64,000 bases of DNA from Chloroflexota bacterium (lineage in GTDB: Bacteria > Chloroflexota > Dehalococcoidia > Lucifugimonadales > UBA826), in NCBI GenBank assembly GCA_002722155.1, contig PBKS01000016.1, positions 1,391 to 65,390 of the forward strand. The letters run 5' to 3'. Positions 1 to 64,000 of this stretch are shown here, in pieces; within the stretch, counting starts at the first letter, position 1; each line of letters starts with the position of its first letter. Below the pieces are notes generated by a model. It did no database searches. It saw only the letters and a list, made by a program, of their open reading frames with translations, and had not been told where the DNA came from. The position numbers and the translations under genes were made by a program.

Positions 1-11
1 ATTTGGTTCTC

Positions 12-1040
12 CTATTGTGGATTCACAGTTCTTACTCGATGGTTCTCACTATCAGCTATGTATATTGTGCCAGAGTGGTCAGTTACTACACCGTGAGGTC
101 GAGCCAGACCTGCCTGAGTAGGTAACCCTCCGTCTCCGCCAGGCCCCTCCGTTCCACCAGCGATAGTGGTAATGATATTACTGTTTTTATCGATAATTCG
201 GAGTGCATGATTTTCAGTGTCTACAACCAGGACATTTCCCTCATTGTCACATCTTATAGCTTTGGGCCCGTTAAATAAGGCATATCTAGCATCTTCACCA
301 TCGCCACTATAACCTTGCTCCCCTGTTCCTGCTATTGTGGTTATTATGCCTTTTTTGTCTATTTTCCGGATGGTATTACCTTCTCGCTCACAAATGTAGG
401 TATTTCCTTCCTTGTCAGTGCAAACGGCCCTTGCCCCATAGATTCCTGCTTTATCAGCGGGACCCCCATCTCCAGTATGTTCTTTTTCACCAGTGCCTGC
501 TAGTGTAGTTATTAATCCGGTTATTGGATCATATTTTCTAATTCTCTGATCTTGAATATCAGCAACCAGTACATTCCCGTCATTATCTATTGCGCAGTCA
601 TTGGGTTCGATCATTGCTGACTGTACCCCAGGTATACCGTCCTTTCCTGAGCCTTCACTACCAGTGCCTGCTACTGTTTTTATCTTATTAGTTGATATTT
701 CAATCATCCTAATTGATGGATTGAATCTTTGGCATATATATACATTACCGTTTTTATCTACTTGTACCGCGTATATTTCGTCTATTGAGGCCTCGTTGGC
801 ATTTCCTCCATCACCGGAATGCCCTTGCTTACCATTACCTGCAAAATTTGTAATAATTCCAGTTCCTAGGTCTAAACGCCTCACTCTAAAATTAAAACAA
901 TCCGCGATGTACAGATATCTCCCAGACGGATCTATTTCTACATGGAATGGATTATCCATTGTAGCTTCTTTGGCTGGGCCGCCGTCACCGCTGTATCCTT
1001 GGTCTCCGGTACCGACTATGCTCTGAATTACCGAACTCAA
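12..1040 (-). CDS. NHL-repeat beta-propeller protein
   Basis: Repeated AGTGxxGYSGDGGPA and IADxxNHRxR NHL blades. TTG start preceded by AAGGAG. Confidence 0.85.
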   Translation of the reverse strand: MSSVIQSIVGTGDQGYSGDGGPAKEATMDNPFHVEIDPSGRYLYIADCFNFRVRRLDLGTGIITNFAGNGKQGHSGDGGNANEASIDEIYAVQVDKNGNVYICQRFNPSIRMIEISTNKIKTVAGTGSEGSGKDGIPGVQSAMIEPNDCAIDNDGNVLVADIQDQRIRKYDPITGLITTLAGTGEKEHTGDGGPADKAGIYGARAVCTDKEGNTYICEREGNTIRKIDKKGIITTIAGTGEQGYSGDGEDARYALFNGPKAIRCDNEGNVLVVDTENHALRIIDKNSNIITTIAGGTEGPGGDGGLPTQAGLARPHGVVTDHSGTIYIADSENHRVRTVNPQ

Positions 1041-1155
1041 ATTGCACTCCTTGAATAATGATTACTTTTTGCCACAAAATATTTTATATCACGAGTAGAA
1101 TATTATAGAAGGAATCATTAAATTTCCAAAATCTTAGGAGAGAAATCCCAAGCGT

Positions 1156-2697
1156 ATGAAAAAAATGTTCATTTCTTTAGGCTTTTCAACTGCTTTGTTG
1201 CTAGGAGCATGTGGTTCATCCCAAGATGTCGACTCCTCCTCAATAATTGAACCGTATAATACCCCTGCAATTATCGTTACCCCTACTGAGATCTACGAAA
1301 TTTCCCCATCTGCCTCCAACGCTCAACTTACAGAGTTACTTGAGACGCCAACTGCGGTTGCCCAATCTTTAGCAAACACCCAGATTCTCGAGTTGCCTGT
1401 AACACCAATCGCTGTTGTTCAGCCGAATCCTTCAGTCCTCGACAGTAGTTCTGATTCAGTGCCGGGAGATTTGAAGACGGTATTTGAAGTTGTTTCAGGT
1501 ATGAAAGATGCTTTGGGCAAAGGATATTCACATCACTCAATTCTGAAAATGAATATGACGATTTCATTTGATGATTATTTGGAAGACATGCCATTGATGA
1601 TGGAGGGTGATGTTCAAAATTCGCGCAATTACAAGGGGTTTACTTCCTTTGAAGAAGATAGTCAGATCAAAATCATTGATCTAGTCGTTATTGATCAAGA
1701 GATTTTTGCTAGGTATCCCAGTGCCAGGTACTGGGTTCAATTTCCAGAAGACCAGTTCCTTATTACCCCCATATCTATTAGTGACCTGGTAAAGCAAGAT
1801 TTAACTGAGTTTGAACTTATTGGTATTGAAAATTCCGGAGGCTTATTGTCGGATCATATAAGTGCCAAATTTGAATCAAGCATTTTGGGTGGACTGTTGC
1901 CGGTATTGAAAAATTCTACTGGTACACTGAATTTGGATATATGGGTTGAATCTGACAGCTCATACATAAGTCGAATTCTAATTGAGGGACTTGCGGTCGG
2001 TGGCCCCGGTGTCAAAGGACCTAATGGAGAGGATATATCGATAAAAGTTGATATAGAGATGTCCTCATGGGATTTTGGGAAACTGGTCAAATTATCTAAG
2101 CCAGATTTACCAGGTACTCCAGAAGCAATGATTTGGGATACGGCACCCAAAATTACGCTAAAGGAAGGTAGAGATTATTTTGCCACTATTGAGATATTTG
2201 AAGGAGGTGAAATGAAGATTGATCTTCTGGAAGAACTAGCTCCAGTAACGGTGAACAATTTTATTTTTCTCTCTGAGCAGGGATATTACGATTGGGTTAC
2301 CTTCCATAGAGTAATTCCAGATTTTATGGCCCAAGGTGGTGATCCTTCTGGTACCGGTAGAGGGGGCCCTGGATATTATATCGATAATGAATTTCACCCT
2401 GATGCCAGACATGATTCCGCAGGGGTAGTGTCGATGGCGAATGCAGGTCTTCTGCCAGATGGACAAGGAACGAATGGAAGTCAATTCTTTATCACGTTCA
2501 TAGAGACGCCCGTTTTGGATGGAATGAATCCGGATGGAACTATGAAGGACTGTAGTCAAGGTTCGTGCCATTCAGTATTTGGAAAAGTCGTGGAAGGCAT
2601 GGATGTGTTAGGTAGCATAGTTCCCCGAGATCCTGCTACTGCCAATTTACCTGGTGATGTAATACGTACGATTAGAATAACATCCGTTCCGAAATAA
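1156..2697 (+). CDS. Lipoprotein with LppX/LprAFG-like middle domain fused to a C-terminal cyclophilin-type peptidyl-prolyl isomerase
   Basis: Lipobox LLLGAC and an S/T/P-rich linker. Cyclophilin motifs APVTVNNF, FHRVIPDFMAQGGDP, SMANAG, NGSQFFIT, HSVFGKV. Confidence 0.8.
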   Translation: MKKMFISLGFSTALLLGACGSSQDVDSSSIIEPYNTPAIIVTPTEIYEISPSASNAQLTELLETPTAVAQSLANTQILELPVTPIAVVQPNPSVLDSSSDSVPGDLKTVFEVVSGMKDALGKGYSHHSILKMNMTISFDDYLEDMPLMMEGDVQNSRNYKGFTSFEEDSQIKIIDLVVIDQEIFARYPSARYWVQFPEDQFLITPISISDLVKQDLTEFELIGIENSGGLLSDHISAKFESSILGGLLPVLKNSTGTLNLDIWVESDSSYISRILIEGLAVGGPGVKGPNGEDISIKVDIEMSSWDFGKLVKLSKPDLPGTPEAMIWDTAPKITLKEGRDYFATIEIFEGGEMKIDLLEELAPVTVNNFIFLSEQGYYDWVTFHRVIPDFMAQGGDPSGTGRGGPGYYIDNEFHPDARHDSAGVVSMANAGLLPDGQGTNGSQFFITFIETPVLDGMNPDGTMKDCSQGSCHSVFGKVVEGMDVLGSIVPRDPATANLPGDVIRTIRITSVPK

Positions 2698-2699
2698 AT

Positions 2700-3299
2700 T
2701 TAGGAAAGTTTTAGGAATTGTTCGCCAAAGACAACTGAATTCTTGAAGCACCTCTTACTTTTTAATTCATCAATGGATTTTATTGGCAATATATTTTCTG
2801 AGGCGTCACTCAGTTTGAGTCTCCAAAACCCAACGTCATACCAGTGTCCATCTTTGTAACCAGCATTGGTCATTAAATAGTCCTCAGTAAAACCAAAATT
2901 TTCGTGTAGTGAAACACTCGGATCGTTTGGTAAGGCAATAACCCCAAAAGCTGAAGTGAATCCTTGTAGTCTTAAACATTCCAGCAAGGAAGCGTAAAGA
3001 GCTTTTCCAACTCCTAAACCATGAGCCGCTTCTCTAACATATACCGTTGTTTCGACTATCCAGTCATAAGCACTTCTGTCTCGAAACCTGCTTCCATAGG
3101 AATAACCCATTACTTCATTTTCATGTTCACAAACTATCCACGGGTACATATTCGACACTTTTTTCATTCGTCCGTACATTTCGGTGCCGTCTGGGGGGGA
3201 GGTTTCGAAGGTAATGGGTGTATTTAACACATAAGGAAGGTAAATGGCCGCCACTTGACGAGCATCTCTTTTGGGATCTGCTAGTCGTATGACGGCCAT
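2700..3299 (-). CDS. GNAT N-acetyltransferase, phosphinothricin acetyltransferase (Pat/YncA) family
   Basis: Motifs ITFETSPP, RSAYDWIVETTVYV, GLGVGKALY, PNDPSVSLHENFGF, GYKDGHWYDV. Confidence 0.85.
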   Translation of the reverse strand: MAVIRLADPKRDARQVAAIYLPYVLNTPITFETSPPDGTEMYGRMKKVSNMYPWIVCEHENEVMGYSYGSRFRDRSAYDWIVETTVYVREAAHGLGVGKALYASLLECLRLQGFTSAFGVIALPNDPSVSLHENFGFTEDYLMTNAGYKDGHWYDVGFWRLKLSDASENILPIKSIDELKSKRCFKNSVVFGEQFLKLS

Positions 3300-3327
3300 T
3301 TACTACTATTATCCTAATGCGGGGGAA

Positions 3328-4257
3328 TTATTCCTTGGGTGTTTGTGGGGGGGCTGGATTGGCCATATCCATCCCAAGGGTTCCAGCAAACATGGCGTCG
3401 ATTTCCTCGACTGTCCACCTGCCATTCTTCCTTAACGTTCGTTCCTCTGTTGGATTGCTCATCAAGGAAATTTGACCTCCTTGGCAATGGAAAACATGAC
3501 CATTCACATCCTTGGCTTCATCAGAGGCTAACCACGCTACCATAGGTGCGACGTCTTCAGGGGCTCTGTTTAATTCCAAGGGTGCCACGGCAGATTGGGC
3601 TGTGATCCCACTTGCAGCCCTAATATCTCTTGCTGATTGAGGAACGGTTTGAGTCATTCTTGAATCTGCACCCGGAGAAATGGCGTTTACAGTAACTCCG
3701 TATCTTCCTAGGTCCCGTGCGACAGCTCTTGTAAATCCTGCTATGCCGTCCTTCGCTGCCCCATAGTTAGCTTGACCAGAGTTTCCGTACAGTCCGGAAG
3801 TGGAAGAAAAATTAATTATCCTTCCGCTCCGTTGCTGCCGGAAAACTATTGACGCTGCTTTCGCTACAGTAAAGGTGCCTTTCAGGTGCACAGCAATAAC
3901 TGCGTCCCATTCTTCCTCTGTCATGTTGAACAGCATTCTGTCTCTTAGTATTCCAGCTACAGCTACAACAATGTCTAATTTGCCAAAGTTATCCAAGGCA
4001 GTTTTCACAATGTTTTCTCCCCCGTCCATTGTTGCCACAGAATCGTAATTAGCAACGGCTTCCCCCCCTGCGGCTTTAATTTCATTTACGACTTCGTCCG
4101 CTGGCGTTGATGAATCTCCGCTGCCATCTACCGCGCCTCCCAGATCGTTTACCACAACCTTTGCACCCTCTTCCGCAAGCAAAAGAGCGATGCCACGCCC
4201 TATACCACGACCAGAACCGGTTACTAATGCTACTTTATCCTTAAGAAGCGTTCCCAT
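3328..4257 (-). CDS. Short-chain dehydrogenase/reductase (MFE-2/3-hydroxyacyl-CoA dehydrogenase-like)
   Basis: TGSGRGIG, VVNDLGG, AGILRDR and catalytic YGAAK. Confidence 0.88.
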   Translation of the reverse strand: MGTLLKDKVALVTGSGRGIGRGIALLLAEEGAKVVVNDLGGAVDGSGDSSTPADEVVNEIKAAGGEAVANYDSVATMDGGENIVKTALDNFGKLDIVVAVAGILRDRMLFNMTEEEWDAVIAVHLKGTFTVAKAASIVFRQQRSGRIINFSSTSGLYGNSGQANYGAAKDGIAGFTRAVARDLGRYGVTVNAISPGADSRMTQTVPQSARDIRAASGITAQSAVAPLELNRAPEDVAPMVAWLASDEAKDVNGHVFHCQGGQISLMSNPTEERTLRKNGRWTVEEIDAMFAGTLGMDMANPAPPQTPKE

Positions 4258-4306
4258 CTTTCTTACTCCTGACTTTTTATACTCTTAAAACGTATGATGC
4301 TTAACA

Positions 4307-5227
4307 TTACTTAGCTGTTTGTGGAGGTGAGGGGTTAACTAAGCCTTGAGTCAGATGCTGTGGAGCTAACTCCCTTAGTTCCTCTACTTCCCATCTTCCT
4401 TGTTTGAAAATTGTTCTAGTTCGTCGAGGCAGAGATAGTTTGGTGATCGCTCCACCATACACGAGGAAAGTTTGACCATTAACGCTAGCTGCTTGATCAG
4501 AAGCTAGATACGCTACGAATGGTGCTACATCTTCTGCTTCCATCTGTGTGGTTGGTGGTGCTGCTTCCCTATCTTCCGGCCTATCTTCCCGTAATTGTCT
4601 AGCAGCATCAGGTACCGATTGAGTCATTCTTGTATTAGCTCTAGGGCAGATAGAATTTGCAGTGACCCCATATCGACCTAGGTCCTTTGCTGCCACCTTG
4701 GTAAAACCTGCGATCCCAGATTTAGCTGCGGCGTAATTACCCTGTCCAGTGTTTCCTATCAAGCCGGATTCTGAGGCAAATGTTATTATCCGTCCACTTC
4801 TTTGCTGACGATACAAGATAGAAGCGTACTTACATATTGTAAAAGTACCTTTCAAATGCACCCTGATTACGTCATCCCATTCTTGCTCAGTCATATTAAA
4901 AATCATTCTATCTCGCAATATTCCTGCGACTGTTACTACAATATCTAACTTGTCGTAGTTATCCAGAGCCGATTTAACGATGCTTTCTCCCCCTTCCATT
5001 GTTGATATATCGGTATAGTTGGGAGTAGCTTCTCCCCCGGCTGATTTAATCTCTTCAACCACTTGTTCTGCTGGGGTATTAGAATTGCCCTCTCCGTCCA
5101 AGGCGGCACCGATATCATTCACGATGACCTTAGCTCCTTCCGAAGCCAGCTGTTTTGCTACACCTGCACCAATGCCTCTGCCAGCTCCTGTGACTATCGC
5201 TACTTTACCGTCTAGGTAATTCGCCAT
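4307..5227 (-). CDS. Short-chain dehydrogenase/reductase, tandem paralog
   Basis: TGAGRGIG, AGILRDR, YAAAK. Start moved to ATG at 5227, which follows an AGGAGG RBS. Confidence 0.88.
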   Translation of the reverse strand: MANYLDGKVAIVTGAGRGIGAGVAKQLASEGAKVIVNDIGAALDGEGNSNTPAEQVVEEIKSAGGEATPNYTDISTMEGGESIVKSALDNYDKLDIVVTVAGILRDRMIFNMTEQEWDDVIRVHLKGTFTICKYASILYRQQRSGRIITFASESGLIGNTGQGNYAAAKSGIAGFTKVAAKDLGRYGVTANSICPRANTRMTQSVPDAARQLREDRPEDREAAPPTTQMEAEDVAPFVAYLASDQAASVNGQTFLVYGGAITKLSLPRRTRTIFKQGRWEVEELRELAPQHLTQGLVNPSPPQTAK

Positions 5228-5384
5228 TTTTTTCCTCCTGAATTTCGTTCGCGAGACAAGAATAGTACTTGCCATTAAAGCGTAACGTCCATTGTGCCAC
5301 AATTGAACATGTCTTGTCATAGTTGGTTTGTTTAAAGGTTTCTAGACTAGAATTAGTAAAAAATGTGGGGTAGCTGTTAACACA

Positions 5385-5867
5385 ATGCACATCGTTTTAT
5401 ATAAACCTGAAATACCATACAACACGGGCAACATAATACGGCTCTGCGCAAATGTTGGTGCGGAGCTGCATCTTATTCACCCTTTAGGATTTGAGCTTAC
5501 GGAGGCCAAACTAAGGAGGGCATCTCTTGATTATTCTGATTTGACCGTGGTTACAGAGCATCAGAATTTGGAAGATTATCGGATTATGTATCCCGAACGG
5601 ATGCTCTATGCGACTTCTGCCAAATCGCATAGATATTACACTGAGATAGAGTTTGGAGATAATGACTCTTATATGTTTGGACCTGAATCCTCTGGTATCC
5701 CGGCCTGCGTTTTAAATACTATTCCAAAAGAGCGACGCTTACTGATTCCCATGAAACCCGGAAACCGGAGTCTGAACATAGCAAATGCGGTTTCTATCAT
5801 TGCTTATGAAGCTTGGAGGCAAAATGATTTTTATCATGCTGGACCGCCAAGGGTAGTGCCAAATTAG
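5385..5867 (+). CDS. trmL: tRNA (cytidine(34)-2'-O)-methyltransferase TrmL (SpoU family)
   Basis: PEIPYNTGNIIRLCA, LRRASLDY, FGPES, RSLNIANAV, YEAWRQ. Confidence 0.9.
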   Translation: MHIVLYKPEIPYNTGNIIRLCANVGAELHLIHPLGFELTEAKLRRASLDYSDLTVVTEHQNLEDYRIMYPERMLYATSAKSHRYYTEIEFGDNDSYMFGPESSGIPACVLNTIPKERRLLIPMKPGNRSLNIANAVSIIAYEAWRQNDFYHAGPPRVVPN

Positions 5868-5893
5868 GAAATTACTAGGAGGAAGGTAAATTT

Positions 5894-6037
5894 ATGGGAC
5901 GCTCTAACTGGCATTATGAACACCCACCGGCCTGTACTTGTGTTAGTTGTGTAGAAAAAAGGCATGCTAATAGACCAGAGGGGATTTTGCAGATGTTTAA
6001 AAGGTTGATGTTTTTCATGAAAAGGAGAAAAAGTTGA
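5894..6037 (+). CDS. Small 47-aa hypothetical protein with an HPPACTCVSC putative metal-binding motif (not in the ORF track)
   Basis: AGGAGG upstream and ATG at 5894. Its TGA overlaps the TTG start of the next gene (TTGA, 4-nt overlap), and it fills the gap in the operon. Confidence 0.65.
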   Translation: MGRSNWHYEHPPACTCVSCVEKRHANRPEGILQMFKRLMFFMKRRKS

Positions 6038-6444
6038 AGCAAATATTACAAACTCACATCGATCAAATGATTATGCATGCGAAGGAACATGATCCCAATG
6101 AATGCTGTGGAATATTGGCCGGAAAGGGTGAATCTGTTACCCGTTTATACAGAGTGAAAAATTCAACTCCAAGCCCGTTCAGATATGTTATGGATCCAAA
6201 AGAACAACTTGAAGTCATGAGAGATGCCGACGAGAATGGTTTGGAACTGATGTATTTTTATCATTCTCATACACATAGTCCTGCTTTCCCATCTGATACA
6301 GATGTCAGAATGGCAGTGGAATCAGGTTGGGTTGATTTTGGCTATGTTCTCGTTTCTTTAGAAGATAAGGATTCGCCGATTGTGAATTTTTTTGTAATAG
6401 ATTCGGAAGGAATCGTTACTAGCGAAGACTATACCGTTGTCTAG
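6034..6444 (+). CDS. JAB/Mov34 (M67) metallopeptidase, Mec/CysO-cysteine peptidase-like
   Basis: PNECCGILAG and JAMM motif YHSHTHSPAFPSDTD. Confidence 0.88.
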   Translation: MKQILQTHIDQMIMHAKEHDPNECCGILAGKGESVTRLYRVKNSTPSPFRYVMDPKEQLEVMRDADENGLELMYFYHSHTHSPAFPSDTDVRMAVESGWVDFGYVLVSLEDKDSPIVNFFVIDSEGIVTSEDYTVV

Positions 6445-7052
6445 ATTTGAGACTCATCGGCGGATAACAGCACAGGACCTTCACTGTGAACGACAGTTCC
6501 TTCTACAATTTCCATTGACATTCGGACCCCTGGGTTTGGGCTGCCCGGAGTTTCACCAAGGGGAAATAATTCCACTTTAGCTTTGCCTGGGTGTAGTTCC
6601 AAGGTCCCCACCGTTCCTAATCGGAGTTCTTTATGCTGTGGGAATGTAATACTTCCTGAATTTATCAAAAGTATGCCATCTCTGAATTCCAAACGTTCCT
6701 GATGAGTATGTCCAGAAATCATGATCTGAACCGGTTTTGGAAACAATTTTTGAAGGTCATCAATGGGCCTAAATTGACCTTCTAGACTGTGGATCATACC
6801 TATCGACCACCCTTCGAGTTCGACTACTTGAACTTCCTTCATTCTAGGATCGGGGATGGGATCATTGTTTCCTGTTGAACAAATCACGGGGGCAAATTGC
6901 TCGCACCAATCGAGAACTATAGGGGAAGTCAGGTCACCACCATGAAAAATCAAATCTACTTCTGAGAGAAATTTACCGGGAAGATCACCTAATTCGTCCA
7001 GTGTTCTGATTCTTCCCGGGAGATGAGTGTCAGTTATTAATCCAATTAGCAT
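6441..7052 (-). CDS. YfcE-type calcineurin-like metallophosphoesterase
   Basis: DTH, HGGD, GNND, GHTH, NSGS motifs. Start moved to MLIGLITDTH. Confidence 0.85.
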   Translation of the reverse strand: MLIGLITDTHLPGRIRTLDELGDLPGKFLSEVDLIFHGGDLTSPIVLDWCEQFAPVICSTGNNDPIPDPRMKEVQVVELEGWSIGMIHSLEGQFRPIDDLQKLFPKPVQIMISGHTHQERLEFRDGILLINSGSITFPQHKELRLGTVGTLELHPGKAKVELFPLGETPGSPNPGVRMSMEIVEGTVVHSEGPVLLSADESQI

Positions 7053-7092
7053 TCGAAGAACTATAGTTTTGAATGAGTCAGTAATCAATAGG

Positions 7093-8127
7093 TTAAGAGC
7101 TAGGATACTGCCCAACTTTACCGAACCATTTATATTTGATGGCAAATATGGAGGTCAACAAAGCATATTGAATTAGTGAAGGGATTATAGTTGAAATAAA
7201 ATCTAGATCTTGATTCAAGGCAATGAACAAAGAGGAACTAGGAATAACGGAATCTTCTAAACCGAGTATTAGGTGGACCCATAAGTTGTTGGCAATATGT
7301 ATGCCGACAGCCAGTTCAATCCCACCGTCCATTAGAGTGATTAGCCCCATAAACATTCCAACGGAAAAAACGGCGAATAGGTAAGGTAAGAGACCGTAAG
7401 ACCAAGGTTCAGGATTAAACAGATGCAACGAAGCAAATATCATGGAAGTTAAAATCAAGATCGCTGTCCGAGATTTAATTAGTAGTGAAAACCCTTGGAG
7501 TAGATAACCCCGGAAAAAGGCTTCTTCTAACCCTGATTGTATGGGCACAAATATTAGAGCGATTAGGGCAATTACCAATAAATCTGACCCGTCTCCCCGA
7601 AATTTTAGTCCTGAGGGATCAGTAATTATATTGGCTAGTAGAGATAATCCTGCCAGTATGAAAAAAATACTTAAAGCAAAAAAGCTTCTTTTGTAATCAA
7701 ATTGAATTCTTTCAGTTAAAACTTGCAGTATGTTTTTGTGATGCAAAGCTTTCAGTAAAATATAAAAACCGCCAGCTCCGATGACAAACGAAAAATGCAT
7801 AAGAAGAAAATTCGGTACCTTGGAATTGCCAGTAACTATGAATGTTTCCATATCGCAGGTGTAACTTCCGAGTTCAACGACGTTGAGAATTCCACAGAAC
7901 CCTACCAATGGAAGCGACCCAATTATTTGCCATATGACTACGAACGTAGCGGTGAATACTACCCATATCCACCAATTGTTTCTTCCAAGAGAGGAGTTAT
8001 CTAAAAAAGAGTTAACCTTGTGCCCTAAATATAGTCCACAAGTTTGACAGTAGGAAGCATTGGGAGAAAATACAATTCCATTACACCTGGTACAGGAAGG
8101 GATATTTTCCATATTTTCTGCATTCAT
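7093..8127 (-). CDS. CPBP (CAAX/Abi) intramembrane metalloprotease with N-terminal zinc ribbon
   Basis: EEAFFRGY, FASLH, HIANN motifs, multiple TM segments and N-terminal CxxC...CxxC. Confidence 0.85.
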   Translation of the reverse strand: MNAENMENIPSCTRCNGIVFSPNASYCQTCGLYLGHKVNSFLDNSSLGRNNWWIWVVFTATFVVIWQIIGSLPLVGFCGILNVVELGSYTCDMETFIVTGNSKVPNFLLMHFSFVIGAGGFYILLKALHHKNILQVLTERIQFDYKRSFFALSIFFILAGLSLLANIITDPSGLKFRGDGSDLLVIALIALIFVPIQSGLEEAFFRGYLLQGFSLLIKSRTAILILTSMIFASLHLFNPEPWSYGLLPYLFAVFSVGMFMGLITLMDGGIELAVGIHIANNLWVHLILGLEDSVIPSSSLFIALNQDLDFISTIIPSLIQYALLTSIFAIKYKWFGKVGQYPSS

Positions 8128-8186
8128 CGTATGAGGGTATCGGACAAATATATTTAGAACAATAAATCAATCTCATAAGTATCGGA

Positions 8187-8215
8187 TTGACTGCTTAAAG
8201 GCCTTGTGCTAACTT
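8187..8215 (+). promoter_or_regulatory. Putative sigma70 promoter of the thiolase/OB-fold operon
   Basis: TTGACT-N17-TAACTT with TG just upstream of the -10 element. Confidence 0.4.
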
Positions 8216-8253
8216 CAGTCCGATTAATAACACGATTCTTTGGGGAATAACTT

Positions 8254-9444
8254 ATGGCACAGACTAGGGAAGCTGCAATTGTTGGAATACATGAATATCC
8301 TCTGAGGGTAGCGCCAGGTGTCAGTGCCTTGCAAATCAAGGCCGCTTCCGCCTCTAAGGCGCTTGAAGATGCCGGACTATCTTGGCAGGACGTTGATGCG
8401 GTTTATGACAACGGGTCTCATCAGAACATAGGTGGACTCGGGATTTCGGAATACTTGGGTCTAAACCCACGGTTGATTGATAATACTAGCGTTGGTGGAA
8501 CTTCCTATGAGTTCCAGGCCCATCACGCGGCTACCATGATAGCTGCCGGCAAAGCGAATGTGGCTTTATTGACCTACGGATCAACGTCTCATTCTGATCG
8601 CAGGGCAATTGGCACCGCAGGGGCAACCGGTCAAGGTTCTCCCACTCCATTTAACAATATGGAGGATCCGTGGGGGATGACGTTGATATCAGGATACGGA
8701 ATGGTTAAGGCTCGCCATATGCATCAATACGGTACCACCAACGAACAATTTGCCGAGATCTCTGTGGCCACTCGCTATCATGCGATGAGGAATCCTGAGG
8801 CAGTTAAAGCAATGACGGATCTTGAGTTCGTAGGTGTTAATGAGATTACAACACAAGATGTTCTGGATTCTAGAATGATCGCTTGGCCTCTACATTTGCT
8901 TGAGTGCTGCATGGTTTCAGATGGTGGTGGGGCAGTAATCATAGCCTCTAAAGAAGTCGCGAGAAATTGTAAAAAACCACCAGTATGGATCATTGGCGGG
9001 GCGGAAGCTACAAAATATAGAGAAAATGGCGGTGATATAACTGTTAGCGCTGGTGGACAGTCTGGCCCTAGGGCTTTTGAGGATGCTGGGGTAACTCCAG
9101 ATGAAATAGATGTCCTTATGGCATACGATTCCTTTTCGATAACTGTCATGTGTATGATCGAAGATTTGGGATTTTGCAAAAAGGGGGAAGGTGGAGATTA
9201 TGTCAGTCAAGGAATACTGAAATTTGATCAAAAGGGAGGACCTGCTCTTAATACCGATGGTGGAGGCCTTTCCTCCAATCACCCAGGTGAAAGAGGTATT
9301 TTTCTATTGTTGGAAGCCGCCCGGCAGTTGAGAGGGGAGTCAAATTCCCAGGTGGAAAATGCCAAACTTGCTGTAGCGGTAGGCAACGGTGGCCAATTGG
9401 GAGCTAGGCACGCCACTTCGCCGACCATTCTTGCAGCCGACTAG
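8254..9444 (+). CDS. Thiolase-like protein (SCP-x/Ltp2-like, lacks nucleophilic Cys)
   Basis: VGGTS in place of CxS, YGTTNEQFA, DGGGAVII, YDSFS, NTDGGGLS, C-terminal VGNGG. Confidence 0.88.
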   Translation: MAQTREAAIVGIHEYPLRVAPGVSALQIKAASASKALEDAGLSWQDVDAVYDNGSHQNIGGLGISEYLGLNPRLIDNTSVGGTSYEFQAHHAATMIAAGKANVALLTYGSTSHSDRRAIGTAGATGQGSPTPFNNMEDPWGMTLISGYGMVKARHMHQYGTTNEQFAEISVATRYHAMRNPEAVKAMTDLEFVGVNEITTQDVLDSRMIAWPLHLLECCMVSDGGGAVIIASKEVARNCKKPPVWIIGGAEATKYRENGGDITVSAGGQSGPRAFEDAGVTPDEIDVLMAYDSFSITVMCMIEDLGFCKKGEGGDYVSQGILKFDQKGGPALNTDGGGLSSNHPGERGIFLLLEAARQLRGESNSQVENAKLAVAVGNGGQLGARHATSPTILAAD

Positions 9445-9463
9445 TAGATTAGGAGAATCACAG

Positions 9464-9886
9464 ATGACATTGAGACCTCAACCAAGATTTCCAGAACCTG
9501 ACACAGAACCCTTCTGGGAAGCAACAAAGCAAAGAAATCTCGTTTATCAGACTTGTGATAAGGCTGATTGTACCGATAGAGTTATTTTTTACCCAAGAGC
9601 GCACTGCGACACATGTGGTAGCTTGGAGACATCCTGGAACACCTCCAAGGGTGAGGGTGTTGTTTACACCTACAGTGTTATCATGCAAAGTCGCCACCCA
9701 GCTTTCAAAGATTTGGGACCATATGCCGTGGCATATGTGGACCTTGATGAAGGCTTTAGAATGATGACCAATATTGTAAATGTGGAAAACCCTATTACCG
9801 ATATTGAAATTGGTATGAGAGTGAAATTGGTTTGGCAGGACCAAGGTGACGGAGAGATAGCCCTTCCCATGTTTGAACCAGCATAG
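9464..9886 (+). CDS. DUF35 Zn-ribbon/OB-fold acyl-CoA-binding protein (ChsH2-like)
   Basis: PFWEA, two Cys pairs around FYPR, GVVYTYSV, PYAVAYVDLDEG. ATG at 9464 after AGGAG. Confidence 0.88.
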   Translation: MTLRPQPRFPEPDTEPFWEATKQRNLVYQTCDKADCTDRVIFYPRAHCDTCGSLETSWNTSKGEGVVYTYSVIMQSRHPAFKDLGPYAVAYVDLDEGFRMMTNIVNVENPITDIEIGMRVKLVWQDQGDGEIALPMFEPA

Positions 9887-9970
9887 ATAGCATCGATACT
9901 ATAAAAAATTTAGCGACCCATATTTTTGGAATTTAAGATTAGTGCAGGCTAAATTTAGTTGGGGTATTTT

Positions 9971-11380
9971 ATGCAATATCACCCGGTGCCTCTTGAAGCG
10001 ACTCTAGAGTCTTTACCTCCAGTTTGGACAGAAGACTTAATTCCGGAAATTAAATTAATCCTGGAAAATGCTCCCTCAATGGTATTCGTTCTAGATGATG
10101 ATCCCACGGGGGCACAAACAGTACACAATGCATCCTTTCTGACAGAATGGTCTCTTGACGTACTTATTTCTGAAAGATACCAACCTGAAGAGGTGACTTT
10201 CCTCCAGATAAATACAAGAGCCAAAACTGAGGAACAAGCGGTAAAAATAAACGCTGATTTGGGAATTGTATTTAGTCAACTTTCTAGACTGTTAAAAATA
10301 CCGATATCAGTAATTTCTAGATCTGATTCAACTCTCCGTGGACATTTTCCAGCGGAGGTTGATGCTTTGGCAAAAGGAATGGAAAATTCCCACGATGGAA
10401 TCATATTTATCCCGTTTTTTATCCAGGGAGGGCGTTACACCATTGACGATGTTCAATATGTTTCTGATGGAAGTATGCTTGCTCCAGTGGCCCAAACTCC
10501 GTTTGCTAAAGACTCTGCCTTTGGATATGAGTCCTCTAACCTTTGTGACTGGATAGAAGAGAAAACGCGAGGTCGAGTTTCCTCTGAAGAGGTAATATCC
10601 GTTTCTATAGATGAAATTAGAATTGGTGGCCCTGATGTCGTAGAAGAGAAGCTAAGGCAAATGAACCGAAGTGATATGTGCATAATTAATTCGGCGGACA
10701 TGAGAGATTTGGATGTAGTTGCTTTGGCAATTTTGCGACTTCAGTATAAATACGGGAAAAATTATTTGATACGCTCTTCGGCTTCTTTTGTGCGGTCGCG
10801 TCTTGGTCAAAGGGAAAAACCGATCTTGAACAAAGAAGAAATGGGATATGCCGATAAGGGTGGAGGATTAATACTAGTAGGCTCCCACGTACCTGGTAGC
10901 ACATCGCAATTGGAGAGTCTTTTGGATCTACCTAATGTGTACGGTTTGGAGTTGGAAGTAGAAAAGGTGCTGGGAAGGGATAAAGAACACACAGCTAGTG
11001 TAATTGAAAGAGCTAATATGCTTTTGAATGAATCTAAGGACACTGTGATATACACAAGTAGAAATGTCATAACAGGTTCTTCACCTGAGGAGTATTTGGA
11101 GATTGGAGCGATAATTGCGAATGCAATGACAGCAGTTGTTGCCGGAATCTCAGCCAAGCCGAGATATGTGATATCAAAAGGGGGCATGACGTCTTCAAAT
11201 ATTATCTTAAATGCATTGAATATTAAGAGAGCTACAGTTCCGGGGCAAATTTCTCCCGGAGTTTTGGTTTTACAAATGGGTTCTGAATCAAAATACCCGG
11301 GATCAAAATTGATTCTTTTTCCTGGTAATGTAGGTGGGTCTACGGCAATCTCAGAGGTGATCTTGAGGATGAGAAAATAA
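9971..11380 (+). CDS. Four-carbon acid sugar kinase family (DUF1537; DtnK/OtnK-like)
   Basis: VLDDDPTG, SRSDSTLRGH, ISKGGMTSS, FPGNVG. Confidence 0.85.
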   Translation: MQYHPVPLEATLESLPPVWTEDLIPEIKLILENAPSMVFVLDDDPTGAQTVHNASFLTEWSLDVLISERYQPEEVTFLQINTRAKTEEQAVKINADLGIVFSQLSRLLKIPISVISRSDSTLRGHFPAEVDALAKGMENSHDGIIFIPFFIQGGRYTIDDVQYVSDGSMLAPVAQTPFAKDSAFGYESSNLCDWIEEKTRGRVSSEEVISVSIDEIRIGGPDVVEEKLRQMNRSDMCIINSADMRDLDVVALAILRLQYKYGKNYLIRSSASFVRSRLGQREKPILNKEEMGYADKGGGLILVGSHVPGSTSQLESLLDLPNVYGLELEVEKVLGRDKEHTASVIERANMLLNESKDTVIYTSRNVITGSSPEEYLEIGAIIANAMTAVVAGISAKPRYVISKGGMTSSNIILNALNIKRATVPGQISPGVLVLQMGSESKYPGSKLILFPGNVGGSTAISEVILRMRK

Positions 11381-11388
11381 AGTATTAA

Positions 11389-12222
11389 ATGATCACATCC
11401 TCCTTTGATATTTTGAAATGGGCCAACTCAAGTAATATTGCTATTGGTGCCTTCAATGTATACAACTTTGAAGGTGTTAAAGCTGTTGTAGAAGGTGCTG
11501 AACAAGAGGGAGTTCCTGTAATTATCCAGATGCATCCGGCTTCGCTTGAAAGGGGAAGTAGATCCCTTATTGCAATGGCATTGGAAGCAGCTCGCTTATC
11601 AACAGTGTCAATTTCTGTTCATCTCGATCATATCGATAGAATCGCATCTGTTAGCGAAGGTATCGATGCTGGTATTACTTCCTTCATGCCAGATGGATCG
11701 AGGTATGACTATGATGAGAACATAGAATTTACCAAACTATGTGCCCAGGAAATAAGAAGCATAGGAGGATTTGTCGAGGGAGAGTTAGGACGTCTTTCTG
11801 GTAGTGAAGATAATGTGACGATTTCGGATTACCAAGCATTTTTGACAGATCCCTTATTGGTAGACGACTACGTGTCTAAAGCCAGGATTAATGCTCTAGC
11901 AATTTGTATTGGTAATATACATGGGAAATATGAATCAGAACCTAATTTAGATTTTCCGAGACTCTATAAAATCCGTGAAACAACAGAGTTGCCATTGGTG
12001 ATGCATGGAGCGTCAGGATTATCGGATGAAATGGTTTCACAGTGTGTACGGGCCGGTATATCGAAATTTAATGTCAATACTGAATTAAGACAAGCATATA
12101 TCTCTGGTATCACTGAGGCAGTCAATCACAATATTACTGATTTGTTGTCAATTATGAATTTATGCGTCAGTAAAATGAGAGATATGGTCGTTCTCAAAAT
12201 ACGCCAGTATTCGCTCCAATAA
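11389..12222 (+). CDS. Class II fructose/tagatose-bisphosphate aldolase family
   Basis: GAFNVYN, VHLDH, VEGELG, GNIHG, LVMHGASG, KFNVNTE. Confidence 0.88.
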   Translation: MITSSFDILKWANSSNIAIGAFNVYNFEGVKAVVEGAEQEGVPVIIQMHPASLERGSRSLIAMALEAARLSTVSISVHLDHIDRIASVSEGIDAGITSFMPDGSRYDYDENIEFTKLCAQEIRSIGGFVEGELGRLSGSEDNVTISDYQAFLTDPLLVDDYVSKARINALAICIGNIHGKYESEPNLDFPRLYKIRETTELPLVMHGASGLSDEMVSQCVRAGISKFNVNTELRQAYISGITEAVNHNITDLLSIMNLCVSKMRDMVVLKIRQYSLQ

Positions 12223-12250
12223 CAATTTTGTTGTATTTCAATCTATTTTA

Positions 12251-12664
12251 TTATCGATTGTAGAAAGCAGACGCCAAGGCAAGTAAACCTGATGGTATAT
12301 AAAATTTTCCTATTGAGGATGCGCTGAGTACTATAAATACTATAAATATGGCTGACATTGCCCACGAATAGGACTTCCACCTGAGAAGCAGTGTTTTTTG
12401 ACTGCTACTAGTTGATTTTGCCATGATCGAAGATAGAAGACATATTCCTGATAGCATCCAAGGCAATATTATTACGAAAAGACCCTGTGACCCCAATGCT
12501 TCAAATATTGTTTTATTAACTTGATATTGCTGAGTGAAATTACTCGAATTTGCTATCTGATCTATGTCGCTCACCAGAGGGAAAAATATCAACAAAATCC
12601 CTGCGCACATGGCAGTGATATGAGCTCCGCCAGCTAAAATTGTCGATTTATTAAACAGTGTCAT
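12251..12664 (-). CDS. Hypothetical membrane protein (about 4 TM)
   Basis: Hydrophobic segments; overlaps the end of the Sir2 gene, so probably operonic. Confidence 0.65.
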   Translation of the reverse strand: MTLFNKSTILAGGAHITAMCAGILLIFFPLVSDIDQIANSSNFTQQYQVNKTIFEALGSQGLFVIILPWMLSGICLLSSIMAKSTSSSQKTLLLRWKSYSWAMSAIFIVFIVLSASSIGKFYIPSGLLALASAFYNR

Positions 12665-13466
12665 TAGTAATAAGTCTTTTTATTTCTTTGACTAATTTTG
12701 GTAAGGAGTTTTCAGTTGGCCCTTTAACCGAACTAGCTGCAAATACAGAAAGCGGAGTTTCCTCCGGGTTGACCTCTATTATGTTCCCTCCGGATGACAA
12801 CACTTCCTGTGGGAAACCTGCGGCGGGATAGACTGTTGCGGAAGTTCCAATTACCAAAATGCAATCGGCTAAATTGGTTTCATTTATGCAGCTATTCAAA
12901 AATGATAGAGGTATGGGTTCACCAAACATAACAGTGTCAGGTTTTATAATTCCTGAACATGTCTGGCATTTTGGCGGTAACACGTCTTGCCAGAGTGGGA
13001 ATGTCCTATCGAATTCTTCACGATTCCATCTTGATTCACATGTAGTGCATCTTAATTTAGTTCTATTGCCATGAATTTCGGTAACTCTATTTGAACCAGC
13101 CGCATAGTGTAGATTGTCAATATTTTGGGTAATTTGGTGTTTCAAAATATTTATATTTTCTAGTTCAACTAAAGCAAAGTGGCCAGAATTGGGTTGTGCC
13201 TTTTCAATGGCGTTTCTAAATTTTGTTCTTTCAGGGTCTATTTTAGAGTTCAGATTTTGATTCCACCATGTTGTGGGATTGTTAAGAAAACTTTCGTATG
13301 CGTTTCCGGACGGTTCTCCTAATTTTGTCCAAAGGCCTCCTGCTCCTCTGAAGGTTGGTATTCCACTCCCTACAGACAGTCCGGCTCCAATTAAAGCTAT
13401 TGTGTAGTTTGATTTCAATATTATTTGGGCTGCGGTCAATATTGATTTCGGCGTTTTATTTTCCAT
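12651..13466 (-). CDS. cobB: Sir2-family NAD-dependent protein deacylase
   Basis: GAGLSVGSGIPTFRG, ITQNIDNLH, EIHGN, two CxxC, GTSATVYPAA. Confidence 0.85.
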   Translation of the reverse strand: MENKTPKSILTAAQIILKSNYTIALIGAGLSVGSGIPTFRGAGGLWTKLGEPSGNAYESFLNNPTTWWNQNLNSKIDPERTKFRNAIEKAQPNSGHFALVELENINILKHQITQNIDNLHYAAGSNRVTEIHGNRTKLRCTTCESRWNREEFDRTFPLWQDVLPPKCQTCSGIIKPDTVMFGEPIPLSFLNSCINETNLADCILVIGTSATVYPAAGFPQEVLSSGGNIIEVNPEETPLSVFAASSVKGPTENSLPKLVKEIKRLITNDTV

Positions 13467-13481
13467 GTTAACTAGTTTAAT

Positions 13482-14636
13482 CTAATTCATTTTTATGGAA
13501 CCATTTGTTATTTCTAATCTATTGGAATCATTTGTGAATGACCTCGGAATGTTACTCGGTTCCGCAGTCGTAACAATAACTTGGTCAGGATGTTTTATGT
13601 GATCTACTATTTGTTCCCTACGGGTTTGGTCTAATTCAGACATGACATCGTCAAGAAGCAGAACCGGTTTCGTCTTTCTGTGTCGATATAAAAATTCAGA
13701 TTCAGCCATTTTTAAAGCTAAAATTGCTGTTCTTGATTGCCCTCTGGAGGCGTATTTGGAAGCGTCCATTTCATTAATTTTAAAAAGGAGATCATCTCTA
13801 TGGGGTCCGATATTTGTAGATCCTTGTGCTATGTCTTTTTTCCTGGACCCTTCTAATTCATATATGAATTTGTCTATGCTGATGTTTTTTGCAAAATCAG
13901 CTGGACTCAGATAGTGCATGGTCAATGTTTCAGAGTCACTAGCCATGGAACTATGAAACGGTAACGATGATTCCTCAAGAGTTTTAATTGCCGTTCGCCG
14001 TTTGGTTGTGAGAATAACAGCATTTTTTGCTAAAAGCTCATCCCAGTATTTCAATTCTTCGGTAGAGGCTGCTCTGTCTCTTATAAGTTTTAATAGGTGG
14101 TTTCTTTGTGTATTTGCCTTTTGATATTGTTGTATAGATGTTAGGTATTCTCGATCGATTTGCGAAAGTAAAATGTCGAGGTATCTTCGTCGGATTGATG
14201 GACTGCCATATATCAGGTCAAGATCACTCACACTAAATAGAACAGCGTTCACAATACCGACTAGATCTGAGGGTTTTTTAGGAGTGCCGTTAATCCTAAT
14301 AAACTTTTGAGCGGTAAACCCATGTGGGTTTCCTGATGACTGGCATCTATAATGAATTTCAAGATTTTCAGAACCTTTTTGATCTTCAGCTACACACGCG
14401 ATTTTCGAGTAAGTCAATTTTTCTAGGGGAAGTTGCATAACTGATAGGTTGTTTATTAATTCTCTGTCCGTCGAGACCTTTGTGGATTTGGCAATTGACA
14501 TCATATAGATAGCTTCTAGGAGGTTACTTTTTCCGTGTCCGTTTGCTCCTTGAATTAACGTCGTGCCTAAAGGCAACGCCAGTTCCAAATCCTTGTAATT
14601 GCGAAAATTGAGGAGGCTTAAATGGGAGATGCGAAT
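13482..14636 (-). CDS. recF: DNA replication/repair protein RecF (probable ATT start)
   Basis: NFRNY, Walker A GANGHGKSNLLEA, GPHRDDL, SRGQ, LLLDDVMSELD. Confidence 0.93.
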   Translation of the reverse strand: MRISHLSLLNFRNYKDLELALPLGTTLIQGANGHGKSNLLEAIYMMSIAKSTKVSTDRELINNLSVMQLPLEKLTYSKIACVAEDQKGSENLEIHYRCQSSGNPHGFTAQKFIRINGTPKKPSDLVGIVNAVLFSVSDLDLIYGSPSIRRRYLDILLSQIDREYLTSIQQYQKANTQRNHLLKLIRDRAASTEELKYWDELLAKNAVILTTKRRTAIKTLEESSLPFHSSMASDSETLTMHYLSPADFAKNISIDKFIYELEGSRKKDIAQGSTNIGPHRDDLLFKINEMDASKYASRGQSRTAILALKMAESEFLYRHRKTKPVLLLDDVMSELDQTRREQIVDHIKHPDQVIVTTAEPSNIPRSFTNDSNRLEITNGSIKMN

Positions 14637-14765
14637 GAGAGTTCTCCAAGGCAATGAAGTGAGCTTTTATCCACCGTTATTGAAAGGATTTTAGCATGTT
14701 GGGTATATTGTGTAAGTTAGATATATATTATTAAAAATTATGTAATCTCGAGGAGATGAGAACTG

Positions 14766-15695
14766 ATGAGATCGGTAGTTGCTTTGGCAGGAGGAGTTGG
14801 AGGCGCAAAATTGGCCCTTGGCTTTTCTCAAATATTATGTCCGGACGAGCTCACAGTAATAGTAAACACGGCAGATGATGATCGGTTTTATGGATTACAT
14901 GTATCTCCTGACCTTGATACCGTGATGTATACCTTAGCAGGAGTATCAAATGTGGAAATGGGATGGGGGCTTAAAGATGAGTCGTTTAGGACTTTAGGAA
15001 AACTAAAGGAGTATGGCTTGGACGCCTGGTTTAATCTAGGTGATTTGGACCTCGCTACCCATCTTTTTCGTACCCAAATGATTGATGAAGGGAGAACATT
15101 GTCGGAGGTTTGCGCCAAATTGACCGACGCTTTGGGTGTGCGCCACAGATTATTACCAGTTACTGATGATCCCATAAGGACTATGATCGAAACAGATGAT
15201 GGCATGATGTCATTTCAAGAATATTTTGTAAAAAATCGGTGTGATCCTGTTGTTAGATCTATAAGTTTTGCGGGATCTGAAAATTGTCGGATTACTGATG
15301 ATACGAAAGAATCTCTAGTAAACATGGATCTTTTAGTATTTTGTCCCTCCAATCCTTTTTTGAGTCTGGCTCCTATCTTATCCGTGCCTGGATTTAGAGA
15401 GATGCTTGGGTCATATTCTGGGAAATCGATTGCCGTCAGTCCGATAGTAGGAGGTAAAGCTATTAAAGGACCTGCAGCAAAGATTCTGCAGGAACTGGGA
15501 CATGATGTATCCTCTTTAGGAGTAGCCCGTCAATATGTTGGTCTTTGCGACATATTCATCATTGATGAGATAGATGTGTCTATGAAAGAGAGCATAGAGT
15601 CATTAGGTATGGAGGTTTTTGTCACCAAAACAGTTATGCAAACTAACCAAGAAAAACAACAACTAGCGGAATTTATTCTAGACATAAGCACATAG
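14766..15695 (+). CDS. cofD: 2-phospho-L-lactate transferase (F420 biosynthesis)
   Basis: LAGGVGGAKL, VNTADD, SPDLDTVMYTLAG, LGDLDLATH, FQEYFV, PSNP, VSPIVGG, KGPA. Confidence 0.93.
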   Translation: MRSVVALAGGVGGAKLALGFSQILCPDELTVIVNTADDDRFYGLHVSPDLDTVMYTLAGVSNVEMGWGLKDESFRTLGKLKEYGLDAWFNLGDLDLATHLFRTQMIDEGRTLSEVCAKLTDALGVRHRLLPVTDDPIRTMIETDDGMMSFQEYFVKNRCDPVVRSISFAGSENCRITDDTKESLVNMDLLVFCPSNPFLSLAPILSVPGFREMLGSYSGKSIAVSPIVGGKAIKGPAAKILQELGHDVSSLGVARQYVGLCDIFIIDEIDVSMKESIESLGMEVFVTKTVMQTNQEKQQLAEFILDIST

Positions 15696-15699
15696 CTAA

Positions 15700-16320
15700 G
15701 TGAGTCAATTTTCTATCCTTATACCAATGAAACTTCCATCGGAAGGTAAATCTAGACTTGTTGATGTACTAGCCGGACCTAGTCGAGAACGATTAACCAT
15801 ATCTCTTTTAAGAAGAGTGGTGAAAGCATCCACTGACTCTTCTGCTGATTCAGTTTACGTAGTTGGAGGTGGCTCGCAAGTGGCTCAAATTTGTCAGCAG
15901 ATGGGGGTAAATTGGATTGACTCAAATTCGGGAAATTTGAATTTAGATGTTTCAATTGGAATGACTGAAATTAGCCAGATTGGAAACGGAACAGTTTACC
16001 TTCCAGGAGATCTTCCGTTTGTTACCCCTGGAGATATAGACGCAGTGATTAAATATTCTGAAAATGGTCATTTCGCTATTTTGGTTTCTTCGGAATCGGA
16101 TGGCGGTACCAACTGTGCCCTTTTCCCATATCAAACTGATTTGATTCCTTTGTTAGGACCAGACAGTTACAGAAAACATTGTGAATATGCGAAAAATCGG
16201 GGAATTCTTTTTGAAACAGTCCGACCAACAGGATTACTTATAGATCTTGATACTCCAGAGGATTTACAAAAATGTGAAGAAATAGAAAAAGGATTTTTAA
16301 AGAATGTTGGAATCATTTAG
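15700..16320 (+). CDS. cofC: 2-phospho-L-lactate/PEP guanylyltransferase (F420 biosynthesis)
   Basis: IPMK...GKSRL, PGDLP, DGGTN, DLDTPEDL; adjacent to cofD. Confidence 0.88.
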   Translation: MSQFSILIPMKLPSEGKSRLVDVLAGPSRERLTISLLRRVVKASTDSSADSVYVVGGGSQVAQICQQMGVNWIDSNSGNLNLDVSIGMTEISQIGNGTVYLPGDLPFVTPGDIDAVIKYSENGHFAILVSSESDGGTNCALFPYQTDLIPLLGPDSYRKHCEYAKNRGILFETVRPTGLLIDLDTPEDLQKCEEIEKGFLKNVGII

Positions 16321-16346
16321 ATCTATTTTTAGAGATCGGTGCACAT

Positions 16347-17294
16347 ATGACTAAATTAGGGGTACTGTTGCCGACTAGAGGGTTGTTGATGACTGAAAAT
16401 CCTCCATCTAATATCGATGAGATTATTAGAATGGCGGAAAAGGTGGAGGCAGCTGGTATTGATTCTGTTTGGGTTGGAGATAGCCTAACCGCAAAACCTA
16501 GATTGGAACCATTTACAGTCTTATCTGCCATAGCTGCCAGGACTAACAACATACGTCTTGGTACAGCAGTGCTGCTTGCTTCCTTGAGGCATCCTGTCCA
16601 ACTGGCCCACATATCGTCTACCTTAGATTTGATTTCGGGTGGAAGGCTTGTCCTAGGGATGGGGGTAGGCGGAGCTTTCAACGATGCTCAAAGGCAGGAG
16701 TGGCATAACGTAGGTGTTGATCCAAGAGATAGGGCAGGAAGATTTGAAGAGGCGATGAAAATTTTTAAACCATTAACTAGAGGAGAGAAAGTTACTTTTG
16801 ACGGGAATCATTTCCGAGTAAAAGATGTTGCGATCAAACCAGTTTCTCCACAATCTAACGGTGTGCCGGTCCTTGTCGCGGCACATGGCCGTTCCAATTT
16901 AGATAGACAGTACAGACGGGTACTTCTTGGGGATGGGTTAATTTCTATTTCTGATTTTCCGGATGAATATGAAATGGTTCTTGATAAAGTTGCTGAATAT
17001 TGTGCTCCGCGCAACGAACGTTTCACAAATATGGAAAAAAGTTTCTATATGACGGTTAACATGGGAGAGAACGAGGAACGGTTAACAGAAGAATCTGATA
17101 AGTTTTTGAAAGAATATTATGGTGTAAATATATGGCAGGAAAGATGGGGTCCGTGGGGTACTCCTGAGCAAGTTATTGCCCGTGTAAAAAGTTACGAGAA
17201 TGTTGGTGCGGAAACAATAATTGTAAGGTTTGCTTCTTACAACCAAACTAAACAACTTGATCTGTTGTTGAATGAAGTTATTCCCTATTTATAA
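16347..17294 (+). CDS. Luciferase-like (LLM) oxidoreductase, probably F420-dependent
   Basis: DSVWVGDS, RLGTAVL, LDLISGGRLVLGMG; directly after cofDC. Confidence 0.85.
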   Translation: MTKLGVLLPTRGLLMTENPPSNIDEIIRMAEKVEAAGIDSVWVGDSLTAKPRLEPFTVLSAIAARTNNIRLGTAVLLASLRHPVQLAHISSTLDLISGGRLVLGMGVGGAFNDAQRQEWHNVGVDPRDRAGRFEEAMKIFKPLTRGEKVTFDGNHFRVKDVAIKPVSPQSNGVPVLVAAHGRSNLDRQYRRVLLGDGLISISDFPDEYEMVLDKVAEYCAPRNERFTNMEKSFYMTVNMGENEERLTEESDKFLKEYYGVNIWQERWGPWGTPEQVIARVKSYENVGAETIIVRFASYNQTKQLDLLLNEVIPYL

Positions 17295-17308
17295 GAAGTA
17301 AAATTGGT

Positions 17309-19354
<2,046 letters not shown>

Positions 19355-19500
19355 TCATAGTAACCGGCTATTAAAAAGTACTCAAGGTTCCTGGATGGTA
19401 GGTCCAAAATTTCACTTCCCTAGACTCCAAAATTGTCAGAAGATATACTCATTATGGAGATGGGTTTTCCTGTCTCATGTCATTTTGTCGAAAATAGGGG

Positions 19501-20433
19501 TTGATAAACCACTTGCCGTACGCTCAAAAAATACAAGATTTTGTAGATCAGTATCCCGTTCTTAAGGCTATAGGCAATACACCATTGGTTGAGTTGGATC
19601 TTCCATGGGATATAGGTGATTCATCTATACATGCCAAGTTTGAACAACTGAATCCTGGTGGTTCTATCAAGGATAGACCGGTGTTAAGGATGTTGTCTGA
19701 GGCCGTTATCTCCGGAAAATTGAAAAAGGGCAAAACGATTCTTGATGCTACTTCGGGAAATGCTGGAATTGCTTATGCAATGGTAGGAGCAATTCTCGGG
19801 TTTCCTGTGGAATTGGTGATGCCGGAGAATGCCAGTGAGGAAAGAAAAAAAAGATTACAGGCGCATGGAGCTAACCTCATATTTACTGACGCTCAATTAG
19901 GATATGATGAAGCATTATATGAGGTGAAAAGGAGATATGAAAAAGACCCGGGTAAGTATTTTTACTGTGATCAATATAGTAATATCAACAATCCATTAGC
20001 CCATTACGAGACCACAGCTGTAGAGGTATTAGAACAGGCACCATTCATCACTCACTTTGTAGGAGGGGTTGGTACAGGGGGTACTATTAGTGGGATTGGT
20101 CGTAGATTGAAAGAAAAAAATCCCTCTATTGAGGTCATTTGTATAGATTTTGATGAATGGCCTGGAGTGGAAGGTCTTAAGCCGTTGAGTGAAGGGCACA
20201 TTATTCCTGATACATTTGATAGATCCGTGGTGGATCGCATGATCCAAGTAGATGTTGTTAAGGGTTATGATGTGTCTAACGAATTGGCAAAAAACGGGAT
20301 CTTTGTAGGCCAGTCATCTGGGGCTTATTTACTTGGAGCAAAACAAGTAGCGGAGGAAATTAAATCTGGCCAGGTCGTTACTATCTTCAATGACATAGGT
20401 GAAAGGTATTTTTCTACTTCCATGTGGGGATAA
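19501..20433 (+). CDS. cysM: PLP-dependent cysteine synthase (CysM/CysK family)
   Basis: IGNTPL, NPGGSIKDR, ATSGNAG, GVGTGGT, GQSSGA, GERYFST. Confidence 0.85.
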   Translation: MINHLPYAQKIQDFVDQYPVLKAIGNTPLVELDLPWDIGDSSIHAKFEQLNPGGSIKDRPVLRMLSEAVISGKLKKGKTILDATSGNAGIAYAMVGAILGFPVELVMPENASEERKKRLQAHGANLIFTDAQLGYDEALYEVKRRYEKDPGKYFYCDQYSNINNPLAHYETTAVEVLEQAPFITHFVGGVGTGGTISGIGRRLKEKNPSIEVICIDFDEWPGVEGLKPLSEGHIIPDTFDRSVVDRMIQVDVVKGYDVSNELAKNGIFVGQSSGAYLLGAKQVAEEIKSGQVVTIFNDIGERYFSTSMWG

Positions 20434-20571
20434 TTGCGGAAGCCCCAAGGTATCAGAAGATACAAAATCATTAGTATTGGAGTATTGGCCAATTCGTTTC
20501 CCGTATTAGAGCCAGGCCAAATATGAAAAATAGGAGGTTTCGAGAATCTGGTCTTCCCAGTACGCAGAATT

Positions 20572-22530
<1,959 letters not shown>

Positions 22531-22942
22531 CTAAAGCATGCCTATTGGGTTATTTAAATATGTCGTGTTGCATTCGCGGATATAGCCTTCGTAAAAATGG
22601 GGGTGTGAGATCACCGTCTGTGAGACGTAAATGCAAGCACAATTGCTAATTTTGAATGATTGCTTATGCAACCATGGAAAATTCTCTATAATCACGGCCC
22701 TAATTTTAGCAGAATTAGAGTGTTTTACTCAAGGGTAATTTGTTCCTATTATTAACCAAAAGTTATGGACTAAATTTCTTCGAGAAAATCAAGATACTTA
22801 TATACCTATTGACTTAATTGGTAAAATCTTACTCCGCAGCCAATCTTCTGAAAGATGGTGAGCTTCTAGAAAAATATTTTTTACCTTGATAAAAGATGAT
22901 TCTTTTGAGGCCTGCTACATTCAGAAAAAGTAGGTCTATATT

Positions 22943-23923
22943 TTGACAAAAAATATTCGAAATGGAATTACAGATGTTCCGGGTATCAAGGTTGGGCATT
23001 GGACTAATCTTGAAGCCATAACGGGATGCACGGCTGTCTTGTGTCCGAAAGGATCTTTGGGAGGTGTATCGGTTAGAGGTGCATCACCTGGAACTAGAGA
23101 AACTGATGTCTTACACCCTTTAAATCGTATAGATGAAGTAAATGCTATTATGCTTTCAGGTGGCAGTGCCTACGGATTGGCAGCGGCTGATGGAGCAATG
23201 ACGTACTTGGAGGAACAAGGCATTGGGGTAAAAGTAGGTGAAGGGGTAGTCCCTATAGTACCTGCAGCCATTCTATATGATCTGGGAATTGGTGACGGTA
23301 CAATCCGACCAATCTCTGACAATGGGTATTCTGCTTGTAAACTTGCCTCGAGTGATCCTGTAGAGCAAGGATGTGTCGGGGCAGGGACTGGTGCGACGGT
23401 TGCCAAGACCCTAGGGCATCAAAAGGCAATAAAGGGTGGATTAGGTTCTGCTAGTGTTGATTTGGGTGGTGGGTTAGTTGTGGGAGCATTGGTCGTAGTG
23501 AACGCCATTGGCAGCGTATATGATCCTGAAAATGGATCATTGATAGCCGGGCCAAGGGTCGGTGAAATTATGTCTGACTCGATGTCGGATCTAATTTCTG
23601 GAAATTTATTTAACCTCCCTGAAATTAACGGGAATACGACTATAGGAGTTGTCGCCACTAACGCCACTTTGACTAAGGCACAGGCCGGTAGAGTAGCTTC
23701 AAGTTCGCATGATGGATTAGCTTTGGCGATAAGACCATCCCATTTAATTGGTGACGGCGACACGATGTTCTCTATTTCTACTTCGGAGCTGGGTGGAATC
23801 GATGAGTACATTGATATGAATCGTATCATCGCAGGCAGTGTTCGTGCGGTGTCAGAAGCAATACAAAATGCTGTCAATTATGCTGAAATGCTCGGTGGAA
23901 TTCCTTCTGTTAATGATTTGTAA
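22943..23923 (+). CDS. P1/DmpA-family self-cleaving hydrolase (ThnT-like)
   Basis: ITDVPGIKVGH, GASPGTRETD, LSGGSAYGL, VGAGTGA, cleavage-site motif NTTIGVVATNA, GDGDT. Confidence 0.85.
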   Translation: MTKNIRNGITDVPGIKVGHWTNLEAITGCTAVLCPKGSLGGVSVRGASPGTRETDVLHPLNRIDEVNAIMLSGGSAYGLAAADGAMTYLEEQGIGVKVGEGVVPIVPAAILYDLGIGDGTIRPISDNGYSACKLASSDPVEQGCVGAGTGATVAKTLGHQKAIKGGLGSASVDLGGGLVVGALVVVNAIGSVYDPENGSLIAGPRVGEIMSDSMSDLISGNLFNLPEINGNTTIGVVATNATLTKAQAGRVASSSHDGLALAIRPSHLIGDGDTMFSISTSELGGIDEYIDMNRIIAGSVRAVSEAIQNAVNYAEMLGGIPSVNDL

Positions 23924-23961
23924 TTCTTGATGTTGTAAAACCGAATAAAGGATATAGGTAA

Positions 23962-24798
23962 ATGAATCTTCGAAAATCGATTTTAGATATTCAACAGCTC
24001 AAAAGTGATGGCAAAAAAATATCCATGATAACGGCATATGATTACACTTCCAGTTATTTAGCTGAGGAAGCGGGGGTAGAGATAATTTTGGTGGGTGATA
24101 GCATGGGTCAAGTCGTGCTTGGCTATGACACTACACTCCCTGTTTCGATGGAAGACATAATACGTCACACCCAAATGGTTATTAGGGGATCTGAAAGTGC
24201 CCATATAGTGAGCGACTTACCCTTTATGAGCTATCAGGTTAGTGTTGAGCAGGCAGTGTCAAATGCTGGTAGGTTGGTGAAGGAAGGTGGCTGTCAGTCA
24301 GTGAAATTGGAAGGGGGAGAGAAGGTGTGCAACCAAATCAGAGCCATAGTGGATGCGGGTATACCGGTTATGGGTCACCTCGGTCTTGTTCCCCAATCTG
24401 TAAATCAACTAGGTGGGTATAAGGTGCAATCCCGATCGCAGGATGGGGTTCGTAGGATTTTCAGGGATATTTTGGAATTGGAAAAAGCGGGTGCTTATGG
24501 CGTGGTTTTAGAGTCTGTACCCAGGGAAGTTGCTCATGTACTTTCCCAAAAGGTAAAAATCCCAGTAATAGGAATTGGAGCCGGGCCAGATTGTGATGGA
24601 CAGGTACAAGTATTTCATGATCTTTTAGGGTTGTATAAAGATTTTAATCCGAAACATTCCCGTATTTATGCCAATATCGGAGATGATATTACAAACGCCT
24701 TGAGTAACTATGTATCTGACGTATCTTCCGGCGATTTTCCAAATGATGAAGAAAGTTTTCACATTTCGGCCACGGTTATATCGAAAGTGTTTGGATAA
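23962..24798 (+). CDS. panB: 3-methyl-2-oxobutanoate hydroxymethyltransferase
   Basis: ITAYDY, LVGDSMG, DLPFMSY, VKLEGG, GHLGLVPQ, GIGAG, DGQVQVFHDLLG. Confidence 0.96.
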   Translation: MNLRKSILDIQQLKSDGKKISMITAYDYTSSYLAEEAGVEIILVGDSMGQVVLGYDTTLPVSMEDIIRHTQMVIRGSESAHIVSDLPFMSYQVSVEQAVSNAGRLVKEGGCQSVKLEGGEKVCNQIRAIVDAGIPVMGHLGLVPQSVNQLGGYKVQSRSQDGVRRIFRDILELEKAGAYGVVLESVPREVAHVLSQKVKIPVIGIGAGPDCDGQVQVFHDLLGLYKDFNPKHSRIYANIGDDITNALSNYVSDVSSGDFPNDEESFHISATVISKVFG

Positions 24799-24806
24799 GC
24801 TCACAA

Positions 24807-25640
24807 ATGGAAATATTTCAAAATATATCAGAGTTAAGAAAGGAGATATCTGGTGGCAAATTCACGTTAGGATTAGTACCTACAATGGGGTATCTGCATG
24901 ACGGTCATATTTCTCTGATACGTCGTTCGAAAGGGCAGAATATAAAAACTGCTGTCTCAATTTTCGTAAATCCGACACAGTTTAATCGAGCCGAAGATTT
25001 AGATAATTATCCAAGTGATTTGAGCTCTGACATAACCATTCTTGAAAGAGAGGGTGTAGATTATTTATTTACACCTGATCTTTTCCATATCTATCCTGAA
25101 CACTTTGAAACCGAAATAAATGTTGGTTCCGTTTCGTTACCTTTGGAGGGGGCTAGTAGGCCGGGACATTTTAATGGAGTGGCAACAGTGGTTTGCAAAT
25201 TACTCAATATATTTCGTCCCGATACAGTGTATTTCGGTCAGAAGGATGCCCAGCAATGTTCTGTTGTCCAAACTATGGTTAAGGATCTAAATATTGATGT
25301 AAGAGTCGTAGTGTGTCCCACGATTAGGGATTCCGATGGAGTGGCTTTGAGTAGTCGCAATATAAATTTGTCCAAATGTGAAAGGGAATCCGCCATTTTA
25401 ATAAACAAAGGTCTTTTTCAGGCTTTGGCAGAGTGGGAAAAAGGACAAAAGAAGGCCTCGATACTAAAAAATATAGTTAGACAAAAAATATCTTCTAGCC
25501 CCCTGAATCATCTTGAATACGTTAGTCTAGCCAGGCAAAATGACTTTATCGAACAGAATTGTGCTGAACGGGAATCGATAATCTCAGTGGCCGTGATGGT
25601 AGGATCCACTAGGCTTATCGACAACGTGGTTTTGAAATAG
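24807..25640 (+). CDS. panC: Pantoate--beta-alanine ligase
   Basis: VPTMGYLHDGH, SIFVNPTQF, RPGHFNGV, FGQKDAQQ, LSSRN, RLIDN. Confidence 0.96.
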   Translation: MEIFQNISELRKEISGGKFTLGLVPTMGYLHDGHISLIRRSKGQNIKTAVSIFVNPTQFNRAEDLDNYPSDLSSDITILEREGVDYLFTPDLFHIYPEHFETEINVGSVSLPLEGASRPGHFNGVATVVCKLLNIFRPDTVYFGQKDAQQCSVVQTMVKDLNIDVRVVVCPTIRDSDGVALSSRNINLSKCERESAILINKGLFQALAEWEKGQKKASILKNIVRQKISSSPLNHLEYVSLARQNDFIEQNCAERESIISVAVMVGSTRLIDNVVLK

Positions 25641-25722
25641 GGGGATATCCTTTTCCTTTCGTACCAGCCTTATAATGGTCGTTATATTAGAAAATCGAGA
25701 TATTTTGGGAGGATAGATTCTT

Positions 25723-26514
25723 GTGCGGGTGCTGTTAACAAACGATGACGGAATACACTCTCCTGGTCTTTGGGCGATAGCGAAAAGTTTGGAAGAAATA
25801 GCAGATTTAACTGTGGTGGTTCCTGATAGAGACCAGAGTGGAAAAGGAGCCTCCATGACTTTATTAAGTCCTTTGACTGTCGAGGAAGTCCCAACTCCTT
25901 ATGGCATGTCATGCCCTACATTTACGGTTGATGGAACTCCCGGAGATTGTGTAATTATGGCATGTGAGTCATTATGTAAGGATCCTATTGATGTCGTCGT
26001 CTCAGGAATAAATCAGGGTGCGAATATGGGATTAGATGTTTTTAATTCCGGCACCTTTGGTGCAGCCCTACATGGATATTTCAGAGGAATCAATTCTATT
26101 GCCGTATCTGTGTTTTATAGGCAAGATGTGATATATTCCCCGGCCGCATTAATAGGTGCTGAAATGACCCAGATAGTGTGTGGTCAGAAACTTTCCTCCC
26201 CCACCCTTCTAAATGTTAATCTGCCTGCCTGTGACTTCAAGGATATCAAAGGTGTAGATCTCACAGAGTTGGGTCCTAAGGCATATCTAGAGAATGTAGA
26301 AACTGTTAAGAGCGGTAGAAGAACCTTTCATTGGCTACGTCATAACAAACCGTTGGAAGCCGTCTATAGGGAAGGCACGGATGTATGGTCTATAAATAAT
26401 GATAGGGTCTCCATCACAATCGTTAATCCGTATCTCACTGCTGATAACGATACTACACTAAGTACTTTTTTGTTGAAAAAATCCCTTGATAGCCTGGGTT
26501 TGATATCGGATTAA
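25723..26514 (+). CDS. surE: 5'/3'-nucleotidase SurE
   Basis: LLTNDDG, DGTPGDC, SGINQGAN, SGT. Confidence 0.93.
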   Translation: MRVLLTNDDGIHSPGLWAIAKSLEEIADLTVVVPDRDQSGKGASMTLLSPLTVEEVPTPYGMSCPTFTVDGTPGDCVIMACESLCKDPIDVVVSGINQGANMGLDVFNSGTFGAALHGYFRGINSIAVSVFYRQDVIYSPAALIGAEMTQIVCGQKLSSPTLLNVNLPACDFKDIKGVDLTELGPKAYLENVETVKSGRRTFHWLRHNKPLEAVYREGTDVWSINNDRVSITIVNPYLTADNDTTLSTFLLKKSLDSLGLISD

Positions 26515-26872
26515 ATAAATTGGGGCCGGTACTCTGGGATAGTGGATTCCGCCAAGACTTCTTCGTCTAAATCTAAAGAGGTATCGGATGCTTATACGAA
26601 ATCTCATCGATACTAACAACACATTCATTAAATTTAACCCCTTTTTTATGCCTGCAACTTTTATACAGGATGGACTCTCCAGGAAAAATTCTAAGGGGGA
26701 ATGATCTCTGGTAAAGAACTTCAGTATCAGTGAACTTGTTCAACAGATTCTGAGAAAATACTGCTAAAAGAATAGGAGGTAAATCATTTGATGATTTATC
26801 CTGTAATTCCAGTTTTGTGACACTCTGAAATTTATCTTCTGAATTAAACTAACTTTCTCTGGTCATCTGAAA

Positions 26873-27805
26873 TCAGATTTCATTAAGAGCCCACGATTTA
26901 ACTAGGTGATGGGCAATAGCTATTTGCATGGGCACTTTTAATACATCACTGTTGTTTTCAAGGGCGGATAAAACATCTTTTCTGTCGAACCATTTGACAT
27001 CGGTCATTTCATCTTTGTCCATGTTAATTTCTGTTGTGGCTGCCTCCGCGTGGCAACCAATCATTAAAGAATATGGAAGTGGCCAAGGTTGAGATGAGTG
27101 GTATTTTACATTTTTGACCTGAATTCCTGCCTCTTCCATAACTTCTCTAGCCACGGCCTCTTCAATTGATTCACCTTGATCTACAAACCCAGCTAATGCA
27201 GAATAAGTGTTGGTTCTCTGAAGCCTTCCTCTTGATTGTCCTAAAAGGCATTTATCGCCGTCATGTACTACCACAATTACTACGGGATCTGTCCTCGGAA
27301 AGTGGTCGGTGCCACATCCAGTACATTTTCGTACCTGTCCCGCCCTTTTCATTTCTGTTTTTGAGCCACAAGCTGAGCAGAATTTGTACCGTTGATGCCA
27401 GTATGTCTGTATTCTTGCTTGGGCAGCAATTCCAGCGTCTTCTGGACTCAAAAACTCGCCACATGATCTGACATCTACAAATCTAAGTGTAGGGCCTATC
27501 TTCCTGATAGCAGAATCCGAAAAATGGTCCACTGACACTTCAACAGCAAAATAGTATGCCTGGTCTCTTATTCCCAAAAAAATTGGTTCCGATTCGTATC
27601 CCAGATCGGCCAACTGATCATGCGTGAGCCAAGATAGATTTGACTGGGACCCTGTATTTACCAGCAGGTTAAGTTCTCTTAACGGCAGAAACCTACTTTG
27701 TGGGTCCGGTATCTTTTTTCTGATTTCAGAATCTTCTCTTCTTTCGGTTTCTCCCCTGTCTAGAGGATTCCTCGAAAATACGTGTCCGTAGCCTTGTATG
27801 GTCAT
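26873..27805 (-). CDS. nudC: NAD(H) diphosphatase NudC
   Basis: Zn ribbon, FPRTDP, Nudix box AGFVDQGESIEEAVAREVMEEAG, SQPWP. Confidence 0.92.
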   Translation of the reverse strand: MTIQGYGHVFSRNPLDRGETERREDSEIRKKIPDPQSRFLPLRELNLLVNTGSQSNLSWLTHDQLADLGYESEPIFLGIRDQAYYFAVEVSVDHFSDSAIRKIGPTLRFVDVRSCGEFLSPEDAGIAAQARIQTYWHQRYKFCSACGSKTEMKRAGQVRKCTGCGTDHFPRTDPVVIVVVHDGDKCLLGQSRGRLQRTNTYSALAGFVDQGESIEEAVAREVMEEAGIQVKNVKYHSSQPWPLPYSLMIGCHAEAATTEINMDKDEMTDVKWFDRKDVLSALENNSDVLKVPMQIAIAHHLVKSWALNEI

Positions 27806-27984
27806 AAAATCTCCTCATGCCGGATATTAGAACACATCTTTTGTGCTCAAAGGGTTTTGGTGGGTTTCACCTTAAGGTATGAATGTTGTTCCATGCTTAT
27901 CCATCATTCTAATTGACACCCTTTGCGATATGTACTCAGAATAAAGTCATAATACGGGAATTTATGATAAAGGGAGACCATTCG

Positions 27985-28311
27985 ATGATATATGAGACGC
28001 GGATATATGAGACTCATCCGGGTAAATTACCCGATTTGAATGCTAGATTTAGGAACCACACGATAAAAATTTTTGAGAAACATGGAATAAAAAATATAGG
28101 GTATTGGACCTCCAATGTTGGAGAATTTAGCGATAGATTAACCTACATAATTGCTTTTGAAGATCAATCTCATAGAGAGAAGGCTTGGAATGCTTTTTCA
28201 AATGATCCTGAATGGATTAAAGTTAGGTCTGAATCTGAATTAAATGGTCCCATAGTAAAGAGGGTATTTAATAATTTACTTAACCCCACAGATTATTCAC
28301 CGCTACAATAA
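27985..28311 (+). CDS. NIPSNAP family protein
   Basis: IYETRIY...PGK...RF, IGYW, DPEW, PTDYS. ATG at 27985 after GGGAG. Confidence 0.88.
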   Translation: MIYETRIYETHPGKLPDLNARFRNHTIKIFEKHGIKNIGYWTSNVGEFSDRLTYIIAFEDQSHREKAWNAFSNDPEWIKVRSESELNGPIVKRVFNNLLNPTDYSPLQ

Positions 28312-28325
28312 ATAGCAAATCGATA

Positions 28326-29555
28326 TTGATATCAGACAAAAACATTAGACCCCAACAGTGGTGGGAATCCTTCCTATTCCGAGATTTTAAATTTTTGTGG
28401 GTCTCTACTTTTTTCCAATCTATTGGATTTGGAATGGATAATGTGGCTCTTGGTTGGATTGTCTTTGAAAAAACGGATTCTGCATTTATGGTGGGATTGG
28501 CTGCAGCCCTACGGATGGTGCCACTGTTTCTACTCGGTATTTTTTCTGGTTTGATTGCTGATAATGTTGAGAGGAGAATTTTCCTTCGTATTTTTACTAT
28601 CGTTGGTGGGGGCCTTATGGGTCTGCTTGGTGTTCTCCTAATTATTGGTTACGACCAAATATGGATCATCCTTGCAATTGCCACTATTACCGGAGCCACA
28701 TTTGCATTTGTTCTTACTTTGAGGCAGGCATATACCTTTGATATCGTAGGGGCCCCGCTTTCGCTAAATGGTTTGTCTATGTTGCAAATAGCTTCTCAAA
28801 CGGGAGGAGTTTTTGGGGCTTTGATCTCCGGAATATTGATATCTAAGTTGGGGGCTGGGCCACAATTTGTGGTAATAGGTCTGATGTACCTAATTTCATT
28901 TTTAGTTCTTTTTGGAGCATCTGAGTCAGGCCAAGCTGCCTCTAGAAGGAGGGAGAGTCTTAATTCCAATTTCAAGGGATACATTGATCTCATAAAAGAA
29001 TATCCAGTTCTACTTATATTAATGTGTTTGGCCTCAATCACCGAAATATTTGGGTTCACTCATATGAGTTTAATTCCAGTTTTTGCTAAGGAGGTTTTGT
29101 TTGTTGGACCGATAGGGTTGGGAATTTTGACTGCTGTTCGCCAAGTTGGTGGGTTTTTGGGTCTTTTTTCGCTTACTTTATTAGGCAATTACAATCAAAA
29201 AGGGAAATTGATGTTCTATATCGTCGCATTTTTTGGTATTGGCCAGATTTTTCTGGGATTCTCGTCGAACCTATTCCTTTTCGCATTTTTTCTGCTTGTT
29301 GTTAATGCCTGTGCTATGTCTGTTGACACTTTGTACAAAACGTTGATGCAGCAAAATGTCCCCAATGAGCAACGAGGCAGGGCTATGGGATCATGGGTTT
29401 TAAGTATTGGAACAGCCCCTATAGGGCATCTTGGAATTGGAGGCATTGCAGCAGCTTTTGGAGCCCCAATGGCTGTTTTGTTTAACGGCGTTATGCTTAC
29501 TGCCGCAGGGATTTCGACCTTTATCTGTCTACCCAAAATTAGGAAACTGCCTTAA
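28326..29555 (+). CDS. MFS transporter
   Basis: About 12 TM segments, GLIADNVERR motif A-like, VPNEQRGRAMG. Confidence 0.88.
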   Translation: MISDKNIRPQQWWESFLFRDFKFLWVSTFFQSIGFGMDNVALGWIVFEKTDSAFMVGLAAALRMVPLFLLGIFSGLIADNVERRIFLRIFTIVGGGLMGLLGVLLIIGYDQIWIILAIATITGATFAFVLTLRQAYTFDIVGAPLSLNGLSMLQIASQTGGVFGALISGILISKLGAGPQFVVIGLMYLISFLVLFGASESGQAASRRRESLNSNFKGYIDLIKEYPVLLILMCLASITEIFGFTHMSLIPVFAKEVLFVGPIGLGILTAVRQVGGFLGLFSLTLLGNYNQKGKLMFYIVAFFGIGQIFLGFSSNLFLFAFFLLVVNACAMSVDTLYKTLMQQNVPNEQRGRAMGSWVLSIGTAPIGHLGIGGIAAAFGAPMAVLFNGVMLTAAGISTFICLPKIRKLP

Positions 29556-29574
29556 ATGCCAAGTAAATTTTCAG

Positions 29575-30864
29575 CTATACCATTAAGGAGGTAGGGCTTT
29601 GTAATAGGCGTTTTACTTCTATTAAAAATTGTGCCCCTTCAGCTCCATCTACGATTCTATGGTCAGCGGAAATAGTAGCCGTCATAACCTGGCCAACTGT
29701 TATTTCTCCGTCAACGACTATCGGTTTTTCCGATACAGTCCCCACCGCCAAAACTGCACTTTGAGGTGGATGTATTATGGCAACAAAGCTACTGACATCG
29801 AACATTCCCAGATTGCTAATTGCAAAAGTACCACCGGTATATTCTTGAGGGCTTAAGGTGCCGTTTGATGATCTTTCGGCTAAATCTTTGATCATCTGGG
29901 ATACTTGTCGCAGGGATTTTTCGCCGCAATCTAGAATGGCCGGCACGATCAATCCTTCTTCATCTGCTATTGCCACGGCAATATTTATTTCGTTGTTAAA
30001 CTGAATTCCATCATTTTCATAATAGGCGTTGAATTTGGGGTATTTCTGCAAGGTTTGAATGCATGCTTTAACAATTAGGTCATTTACTGTGAGTCTGATG
30101 CCATCATCTTTCAACTGGTCATTAATCTGTTTTCGAAGCGACATGGCATTCGTCATATTTATTTCAGCCGAAACGTAAAAATGAGGTTTTTCCGTTTTAC
30201 TTTTGACAGTCACTCTTGCTATTTGTTGACGCATTCTGCTAAGAGGTTGTTTCTCTCCTAGTGTGGATGGGATAGCTAGTGGTTCTACTTTAGAAGTAAC
30301 TGTTTCCTTAGAAATTTGCGGCTCGGATGGGATTGGTACGGTTGATTGGGAAGAGAGATTTGGTTCAAATTCTTCGACATCTTTTTTTGTGATTCTGCCA
30401 CCTGGCCCGGATCCTGATATGTTAGAAATGTTTATGCCAAGTTCCTCGGCAATGCGGCGTGCAATTGGTGTTGCTAATATTCGTCCCCCAGAAGGTGCAC
30501 TATTAACCTCCGCTGGTTCATGAAATTGTTCCGGCTCCTGGTCAATGGCAGGTTCTTCCGGACTAGAATTAATGGTGGTGGTTGTTTGTTCATCCAATAT
30601 ATTTGAACTGGTGTCCACCTCTTCTCCTGCGTTGCCAACTACAGCTATGGTCTGCCCTACAGGTACAATGGTTCCTTCAGGTGCTACTATTTTGAGTAGA
30701 ACCCCTTCAGAATCGGATTCAAATTCTACGACTGCTTTGTCAGTCTCTATTTCTGCAACTGGTTCGTTCTTGTTTACTGCTGCACCCTCATCTTTCAGCC
30801 AACGAACGACAGTTCCTTCTTCCATGTCGTATCCCATCTGGGGCATTTTTAATTCAGTGGCCAT
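29575..30864 (-). CDS. pdhC: Dihydrolipoamide acyltransferase (E2)
   Basis: Lipoyl domain IETDKA, E3-binding GSGPGGRITK, catalytic DHRIVDGA. Confidence 0.9.
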   Translation of the reverse strand: MATELKMPQMGYDMEEGTVVRWLKDEGAAVNKNEPVAEIETDKAVVEFESDSEGVLLKIVAPEGTIVPVGQTIAVVGNAGEEVDTSSNILDEQTTTTINSSPEEPAIDQEPEQFHEPAEVNSAPSGGRILATPIARRIAEELGINISNISGSGPGGRITKKDVEEFEPNLSSQSTVPIPSEPQISKETVTSKVEPLAIPSTLGEKQPLSRMRQQIARVTVKSKTEKPHFYVSAEINMTNAMSLRKQINDQLKDDGIRLTVNDLIVKACIQTLQKYPKFNAYYENDGIQFNNEINIAVAIADEEGLIVPAILDCGEKSLRQVSQMIKDLAERSSNGTLSPQEYTGGTFAISNLGMFDVSSFVAIIHPPQSAVLAVGTVSEKPIVVDGEITVGQVMTATISADHRIVDGAEGAQFLIEVKRLLQSPTSLMV

Positions 30865-30880
30865 TTATGACTCATCTCCA

Positions 30881-31858
30881 TTAAAGACCGAAGTTGTATT
30901 TAACTGATTTTACCACCCAGTCACTATTAGGTATCATCAATTGTTCTATATTTCTGGCATATGGTGCTGGTACATCTGGTCCGTTTATTCTTACAACTGG
31001 ACCATCCAAGTCGTCGAAGGCAGCCTCTTGTATGTCACTAGCAATCGTGCCTGAGAACCCCCCAGTTTTCCATGTTTCTTCAACCACAGCGACTCTGTTA
31101 GTCTTTTTGACCGATTCGATGACAGTGTCTAAATCTAGCGGTGAAAGACACCTTAAATCTATTACTTCTGATGATATGTTGTCTTCTTCGAGTTTGGCTG
31201 CCGCTTCTTCAGCTACCCTGACCATCCCGGAATATGCAACTAAAGTCACGTCATTTCCTGGCCTAGCTATTCTGGCTTTTCCTAAAGGAACTTCATAATA
31301 CTCTTCTGGTACTTCCCCTCTGACTCTGTATAACAGGGCATGTTCGGCAAAAATGACAGGATTGTTATCTTTACGACTTGCTCGGAACATTCCTAGAGCA
31401 TCATAAGGGGTTGCCGGTACCACGACTCGAAGTCCAGGCACTGAGGCATACCAGTTTTCAAAACTTTGAGAATGAGTAGCTGCAAGTTGACCGCCACCGC
31501 CAGTTACTGTCCTTATAATTAAGGGCACGGTTAATTGACCATTTGACATGTAACTTAGTTTTGCGGCGTGGTTTATTATCTGATCCATCGCCACCAGGGT
31601 GAAATTTATGGTCATCACTTCAACAATTGGTCTCATACCGATCATCGCTGACCCTACACCGGCTCCCACAAATACTGATTCTGAAATTGGAGTATCTCTA
31701 ACTCTTTCTTCGCCATATTTTTCCAAAAAGCCTCGGGTTACGGCGTAAGCTCCTCCGTAGGCTCCTATGTCTTCTCCCATAAGAAAGCATCGATTGTCTT
31801 CATCGAGTGCCTCACTAAGGGCTTTGGACACCGCTTCTCTCAATAGCATCTCCGCCAT
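30881..31858 (-). CDS. pdhB: Pyruvate dehydrogenase E1 beta subunit
   Basis: GEDIG, DTPISE, HSQS, EVIDLR. Start moved to ATG at 31858. Confidence 0.9.
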   Translation of the reverse strand: MAEMLLREAVSKALSEALDEDNRCFLMGEDIGAYGGAYAVTRGFLEKYGEERVRDTPISESVFVGAGVGSAMIGMRPIVEVMTINFTLVAMDQIINHAAKLSYMSNGQLTVPLIIRTVTGGGGQLAATHSQSFENWYASVPGLRVVVPATPYDALGMFRASRKDNNPVIFAEHALLYRVRGEVPEEYYEVPLGKARIARPGNDVTLVAYSGMVRVAEEAAAKLEEDNISSEVIDLRCLSPLDLDTVIESVKKTNRVAVVEETWKTGGFSGTIASDIQEAAFDDLDGPVVRINGPDVPAPYARNIEQLMIPNSDWVVKSVKYNFGL

Positions 31859-31859
31859 T

Positions 31860-32858
31860 CTAATTTCCCTCTGGATCCGCATAAATGTGAGTGTAAAGTT
31901 CTTCTGGAGCTGGTTCAGGGCTTTGTTCAGCAAATTCCCTTGCCTCTTGAACTATGAGGTCAACTTTTTCAGCGGCGAGTTCCAGATCCTGAGGTTCAAT
32001 TTTCCCCGCCTCGAGGCAATCTTCCCTAAACTTATCAATTGGGTCTCTGGACCTGTTTTCTTGAACTTCTTCATTATCCCTATAATTAGATGGATCTGCC
32101 ATAGAGTGTCCATGAAATCTGTACGCCATGGATTCTATGAAAACGGGGCCAGTACCTTCGCGAACTTTGGCGATACCCTCACTTACTGTTTCTTTTACAG
32201 CCATAACATCCATACCGTCTATCTGCACGGCTGGGATCATGTATGGCTCTGCAGCACCGTAGATGCTGGCACCACCGGCTCTGGACCGATTGACATCAGT
32301 ACCCATTCCGTAGAGGTTGTTTTCCAACATGAAGACAACGGGCAATTTCCACAAGGAGGCCATATTCATTGCTTCATGGAATTCGCCTTCATTAACCGCG
32401 CCATCTCCAAAAAAGCACATTACTACGCTATCAAGTTTCTTTAACTTCACGCCCAGTGCTATTCCTATAGCTAACGGAAGTTGACCGCCCACTATCGCGT
32501 GCCCGCCCATGAAGTGTTTCTCAGCATCAAACAGATGCATGGAGCCGCCCTTTCCACCACTACACCCTGTAGCTTTTCCACATAATTCTGCCATTGCCGC
32601 TTTGGGATCAACGCCTCTAGCTAGAGCGTGACCGTGGTCCCTATAGTGACCGATAACATAGTCATCATCCCGTAGATTTGGTATCGCCCCGACAGCTATA
32701 GCTTCTTCACCAATATAAGTATGGAGAAATCCTCGAACTAACCCCCTTCTGTACAGGCGTTCTGCCTCTTCTTCAAAACGTCTTATCAGAAGCATCTGGG
32801 TGAAAATTTCTAATGCCTCTTCTTTGGCGAGTGTTTCTATGTTTAAGGTAGTTGCCAC
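31860..32858 (-). CDS. pdhA: Pyruvate dehydrogenase E1 alpha subunit
   Basis: GFLHTYIGEEA, GKGGSMH, TPP motif GDGA...ENN, YRFHGHSMAD. Confidence 0.9.
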   Translation of the reverse strand: MATTLNIETLAKEEALEIFTQMLLIRRFEEEAERLYRRGLVRGFLHTYIGEEAIAVGAIPNLRDDDYVIGHYRDHGHALARGVDPKAAMAELCGKATGCSGGKGGSMHLFDAEKHFMGGHAIVGGQLPLAIGIALGVKLKKLDSVVMCFFGDGAVNEGEFHEAMNMASLWKLPVVFMLENNLYGMGTDVNRSRAGGASIYGAAEPYMIPAVQIDGMDVMAVKETVSEGIAKVREGTGPVFIESMAYRFHGHSMADPSNYRDNEEVQENRSRDPIDKFREDCLEAGKIEPQDLELAAEKVDLIVQEAREFAEQSPEPAPEELYTHIYADPEGN

Positions 32859-32870
32859 AATTAAGCTTCT

Positions 32871-34253
32871 TTATATATGGATGGCTTCACTGGTGGAATC
32901 CAGCGCCGCCTCTTTTAAAGTTTCTGAAATTGTTGGATGAGGGTGGATTAACCAACCAAGTTCCGTTGTGGTACCTTCTAGGAGTTTAGTCATTGATAGT
33001 TCCGCCAGTAGCTCTGTGACTTCTGACCCAATCATATGTGCGCCAAGTATCTCCCCGATTTCCGGGTCTGTGATCAGTTTCACCAATCCCTCTGTATGCC
33101 CCAACGCGATTGCTTTCCCACTGGCAGAAAAAGGGAATTTACCTATTTGGAATTCAACTCCTTCGTTAGTAGCTTGATCCTCGGTTATCCCAAAACTGGC
33201 AACTTGTGGCTCACAATATATTGCTTTGGGCATTAAACGATAATCAAGCGGAGCTGGATTTAAACCAGCTATGTACTCTACGGCAGTAACTGCCTGAGCT
33301 GAAGCCACATGAGCTAACAACATCTTTCCCGTTACATCCCCGATTGCATAAACACCCGTTACATTAGTTTCCATGTTGTCGCTGACCGAAACGAAGCCAT
33401 TTTCGGTGGTTACTCCGACATCTTCCAAACCTATCCCATCAGTGTTAGCTTGTACTCCGACGGCGACCAGTACCTTATCTGCAGAGATTACTTCTTCTGC
33501 GGCATTTTCCAGGATTTTGATGACGGCTGTTTTGTCTTGAATCTCTATTGAACTTACAGAAACTCCGGTTCTAATATTTATGCCTCTTGTCTGAAATGAT
33601 TTTGTGAGTATTTCACTAATTTCATGGTCTTCATTGGGGATTATCCTATCCAGCATTTCTACCATAGTTACATTTGCTCCGTAGCTTTTGTAAATATGTG
33701 CAAATTCTGCTCCAGTTGCACCTGCCCCTATTATGGCGATATCTTTCGGTACTTCTGTCATAGATAATGCGTCGCGACTATTGATCACTATTTCATGGTC
33801 AATCGGCATTGATTCAATGTGTCGCTGTCTCGCACCAGTAGCAATGATTATGTTTTCGGAAGTAATGGTTTGATTTGTTTCCACAATCTCTAGTTCGTGG
33901 GCAGCTATAAACTTCGCCGAGCCCTCGATTAGCGTTACTCCATTTTTGTTTAACAAATATTGCACGCCAGAGGTCAGCTTTCCTACTACCTCCCGACTAC
34001 GATTAATAGCTTTTGAAAAATCGTAGGTCAGATTGTCGAATGCAATACCGAATTCATCAGCATTATTAACCAAATTTAATACTTCAGCGTTCCTGAGCAG
34101 AGATTTACTGGGTATACATCCCCAATTGAGGCACACTCCTCCTACGGATTCTTTTTCTATTATTGCCGTGTTCAAGCCCAACTGGGCTGCTCGAATAGCA
34201 GCTACGTAACCTCCAGGGCCTGCACCTACAACAACTACATCAAAATCAGCCAA
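32871..34253 (-). CDS. lpdA: Dihydrolipoyl dehydrogenase (E3)
   Basis: GAGPGGY, GGVCLNWGCIPSK, HPHPTISE. Confidence 0.95.
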   Translation of the reverse strand: MADFDVVVVGAGPGGYVAAIRAAQLGLNTAIIEKESVGGVCLNWGCIPSKSLLRNAEVLNLVNNADEFGIAFDNLTYDFSKAINRSREVVGKLTSGVQYLLNKNGVTLIEGSAKFIAAHELEIVETNQTITSENIIIATGARQRHIESMPIDHEIVINSRDALSMTEVPKDIAIIGAGATGAEFAHIYKSYGANVTMVEMLDRIIPNEDHEISEILTKSFQTRGINIRTGVSVSSIEIQDKTAVIKILENAAEEVISADKVLVAVGVQANTDGIGLEDVGVTTENGFVSVSDNMETNVTGVYAIGDVTGKMLLAHVASAQAVTAVEYIAGLNPAPLDYRLMPKAIYCEPQVASFGITEDQATNEGVEFQIGKFPFSASGKAIALGHTEGLVKLITDPEIGEILGAHMIGSEVTELLAELSMTKLLEGTTTELGWLIHPHPTISETLKEAALDSTSEAIHI

Positions 34254-34445
34254 TGGATCACCTTTCGCGGTTTCAGATTTTTATGCTTTCATTTTAGGCC
34301 TAAATTTCCAAAAGCGCTGCCTTAATTAAGCGATAATTGTACACCATCGGATAGTCACTCGGATTGAAAAACTATCAGGTACCATCCTTCCTAAATTTGT
34401 TAGAACTATAGTGGTTAAATGTATTTTCCCCTTCAACTCCATTCC

Positions 34446-34474
34446 TTGACACTACCAATTAGCGGCAATAGGAT
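34446..34474 (+). promoter_or_regulatory. Sigma70 promoter of the tRNA-Phe/tRNA-Gly pair
   Basis: TTGACA-N17-TAGGAT ending 20 nt before tRNA-Phe. Confidence 0.7.
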
Positions 34475-34494
34475 GTAATCTCGGCTTGAAATGG

Positions 34495-34567
<73 letters not shown>

Positions 34568-34616
34568 CACCTCTTGGGTTGGGATACTGTAGTTTTGTGG
34601 GTTATTGATTTAACTA

Positions 34617-34691
34617 GCGGAAGTGGCTCAGTGGTAGAGCATCTCCTTGCCAAGGAGAAGGTCGCGGGTTCGAATCCCGTCTTCCGCTCCA
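34617..34691 (+). tRNA. tRNA-Gly (GCC)
   Basis: Acceptor stem GCGGAAG/CTTCCGC, loop TTGCCAA, GGTTCGAATCC, ends TCCA. Confidence 0.96.
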
Positions 34692-34701
34692 TACACCGCA
34701 G

Positions 34702-35118
34702 CTATGCTTTTTGGAATATAACTAGTGTAACTTCCTCTGTTACTTCATCAAAAGCGACAAACACCGGCATATCCACATAGACATCTTCAGGTTTGCACCC
34801 TACTATTCCAGAAGGGATCTTTGGCCCTTCATCTAATTCTACAATCGCATATATGTGACCATGCGATGACTGAAAGGATGGATGAACCGATTGGCGAACA
34901 TGTGTGTATGAATACACCCTGCCGTTTCCAGACATTTTCTTCCATGTCAGGTCTTTAGAAAAGCAATTTGGGCAGACTTCCCTGGGATAGAAAAACAGGT
35001 TTGAACATGAGTTGCAGTACGGAATGATCAATTCTTTTCGTTTTGCGGCTTCCCAAAACGGCTTAGTTAATTGCTCATTAGCTGGTATAGGAATTGGTTT
35101 GTCATATGCTGAAGTCAT
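34702..35118 (-). CDS. DUF35 Zn-ribbon/OB-fold acyl-CoA-binding protein
   Basis: [34 protein letters not shown]. Confidence 0.88.
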
Positions 35119-35144
35119 CTCAAAGCCTCAGTTCTTGCTTTTGT

Positions 35145-36314
35145 CTAAAGTGTGTTCTCGGACCCGAGAACCAGCGAGCACATTTCACTCGCTGTGCCCC
35201 CTCAACCGTTCACCAGGCACAAATCACTTTTTTCTACTTGTCTTGAGCCCGCTTTTCCCATGATTTGCCGTGCCCCTTCGATAACGTGTCTAAACCCTCC
35301 TGCCAAGCCAGGCTGGCCTCCTGAGAGTTGACCCCCATCAGTATTTATTGGAAAAGTGCCTTTATATGTGGTGTCCGTTTCTTCATAAAAAGGACCAATT
35401 TCTCCTTTTTCTACCAAACCAGCATCTTCTATGCACATTGCCGCCAGTATTGTGTAACAGTCATAAAATTCTGCAAATTCTATGTCAGTAGGAGTATAGC
35501 CAGCCATTTCCAGCGCCCGTCTCACAGAATCCACAGCCGGGGTTTCCGTGAATTTATCTCTTTGCCAAATATTGGCTTCACCTTGCTTTAAACCTACTCC
35601 GAGTACATATGCAGGTTTGTTTTTCATGTTTTTGGCACGTTCCGGTGTAGTGATGATTAGAGCGGCTGCTCCATCGCAAGGCATCACGGATTCAAGTAAT
35701 TTTAGAGGTTCGTTTATATACCTTGAGTTTAATACGTCCTCTTTACTTATTGGTTGTCCGTTGAAAACAGCATTTTCGTTTTCCAATGCGTTATATCTTT
35801 GATCTGATGCCATTTTGGCTAGTTGTTCTTCTGTAGTGCCATATTCGTGAATATGTCTTCTATACATGAGACCATATCCGGTATTGGCCCCTGGAGCCAT
35901 TCCGTGGGGTTCTTCCCATTCGGATCTTACACTCGGACCAGGAGTTCCCCGCCCAGCTGCTCGTCCTGCTCTCTCGGCATCCTGTCGAGAATTACCCATC
36001 ACGACCAACACTGTGTTACATATCCCACTGCTGACCGCAGAAGTAGCTACCATAGTAGCGGTTGCGCCGCTGGCTCCTTGCATCGATACTCCAGTTGCGA
36101 AATTTGGTTTGATGTCAAGATATTCTGCTACCGCAGGAGGGAGTGCAACTCCGTCAGTGACCAGGCCGTCGATGTCCTCTTTGGAAATACCGGCATCGGC
36201 TATAGCTAATCCTGCCGCTTCGGCACACAAACCATACATACTTCGCCCTTCATGGATCCGCCTAGTTGGCACTTCTCCGATGCCGACGATGGCCCCTCTA
36301 CCTCTAAGGCTCAT
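35145..36314 (-). CDS. Thiolase-like protein with in-frame UGA at codon 371 (candidate selenoprotein, 389 aa by readthrough)
   Basis: Thiolase motifs YGTTEEQLA, DGAAALI, YDCY, NTDGGQLS. The ORF stops at CLVNG-TGA, but the frame continues GGTASEMCSLVLGSENTL-TAG, matching the paralog's VGNGG...TILAAD end. The thiolase call is about 0.9 confident; Sec decoding is inferred. Confidence 0.75.
35172..35201 (-). promoter_or_regulatory. Candidate bacterial SECIS element
   Basis: mRNA after the UGA reads GGGGGCA-CAGCGAG-UGAAAUGUG-CUCGCUG. This is a perfect 7-bp stem with a G at position 2 of the 9-nt loop region. Confidence 0.6.
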
Positions 36315-36424
36315 GAGCTATCCTCCTGAGATTATGACTGGTTCTCATGTCTATGGAGGAAGAGTATAACCTGTAAAACCGAAATATATCCAGATAGTGA
36401 GAACTCTATCGTTCCTTTCCTAAT

Positions 36425-37267
36425 TTAGTCGGATGTGATTGCAGCGATGGCGACCAAGTTTGGACCGGCGTGTGTTCCAATAACTGGTCCAACCCTGGTT
36501 AGGAATGGAGACCGATTATCAGGAAGCAGATGTTCCACCGAGGTAGCCAAACTTTTGGCATCTAAGTCGTCAGTGCTATAAACAATCGCGATATCGTCCA
36601 ATTGTCCCAAATCCTGAACGGCTTGTTCTAATTTCATGAGCCCCATGTTTCTAGACCTTGCCTTGCTGAATTGACCTATTTCCCCATCTTCTACTCTTAA
36701 TATAGGCCGAATTTTTAAAAGACCACCTATGAGTGATCTGGCCTTACCAATTCTTCCTCCCTTCTCCAAATATTCCAATGTATCGAAAAGAGCGAAAAAA
36801 TTACTTCTTTTCGCGATTGATTCCGCAATGGAAATACATTCATCAACTGATTTACCTTCCTTGGCAGCTTTTGCAGCCCCGAGAGCTGATAGCCCTACAG
36901 TCATAGATACCTGCTGGGTATCCACAATTCGGACATCGACATTTCCTGATACTGTATTGGCTGCTTGTTGGGCGGAATTTATAGTTCCACTAAGTTTTGA
37001 GGATACATGGATCGATATAATCACATCATTTGGTTCGCTTATTTGATTGTAAATGTCAACGAACTCACCAATGGACGGTTGAGAAGTAGAAGGAAAAACC
37101 GTCCCATTGATGAGCTTGTCGAAAAACTCATCTGTGTTTAGATCTATCCCATCTTTAAAAACTTTTTCCCCAAAATGTACATTTAAAGGCACGACGGTTA
37201 TACCGAAATCATCAGCGAGGTTTGGATCTAGATCTGAAGTGCTGTCCGTGACTATTTTGATCGCCAT
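36425..37267 (-). CDS. DegV family fatty-acid-binding protein
   Basis: IVTDSTSDL, TSQPS, SSKLSGT, LEYLEKGGRIG, IGTHAGP. Start moved to ATG at 37267. Confidence 0.92.
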   Translation of the reverse strand: MAIKIVTDSTSDLDPNLADDFGITVVPLNVHFGEKVFKDGIDLNTDEFFDKLINGTVFPSTSQPSIGEFVDIYNQISEPNDVIISIHVSSKLSGTINSAQQAANTVSGNVDVRIVDTQQVSMTVGLSALGAAKAAKEGKSVDECISIAESIAKRSNFFALFDTLEYLEKGGRIGKARSLIGGLLKIRPILRVEDGEIGQFSKARSRNMGLMKLEQAVQDLGQLDDIAIVYSTDDLDAKSLATSVEHLLPDNRSPFLTRVGPVIGTHAGPNLVAIAAITSD

Positions 37268-37404
37268 ACGTAAATCTCCGTTAGAAATAATCGCCATTTT
37301 ACGATAAATCCCGAAAGTTTTTATTTTGTCTTACCAACATGAGAAAGTGTATGTATAATCGGGCAAAATATTTTATGGTATGTACCCTAATTGGAGATAA
37401 GTCT

Positions 37405-37614
37405 ATGAATTTTGAAGAGTTTCTCCAAAACTTCAGGTCTGACGATCTTTCATTCGCGCTCAAGTCTCTAGAGTTACCCACCACCGGGAATAAACCGGAT
37501 AGGGTTTCAAGATTGGTAGACTTAGAAAAAAATGGAACTGAAATTAAACAGATACTTAGAGCTTTTAGGTTGGAGGATGTCAGAAGAGCTGCTAAAGCTG
37601 TAGATTTAATTTGA
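37405..37614 (+). CDS. Small SAP-domain-like protein (69 aa)
   Basis: GGAG RBS then ATG at 37405. LKSLELPTTGNKPDRVSRL resembles the SAP pattern LxxxGLxxxGxKxxLxxRL. Confidence 0.6.
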   Translation: MNFEEFLQNFRSDDLSFALKSLELPTTGNKPDRVSRLVDLEKNGTEIKQILRAFRLEDVRRAAKAVDLI

Positions 37615-37687
37615 TTGAAATACGGTAAGGCCAATTGACTATGCTAAGCATTTTCTCATATAAGGCTTCTACTAAAAATATTGTTTA

Positions 37688-37739
37688 TGTCGACACAATC
37701 TTAGAGAAGTCATCTCGAAAATTTGCCGACACTATCTTA
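37688..37739. promoter_or_regulatory. 16-bp direct repeat pair, putative regulator binding sites
   Basis: TGTCGACACAATCTTA (37688) and TGCCGACACTATCTTA (37724) upstream of the DHDPS-like gene. Confidence 0.5.
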
Positions 37740-37775
37740 AGATTCTCAGTTTAGAAATAAAACAAGGAGAAAATA

Positions 37776-38714
37776 GTGTCAGCAAAAAAATCACTTGATG
37801 GGATACACGCCGCTACTGTTGCACCTCTGAAGAACGATTTCAGTATTGATCACACAGTCTTGAAAGATCATATTATGGATGTTTGTAGTAACCATGGCAT
37901 AAAAGGATTGTTAATTAATGGCCATGCCGGAGAAAATGCACAGCTTTCTTCTTTGGAAAAGACGGATGTCGTGAGGTCCGTTAGAGAGGTGGTTTCCAAT
38001 TGCATCTTTGTTACTTCTGGTCTTTATAGTGAAAATACTTTAAATGCAGTGAAGGAAGCTGGAGCTGCTGAATGCGCAGGAGCTGATGCCTTGCTTGTCT
38101 TTCCCCCCAATGGATGGGCTTTGGGTCAGGAACGGAGGACGATTGTAGCCCACCATAAGGCCATTGCTAGTGCGACTCAACTACCAATTCTGCTATACCA
38201 GGCTCCAGTTTTTGCTGCGGGGATGGCATATGATACTGACACGCTCCTCGAACTGGCGGCTATCGACGGGGTTATTGGTGTGAAAGAAGGCAGTTGGGAA
38301 GTAGCAAGGTACGATGCGAACCTACGTGTACTTAAAAAGCAGGATCCTGAATTTATTGTGTTGGGTTCGGGAGATGAACATTTATTAGCGTCCTACATGA
38401 TGGGATCAGACGGCAGTCAAGTGAGCATGGCTTCTGTTGTTCCGGAGATGGTGGTAGCACTATGGGAAGCAGCTAATTCGGGGACCTGGGAGAAAGCTAA
38501 ATTTCTCCACAACCTTATGTATCCACTTAGTACTGCCATTTATGGAGCGTCTCCTTCTGGCCGGGCAAATTCTCGGCTAAAAACATGCCTGAAGATTCTG
38601 GGTAAACTGCCGTCGGATCTAATGAGGCCGCCTACACAAGGTCTGCCTCAGGAGGAATATCAAGTACTTAAAAAGGCCCTTGATTTTGCTATAGAGGGGT
38701 TTGAAAGTTTCTGA
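37776..38714 (+). CDS. Dihydrodipicolinate synthase (DapA/NanA) family aldolase
   Basis: NGHAGE in place of GTTGE, GADALLVFPP, ILLYQ, Schiff-base GVKEGS. GTG start after AAGGAG. Confidence 0.85.
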   Translation: MSAKKSLDGIHAATVAPLKNDFSIDHTVLKDHIMDVCSNHGIKGLLINGHAGENAQLSSLEKTDVVRSVREVVSNCIFVTSGLYSENTLNAVKEAGAAECAGADALLVFPPNGWALGQERRTIVAHHKAIASATQLPILLYQAPVFAAGMAYDTDTLLELAAIDGVIGVKEGSWEVARYDANLRVLKKQDPEFIVLGSGDEHLLASYMMGSDGSQVSMASVVPEMVVALWEAANSGTWEKAKFLHNLMYPLSTAIYGASPSGRANSRLKTCLKILGKLPSDLMRPPTQGLPQEEYQVLKKALDFAIEGFESF

Positions 38715-38993
38715 TCTTCGAACTGGCTAGGGCATTAGATATCCTGTGATTAAGTTATAGAGCGTATAACGGAAATCTGCCGGTTATAAAAAACCATGAA
38801 AATCCCCTTAGGTATGTTACGGAAGTTACACACTTAGTTTGGGATTTTCTTCTAGGTCAGAAAAGATAAATCTTCTGGATTTCCTTCTAGGGGATATACG
38901 TGAATGAATAAAGCAATAAAAAAGCCAATAAGAGCAATATATAATCGAATATACTCATGAAAGGAAATAATAATATGATAAAATGCATTAATT

Positions 38994-39791
38994 ATGGGAA
39001 GACCATTTTCTAACATAGAGCAAATATCGTTGGGTTTTGAAATGTATGCTAGGGGTTACCAGCGTCATAGGATTATGGATGCTTTCAGCGAACAGGCGCG
39101 GCCAAGTTTACGCACCCTGGGAAATTGGACGGCGCGATACAAAAAAATTTCGGATAGCGATCTTGCATTGGAAGATCAATTTGAATGGCCGCATATGGAT
39201 TTGTTTTCGATACCTTGGAAATATTCCGATTTAATTAGTAGATTGCGTTCTTTCGCGAACAGAAACCCTTCAATCAGACGTGTAATATGGTGGTTTCGTA
39301 TTAAGCATACGTATCCGTCTTACTCAGATACCATGGTTTCCGCTATTGCAGACAAATGCATCATTAACGAACACATGGATTTGCTAGGGATACCGGGTTC
39401 TGACTGGTCTATATCGTTAGACGCATCATATCTGCCTGAAAAAGATCAGTTGGAATTATTACCTGGTACCTTTGCAGTTTGTTCCTTTGGGCTAAGCATG
39501 ACTCTCCCAGACTGGGTTCAAAATGGTGTATTTCTGTCGATTGTAAGGACTGAGACAGAAATCTCGGTGGTTTGTTCAGATGAGCTAATTCCGCAAACCG
39601 AAGAAATTAGTCGCGGGTGGTTCTGTTTAAGATTTGTAGGGGAAGATATATCTTGGGAAGGAATTATTTCAAGAATTATTGCCGTTGATCAAGCCTATAT
39701 ATTTTCGGTTTCCAACATCAACTATTTACTTTCAAAAGATCTGGAACTTTTTGAACGCTTAGGAATAGCATTAATCGAAAAAAGGTATTAG
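38994..39791 (+). CDS. Hypothetical protein, possible N-terminal HTH-like region plus C-terminal ACT-like domain
   Basis: C-terminal LELLPGTFAVC...PDW...FLSIVRTETEISVVC...GWFCL resembles the ACT_7/CASTOR family. Confidence 0.6.
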   Translation: MGRPFSNIEQISLGFEMYARGYQRHRIMDAFSEQARPSLRTLGNWTARYKKISDSDLALEDQFEWPHMDLFSIPWKYSDLISRLRSFANRNPSIRRVIWWFRIKHTYPSYSDTMVSAIADKCIINEHMDLLGIPGSDWSISLDASYLPEKDQLELLPGTFAVCSFGLSMTLPDWVQNGVFLSIVRTETEISVVCSDELIPQTEEISRGWFCLRFVGEDISWEGIISRIIAVDQAYIFSVSNINYLLSKDLELFERLGIALIEKRY

Positions 39792-39826
39792 CTAAGATAT
39801 AAATTTCTTGATCATTGGCACGATGG

Positions 39827-40405
39827 TTACAGTCTCTGGTTTATATGGTCAATGAAGGACTGATACTCAGAGATATGTGAAAGCCTTGCTACTCTTTTGT
39901 CATCGAATACTATATTTACCTCTCCATATCCTAGTGTCTTGCCGAACATTCCATGCCTGATACTTATTTGCGCTTTACCATCTTCATCATTAGCTATGGT
40001 GTTATATTTCACACGATAAATTTTGCTTTTTTGAATTATTGGGATGCCTGCCATGGTCAGATATAAGGAATCTTCTGACAGATGATAAACCGTTTGTCGC
40101 CACCTCAAAAACCTTGGACCTGCGATAAGAGGAGCTAGCAGGATGCCGAGTCCCCCCAAAAGTCCAATTTGTAAGTCAACAATAACCAGTGCGATTATCC
40201 ATATGGATGATGGCATCAACCAAGAAAGATGCGATTGTCTATATATAACTGAACCTTCAGGGATGCTTTCCACCTCCAAAGCATCGTTATTTCTTTTTGA
40301 ATCTTCGATTGGTTCATTATTTGCAGATTCCGTTAATCCATCGTCTGAATCTAAGTCACTGTTGTCTGACTGGTCGGCATTAGGGTTTTCTTCGTTATTA
40401 ATCAC
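39827..40405 (-). CDS. Membrane protein with acidic N-terminus and bacterial PH-like C-terminal domain
   Basis: Two TM segments, then WRQTVYHLS...FGKTLGYGEVNI. Start moved to GTG at 40405, downstream of tRNA-Asn. Confidence 0.6.
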   Translation of the reverse strand: MINNEENPNADQSDNSDLDSDDGLTESANNEPIEDSKRNNDALEVESIPEGSVIYRQSHLSWLMPSSIWIIALVIVDLQIGLLGGLGILLAPLIAGPRFLRWRQTVYHLSEDSLYLTMAGIPIIQKSKIYRVKYNTIANDEDGKAQISIRHGMFGKTLGYGEVNIVFDDKRVARLSHISEYQSFIDHINQRL

Positions 40406-40440
40406 TTGTTTACCAGCTTTATTCTTGAGATTAGTATTGT

Positions 40441-40515
40441 TGGCTCCGCAGGCTGGATTCGAACCAGCGACCGATCGGTTAACAGCCGATTGCTCTACCA
40501 CTGAGCTACTGCGGA
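40441..40515 (-). tRNA. tRNA-Asn (GTT)
   Basis: Reverse complement reads TCCGCAGTAGCTCAGTGGTAGAGCAATCGGCTGTTAACCGATCGGTCGCTGGTTCGAATCCAGCCTGCGGAGCCA. Confidence 0.96.
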
Positions 40516-40654
40516 ACGTTTGTAGTTTTATACAGGTACAAAATTGACCGGACGACAAACTACTTTATAAGAAAATCAGTGGTGATAATTGTCTTTTAAG
40601 CAGACTTTCTAGTCAAGAAACTTATCGATAAATAAATTAAAACATTCGTAGACC

Positions 40655-41689
40655 TCAATCTTGATGTATTTGTACCTTTATTGATCCGGAAGATTTATCA
40701 TAAGCGGTTTTGAATCCAGTATCTATTTCTTGTAGCGTATATCTATGAGTGACAATGCGGTTTAAATCGCGGCCAGATCCTGACAAAATGTTTACAGCCG
40801 TTTCGAAGTCATGTTGACCGTTCATTATCCCGTAGCAGATAGATCCTTGAAGGGTTTGTTCTTTTAAGACTGGACCGGTCCAGTCTAACGGATGTTCCCC
40901 ATAAAATACGCCTAATATGACGATGCGGCCTTGTCTCCTAGTAACTTTAACAGCTTGTTTTATAGTGTCTCCTCTGCTACCACCAACTGTTTCAATGGTC
41001 AAATCAGCCCCTCGCCCGTTAGTTGAATCGAGTATCATCTCCTCAAATTCTTTTCCCTCAGGGACTGCTACGGCATCAGCGCCTAAAGCCAAAGCGGCAT
41101 TTGCTTGTTGAGTATGTCTTGCTGTAGCAAAAATCTTACCCGCACCTAAAGATTTGGCGGCTGTCACTGCGGTTAACCCTATAGTCCCTGATCCTAGGAT
41201 AGCTATAGTCTCGCCCCCTACCATTTTTCCTATTCGAATTCCGTGTACAGAAACCGCAAGCGGTTCTACTAGAGCTCCTTCTTCCCAGGTCATGTTATCT
41301 GCCAATGGGTAGCAGCCTTCAATCTTTCGAGTGATATATTCGGCGAATCCACCGCTTAAACCTTGAGACCTATTAGGACAATGAATGTATTGTCCTTGTC
41401 TACAATACCAACAATTAAGACAAGCCCTTCCGCTACCAAGCACTTCTACTGCGACTCGAGACCCTATGTGCTTTTGATCCACCCCTTCCCCTGTAGCAAC
41501 TATCTCTCCGGCAACTTCGTGGCCGGCCGGATCTGTATCAGGTCCTGACTTATCTAAATTCATGTTCAAATCGGATCCGCAAATTCCGGTCGCTTTAATT
41601 TTTATAAGTACCTCTCCTCTACCGGCTATTGGTTCGGGGTATTCTTTAACAGCCATACCGCCATTACCATCGTAAAATGCTGCTTTCAT
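40655..41689 (-). CDS. Zn-dependent alcohol dehydrogenase (MDR superfamily)
   Basis: GICGSD, GHEVAG, CLNCWYC...C, LVEPLAV, GSGTIG. Confidence 0.9.
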   Translation of the reverse strand: MKAAFYDGNGGMAVKEYPEPIAGRGEVLIKIKATGICGSDLNMNLDKSGPDTDPAGHEVAGEIVATGEGVDQKHIGSRVAVEVLGSGRACLNCWYCRQGQYIHCPNRSQGLSGGFAEYITRKIEGCYPLADNMTWEEGALVEPLAVSVHGIRIGKMVGGETIAILGSGTIGLTAVTAAKSLGAGKIFATARHTQQANAALALGADAVAVPEGKEFEEMILDSTNGRGADLTIETVGGSRGDTIKQAVKVTRRQGRIVILGVFYGEHPLDWTGPVLKEQTLQGSICYGIMNGQHDFETAVNILSGSGRDLNRIVTHRYTLQEIDTGFKTAYDKSSGSIKVQIHQD

Positions 41690-42181
41690 CTCTAGGCTCC
41701 TTTTTTTGACTATGACATAGTATCTGTGATTGGCTATTTAACCCAGCACGAAACTCGCTCGTATGAGGAAGAAAAAGGATAGAAAGATTATTATTGCAGG
41801 TATTAAACAACCTAGACATCCTGATCTCCAAGTGAAGTGAATTTTTTTTGAATATTTTTTATCTGGAGATCGTTTTGAAATCTTTTGATGCATAGGAAAG
41901 GGTCCCTTTTTAAAATGACTGGGTGATAAATCTAGGGTATTGGGGACTATGAGTGATCCGAACTAAGTTCGTCACTTTAGGAATTCCTAGCGTCTTTTTA
42001 TCAGTAATTGTTTTGGCATTTTCATGCATCATTCCTCAATTAACCAACATGAACCTTTCAAAATTATACAATTAAAGGATCAGTTTACGATTGAATGGTG
42101 ACATTCTCGCTGGTGTATAATTTCGAACCTATAGCAGTAGTTAACTTTGAAAAATTTTCATTTTGGTGGTTGTACAGGTAT

Positions 42182-43120
42182 ATGAAAGTTGGTGAATTTG
42201 AGCTAGTCGACCCTGTGCCTGAGATGAACAATACTGTGGCAATTAGTATGTTACGTCCTTGGATTGATGTTGGAAGGGTCGGTACATTGTCTTTAAGGAA
42301 ACTTGAACAATATTTGGGGGCTAAAGAGCTTGGCCGACTGGCCACGCCCGGAAAATTTTTTGACTTCACCAGATATAGACCGAGAATGCGCACTGTCAAT
42401 GGAGAACGTGTATTTACCAAACCTAACACCATAGTCCATCATGCAAAAGATCAATATTCCGGGAGAGATTACCTCTTTATACATATTAGAGAACCACACA
42501 ATTTTGGAGAGGAATACACTGATTCAATAGTGGAATTATTTAATTATTGCAAAGTAACTGAGTACTGCCGAATAGGTGGAATGTATGACTCTGTACCCCA
42601 TACCCGTCCGATATTGGTTACCGGTTCAATGACGGATGCCCAAGAAGGAAAGGCGGGGTCGCTATTAAATCCCCGTCGTAGTAACTACCAGGGCCCTACC
42701 TCCATCATCAACCAGGTTAATGAAGATTTGACTGCTCTGGGGGTTCAAAATACCACCTTGATGGCGCATCTTCCTCAATATGTTCAATTAGACGAGGACC
42801 ATCTTGGAGCATCAAGACTACTTGAAGTACTATGTGCTGTATACGATTTCCCTTCTGATCTTGCAGAAAAAAGTAGGGGAGACCAACAGTACAAGGAAAT
42901 AGAGAAAGCGATAGATTATGGGGGAGAGGTAGGAACGCTGATAAAGCAACTGGAGACCTATTTTGATAGGGTCTTGACCCGATCGGATGGAGGCGAAGAT
43001 TCTGACGAATCAAATCCTGATGATCCGCAGATCAATTTGTCAGCAGGTGTTCAGGATTTCCTAAATGAGATGGGTGAACGGTTTGAAGATGATAGGAGTG
43101 ACCCGACCCAAAGGAATTAG
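42182..43120 (+). CDS. PAC2 (proteasome assembly chaperone-like) family protein
   Basis: PWIDVG, FFDFTRYRP, REP, VPHTRP, YQGPTS, HLPQY. Start moved to ATG at 42182. Confidence 0.8.
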   Translation: MKVGEFELVDPVPEMNNTVAISMLRPWIDVGRVGTLSLRKLEQYLGAKELGRLATPGKFFDFTRYRPRMRTVNGERVFTKPNTIVHHAKDQYSGRDYLFIHIREPHNFGEEYTDSIVELFNYCKVTEYCRIGGMYDSVPHTRPILVTGSMTDAQEGKAGSLLNPRRSNYQGPTSIINQVNEDLTALGVQNTTLMAHLPQYVQLDEDHLGASRLLEVLCAVYDFPSDLAEKSRGDQQYKEIEKAIDYGGEVGTLIKQLETYFDRVLTRSDGGEDSDESNPDDPQINLSAGVQDFLNEMGERFEDDRSDPTQRN

Positions 43121-43260
43121 AAACATATTTTTTCTTCTTTTTTAATATAATTTCTTAATTCTTCAGGTAAATGTATAGCTGCGAGGGAATTCTCTTTTAT
43201 CTCTATCGCAAATCCATGAATTTGCTTGGTTTCATAAAATCCATCGTTTTATTCGCCACA

Positions 43261-43608
43261 CTAATTTTTATTTTTTAGTAATACGTGTCTTCTGTTGAAG
43301 GTGTGTTGTCTAACTTCAGTCGCCCATCGACCTTTATCGACTGCTTTTGCCCATTCTGGGGATATGAGAACTTTTGGGTCCTCAATTTCGTATATTGCGG
43401 TATGTTTCGGTTGGTTTTCTATTATTATTTCCTGTTCTACTCCACCTATCACCATTTTCAATGGTTGGGTGGTGAATCTGGCAATAGCTAATACTCCAGG
43501 CACCTCGGATAGATATGGTATATGTTCTTCGTCATAGACCTCATCAAACAGATCTTCCTTATCTTGGGGTACGTCCATAGCGGCTGAGAAATAGTATTTT
43601 CCGTTCAT
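43261..43608 (-). CDS. Small dimeric alpha-beta barrel protein (EthD/DUF4286-like)
   Basis: FDEVYDEEHIPYLSEVPGV...ARF, AIYEIE, SPEW. Confidence 0.7.
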   Translation of the reverse strand: MNGKYYFSAAMDVPQDKEDLFDEVYDEEHIPYLSEVPGVLAIARFTTQPLKMVIGGVEQEIIIENQPKHTAIYEIEDPKVLISPEWAKAVDKGRWATEVRQHTFNRRHVLLKNKN

Positions 43609-43655
43609 TTGTAAGCTCCTTTGGCTAGATAAAAATAATAAATGTTTCTAGGTGT

Positions 43656-44576
43656 TCAAATTCCGAATCTGTCACCTACTTTCAATCCATGTGATTCAAT
43701 AAAATCTGAGGCCATAATTTTAGCTTCTCGGTCTACTTTGATTCTTCCTACATTGATGGTCCCATTCGGAACAGACAAACTGAACGACGCATCAGATATT
43801 TTTGTTACGGTTCCCGGAAGTTCATCAAGCTCTGAAAGTTCAAAAGTTGTGTTGAATAGAGATATTGGCTTTTTGTTCCACAATGTATTGGCTCCAGGGC
43901 TGGGATCAGACCCTCTGATTAAATTGTATATTTCCGTGCCGGGTTTATTCCAATCAATGATTACGTCACCCGACCTGCACCACCCTTCGTAGGTGGCTTT
44001 GCTGTGGTCTTGTTCAACCCTAGGGGCAGTACCATTTTTAACCATTTCTACTGCTTCAACCATTGCTTCTATTCCAGCAGGGTAAAGTTTGCCAAAATAA
44101 ACGGACCCTAAAGTGTCAGTGTCAGTAATCTCAAATTCCTTCTGTAAAAGTATTGGACCCGTATCCAGACCTTTGTCTGGCCAAAAAATGGTAAGTCCAG
44201 TTTTTGATTTACCTTGGATAATGGGCCAATTAATGGAGCTAGGTCCTCTATGTTCAGGAAGTAAAGATGGATGATACTGGATAGTTCCGGAACTAGGTGC
44301 TTCGAGGATTTCATCTGGGACGATATCTGTAACAAAGGCCATCACACATAGATCTATGTTAAGGGACAAAAATTCGCTGATTGCATCTTTATCACGCATT
44401 CTTTTGTATTGGAATACCTCTATTTGATGTTCTAAGGCTGCAGATTTTATAGGGTCCACAGATCTACCTGGAATGTCCGGGGGACAAAGCACTGCTACTA
44501 CGTTTTCCTCATTATTTACCAACGCATTTAATACATCCTTTCCAAAGGCGGCTTGTCCTATTACGGCGATTTTCAT
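43656..44576 (-). CDS. Formyltransferase family protein resembling the 10-formyl-THF hydrolase domain of ALDH1L1/FDH
   Basis: MKIAVIGQAAFG, YHPSLLPEHRGPSSINW, FWPDKGLDTG, ATYEG, IRGSDPSPGA. Confidence 0.8.
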   Translation of the reverse strand: MKIAVIGQAAFGKDVLNALVNNEENVVAVLCPPDIPGRSVDPIKSAALEHQIEVFQYKRMRDKDAISEFLSLNIDLCVMAFVTDIVPDEILEAPSSGTIQYHPSLLPEHRGPSSINWPIIQGKSKTGLTIFWPDKGLDTGPILLQKEFEITDTDTLGSVYFGKLYPAGIEAMVEAVEMVKNGTAPRVEQDHSKATYEGWCRSGDVIIDWNKPGTEIYNLIRGSDPSPGANTLWNKKPISLFNTTFELSELDELPGTVTKISDASFSLSVPNGTINVGRIKVDREAKIMASDFIESHGLKVGDRFGI

Positions 44577-44637
44577 ATCAATATCTCCTATACGGTCATT
44601 TGGGAGGTATGGTTCATGCTGGAATATAACACATCAA

Positions 44638-44666
44638 TTGACCATACCTTTCGGTGAACATAATAT
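44638..44666 (+). promoter_or_regulatory. Putative sigma70 promoter for the CoA-transferase/lyase genes
   Basis: TTGACC-N17-TAATAT. Confidence 0.45.
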
Positions 44667-44725
44667 GAGAGTAGTTAATTGCAGATTCATTTGCTCATAC
44701 AACTATTTTAGAGAAGAGGTTAATT

Positions 44726-45973
44726 TTGGTCGAAGTCAAAAAATCGATGTCCCCTTTATCGGGTCTTCGGGTACTTGGAGTGACTGTTTACCTGGCAGGA
44801 CCGTTTACGATGATGAATTTAGCTAGGTTGGGGGCTGAATGTGTAAAAGTAGAAATGCCGGGAGTTGGAGATCCATCCAGAGGAAATGGACCTTTTGCTT
44901 CTCCTGAAGGATATGTGGAAACGCAGGAATCTGAAAAGCATCTTTCGACGCGGTTTCTCAAAAGAGCCCAAGGCCTGAAAAGCGTGACCTTAAATCTAAA
45001 GGACCCGAAAGGTCTGGAAATATTTATGGAGCTAGTTAAAAAGTCAGATGTACTAGTGGAAAATTTATCTCCAGGTGCGATGAAGAGATTAGGGTTGGGT
45101 TACGAGGAGGTAATAAAAGTTAATCCTGGAATTATTTACACTTCTATTTCAGGATATGGTCAATCCGGTCCGCATTCCCATAGAAAGGCCCATGATCCAC
45201 AAATACAAGGTATGAGTGGTCTCATGGATATAAATGGATCAGAAAGTGAACCTCCCACAAGAGTTGGGTTTTATATTGGGGATTTGGTAACACCTCTATT
45301 TGCCTGTTATTCGGTTCTAGCAGCGCTTAGAGAGAAGGATAAGACTGGTTTCGGTCAATATTTGGACGTCTCCATGATGGATTCGTTGACCTCCCTGATG
45401 TTTATGGAAAATTTGGAGGAAGCCATTATGTATGGTGAACCACTCAGGCAGGGAAATAATAGCCGTGGGGGGCCGATGGGTTTATATCACACTAAAGATG
45501 GAGATATAACCTTAACTGTGGCTAGTGATGATCAGTGGAACAGGCTGGCTAAAGCGTTGGACTCCTCGGAATTAATAGAAGACCCGAAATTTGCAACTTT
45601 TATTGAAAGAAATCGGAATGTTGCTGAGGCTAGAGAGATAGTGCAGGGCCTACTTGATCGTTACACTAGAGACGAAGCGATAAAATTATTAGAGGAAAAT
45701 AACGTTCCCTGTGGGTTGGTAAGAACAGTACCTGAAATAATAGAAGACCCACATTTTTGGGATCGAGGAACCCTCCAACCGATGAAAAGTTCAGCTTATG
45801 TTGACGCTGTTCCCGGAATTGCGTCAGGATTTCCGGTTGATTTTTCAGGCGGTGAATTACCTCAATCAACAGGGGCACCAATGTTAGGTGAGCATAACCA
45901 CGAAATATATGAGGAGATCCTCGGTATTGCCCCACAAGATCTAGAGGAATTTGAACGAAAAGGAATTATTTGA
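44726..45973 (+). CDS. CoA-transferase family III (CaiB/BaiF)
   Basis: PLSGLRVL, LAGPF, LGAECVKVE, SVTLNLK, VENLSPG, SISGYGQSGP, APMLGEHN. Confidence 0.9.
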   Translation: MVEVKKSMSPLSGLRVLGVTVYLAGPFTMMNLARLGAECVKVEMPGVGDPSRGNGPFASPEGYVETQESEKHLSTRFLKRAQGLKSVTLNLKDPKGLEIFMELVKKSDVLVENLSPGAMKRLGLGYEEVIKVNPGIIYTSISGYGQSGPHSHRKAHDPQIQGMSGLMDINGSESEPPTRVGFYIGDLVTPLFACYSVLAALREKDKTGFGQYLDVSMMDSLTSLMFMENLEEAIMYGEPLRQGNNSRGGPMGLYHTKDGDITLTVASDDQWNRLAKALDSSELIEDPKFATFIERNRNVAEAREIVQGLLDRYTRDEAIKLLEENNVPCGLVRTVPEIIEDPHFWDRGTLQPMKSSAYVDAVPGIASGFPVDFSGGELPQSTGAPMLGEHNHEIYEEILGIAPQDLEEFERKGII

Positions 45974-45994
45974 GATTAATCAAAAAGTGAGGGA

Positions 45995-46900
45995 TTGATG
46001 AGAGATCAAGCTAAACCATTGCGGACCATGCTTTATGTGCCTGCTAACAAAGAGGATTGGGTTAGGAAAGCTCCGAAATATGGAGCAGATGCCCTTATCT
46101 TAGATATTGAAGATTCTGTGCCTTTAGATGAGAAGCAAAACGCGCGCGAAATTGTTTCTAGGATGGTCCCAGAATTAGCTGCAGAGGGTATCACCGTATT
46201 AGTAAGAGTTAATGATCTTGATACGGGATTTACAGCAGAAGATATTTCTTACGCTGTTCAAGAAGGCCTCTACGCGATTACGCTGCCGATGGTGAAAGGA
46301 GCTTCAGATGTAAAGGAACTGGATTCTCTAATTTCTAGAGAGGAGAAGAAAAAAAATATAGATGCAGGAAAAGTATTGATAGACCCGGGTTTGGAAACAG
46401 CTACAGGGCTGCGGTTTGCTTATGAAGTAGGAACCTCATCAGATCGAGTCGCTCACATGGGTGCTGGAGGAGGTAGGGGAGGAGATATAGCTCGGGCTGT
46501 AGGATATCAATGGACTCCTGAGGGTACAGAAACCTTATTTATCCGTTCAAAAGTGCTACTAGACTCTCGTGCAGCAGGTGTGCCCTACCCGTTGACCGGC
46601 TTGTGGCAGGATATACATGACCATGAAGGGTTAAGGAGTTTTGCTCAACATTCAAGGGAATTAGGGTACAACGGCATGACAGTTATACATCCATCCCACG
46701 TTCCAATAGTTAACGAAATATTTTCTCCGAGTAAAGATGAGATAAGTGAGTGGCAAGGTTTAGTTCAATCAATGAAGGAAATTAGGGAGAGTGGAGGCGC
46801 TGCTGTTTCCTTCCAAGGGGGAATGGTGGATATTGCTCACGAAAAGACGGCTTTGCAAATGCTTGATATGGCTCGTGCTTTGGGATTATTAGATGATTAA
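45995..46900 (+). CDS. CitE/malyl-CoA lyase-like CoA-ester lyase
   Basis: RTMLYVPAN, ADALILDIEDSV, VRVND, ETATG, VIHPSHVPIVNEIFSP, GMVD. Confidence 0.88.
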   Translation: MMRDQAKPLRTMLYVPANKEDWVRKAPKYGADALILDIEDSVPLDEKQNAREIVSRMVPELAAEGITVLVRVNDLDTGFTAEDISYAVQEGLYAITLPMVKGASDVKELDSLISREEKKKNIDAGKVLIDPGLETATGLRFAYEVGTSSDRVAHMGAGGGRGGDIARAVGYQWTPEGTETLFIRSKVLLDSRAAGVPYPLTGLWQDIHDHEGLRSFAQHSRELGYNGMTVIHPSHVPIVNEIFSPSKDEISEWQGLVQSMKEIRESGGAAVSFQGGMVDIAHEKTALQMLDMARALGLLDD

Positions 46901-47409
46901 CCGGATGTGCCGATAATTTCTTTCACAGATTGGTCGATTAGTCCCTCTAAATTTTTACTTGGGGTACCATCTTCATTCCAATGCTCTCCCCAGGAGTAAA
47001 TTACCTTGCTAGCAACCGCAGCTCCTAGGGTTCTAACCATCGGGGACAAACCATGCTCTATCGACAAAGCGTGTTCTGCAGATCCTCCAGTTTGGATGGG
47101 TAGTACTACTTTACCTGACAGGGCATTTTCCGGAAACTGATCAAAAAAAGTTTTTATTAAACCTGTGTAGGTGGCTCTATAGGTCGGGGTGGCGGCTAGA
47201 ATCACATCCGAATCAAGGATACGCTCTATAGAAGCACTCAATATATTATCTTTACTTCTGAATAACAGAGCTTCAGACGATATATCAGATAAATCTAATA
47301 CTGCCGTGTTCCATTCTTCTTTGGGCAGCCTATCAATAAAAAGATTTACGATTTTTTCCGATGACGATCCTGAAAATGGACTTCCCAATACAGCCGATAA
47401 TATTTTCAA
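46897..47409 (-). CDS. NADPH-dependent FMN reductase (SsuE-like)
   Basis: LGSPFSGSSS, ATPTYRATYTGLIKTFFD, TGGSAEHAL. Confidence 0.88.
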   Translation of the reverse strand: MKILSAVLGSPFSGSSSEKIVNLFIDRLPKEEWNTAVLDLSDISSEALLFRSKDNILSASIERILDSDVILAATPTYRATYTGLIKTFFDQFPENALSGKVVLPIQTGGSAEHALSIEHGLSPMVRTLGAAVASKVIYSWGEHWNEDGTPSKNLEGLIDQSVKEIIGTSG

Positions 47410-48533
47410 AGCAAATGTTTTCCTGTGACTACATGCTTTTTGTGATATTTGTTGACCGATTCTTTGAGGATAGGAATTAATTCTTTACCCCAGTAAACAG
47501 CGTCATTATATGCATCAAAACCTCTAATTAATAAGGTAGTGCAGCCTAATTGGTAATATTTCATCAGTGAATCGGATACTTGTTCAGCCGTACCTACAAG
47601 AGCAGTAGTGTTGCCCGCACCACCAGTTGCGGCCGCTATAGGAGTGTAAAGTCGGTCATCTAATATTTCCCCATCTTTTGCAAAATCTACAAGGCGTTGC
47701 GATCCAACAGACTCTAGTCTTTCCTTTCCTGCACCATGCATAGAATTCTGCTTCGTTTTTAGAACATGTTCTAGTGTGGAATGGGCAATGTCCCAGGCTT
47801 CTGATTCAGTGTCAGCCACTATTGGTCTCGTAGAAACGGAAAATCTTACGGATTTTGGATCTCTTCCAATTGCTTTTAACCTGTTAGTGAATAATTTGAT
47901 TTTTTCCCCAACTTCTTTGAGTGGTTCTCCCCACATAGCGTATACATCACATTCTTTCGCTCCGATTTTTAAGGCTGCTTCAGAGGCTCCTCCGAAATAA
48001 AGGGGAATATGTGGTTTCTGAAAGCATTCAAAATCGCTTTTCGCTTGCTCAAAATTATAAAACTCACCTTTATGGTCAAGAGGTGTTCTCGATGTCCATA
48101 AAGTCTTAAGGATGTTCATGAACTCTCCCGACCTTCGATATCTAGAATCATGATCCAGAAAATCACCATCTCGCTTTTGTTCTAAATCGCCGCCACCGCT
48201 TATGATATGTAAAGCAATTCTTCCCTGGGTTAATTGATCAACAGTCGCTGCTTTTCTACTCAATACTGTTGGGCTGACAAATCCAGGGCGGTGAGCGACT
48301 AAAAATCCAAGTTTTTCTGTGTTGGCTGCGCCATGCATAGCGACTATAAACCCGTCTGCAGACGAAGATGTGTAACCCACCAAAACTTTATCGAATCCGC
48401 TATCTTCATGAGCTTTAGAAAAATCGGTGATATAACCTCCATCTACTCCGCCACCAATAACGTGTACCTCTGCACCTTTGCTTCCGGTACCTTCTCTTAC
48501 CGCCCCAATCATACCGATTATTTCTAGGTTCAT
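47406..48533 (-). CDS. LLM flavin-dependent monooxygenase (SsuD/alkanesulfonate-like)
   Basis: AHEDSGFDKVL, LVAHRPGF, PLYFGGAS, TALVGT; coupled to the FMN reductase gene. Confidence 0.87.
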   Translation of the reverse strand: MNLEIIGMIGAVREGTGSKGAEVHVIGGGVDGGYITDFSKAHEDSGFDKVLVGYTSSSADGFIVAMHGAANTEKLGFLVAHRPGFVSPTVLSRKAATVDQLTQGRIALHIISGGGDLEQKRDGDFLDHDSRYRRSGEFMNILKTLWTSRTPLDHKGEFYNFEQAKSDFECFQKPHIPLYFGGASEAALKIGAKECDVYAMWGEPLKEVGEKIKLFTNRLKAIGRDPKSVRFSVSTRPIVADTESEAWDIAHSTLEHVLKTKQNSMHGAGKERLESVGSQRLVDFAKDGEILDDRLYTPIAAATGGAGNTTALVGTAEQVSDSLMKYYQLGCTTLLIRGFDAYNDAVYWGKELIPILKESVNKYHKKHVVTGKHLL

Positions 48534-48551
48534 GGATTTATCCTAATTTCT

Positions 48552-49685
48552 CTATGCATATCGAGGAAGTATATGCTCTGAAAAAAGATTAATCGAATTC
48601 ATAGCAGTTTGGTGATCAATGTCCCCCCATTGGAATGAACATACAAAATAATTGGCTCCAGTTTCAATGTATTCTTCCAAGTAACGCTGTACTGATTTAG
48701 GGGATCCTGCTAGAGCGACTCCGCCCAACCTAGTAGGGTCTTTTCGTTTGGCTTGCTGGTCAAAGCGTTCAATTTCAGCTTCTATATCTTTCCTAGTTTC
48801 TCTGGATGGCAAATTTGCTGGCCTATCTCCGACAAATCCAAAGGAACCATCCTTTGATGTTTGGAATTGTGTTAACCCTCTCTTTTCCGCTTCGATTCGG
48901 CGAGGAGCGGCCAAATTCCATTTATATTTGTCCCAGGCAGGACTAGCTTTATTTATGGCTTCTTCATCCGTGTCAGCCACTACCATATGCACCACTAAGC
49001 CGATTTTAGGATTTTGGCCTTGGGGATTTAAGGATCCTTCACCGTGAGTTTTGTTCCAAACTTGGTGAAATCTTTTAGTTTCGGTCTTAAGTCTTTCTAA
49101 AGTTCCTACTATAACCGTATTCATTCCCTCCAAGGCCGCAGTTTCGGCGTTTCTCATATACCACATAGGAGGATAAGGTTTTTGGATTGGTTCGAGTCTC
49201 ATGGGGAGGTTTTCAAATTGGTGAAATTTTCCTTTGAAAGTTAAATTTTCAGAACTGAGGCCTTTTCTAATGACTTCCAATGTTTCGAGGTACCTATGAT
49301 AATTGGTATCTGAGTCACTATTTTGGCCCCAAAAAAAAGCCTCCATTACTCCTCCTCTACCAACCCCAACTTCTAACCTACCATTGCTTAAATGATCTAA
49401 CATGCTGATTTCTTCAATCAGCCTTAGGGGATGATGGAGCGGTAACACATAAACACAGGGTGCCAACTTTATATGCTTTGTCCTTTGAGATGCGGCAGCC
49501 AAGAAAACGTTTTGGGATGGTGCCAAGCTGTGGACTGCTGGTGTGTGATGTTCAGCAAGATGATATGCATAAAATCCGCGTTGGTCCAAAATCTCAATTT
49601 GTTCCATCCGAAGGCGGTAAACTTCCGTGAGAATCATTTCTGAGACAGGTTCTATATGATCGAAAACACCGAATTGAAGAGCCAA
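48552..49685 (-). CDS. LLM class flavin-dependent oxidoreductase
   Basis: LAEHH, PLHHPLRLIEE, LDHLSNGRLEVGVGRG, PIQKPYPP. Confidence 0.88.
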   Translation of the reverse strand: MALQFGVFDHIEPVSEMILTEVYRLRMEQIEILDQRGFYAYHLAEHHTPAVHSLAPSQNVFLAAASQRTKHIKLAPCVYVLPLHHPLRLIEEISMLDHLSNGRLEVGVGRGGVMEAFFWGQNSDSDTNYHRYLETLEVIRKGLSSENLTFKGKFHQFENLPMRLEPIQKPYPPMWYMRNAETAALEGMNTVIVGTLERLKTETKRFHQVWNKTHGEGSLNPQGQNPKIGLVVHMVVADTDEEAINKASPAWDKYKWNLAAPRRIEAEKRGLTQFQTSKDGSFGFVGDRPANLPSRETRKDIEAEIERFDQQAKRKDPTRLGGVALAGSPKSVQRYLEEYIETGANYFVCSFQWGDIDHQTAMNSINLFSEHILPRYA

Positions 49686-49821
49686 TAATTTTCCTTGATG
49701 TTGATTATAGTTAGTCTAATTAAAGATAAAGTTTCTTGATCAGTATAATACTCGCTATATAATCATCTACGGTATATCAAAAAATGGTGTTAGATTACTT
49801 AAATTATGGGGATAAAGAAAT

Positions 49822-50211
49822 ATGGCTGATCAAAAAGACGATGAACAGTATCGAGATAAACTCACTCCAATGCAATTTGAAGTAACCCGAAATAAAGCTA
49901 CAGAGAGACCATTCACTGGCGAGTATTGGGATACAACAGAGGATGGAACCTACTTGTGTGTGTGCTGTGGGGAAGAACTTTTTTCCTCAGAGACCAAATA
50001 TGATTCGATGTGCGGATGGCCAAGTTTTTACGAACCACTTGTAAATGATCAGATAGAAGAAGAGGAAGATACTACCTTAGGGATGGTTCGGACTGAGGTA
50101 ATTTGTAAGTCTTGTGGTGCTCATCTTGGCCATGTTTTTCCAGATGGGCCTCAACCAACTGGTCTTCGTTACTGTATTAATTCTGCATCTTTAGATTTAA
50201 GAAAAGACTAA
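49822..50211 (+). CDS. msrB: Peptide-methionine (R)-S-oxide reductase
   Basis: [33 protein letters not shown]. Confidence 0.95.
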
Positions 50212-50225
50212 TTAGCGATCCATTA

Positions 50226-51545
50226 TTAGTTGACCATTTGAGAAAATATAGGTTGCAATCGTTTTCTAGCTGCTGATTGTGTTTCGGAATCCTCGATTTC
50301 ATAAATAGGCACATCTTCGTCTGGATCTGACTGCAAATCATGTAATTCCCCAGTTTCGTACAATTTCCACTTATGATCTCGAAGGAACCTGATTTTCTTT
50401 TGGTCGCCAGGTCCATGTCTCCTATTCATTGGCTCGAAGTGAAAGAACATCCAGTCTCTAGGATGCCCCTTTTCTCCCTTTAATTGAGAATAGAAAGATC
50501 TACCATCAATAATGTAACCTTCAGGGAAATCTAGACCTGCGGCTTCAAAAATAGTTGGCAGAAAATCTGTTGCTTCAATTAAATCCGTCTGCACGGTTGC
50601 GGATGGTATAGTTTCTGGCATCGAACAAACTAGAGGAACATGAGTTCCACGGTCATTGGTTTTTCCTTTGCCACCACAAATCTCATTATGCTCATGCATC
50701 ATCGAGCAAACATCGTCTGGACTTCCGTTGTCACCGAGATAAATTACAAGGGTATCTTCCTCTAGTCCTTGATCCTCCAGATAGGTCATTAGTCTGCCTA
50801 CAACTTTGTCGTGATATTCCACCATGTCCCTATAAAATTTGGGGTCATCTTCCCAGGAGCCATCTTCTAGTTCTGCCCAGGTTTTCGCACCTACTGAAAG
50901 ATTAGAAGGAGGATCGAAAGTGTCCCATTCAGGACTGTCCGGAGTTGGTTCATGTGGTTTGTGTGTGGCTGCCATTGGCCAATAGGCAAAGAAGGGTTTG
51001 TCACCGTCTTTTTTTCTCTCTATGAAATCTATTATGTAATCGCAAAATATATCTTCCCCGTATTTCCCGTCGGTATCAGATCGGAAGCTACCATTTTCGT
51101 AGATAACTGGATTTTTGTAACGGGAACCTTTCTCTTCTGTGTGATGAGGGTGCCAGACACAAAATTCTTCAAATCCGGAATCTTCTATTTTTTGCCCAGT
51201 GGATCTTTCCTCTGGATTTTGGTCTAGTGGATTGTATGAGAATAATTGCCATTTTCCGGCTATACAGGTGCTATATCCGGCGTCAGTGAGGAGATGGCCA
51301 AAGGTGACTTCATTTGGTTTGATTAATCCAAATCCGATATAGTTGCGAAAGTTGTATTTCCCGGTCATTAATGAAAGTCGGGTTGGTGTACAAAGTGGCA
51401 TGACATGTGCGTTTTCAAAACGCATACCTTTACCTGCCAATGCATCTATACATGGAGTTTTATACGAAGTACCTCCATTGGCTCCTACTACTTCATATCC
51501 TAGATCGTCCGACATTATTAAAACTATATTAGGCTGCTTAGACAT
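50226..51545 (-). CDS. Sulfatase (formylglycine-dependent family)
   Basis: PNIVLIMSDDLG, CTPTR, LMTGKY, GKW, GDNG. Confidence 0.9.
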   Translation of the reverse strand: MSKQPNIVLIMSDDLGYEVVGANGGTSYKTPCIDALAGKGMRFENAHVMPLCTPTRLSLMTGKYNFRNYIGFGLIKPNEVTFGHLLTDAGYSTCIAGKWQLFSYNPLDQNPEERSTGQKIEDSGFEEFCVWHPHHTEEKGSRYKNPVIYENGSFRSDTDGKYGEDIFCDYIIDFIERKKDGDKPFFAYWPMAATHKPHEPTPDSPEWDTFDPPSNLSVGAKTWAELEDGSWEDDPKFYRDMVEYHDKVVGRLMTYLEDQGLEEDTLVIYLGDNGSPDDVCSMMHEHNEICGGKGKTNDRGTHVPLVCSMPETIPSATVQTDLIEATDFLPTIFEAAGLDFPEGYIIDGRSFYSQLKGEKGHPRDWMFFHFEPMNRRHGPGDQKKIRFLRDHKWKLYETGELHDLQSDPDEDVPIYEIEDSETQSAARKRLQPIFSQMVN

Positions 51546-51573
51546 AACAAATACACTCCATTGCTTTGTGGAT

Positions 51574-52938
51574 TTATTGTGGTCGGCCGAAATATTGACT
51601 CGTAGGTCTCTCTAGCCCTAGGCCTTCTCTCATAGTTTGGCCAGTGTACTCACTTTGAACGGTTCCCATTTCCTGAAGTTTGGGTATTACCATACGGACA
51701 AAATCTTCATAGGCGCCAGGTACATGAGTAGCAGCAAGCATAAAACCATCGCAGCCACCTTCTGTGAACCATTCGGTCATCTCGATAGCAATATTGTTTG
51801 GTGTGCCGCAAAAAACAGGTAATTCGTGGATCGTACCTCTGTTGCTAGCATCTATGAATTCAGAAATTGTTGGTTCTTTACCTTCTTTCATAAACTGCTC
51901 CGCCATTCCTCTGGATCCTGATATGCTGTTCAGCTGTTCTGGTGTCAGCTGGTGATTCATATCGTAGGCTCCAAAGTCGAAATTAAGGAGTTCAGATAAA
52001 AGGGTTAATTTATCAGTGGTGGTTGCAAGGCTTTCAATGAATTTCATTTTTTCGGTGGCTGATTCGGTCGTAGTTCCAGGAATAGCATACGCAGCAGTTA
52101 CTATTTTTATGTCCTGCGGGTTTCTTCCATATTTAGCAGCCCTTTCACGTATATCTTCACCGATTCTTTTGCCTTCCTCTATCGTTTTGAAAACGGCGAA
52201 AATCACTTCACCCCATTTTGCAGCGAAATCTCTTCCTCTTGAGCTTTGCCCAGCTTGCATGACAACAGGGTGGCCTTGTGGAGGCCGAGGAACGGTCAAA
52301 GGGCCTCGAGATTTTACATATGATCCCGTATATTCTAATCTCCGGACTTTGTCAGGGTCTGCGAATATTCCCTCTTCCTTATTCGCTATTAATGCATCAT
52401 CAGCCCATGTGTCCCATAGACCCTCTATAATTTCCATTACCTCATCAGCTTGATCATAACGTTGATCGTGTTTCAAGTGATTTTCCAAGCCAAAATTCTG
52501 AGCCTCTTCATCGTTTAATGAAGTTACGACGTTCCATCCAACTCTTCCACCTGTCATATGGTCCAGGGTGGCGAATAACCTAGCTATGTGAAAAGGTCCA
52601 TGATAGGTGGTGGAATATGTTGCTCCTACACCTAGGTTTTCAGTGGACATCGCCATAGCCATTACAATCGGGATTAAATCAAATTTAACGACTCTTACTC
52701 CATGTATCAACGAATCCTCGATAGAGTCCCTATAGATACCAGGCATTGCCAAGCGATCGTCAATGAAGGCGAAGTGAAATTTTCCATCTTCAAGGGTCCG
52801 AGCTATTCTTTGGAAATACTCTGGAGTTAGGAAATCGGTCATTGTTTCAGGATGGCGCCAAGAAGCTGCGTAATTGGAACAATTTGCAGCTTGCATAAAA
52901 GCACCCAGAATCATTTTATTGTTCTTGTCACCGGACAT
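51574..52938 (-). CDS. NtaA/DmoA/DszA family FMN-dependent monooxygenase
   Basis: WRHPE, LDHMTGGRVGWNVVTS, PQGHPVVMQAGQS, CDGF, TMREGLGL. Confidence 0.9.
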   Translation of the reverse strand: MSGDKNNKMILGAFMQAANCSNYAASWRHPETMTDFLTPEYFQRIARTLEDGKFHFAFIDDRLAMPGIYRDSIEDSLIHGVRVVKFDLIPIVMAMAMSTENLGVGATYSTTYHGPFHIARLFATLDHMTGGRVGWNVVTSLNDEEAQNFGLENHLKHDQRYDQADEVMEIIEGLWDTWADDALIANKEEGIFADPDKVRRLEYTGSYVKSRGPLTVPRPPQGHPVVMQAGQSSRGRDFAAKWGEVIFAVFKTIEEGKRIGEDIRERAAKYGRNPQDIKIVTAAYAIPGTTTESATEKMKFIESLATTTDKLTLLSELLNFDFGAYDMNHQLTPEQLNSISGSRGMAEQFMKEGKEPTISEFIDASNRGTIHELPVFCGTPNNIAIEMTEWFTEGGCDGFMLAATHVPGAYEDFVRMVIPKLQEMGTVQSEYTGQTMREGLGLERPTSQYFGRPQ

Positions 52939-53041
52939 GGTTAACCCAACTCTTATAGTTCAGATATTTGCTGATTTGGAAAATACGTGCAAAACGTTTA
53001 TGTTAACCTGTTTTCATCGACTTATCGAATTTCCTTTAGGA

Positions 53042-54451
53042 CTATTTTATTGGCTGATCCTCTATAACTCTCATCGTTTCCCATTTGCCGGATTTAAATC
53101 GAAGGGCATAAATAAATCCAAGACAAATGATGTAGGCGAGACCCGAACACCATGCCGCGTTCAGACCTAAATCGAAGATCTCAATTATTAAAAAAGTAGG
53201 GGCGATCAATACTAGCGATGCTGTCACACATATAGTGATCATGATAAAAGCTGTATCTCCCGCTCCTTTGAGAGCAGAGGAAAATATTATTGCTAAGGAA
53301 TCAAATATTGACCAAAGAGCTATAAATCTCAAAGCAACTAAAGCAAGGCTTTTTATAGCTTCGAACTCGTTAGGGTCAGCTTTTGCAGAAAAAGGGTAGA
53401 TAAACACTGTAGGTATTAGTAGGTAAAGTAAAGCAAGGATGATCATGTAAGTAAATGACATTTGAATGGCAGAAAAAGTGGCCATTTTTGCTTTGGCGGG
53501 TTTATTAGCACCTAACGATTGCCCTACCAAAATAGAAACTGTTATTCCTAAACCGATCATAGGCATAAATGCCAGCATACTTATGTTAAATGCTATGTTT
53601 GATGCAGCCAATTCAGTGTCTCCAAGTCTACCAATAAGTAATATGAAGGCTGAAAAGGCTGCTATATCGAGGAAAAATTGGACTCCATTGGGCAATCCAT
53701 ATCTGATTAGTCTCTTAAAGAGATTCAGTTCAAAATTCCAGCCAGATATAGTTTTGTATTTTGAGTTGTTTTCCTTGGAAAAAGCTAAATAAGCTAGTAT
53801 GAGAAAATTGATCATTCCAGATATAAATGTTGACAGTCCTGCTCCTCTTATTCCCATTTCAGGCATTCCTAGATTCCCAAAAATAAGTAGATAATTGAGC
53901 ACAATATTCACTGCAGTTGCCGCAAAACTTGCCCACATAACTGGGTATGTTTTGCCAAGACCACTGAAAAAACCCGCCACTGTTGCTTGGGCTATAGGAA
54001 ATATTCCTCCCAAAGTAAGAAATATCCAGTACTCTGACTCTAAAATTTGTACTTCTGGACTGTGTCCTATAAAAGAAAATATTGGTTTTGAAAACAATGC
54101 GGTGCATGCGAGTAAGAGTCCACCAATAAGGGCAAAATACATTCCTTGCCACATTGCTGGCCCCACTCTTTCGGGCCGTGAGGCTCCTATATATTGGGCT
54201 ATGAAAGTACTTACGTAACCTGATGTACCCATAAATAGACTAATCAAAGTGAAACTTAGGATTCCAGTGGGTAAGGCTGCCGCTAGAGCTTCTGGTGAAT
54301 ACCAAGACAAAAACATTCGGTCTATGAATTGTTGTACGGACCAGGACCCGGTGCTCAAAATCAAGGGGAATGCGATATTAAGGACATGGAAATATCCGTT
54401 TTCCTGGTGCCACCGTTGTGAAAAAGCGGATTTAAGGTCAGTTAAAGTCAG
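53042..54451 (-). CDS. MATE family efflux transporter (probable CTG start)
   Basis: About 12 TM segments, DRMFL, NIVLNYLLIFG..GMPEMGIRGAG, GQSLGA, LKGAGDT. The frame is open 29 codons upstream of the track's TTG. Confidence 0.85.
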   Translation of the reverse strand: MTLTDLKSAFSQRWHQENGYFHVLNIAFPLILSTGSWSVQQFIDRMFLSWYSPEALAAALPTGILSFTLISLFMGTSGYVSTFIAQYIGASRPERVGPAMWQGMYFALIGGLLLACTALFSKPIFSFIGHSPEVQILESEYWIFLTLGGIFPIAQATVAGFFSGLGKTYPVMWASFAATAVNIVLNYLLIFGNLGMPEMGIRGAGLSTFISGMINFLILAYLAFSKENNSKYKTISGWNFELNLFKRLIRYGLPNGVQFFLDIAAFSAFILLIGRLGDTELAASNIAFNISMLAFMPMIGLGITVSILVGQSLGANKPAKAKMATFSAIQMSFTYMIILALLYLLIPTVFIYPFSAKADPNEFEAIKSLALVALRFIALWSIFDSLAIIFSSALKGAGDTAFIMITICVTASLVLIAPTFLIIEIFDLGLNAAWCSGLAYIICLGFIYALRFKSGKWETMRVIEDQPIK

Positions 54452-54633
54452 GTTGATCTACTCCCAAAGCTGAAATATCGAAAACGGTAGCCAAATAAGT
54501 TTATCTTCAAGGTGGTCGGAATGTGAACTATCAATTTTTACATTAAAGTGGGCACTATATCGAACTGGGCAACGATTTATAGGTGCTGATAAACTAATTA
54601 TCTGGCACTAACTCAACATTTAAGGAGATACCA

Positions 54634-55647
54634 TTGAGGCAAATTTTGTACGTTTCTTTGGCGGGAGAAAATCGAATTAGTTGTTGGTCGATTAATAGCA
54701 ACGATGGAAAATTAGAACATCTTGCGGACACAAAAGTAAGTGAAAGACCTGCTCCATTGGCTGCTGATATTCAAAATTCGATCCTCTATGTAGGGAGAAG
54801 AGATCTTCCATGTGTGTCATCTTATAAATTTGATAGTTCGAGTGGTGAGCTAATTCATTTATCAGATGGACCTACGCTTGAAGGAGATCCTTGCTATATT
54901 TCACTTGATAAAACTAATAACTATATTCTGTCGGCCTATTATGAAGCCGGAGCTGTTTCTGTGCATTCAGTTGACAATGGTGTTTTTGGTGACGAGAAAG
55001 TATGGAAGACGACTGGAAACGGAGCTCATTGCGTTTTAACCGATGCAGATAATTCATATGCACTTGTCCCACATATTGCAGGGGAAAAGGGTATTAACAA
55101 AATTCTTAAGTATTCGTTTAATCAGACTACGGGAAATCTCGACCCTATGGATATCCCTTCCTTATCTCAGCCGGACAACAGAGGGCCAAGGCACTATACC
55201 TTTCACCCCAATGGAAATTATGTGTTTTTTTCAAATGAGCAAGAGAGTAGTGTAACTGCGTATGGATATCAGAAAGGTAATTTGGATGAGTTGGAGACAT
55301 TATCTACCTTGCCTGCTCAATACGGAGGTGTGAACACTTGTGCCCAGATAAAAATCACCCCTGATGGTAAATATATATATGCCCCAAATAGAGGACACAA
55401 TTCGATAGCTGGATTTTCAGTTGATTCTAATACCGGTGAGCTAAATATGAATGGCAGAACCCAAACAGAAGCCATGCCAAGAGTTTTGGATATCGATAAA
55501 AATGGAAATTTCTTATACTCTGCGGGACTTGATACTGGTTATATATCTGTGTTCAAAATAAAAAATGACGGGTCTTTGGAGTTTATAGATAGATTTGAGG
55601 TCGGGGAAGAGCCGATGTGGATTCTCATCTTACCAGTGACAGAGTAG
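54634..55647 (+). CDS. 6-phosphogluconolactonase-like beta-propeller lactonase
   Basis: PCYISLD, AHCV, GPRHYTFHPNG, YAPNRGHNSI, MPR. Confidence 0.87.
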   Translation: MRQILYVSLAGENRISCWSINSNDGKLEHLADTKVSERPAPLAADIQNSILYVGRRDLPCVSSYKFDSSSGELIHLSDGPTLEGDPCYISLDKTNNYILSAYYEAGAVSVHSVDNGVFGDEKVWKTTGNGAHCVLTDADNSYALVPHIAGEKGINKILKYSFNQTTGNLDPMDIPSLSQPDNRGPRHYTFHPNGNYVFFSNEQESSVTAYGYQKGNLDELETLSTLPAQYGGVNTCAQIKITPDGKYIYAPNRGHNSIAGFSVDSNTGELNMNGRTQTEAMPRVLDIDKNGNFLYSAGLDTGYISVFKIKNDGSLEFIDRFEVGEEPMWILILPVTE

Positions 55648-55649
55648 AT

Positions 55650-56132
55650 ATGGACGATAACGAGACAACCACAAAGTTTATTGTCAACGGACGAGAATAT
55701 AGCCTGAAAATAGATAACAGATACACTCTGTTGGATATATTACGAGATCATCTTAGACTAACTGGTGCCAAAAAAGGGTGCGATTTAGGTGAGTGTGGGG
55801 CTTGTACGGTTCTCCTTGACGGCAAGGTTGTTAATTCTTGCCAGATTCTCGCGGCCAGAATCAAAGATAAAGATATCAGGACTGTTGAAGGATTGTCTCA
55901 AAGCGAAACATTACATCCTCTACAGCTTGCATTTATTGAAAATGACGGAGGTCAATGTGGTTACTGTACGCCTGGTTTTATCATGGCGGCATACCCGCTT
56001 TTTGAGTCAGAGGAAGAGCTATCTACAGAAGAAATAAAATTGTCTTTAGCTGGAAATCTGTGTAGATGTAATGCTTACGGTTCAATAATTGATTCAGTTG
56101 CCTATGCTTTGGAAATAAAAACTAATGAGTGA
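55650..56132 (+). CDS. Molybdo-flavoenzyme [2Fe-2S] subunit (CoxS/YagT-like)
   Basis: GCDLGECGACTV, QCGYCTPG, GNLCRC. ATG at 55650. Confidence 0.92.
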   Translation: MDDNETTTKFIVNGREYSLKIDNRYTLLDILRDHLRLTGAKKGCDLGECGACTVLLDGKVVNSCQILAARIKDKDIRTVEGLSQSETLHPLQLAFIENDGGQCGYCTPGFIMAAYPLFESEEELSTEEIKLSLAGNLCRCNAYGSIIDSVAYALEIKTNE

Positions 56133-58386
56133 ACAAAGCACCCATACTCCAGCAGTTGGCACGTCTTACGTTCGTACTGATTTGGAAGGTAAAGTTCTAG
56201 GCACGGCTGAGTATACGGCGGATATAGCTTTGCCTAATATGTTGCATGCTCGCGTTCTCAGAAGTCCTCATCCCCACGCAAACATTTTGGGTATCGAAAT
56301 AGGCAGCGCTACGAAATTGGATGGTGTTTTCGATGTGTTGACCCCTTTCAATGTACCTGAAGGAAAAGTCGCTCCTGACGTTCCGATTTTAGATAGCAGG
56401 GTTCGTTTTGTAGGGGACGAAGTCGCAGTGGTAGCAGCAGTTGATATTGATCAAGCCAAGGCAGCCATTGACCTGATTGATGTTTGCTATGAGGTCTTAC
56501 CGTTTTCTACGAATGTTCACGATTCTTTGAATTCTGCGAGTTTTCCAATCCATTCGGAAGGCAATTTGGTTAATGGTGGCCCGCTAATAGAAACGCGTGG
56601 AAGTATAAAAGAAGGATTTGATCAAGCAGATTATGTTGTTGAAGATTCATTTACTACTCCAGATCATCATCCAGCATCTTTAGAACCACGTGCAGCACTC
56701 GCTTCATGGGACGGTACTAGGTTAACAGTATGGAAACCTAGTAGAGGTATCCATGCAGATAAGAATATTTTAGCTTCTGCATTGGGTTTGAGCCCCAATA
56801 ACATCGCAGTGGTGGGACCTGCTATGGGTGCTGGTTATGGCAGTAAAGACGAAACTCGAACCTCCGTAATGGCAGCTTTACTTTCCATTAGAACGGGTAG
56901 ACCTGTGAAACTTGAATTGGATAGAGAAGAAGAATTTTTAGCTGGAAGAAGGAGGCACTCCACTTATACAGAAATAAAGATGGGTCTTAAAAAAGATGGC
57001 ACGATAACCGCGGTGCATGCGAAGACGATTATGGATACAGGTGCATATCTTTCCTCGGGTCCTGGTGTAGTAAGAAGAGCTGGTCAAGGTATCCTCTACC
57101 TTTATAAATGTGCAAATGTGAAATATGAAGGTCAGCTGGTATATACAAATACCCCAACAGCTGGCTCCTATCGGGCTCTAGGTGCACCCCAAGGACATTT
57201 TGCTCTTGAATCTTTATCAGATAAGGCCTCAGAGATATTAAATATGGACCCATTGGAATTTCGTTTTAAAAATCATGTTGGCCCTGAAGGACAACCTGGT
57301 GAACGCACAACACCGAGAAACCAGATAATTGATACGCAGCCAGTAGAAGGTGGGGTTCCTTTTTCCAGTAATGAATTGCGCCAGTGTCTAAAGCTTGGTG
57401 CCGAGGCTATTGGATGGGATAGAAGGGATTATATTGAAAATGCGGCCGGACCTATCAGAAGAGGAATAGGCATGAGTATGTTTATTTACCGAGGAGGACC
57501 CGGGGGGCAATCAAATGCCGAAATATCTCTGGATCAGGATGGACTTTTTACTTTAAATGTAGGGTTTATGGATGTTGGAGAAGGTAGTTCGACAGTAGTC
57601 ATACAAATGGCAGCAGACACTTTAGGCATACCCCCTGCAATGGTTAGAATCAATGGTGGGCACACCGATAAAACACCAGAATCTCCGATGACCGCAGGTT
57701 CGACTCTCACTTTTTCAGCTGGTCATGCAGCCATGCAAGCTGCTAAAGACCTAAAGGACGCTATCATCAATGCTAGCTTGAAGTTAATTGGTTTAGGTGA
57801 TTCGGAAGGTCTGTATCTAACACCAAATGGGGTGAAGTCGAAATGTGGAGAAAGTATTAGTTTCTTGGATATAGTCCATAATGCAGGCCCTATTAAAACT
57901 CTGGCTTCCGTAACTCCTGGTAGCAAAGATTACATTGTTAATTCGTTCGGGGCCCATTTTGCAGAAATTGAGGTAGATACAGAGACTGGGCATATAGAAA
58001 TAATTAAATATATTGCGGTGCACGATTCAGGCAGGATAATAAACCCAAGACTGGCCGAAGGGCAGGTTCGTGGTGGTGTTTCTCAGATGATGGGGTTTAC
58101 ATTTCTTGAAGATATGGAAATTGATCCTCATAGTGGCGTTGCTTTGAATGCTAGTTTTTTAGAGCATAAAAGTCCGACAATAATGGAGTATCCTGAGATT
58201 GAGGTTATTTTTGCTGATTCGATCGACCCTATTGGACCATTCGGGGCGAAGTCCCTTGGTGAACCACCTTGTATTGCCCCAGCACCAACCATCGCCAATG
58301 CCTTGTATCACGCTACTGGGGTAAGAATAAATGATTTGCCGCTTACACCAGATAGTGTGTTATTAGCGATGAAAAATTTACTATGA
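56125..58386 (+). CDS. Xanthine dehydrogenase family molybdopterin-binding subunit
   Basis: LRSPHPHA, VRFVGD, GAGYGSK, YRALG, HDSGRIINP, GAKSLGEP. Confidence 0.92.
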   Translation: MSEQSTHTPAVGTSYVRTDLEGKVLGTAEYTADIALPNMLHARVLRSPHPHANILGIEIGSATKLDGVFDVLTPFNVPEGKVAPDVPILDSRVRFVGDEVAVVAAVDIDQAKAAIDLIDVCYEVLPFSTNVHDSLNSASFPIHSEGNLVNGGPLIETRGSIKEGFDQADYVVEDSFTTPDHHPASLEPRAALASWDGTRLTVWKPSRGIHADKNILASALGLSPNNIAVVGPAMGAGYGSKDETRTSVMAALLSIRTGRPVKLELDREEEFLAGRRRHSTYTEIKMGLKKDGTITAVHAKTIMDTGAYLSSGPGVVRRAGQGILYLYKCANVKYEGQLVYTNTPTAGSYRALGAPQGHFALESLSDKASEILNMDPLEFRFKNHVGPEGQPGERTTPRNQIIDTQPVEGGVPFSSNELRQCLKLGAEAIGWDRRDYIENAAGPIRRGIGMSMFIYRGGPGGQSNAEISLDQDGLFTLNVGFMDVGEGSSTVVIQMAADTLGIPPAMVRINGGHTDKTPESPMTAGSTLTFSAGHAAMQAAKDLKDAIINASLKLIGLGDSEGLYLTPNGVKSKCGESISFLDIVHNAGPIKTLASVTPGSKDYIVNSFGAHFAEIEVDTETGHIEIIKYIAVHDSGRIINPRLAEGQVRGGVSQMMGFTFLEDMEIDPHSGVALNASFLEHKSPTIMEYPEIEVIFADSIDPIGPFGAKSLGEPPCIAPAPTIANALYHATGVRINDLPLTPDSVLLAMKNLL

Positions 58387-59366
58387 AAGGCTTTACATTT
58401 AAGGAACCATCTGAATTAGAGCAGGCATCTGACTTTTTAAGAGATGGCTCTGGAGGTTATATTCTGGCAGGTGGTACAGATCTCGTAACAGAGATGAAGC
58501 AAGGGATCATTGAACCGCATTTGCTGGTTAGTACTTCCCAGATTAAAGAGATGTGCAACATAGAGTGGAATCAGTCTGGGGTGAAGATTGGCTCTATGGT
58601 TACCCTCAGCGATATTGCGAACAGTGAAAGTATGAAAATCAAGCTCAAGAGTCTGGTTCAGGCAACTGGCTCCATTGCTACCCCGCAGATACGAAATATT
58701 GCCACATTGGGAGGAAATTTATGCCAGAGACCGCGGTGTTGGTACTATAGAAATTCAAGATTTGATTGTTTGAAGAAGGGTGGTGCAAAGTGTTTTGCGG
58801 TGGGGGGATCCGACAAATATCATGCAATATTAGGGGGTCATTCTTGCTATATTGTTCATCCTTCCGATTCTGGAACTGCCCTAGTGGCTTTGAATGCTAA
58901 AGTAGAAATTTACAGGAAATCTCAAAGAATCATCATCCCGATAGTTGATTTTTTCACTGGCCCAGAAATAGATGTAACTCGGGAGAACATTCTGGAACCA
59001 GGAGATATTTTGATTTCTATTCACATACCAAATGAATCTATGGCAGGTAGCAGTGTTTTTTTGAAAGCAAAAGAGCGGAAATCTATGGATTTTGCTATCG
59101 TGAGTGTTGCTTCCATGGTCAAGATTGAAAATGAAATAATCAGTCAAGTTGGTTTAGCTGTTGGCGGTGTTGCACCTGTACCCTGGAAGCTGAATACTCT
59201 GGAAAGTAAATTAGTGGGGATGAAAAAAGAGGATGTGGATATTGAGTCGCTCTGTTCAGGTGTCTTTAATGATGCAAAGGTTATGGGGCAAAATGGATAT
59301 AAATTGCACCTGGCCCAGACATATTTAGAAAGGGCCTTAAATTTGGTTTTGGCAAATTCCAATTAA
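58383..59366 (+). CDS. FAD-binding subunit (YagS/PaoB-like) with Cys-rich [4Fe-4S] insert
   Basis: LAGGTDL, PQIRNIATLGGNLCQRPRCWYYR...C..KGG..C...C..VHPSD, GGVAPVPW. Confidence 0.9.
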   Translation: MKGFTFKEPSELEQASDFLRDGSGGYILAGGTDLVTEMKQGIIEPHLLVSTSQIKEMCNIEWNQSGVKIGSMVTLSDIANSESMKIKLKSLVQATGSIATPQIRNIATLGGNLCQRPRCWYYRNSRFDCLKKGGAKCFAVGGSDKYHAILGGHSCYIVHPSDSGTALVALNAKVEIYRKSQRIIIPIVDFFTGPEIDVTRENILEPGDILISIHIPNESMAGSSVFLKAKERKSMDFAIVSVASMVKIENEIISQVGLAVGGVAPVPWKLNTLESKLVGMKKEDVDIESLCSGVFNDAKVMGQNGYKLHLAQTYLERALNLVLANSN

Positions 59367-59435
59367 CGATGTTGAAATTCAGGCATCAGATGTGGATTGG
59401 ATTTACCTGATTCACCCTGGTAGCGAAAGGAGACT

Positions 59436-60239
59436 TTGATGAAAAATTATAAAAATCTATCTTTTCGCGTAGATGATCATATTGGATTATTAACTCTTGA
59501 TAGGCCAGAGGTGATGAATGCCTTAAATCGAGAATTGACGCTGGAATTTCATGAACTTCTGGATGAGTTGCCAGGAAAATTTCCGGAAATTAGAGTCCTA
59601 GTTATTACTGGTAATGGAAAGGCATTTTGTTCAGGTGCTGATTTATCAAGGATGGGTGCTTCAGGATCCGAGAATAGGAGGAATAGAGATAGATCTGATC
59701 AGAGTCGCAGACGGATACAAGAACTTGCCCCTGCAATAAGAAATTTACCTCAGCCTGTGGTATCGGCGATAAATGGAGCCGCAGTAGGGGCAGGGTTGTC
59801 TATTGCTTTAGCTACTGACATAAGAATCGCCACCGAAAAAGCTAGATTCTCCGCTATTTTTGTTAAAAGAGGTTTAGTACCCGATACAGCTGCTTCTGCC
59901 ACAATAAAAGCTATAGCAGGTCACGGAATTGCGGCAGAAATGTCATTAACTGGCAAAATATATGATGCTGAATGGGCACTGTCCAAAGGCCTTGTAAATG
60001 AGGTTGTGGGTCCGGCAAGTTTATTGGATAAGTGTATGGAAGTAGCTAGGGAAATCGCTGCTAATCCGCCGTTAGCTGTAAGGCAAACTAAACAGTTGCT
60101 TCGGGTTCGAATGGAGGACTGGCATCAAATAATTGCTGATGAGGATTCGGCTGGAGAAATGCTTTATGACACTGAAGATCAAAAAGAAGCGGTTAGAGCT
60201 TTTTTGGAAAAAAGAAAGCCTAAATATATAGGTAAATAA
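59436..60239 (+). CDS. Enoyl-CoA hydratase/isomerase family protein
   Basis: LDRPEVMNAL, FCSGADL, AINGAAVGAG, DIRIA, AFLEKRKP. Confidence 0.9.
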   Translation: MMKNYKNLSFRVDDHIGLLTLDRPEVMNALNRELTLEFHELLDELPGKFPEIRVLVITGNGKAFCSGADLSRMGASGSENRRNRDRSDQSRRRIQELAPAIRNLPQPVVSAINGAAVGAGLSIALATDIRIATEKARFSAIFVKRGLVPDTAASATIKAIAGHGIAAEMSLTGKIYDAEWALSKGLVNEVVGPASLLDKCMEVAREIAANPPLAVRQTKQLLRVRMEDWHQIIADEDSAGEMLYDTEDQKEAVRAFLEKRKPKYIGK

Positions 60240-61675
60240 TGTCAAAACCAAATATATTGGTCATATTTACTGATGATCAGCGATTCGATACTGTTCATGC
60301 GTTAGGTAACGATAAAATATCGACTCCAAATATGGATTGGCTAGTTGAAAATGGTACCGCTCTAACCAACGCCTACATCATGGGTGGGACAAATACAGCT
60401 GTATGCATGCCTAGCAGAGCTATGTTGATGACTGGGCGAACACTTTTCCATCTTGTGGATTCTGGCGAGACCATACCCAAGGACCATGTTATGTTGGGAG
60501 AAACCCTTCGTAAATCTGGTTATCACTGTTGGGGTACCGGTAAATGGCATAACGGCACTGAATCGTACATTCGAAATTTCCAAGATGGTGCCGATATCTA
60601 TTTTGGTGGAGGATATGATCATTGGATGGTACCAGTGCATTCTTACGACCCATCTCAACAATATCTAGGTCGAATATCAAGAGATATGGTTCCTTTGCAT
60701 GAATATGAGCCGATAGAAACCTATAAAAGTCGGGTTCAATCATACCGAGTCCCTGCCTTACCGGAAGAAAAAATTGCTAATCATATCCATTCCGGGCGAC
60801 ATTCTACTAACCTATTTGCTGACCAAGCTGCGGAATTTATTTCTAACTACGAAAAAGATGATCCGTTTTTTGCGTATGTCGCTTTTATGGCCCCTCATGA
60901 CCCAAGGACTACCCCACAAAAATTTTACGATATGTATTCTGCAGATGACTTTGATATCGAAGAAAATTTTATGACTGAGCATCCTTTCGACAACGGTGAA
61001 CTTGATGCTAGAGACGAGCTTTTAGCTGCAGTTCCTAGGGAAGAATTAGAAGTAAAAAATCATATAGCAGAGTATTACGCTATGGTCTCTCATCTTGATT
61101 CGCAAGTAGGGTTGATTTTGGATGCTCTCAAAGAATCAAATCAAATTAGTAATACCATCATAGTGCTTGCTGGTGATAATGGACTTGCCTTAGGAAGACA
61201 TGGTCTTTTTGGTAAACAGAATCTTTATGATCACAGTATTCATATTCCCATGATATTTTGTGGCCCCGGAATTCCCAGCCAGACTTCGAGAGATTCATTA
61301 GTTTATACAGCCGATATATACCCTACCTTATGTGAAATGGCTGGCATTGAAATTCCGGAAAGCGTCTTAGGTAAAAGTATGATGAAGATCATAAAAGAAA
61401 AAGAAATTTCAACCCGCGACTATTTGTACTATGTTTATAAGGATGTTCAAAGAGCAGTAACGTATCAGGGTTGGAAATTGATCGAATACAACGTAAATGG
61501 AGTTCGATCCACCCAATTATTCAACATTTCTGAAGATCCAGACGAGATACATGATCTATCGGGAGACGCTGGCTTTATAGAAAGAGTGGTTGAACTGAGG
61601 AGGAAAATGCAGGAGGCTCGTGAGGCGTATGGAGATAATTTGGCCCCTTTTGAAAAATTTTGGGAAGGATTCTAA
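60239..61675 (+). CDS. Sulfatase (choline/aryl-sulfatase-like)
   Basis: PNILVIFTDDQR, CMPSR, GKWH, APHDP, GDNG, HGLFGKQNLY. Confidence 0.9.
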   Translation: MSKPNILVIFTDDQRFDTVHALGNDKISTPNMDWLVENGTALTNAYIMGGTNTAVCMPSRAMLMTGRTLFHLVDSGETIPKDHVMLGETLRKSGYHCWGTGKWHNGTESYIRNFQDGADIYFGGGYDHWMVPVHSYDPSQQYLGRISRDMVPLHEYEPIETYKSRVQSYRVPALPEEKIANHIHSGRHSTNLFADQAAEFISNYEKDDPFFAYVAFMAPHDPRTTPQKFYDMYSADDFDIEENFMTEHPFDNGELDARDELLAAVPREELEVKNHIAEYYAMVSHLDSQVGLILDALKESNQISNTIIVLAGDNGLALGRHGLFGKQNLYDHSIHIPMIFCGPGIPSQTSRDSLVYTADIYPTLCEMAGIEIPESVLGKSMMKIIKEKEISTRDYLYYVYKDVQRAVTYQGWKLIEYNVNGVRSTQLFNISEDPDEIHDLSGDAGFIERVVELRRKMQEAREAYGDNLAPFEKFWEGF

Positions 61676-61683
61676 ATATTTAC

Positions 61684-62118
61684 CTAAGGATTTCTCCAAA
61701 TTTGGCCCCGTTCCCTAACTTTTTCCAACAATTTGAAGTTGTTTCCTTGTTCCAAGTTATACCCTTTTGGTTGAGGGGGGTGACCTGTCATTCCGATTGC
61801 TCTGACGACTATAGGGTTCGTGTAGTATCCGTTATAGGTATGGCGAATAAGTTCGGCAAAAAAAAGGCTGTTGGAACATTCATATTTTTGTAGTAAGTCA
61901 ATTTGTTCTTTCTCTTGGAGTGACAAAAAATCTTTGTCGTTGATATCCCTGAGACCTTCCACAAACAATCTCATCAATTGGGGGGCATCAGAAATTGTAT
62001 CGTCAATGTGTTCCACAACGTTAATATCGGAAGGTGAAGGAAGGCTACCTTTTTTTGGTATTAAAAGGTCTACTATGACAGTTAAAGTGTCTGAATTGCT
62101 TTTAGATAATGTTCTCAT
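61684..62118 (-). CDS. Gluconate 2-dehydrogenase subunit 3-like protein
   Basis: DLLIP...LPS, FFAELIRHTYNGYYTNP; follows the GMC gene. Confidence 0.7.
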   Translation of the reverse strand: MRTLSKSNSDTLTVIVDLLIPKKGSLPSPSDINVVEHIDDTISDAPQLMRLFVEGLRDINDKDFLSLQEKEQIDLLQKYECSNSLFFAELIRHTYNGYYTNPIVVRAIGMTGHPPQPKGYNLEQGNNFKLLEKVRERGQIWRNP

Positions 62119-62157
62119 GAGAATATTCCCAATTTAGTTCTGATTCCCAGGTAGGGG

Positions 62158-63750
62158 TCATTTTGATTTTGAGATGACATGATCTGCAACATGCAATGCT
62201 AAGGCCTGAATGGTTGAGGTTGGATTAACCGCTCCGGCTGTGACGAATATGCTTCCGTCTATAACGAATAGATTATCTACATCATGAGTTTGACCATACT
62301 TATTTACGACCGAATCCTTTGGATCGGCACCCATTTTTGTGGTGCCCATCAGGTGCCATCCAGCTTCTCTTTTTAGGGGATCATGTGTAACTTCTGTTGC
62401 ACCTGCTGCTTTCATAACTTGAGTTGCTGTTTTCACCCCGTGTCCCAACATTTTGCGACTATTATCACTTAGTCGGTATTCAATTTTTGGGGATGGGATA
62501 CCGAATGAGTCAGAAAGATTTGGATCTATAGTTACTTTATTATGTGTTTCTGGTAGGTCTTCTCCTATCACAGCGAATGTAATAGTTCGGTTAAATCGTT
62601 TTTTGAAAGCTTCGTGGTGTTTTTCACCCCAAGGTACGTGACCACTGAGAGCCGTTGCTAAAGGTGCAGAAGAACGTACCACTTGATATGCATATCCCCT
62701 CACGAAATCTCTAGAATGGTCTGTCTCATAAAATTCTGAGCATATTATATTTAATGGTGTCGGACCTTTGTGTCCTTCTAAATCTTCGTCAAATATACCG
62801 GTCACAATAGAGTAAGGATGAAACATCAAATTTTTTCCGACAAGACCGCTTGAATTCGCTAAACCTTCAGGAAATTTGGTTGAGGTTGAATTCAGCAGAA
62901 TTCGAGGGGTTCCAATACCATTTGCCGCTAACACAATGGTTGAAGCATATTGCTCTTGGATATTGCCATCGGAGTCATAGTATATTGCGCTTTTTGCTTT
63001 ACCATACCTATCCACGGTGATTTCCCTAACTCGAGCGTTGGTGACTAATCGTGCACCTAGCTTAATCGCTTTGGGCCAATAGGTAACATCCGTACTCGAT
63101 TTGGCTTTTATAGAGCATCCCAGATCACAGGGTCCGCAATTGTTACAGCCTGGCCGCCCATCGTAATCCACAGTATTTATTGCTGAATCGGAAGGCCACC
63201 AATGCCAACCTAATTTGTCGAATCCATGGGTTATTTTATCCCCCAATTTGCCTAGCCCTACAGGAGGGGTTTGCCTTGGCGATTTAGGCGGGTATGCAGG
63301 ATCACCAATGATACCTGCTACTCCCATCATCTTGTCATTCAAATCAAAATACGGTTCAAGTTCAAAGTATGAAATAGGCCAATCATCGGCGACATGATCT
63401 AGAGTTTTGACCCTGAAATCAGACGGTTTTAATCGAGGGAAGTGAGCAGACCAATGAATGGTGCTACCCCCTACCGCGTTGTACATTAATGGTGCTATGG
63501 GGCTTTCGGTATCGTTAATCGGATAATCTACCTTCATAGATCTAAAATTAGGATTAGGATTAAAGTCCGTTTGTCTGTGTATTTCCCAATCAGAATTTGA
63601 AGTTGAATAGTCAGTTAATGGGTCTAACCAATCACCTTGTTCCAGACACATCACCTTGATTCCAGAGTTTGCTAATTTCCAAGAGAATGCCGCACCCGAG
63701 GCCCCTGCCCCTATTACCAGAACGTCTACCTTATTATTTACAATGTCCAA
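62158..63750 (-). CDS. GMC family flavoprotein oxidoreductase
   Basis: GAGASG, VGGSTIHW, CNNCGPCDLGC, HLMGTTKMG, NPTSTIQALA. Confidence 0.92.
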   Translation of the reverse strand: MDIVNNKVDVLVIGAGASGAAFSWKLANSGIKVMCLEQGDWLDPLTDYSTSNSDWEIHRQTDFNPNPNFRSMKVDYPINDTESPIAPLMYNAVGGSTIHWSAHFPRLKPSDFRVKTLDHVADDWPISYFELEPYFDLNDKMMGVAGIIGDPAYPPKSPRQTPPVGLGKLGDKITHGFDKLGWHWWPSDSAINTVDYDGRPGCNNCGPCDLGCSIKAKSSTDVTYWPKAIKLGARLVTNARVREITVDRYGKAKSAIYYDSDGNIQEQYASTIVLAANGIGTPRILLNSTSTKFPEGLANSSGLVGKNLMFHPYSIVTGIFDEDLEGHKGPTPLNIICSEFYETDHSRDFVRGYAYQVVRSSAPLATALSGHVPWGEKHHEAFKKRFNRTITFAVIGEDLPETHNKVTIDPNLSDSFGIPSPKIEYRLSDNSRKMLGHGVKTATQVMKAAGATEVTHDPLKREAGWHLMGTTKMGADPKDSVVNKYGQTHDVDNLFVIDGSIFVTAGAVNPTSTIQALALHVADHVISKSK

Positions 63751-63794
63751 TCGGGTCTCCTTCTGAGTTTTAAAAGATGTCAGGAGTTGGATAT

Positions 63795-64000
63795 TTAAGC
63801 GGATTCTAGAATTTCAGTGATATGTGTGTTATCCAAAAGCGGATATATTTTTTCGAATATAGAGGTTATTTCCTTGGTTTGTCTGACTATATCCCTAGAA
63901 TTATTGTAATTCTCAATAGATTCCCATTCTTGAGTAGTAACCACAGTCCCATGTGGCCCCAAGAATTTTCTATAGACTTTCATTTCAGGAAGGCCGATTG
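63795..64000 (-). CDS. Hypothetical small protein, probably truncated by the window edge
   Basis: The frame stays open from the ATG at 63983 to the window edge (IGLPE-MKVYRK), and EWES resembles dimeric alpha-beta barrel proteins. Confidence 0.5.
   Translation of the reverse strand, partial: IGLPEMKVYRKFLGPHGTVVTTQEWESIENYNNSRDIVRQTKEITSIFEKIYPLLDNTHITEILESA

What the first reader, a model, noticed from the sequence alone, without database searches (positions are those of the whole stretch)
35145..36314. Candidate selenocysteine-containing thiolase-like enzyme (in-frame UGA plus SECIS) paired with a DUF35 OB-fold protein
Seen in sequence: the 370-aa ORF ends abruptly at ...QVEKSDLCLVNG-TGA (35204-35202). 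The same frame continues GGTASEMCSLVLGSENTL-TAG (35147-35145). The paralog at 8254-9444 ends ...QVENAKLAVAVG-N-GGQLGARHATSPTILAAD, so the UGA sits at the x of G-x-GG. Stopping there would delete the last beta-strand of the fold. Readthrough gives 389 aa (paralog 396 aa) and cuts the gap to the DUF35 gene to 26 nt. A hairpin starts 7 nt after the UGA. Established knowledge: bacterial Sec insertion needs a UGA followed directly by a SECIS hairpin, and this C-terminal loop carries a catalytic Cys in canonical thiolases. Inference: this may be a selenoprotein version of the Cys-less SCP-x/Ltp2-type thiolase-DUF35 complex, with Sec supplying the reactive residue. I do not recall thiolases among the classical bacterial selenoprotein families, but novelty needs a literature check.
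Basis: partly seen in the sequence, partly recalled or inferred. Interest (0 to 1): 0.92.

Follow-up and report, generated by a model that had tools for sequence, protein, structure and literature searches.

The report
New selenocysteine enzyme of thiolase fold
This gene most likely encodes a thiolase-fold carbon-carbon-cleaving enzyme with the rare amino acid selenocysteine in its catalytic loop, a kind of selenoprotein not in current catalogues and routinely cut short in annotations of marine Dehalococcoidia.

Summary
The in-frame TGA (35204-35202) sits at N-G-U-G-G. It is kept in all 24 close orthologs whose C-terminus is covered and in 56 genes across the class. The 18 codons after it evolve as coding sequence and model as the last beta-strand. 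The genome has tRNA-Sec, SelA, SelB and a Sec-containing SelD. DNA and RNA-library contigs keep the TGA.

It is a second hairpin, 35171-35154, with loop GGUC, present in 54 of 56 Sec genes.

The protein is not a true thiolase. Its closest solved relative is the Sal retro-aldolase of Comamonas (9MYR). It shares Sal's Tyr/Cys dyad (YDCY), the Gly at the lost nucleophile site and the DUF35 partner.

In 16 of the 56 genes the dyad Cys is also TGA. Cys at the main Sec site is rare: 2 of 12 full-length homologs, and both lack the dyad Cys.

No thiolase-type family appears in a 2026 catalogue of 119 prokaryotic selenoprotein families. The chemical role of the Sec is inferred, not shown.

The parts
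35148..36314 (-). Coding sequence of the 389-aa selenoprotein (thiolase fold, Sal/SLP-like), read through the UGA. The true stop is TAG 35147-35145.
   Evidence: Pfam Thiolase_C_1, orthologs, AF2 model with pLDDT 86.4, Foldseek top hit 9myr_A with TM 0.88.
35202..35204 (-). UGA read as selenocysteine, residue 371, in V-N-G-U-G-G.
   Evidence: TGA at this column in 24 of 24 orthologs and in 56 genes of the class. No other letter here in the DNA and RNA-library contigs.
35154..35171 (-). Hairpin 2, the clade-wide SECIS candidate: 7-bp stem, loop GGUC (35164-35161), loop starting 37 nt after the UGA.
   Evidence: The core CUCGG[G/U]UC[C/U]GAG is in 54 of 56 U371 genes, 3 of 20 N371 genes and 0 of 5 H/T genes. 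The pair just outside it is C-G in 28, U-A in 22 and U-G in 4. It occurs once in the genome.
35172..35194 (-). It is kept in this family of genera and replaced or shifted in distant orthologs.
35457..35465 (-). Codons of Tyr284-Asp285-Cys286 of the YDCY motif, the catalytic dyad of Sal aldolases. Cys286 (TGT) is TGA in 16 of the 56 related genes.
   Evidence: CtSal mutagenesis as read in PMC12329534.
36075..36077 (-). Gly80, at the place of the thiolase nucleophile cysteine (CxS motif).
   Evidence: hhalign against the genome's own canonical thiolase and alignment to CtSal Gly89.
34702..35118 (-). DUF35 partner gene: Cys4 zinc ribbon plus OB fold, 138 aa.
   Evidence: Pfam PF12172 and PF01796. 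A DUF35 gene lies directly downstream in 75 of 79 related genes.

Best explanation
The gene encodes a genuine selenoprotein of 389 aa, a thiolase-fold enzyme of the Sal/SLP aldolase type that works with the small DUF35 protein encoded just downstream. SelB and tRNA-Sec decode the UGA at codon 371 as selenocysteine, guided by a stem-loop in the last 50 nt of the coding sequence (loop GGUC). Translation then adds the final beta-strand. The enzyme has lost the thiolase nucleophile (Gly80). It keeps the Tyr284/Cys286 dyad that in CtSal removes the proton from a beta-hydroxyl and protonates the acyl-CoA enolate. It most likely cleaves a C-C bond of a beta-hydroxyacyl-CoA by a retro-aldol reaction; the substrate is unknown. 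Sec371 lies in the Cb4-Cb5 active-site loop, at or within two residues of the classical CxG catalytic cysteine and two residues before the Gly whose backbone NH forms the oxyanion hole in CtSal. My preferred reading (inferred, about 45% among the Sec roles) is that its low-pKa selenolate is the general base/acid that primes the Tyr/Cys relay and resists oxidative inactivation. Shown in silico: recoding signals, conservation, fold and motif identities. Inferred: actual Sec insertion, the reaction, and the role of Sec.
For: Sec machinery in this genome: tRNA-Sec at 64.2 bits (cut-off 47) with anticodon TCA, SelA at 452 bits, SelB at 332 bits, and SelD at 390 bits with its own in-frame TGA in GUASK. 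TGA is otherwise an ordinary stop: 9 of 49 ORFs of at least 200 aa in the window end with it.

Conservation: 27 of 28 genome matches at 53% identity or more carry 1-2 in-frame TGA. The 28th is cut by its contig end. No match at 39% identity or less has a TGA. All 24 orthologs with a covered C-terminus have TGA at column 371. In a sample of the class, 66 of 401 genomes have a match at E<=1e-95, and by my hand count 122 of 149 matches carry TGA.

The tail is coding. The Gly codon after the UGA uses all four synonymous codons. There are 26 synonymous against 13 non-synonymous alternative codons. Conservation ends at the TAA/TAG. Homologs with Asn, Ser or Cys at the column continue with the same tail. 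AF2 places strand 377-384 after the UGA, with pLDDT 85-97 there.

Public proteins: of 167 homologs, 131 stop just before column 371, 19 stop just before column 286, and 12 run through.

SECIS: see parts. It meets the published bSECIS constraints as read in PMC13188914, section 5.

Cys/Sec pairs: column 286 is C in 40 and U in 16 of the 56 Sec genes. Column 371 is Cys in P0122 and P0124, and both have Gly at 286.

Reads: DNA contig X11 covers 34663-35706 with 0 differences. RNA-library contigs of X15, X16 and X17 bridge the TGA unchanged.

Family: 9myr E 4e-77, TM 0.88. Motif mapping. CtSal catalysis.
Against: There is no protein-level evidence: no peptide, no 75Se labelling. Readthrough by another tRNA cannot be excluded from sequence.

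Cys at the main Sec column is rare: 2 of 12 full-length homologs, and none among the 42 candidates of the search with the C-terminal 52 residues. That is atypical for selenoproteins. The usual replacement is Asn.

The spacing of hairpin 2 (37 nt) is at the upper limit of the bSECIS model. Hairpin 1 has spacing 15-16 nt and G-A rather than G-G/U in its loop. bSECISearch could not be run.

Covariation is modest because the sequences are related (2 pairs with double changes). The genome's own SelD SECIS does not fold better than shuffles (z = +0.7), so no lineage-specific SECIS template supports the call.

Gln161, an oxyanion-hole residue of CtSal, is Ala here. Neighbouring genes give no substrate. 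I could not get model coordinates, so the closeness of Sec371 to Cys286 is inferred. Three alignments place the Sec opposite Cys378, Ile379 or Gly380 of classical thiolases.
Confidence: 0.85

Rival explanations
1. It is a selenoprotein, but Sec371 is the covalent nucleophile. With Cys286 as acid/base, it restores true thiolase chemistry (an acyl-selenoester intermediate cleaved by CoA) in a scaffold that lost Cys89. This is.
For: Thiolases need two cysteines, and the Sec clade always has two chalcogen residues: column 286 is C or U in all 56 U371 genes and C in 128 of 129 truncated database forms. The Sec sits beside the backbone NH groups (Gly80, Gly373) that could hold an acyl oxygen. Sec is a better nucleophile and leaving group than Cys (established chemistry).
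Against: The His of the GHP motif and the Asn of the NEAF motif of thiolases are absent (GQP and YDCY). Relatives with Asn at 371 and Cys286 are common, so the fold works without a residue-371 nucleophile. The Cys371 forms have Gly at 286. That points to the two sites being interchangeable, not complementary.
Confidence: 0.22
2. It is a selenoprotein, but Sec371 and Cys/Sec286 form a reversible selenenylsulfide (or diselenide). This would act as a redox switch, protect against oxidation, or be used in a redox reaction.
For: Both columns toggle between Cys and Sec, as in redox motifs. Most known selenoproteins are redox-active (PMC13188914 section 7). The HDCF-type and CxG-type cysteines of thiolases serve the same spot of the active site (PMC7682436 passages). 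The host lives in seawater (marine metagenome runs).
Against: No thioredoxin-like or reductase partner lies next to the gene here or in G208. The distance between the two side chains was not measured. CtSal chemistry needs no redox step.
Confidence: 0.18
3. The TGA is a real stop. The protein ends at Gly370, and the conserved downstream stretch is only an RNA element (a terminator, or coupling to the DUF35 gene) or a decaying tail.
For: Gene callers stop there (131 of 167 database entries). The stretch holds two stable hairpins. Such an open frame can arise by chance (2 of 9).
Against: Substitutions in the tail are codon-like, and sense-codon homologs continue with the homologous peptide. The tail is the last strand of the fold. 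The TGA is kept across genes only 57% identical, and a second TGA sits on the catalytic Cys of 16 genes, where a stop would delete 100 residues. The Sec machinery is present.
Confidence: 0.04
4. It is an assembly or sequencing error, or a recent nonsense mutation (pseudogene).
For: None beyond the bare TGA.
Against: The same codon is found in 24 genomes and in 56 genes overall, and in contigs of independent DNA and RNA libraries.
Confidence: 0.01

Closest known systems
CtSal-ShyDUF35, bile-acid side-chain retro-aldolase of Comamonas testosteroni (PDB 9MYR; PMC12329534)
   Same: It is the best sequence match (E 4e-77) and fold match (TM 0.88, 36% identity). Shared features are the YDCY motif with the catalytic Tyr and Cys, Gly at the thiolase nucleophile site, Gln347 and Gln352 equivalents (GGQ...GQP), the G-G of the oxyanion loop, and a DUF35 zinc-ribbon/OB partner.
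   Different: CtSal has Thr389 where this protein has Sec371. CtSal's oxyanion Gln161 is Ala here. The DUF35 here is a free 138-aa protein, not the tail of a MaoC hydratase. No steroid-catabolism genes are nearby. The host is a marine bacterium with a small genome.
TcLtp2-ChsH2DUF35 aldolase (PDB 6OK1)
   Same: Thiolase fold without the nucleophile Cys, a DUF35 partner, and retro-aldol chemistry.
   Different: Ltp2 uses YDHF plus Tyr344. Here the motif is YDCY, and the Tyr344 column is not Tyr.
Classical thiolases (CxS, NEAF, GHP, CxG motifs), for example this genome's own thiolase P0123
   Same: Same fold. A reactive chalcogen residue sits in the Cb4-Cb5 loop followed by G-G (U-G-G against C-x-G).
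   Different: CxS becomes G-A-S, NEAF becomes YDCY, and GHP becomes GQP. Exact equivalence of Sec371 and Cys378 is not settled.
SCP2-thiolases and the SCP2-thiolase-like protein TbSLP (PDB 3ZBG, 5AB4)
   Same: A Cys in the xDCx loop serves as acid/base in place of the CxG Cys (PMC7682436 passages). They are fold neighbours.
   Different: SCP2-thiolases keep the nucleophile Cys. None is known with Sec or with both loops carrying a chalcogen residue.
Catalogued prokaryotic selenoproteins (119 families, PMC13188914 Table 1)
   Same: An in-frame UGA with a hairpin just downstream inside the coding sequence, in a lineage rich in selenoproteins (Dehalococcoidia with 46-49 genes in BSepDB).
   Different: No thiolase-fold family is listed. 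Most listed families are redox proteins with CxxU/UxxC motifs and many Cys homologs. Here the usual non-Sec residue is Asn.

Membership tests
Bacterial selenoprotein gene | In-frame UGA kept among orthologs | tested here: met
   24 of 24 orthologs and 56 genes in the class.
Bacterial selenoprotein gene | Sequence after the UGA is conserved as coding sequence | tested here: met
   It forms the last strand in the AF2 model.
Bacterial selenoprotein gene | SECIS stem-loop: loop of 3-9 nt with G in its first two positions, stem of 4-16 bp, 16-37 nt after the UGA (model as read in PMC13188914 section 5) | tested here: met
   Hairpin 2 has a 7-bp stem, loop GGUC and spacing 37 nt (at the limit), and is present in 54 of 56 genes. 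bSECISearch itself was not run.
Bacterial selenoprotein gene | selA, selB, selC and selD in the genome | tested here: met
   selA is over its cut-off in 22 of the 24 genomes that carry the TGA form. The other two are 86-87% complete.
Bacterial selenoprotein gene | Homologs with Cys at the Sec column | tested here: met
   Column 371: P0122 and P0124 only, 2 of 12 full-length homologs. Column 286: Cys in 40 and Sec in 16 of 56.
Bacterial selenoprotein gene | Selenium found in the protein | not testable with these tools
   Needs proteomics or 75Se labelling.
Sal-type retro-aldolase (CtSal) | YDCY motif with catalytic Tyr and Cys | tested here: met
   Y284-D-C286-Y aligned to Y302-D-C304-Y. Y284 and D285 are invariant in alignment A2.
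Sal-type retro-aldolase (CtSal) | Gly in place of the thiolase nucleophile Cys | tested here: met
   Gly80, invariant.
Sal-type retro-aldolase (CtSal) | Complex with a DUF35 domain | tested here: inconclusive
   A DUF35 gene lies directly downstream in 75 of 79 genes. Binding was not tested.
Sal-type retro-aldolase (CtSal) | Oxyanion hole from the Gln161 side chain and the Gly391 NH | tested here: not met
   The Gly is kept (G373), but Gln161 aligns with Ala143.
Sal-type retro-aldolase (CtSal) | Steroid side-chain substrate and steroid catabolic gene context | tested here: not met
   The neighbours are DegV, two tRNAs and a 2-oxoacid dehydrogenase operon. In G208 the neighbours are again uninformative. 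The substrate itself was not tested.
Classical thiolase | CxS nucleophile Cys, NEAF Asn and GHP His | tested here: not met
   They read G-A-S, YDCY and GQP.
Classical thiolase | CxG catalytic Cys in the Cb4-Cb5 loop | tested here: inconclusive
   U-G-G lies in that loop. The MsTLP1 paper equates CXG with NGG, and sister forms read N-G-G at 371-373. HMMER puts the Sec opposite the Ile of N-I-G-G. hhalign stops before the loop.
Ltp2-type aldolase | YDHF motif plus second catalytic Tyr344 | tested here: not met
   The motif is YDCY, and the Tyr344 column is not Tyr.

The most novel reading that the evidence does not exclude
Sec371, together with Cys or Sec at 286, gives this fold chemistry that no thiolase-superfamily enzyme is known to have. 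One possibility is a selenolate nucleophile or an active-site Se-S/Se-Se couple used to break or rearrange a bond next to an acyl-CoA thioester. The family would then be a selenium-dependent step of carbon turnover specific to marine Dehalococcoidia (SAR202-type). Some genomes carry it in up to four or more copies.
Probability: 0.3. Interest if true: 0.88.

Novelty: new variant of a known kind. Interest (0 to 1): 0.74.

Why it matters
This would be the first selenoprotein in the thiolase superfamily, and a Sec in an enzyme of C-C bond and acyl-CoA chemistry rather than in a thiol-redox protein.

Its main Sec site has almost no Cys counterpart, so search methods that look for Cys/TGA pairs would tend to miss it. 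That points to a blind spot in selenoproteome surveys.

In practice, well over a hundred public entries are truncated at residue 370 or 285 and named 'thiolase family protein' or 'acetyl-CoA acetyltransferase'. Gene counts and metabolic models of marine Dehalococcoidia are therefore wrong for this family.

It also links the selenium supply of the ocean to an abundant heterotroph's acyl-CoA metabolism. And it offers a natural experiment on what Sec adds to an acid/base or nucleophilic cysteine, through the U, C, N and S variants at one site.

Tried and rejected
The genome's SelD SECIS was meant as a positive-control template, but it folds no better than shuffles (z = +0.7), so it is not usable as a template.

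selA co-occurrence does not discriminate: selA is over its cut-off in 55 of 61 related genomes, with or without the TGA form.

Gene neighbourhood gave no substrate. The own window shows DegV, tRNA-Phe, tRNA-Gly and a 2-oxoacid dehydrogenase operon. G208 shows only repeated thiolase-like/DUF35 pairs among unrelated genes. Loci L105 and L106 were fetched but not analysed.

hhalign of the family against the genome's canonical thiolase aligned residues 24-343 only, at low probability (4%). It did not reach the Sec loop.

Rfam gave no family at the site, only a chance engA hit at E 4.9. NCBIfam showed only generic thiolase subfamily models, all below their cut-offs, and no selenoprotein model.

The C-terminal 52-residue search found 42 candidates and no new Cys371 form.

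MFE comparison: U371 genes fold at -16.5 (n=40) against -12.7 for N371 genes (n=20). U286 genes fold at -12.0 (n=15) against -9.7 for C286 genes (n=55). This points the right way, but it is confounded by relatedness and G+C content, so I treat it as weak.

The FastTree tree was drawn without support values, and non-Sec forms were chosen from database hits, so I draw no order of gains and losses from it.

A global reassignment of TGA was rejected.

Literature searches that found nothing relevant: and passages.

I recalled, but did not check, that the E. coli fdhF SECIS has a GGUC apical loop and that Gly380 NH forms the thiolase oxyanion hole.

No complex-prediction job was sent, because the pair would pass by likeness to solved Sal/Ltp2-DUF35 structures.
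Full report
OBSERVATION. On the minus strand, the ORF 36314-35202 encodes 370 aa ending ...QVEKSDLCLVNG, followed by TGA at 35204-35202. The frame continues GGTASEMCSLVLGSENTL to TAG at 35147-35145, giving 389 aa. The window paralog at 8254-9444 (396 aa) reads ...AVGNGGQLG... at the same place. A DUF35 gene (34702-35118) starts 26 nt after the TAG. It has a Cys4 zinc ribbon and an OB fold, Pfam PF12172 and PF01796. The open frame alone is not beyond chance, because 2 of 9 TGA-ended long ORFs in the window stay open for 18 or more codons.

THE ORGANISM DECODES SEC. The window is contig C16 of a 1.65-Mb genome that is 86% complete. The genome holds a tRNA-Sec at 64.2 bits (Rfam cut-off 47), and ARAGORN calls it tRNA-SeC with anticodon TCA. 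It also holds SelA (452 bits), SelB (332 bits) and SelD (390 bits). SelD carries an in-frame TGA in the classic ...CAG-U-ASK... site. TGA is otherwise an ordinary stop: 9 of 49 ORFs of at least 200 aa in the window end with it. So the recoding is local, not a change of genetic code.

CONSERVATION OF THE TGA AND OF THE TAIL. I searched 61 related genomes with the read-through protein.
- 27 of 28 matches at 53% identity or more carry one or two in-frame TGA. The 28th is cut by its contig end at residue 336.
- No match at 39% identity or less carries a TGA.
- All 24 orthologs whose C-terminus is covered have TGA exactly at N-G-[TGA]-G-G. They continue for 18 codons to TAA or TAG, and similarity stops right after that.
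- Two orthologs only 57-58% identical read GGQMSDMCTLVLGSENTL and GGTGSVMVTLVLGSENAL.

The tail evolves as coding sequence. The first Gly codon after the UGA uses GGG, GGA, GGT and GGC. Alternative codons are synonymous in 26 cases and non-synonymous in 13. The other two frames hold stops in some sequences. An AlphaFold2 model built from 24 family members (mean pLDDT 86.4, pTM 0.89) places the last beta-strand at residues 377-384, after the UGA.

In a sample of 401 genomes of the class, 66 have a match at E<=1e-95. By my hand count, 122 of the 149 listed matches carry TGA, and some genomes have four or more copies. From the loci I fetched, 56 genes have TGA at column 371.

In the 5.8-billion-protein collection the effect on annotation is plain. 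Of 167 homologs returned by two searches:
- 131 end just before column 371 (...VNG),
- 19 end just before column 286 (...YD),
- 12 run through, and
- 5 are fragments.

The names given by sources are 'thiolase family protein' or 'acetyl-CoA acetyltransferase', from Dehalococcoidia, Chloroflexota and the SAR202 cluster.

READS. A DNA contig from a study not flagged as a possible source (X11) covers 34663-35706 with no difference. Contigs from three metatranscriptome libraries of two studies bridge the TGA unchanged: X15 at 35095-35571 with 0 differences, X16 at 34898-35227, and X17 at 35136-35507. No variant is reported at 35202-35204. These are contigs from RNA libraries, so they show presence, not proven transcription. 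Contigs of relatives match only 35144-35216, the stretch from the TGA to the stop. That fits a double constraint of coding and RNA structure on this stretch.

SECIS. Two adjacent hairpins follow the UGA. It is kept within this family of genera, with one compensatory C-G to G-C change. It is shifted or replaced in distant orthologs.

Hairpin 2 (35171-35154) has a 7-bp stem and loop GGUC, and it is the clade-wide element. Its core CUCGG[G/U]UC[C/U]GAG stands at the same place in 54 of 56 U371 genes. Among 20 N371 genes it occurs only in the 3 that are nested in the Sec clade as tandem paralogs. It occurs in 0 of 5 H/T genes. The base pair just outside the core is C-G in 28, U-A in 22 and U-G in 4 genes, and never a mismatch. 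The 12-mer occurs once in the whole genome.

Hairpin 2 satisfies the published bacterial SECIS constraints, with the spacing at the limit (37 nt). Those constraints are a loop of 3-9 nt with G followed by G or U at its start, a stem of 4-16 bp, and 16-37 nt between UGA and loop (PMC13188914, section 5). I recall, but did not check, that GGUC is also the apical loop of the E. coli fdhF SECIS.

Genes with TGA at column 286 have a G+C-rich hairpin with loop CGUGU, 17 nt after that TGA. The Cys versions lack it. The accompanying Met-to-Val and Ile-to-Leu changes fit a SECIS imposed on the coding sequence.

WHAT THE PROTEIN IS. Pfam finds only Thiolase_C_1. The best solved relative by sequence (E 4e-77) and by fold (TM 0.88) is 9MYR. 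This is the Sal-Shy(DUF35) aldolase of Comamonas testosteroni. Next come a Sphaerobacter 'thiolase' (4U4E) and the Ltp2-ChsH2(DUF35) aldolase.

I read sections 9 and 11 of the CtSal paper (PMC12329534). Its main points are:
- Tyr302 is the base and Cys304 the acid of a Y-D-C-Y motif. C304A, C304S and C304H are inactive.
- Gly89 stands where thiolases have the nucleophile.
- Gln347 and Gln352 may stabilise the thiolate.
- The oxyanion hole is the backbone NH of Gly391 plus the side chain of Gln161.

Using the alignment, the window protein has Y284-D-C286-Y, Gly80, Q329 and Q334, and G372-G373. It has Ala in place of Gln161. Sec371 falls on CtSal Thr389, two residues before Gly391.

Against the genome's own canonical thiolase (P0123), hhalign pairs G-A-S with CxS, YDCY with NEAF and GQP with GHP. 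So this is a Sal/SLP-like aldolase scaffold without the nucleophile cysteine, not a thiolase.

A DUF35 gene follows directly in 75 of 79 related genes.

WHERE THE SEC SITS. It lies in the Cb4-Cb5 loop. A structure-based alignment in the MsTLP1 paper equates the thiolase CXG motif (378-380) with an NGG motif (PMC3406046). The non-Sec sisters here read N-G-G at 371-373. CtSal's oxyanion Gly is the third residue of T-G-G. Together these suggest that U-G-G corresponds to C-x-G, which would put the Sec at the place of the classical catalytic base. Other alignments shift this by one or two residues, and hhalign does not reach the loop. I therefore state it as 'at or within two residues'.

VARIATION AT THE TWO SITES.
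- Among the 56 Sec371 genes, column 286 is Cys in 40 and Sec in 16. Among 129 truncated database forms it is Cys in 128.
- Among the 12 full-length database homologs, column 371 is Asn in 9, Ser in 1 and Cys in 2.
- Both Cys371 proteins (P0122 and P0124, 68% identical to each other) have Gly at 286, reading YDGY. This pattern suggests that the two positions can deliver the same catalytic thiol, as the CxG and HDCF cysteines do in classical and SCP2 thiolases (PMC7682436 passages).
- Some genomes carry tandem arrays: a (U286, U371) gene, a DUF35 gene, an (A286, N371) gene, then another DUF35 gene. The second thiolase-like copy lacks both reactive residues but keeps the hairpin-2 relic.

MECHANISM (inferred). 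The simplest reading is a Sal-type retro-aldol cleavage of a beta-hydroxyacyl-CoA. Tyr284 would be the base and Cys/Sec286 the proton donor. Sec371 would be a low-pKa, oxidation-resistant partner that primes the relay. The CtSal authors themselves note the high intrinsic pKa of their dyad. The alternatives are a selenolate nucleophile, making a re-invented thiolase, and an active-site Se-S or Se-Se couple. Neighbouring genes give no substrate.

NOVELTY. A May 2026 review lists 119 prokaryotic selenoprotein families and subfamilies. I read its Table 1 in full and searched its text for thiolase, ketoacyl, sterol, DUF35 and the Pfam accessions. No thiolase-fold entry is present. The main texts of the GOS, deep-Sep and BSepDB papers have no such term. 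BSepDB searched only previously reported families. NCBIfam 20.0 has no specific model for this protein. Full-text searches combining selenocysteine or selenoprotein with thiolase, acetyl-CoA acetyltransferase, DUF35, SAR202 or Dehalococcoidia found nothing relevant.

VERDICT. It is a new selenoprotein family on a known scaffold that uses the known bacterial Sec-insertion system. It is unusual for its enzyme class, for having two Sec sites in one active site, and for the near absence of Cys counterparts at the main site. The role of the Sec remains open.

Noticed in passing
L012:1390-2448 (-) (own genome, contig C25): The genome's selenophosphate synthetase SelD is itself a selenoprotein, with TGA in the ...CAG-U-ASK motif. 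The 57 nt after that TGA do not fold better than shuffles.
   Followed up: partly
Own genome contig C6: 61128-62288 (-), 62449-64299 (+), 66101-67228 (+) (L100, L016, L102): The only canonical thiolase (CxS, NEAF, GHP and CxG all present) lies back to back with selB. Another thiolase-like paralog without Sec lies 1.8 kb beyond selB. This may be coincidence.
   Followed up: no
L104:8076-11557 (G208) and L080-L082: These loci hold tandem arrays: a thiolase-like gene with Sec at 286 and 371, a DUF35 gene, a thiolase-like gene with Ala286 and Asn371, then another DUF35 gene. The second copy lacks both reactive residues but keeps the GGUC hairpin, as if it recently derived from a Sec gene. It may be a non-catalytic partner subunit.
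   Followed up: partly
L051:1501-2661 (+): In this ortholog the reading frame ends with TGA as the true stop, 18 codons after the Sec-TGA. Two UGAs in one mRNA are read differently according to context.
   Followed up: no
window 35144-35216: In three metatranscriptome runs, contigs of related organisms match only this 73-nt stretch from the TGA to the stop, with 5-7 differences, and diverge on both sides. It is the most nucleotide-conserved part of the gene.
   Followed up: partly
window 29575-34253 (-) and 34495-34691 (+): A four-gene 2-oxoacid dehydrogenase operon (E3, E1 alpha, E1 beta, E2) lies downstream. It is separated from the DUF35 gene by tRNA-Phe and tRNA-Gly on the other strand. 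A DegV gene (36425-37297) lies upstream.
   Followed up: partly
window 8254-9444 (+): This is a thiolase-like paralog (38% identical) without Sec. It has Asn at the Sec column (V-G-N-G-G), and the nucleophile Cys is also absent. The genome has four such thiolase-like genes in all.
   Followed up: partly
P0059, P0094, P0104 (database homologs): These full-length relatives have neither Cys/Sec at 286 (Ala or Pro instead) nor Sec/Cys at 371 (Asn). They lack every candidate catalytic chalcogen residue.
   Followed up: no
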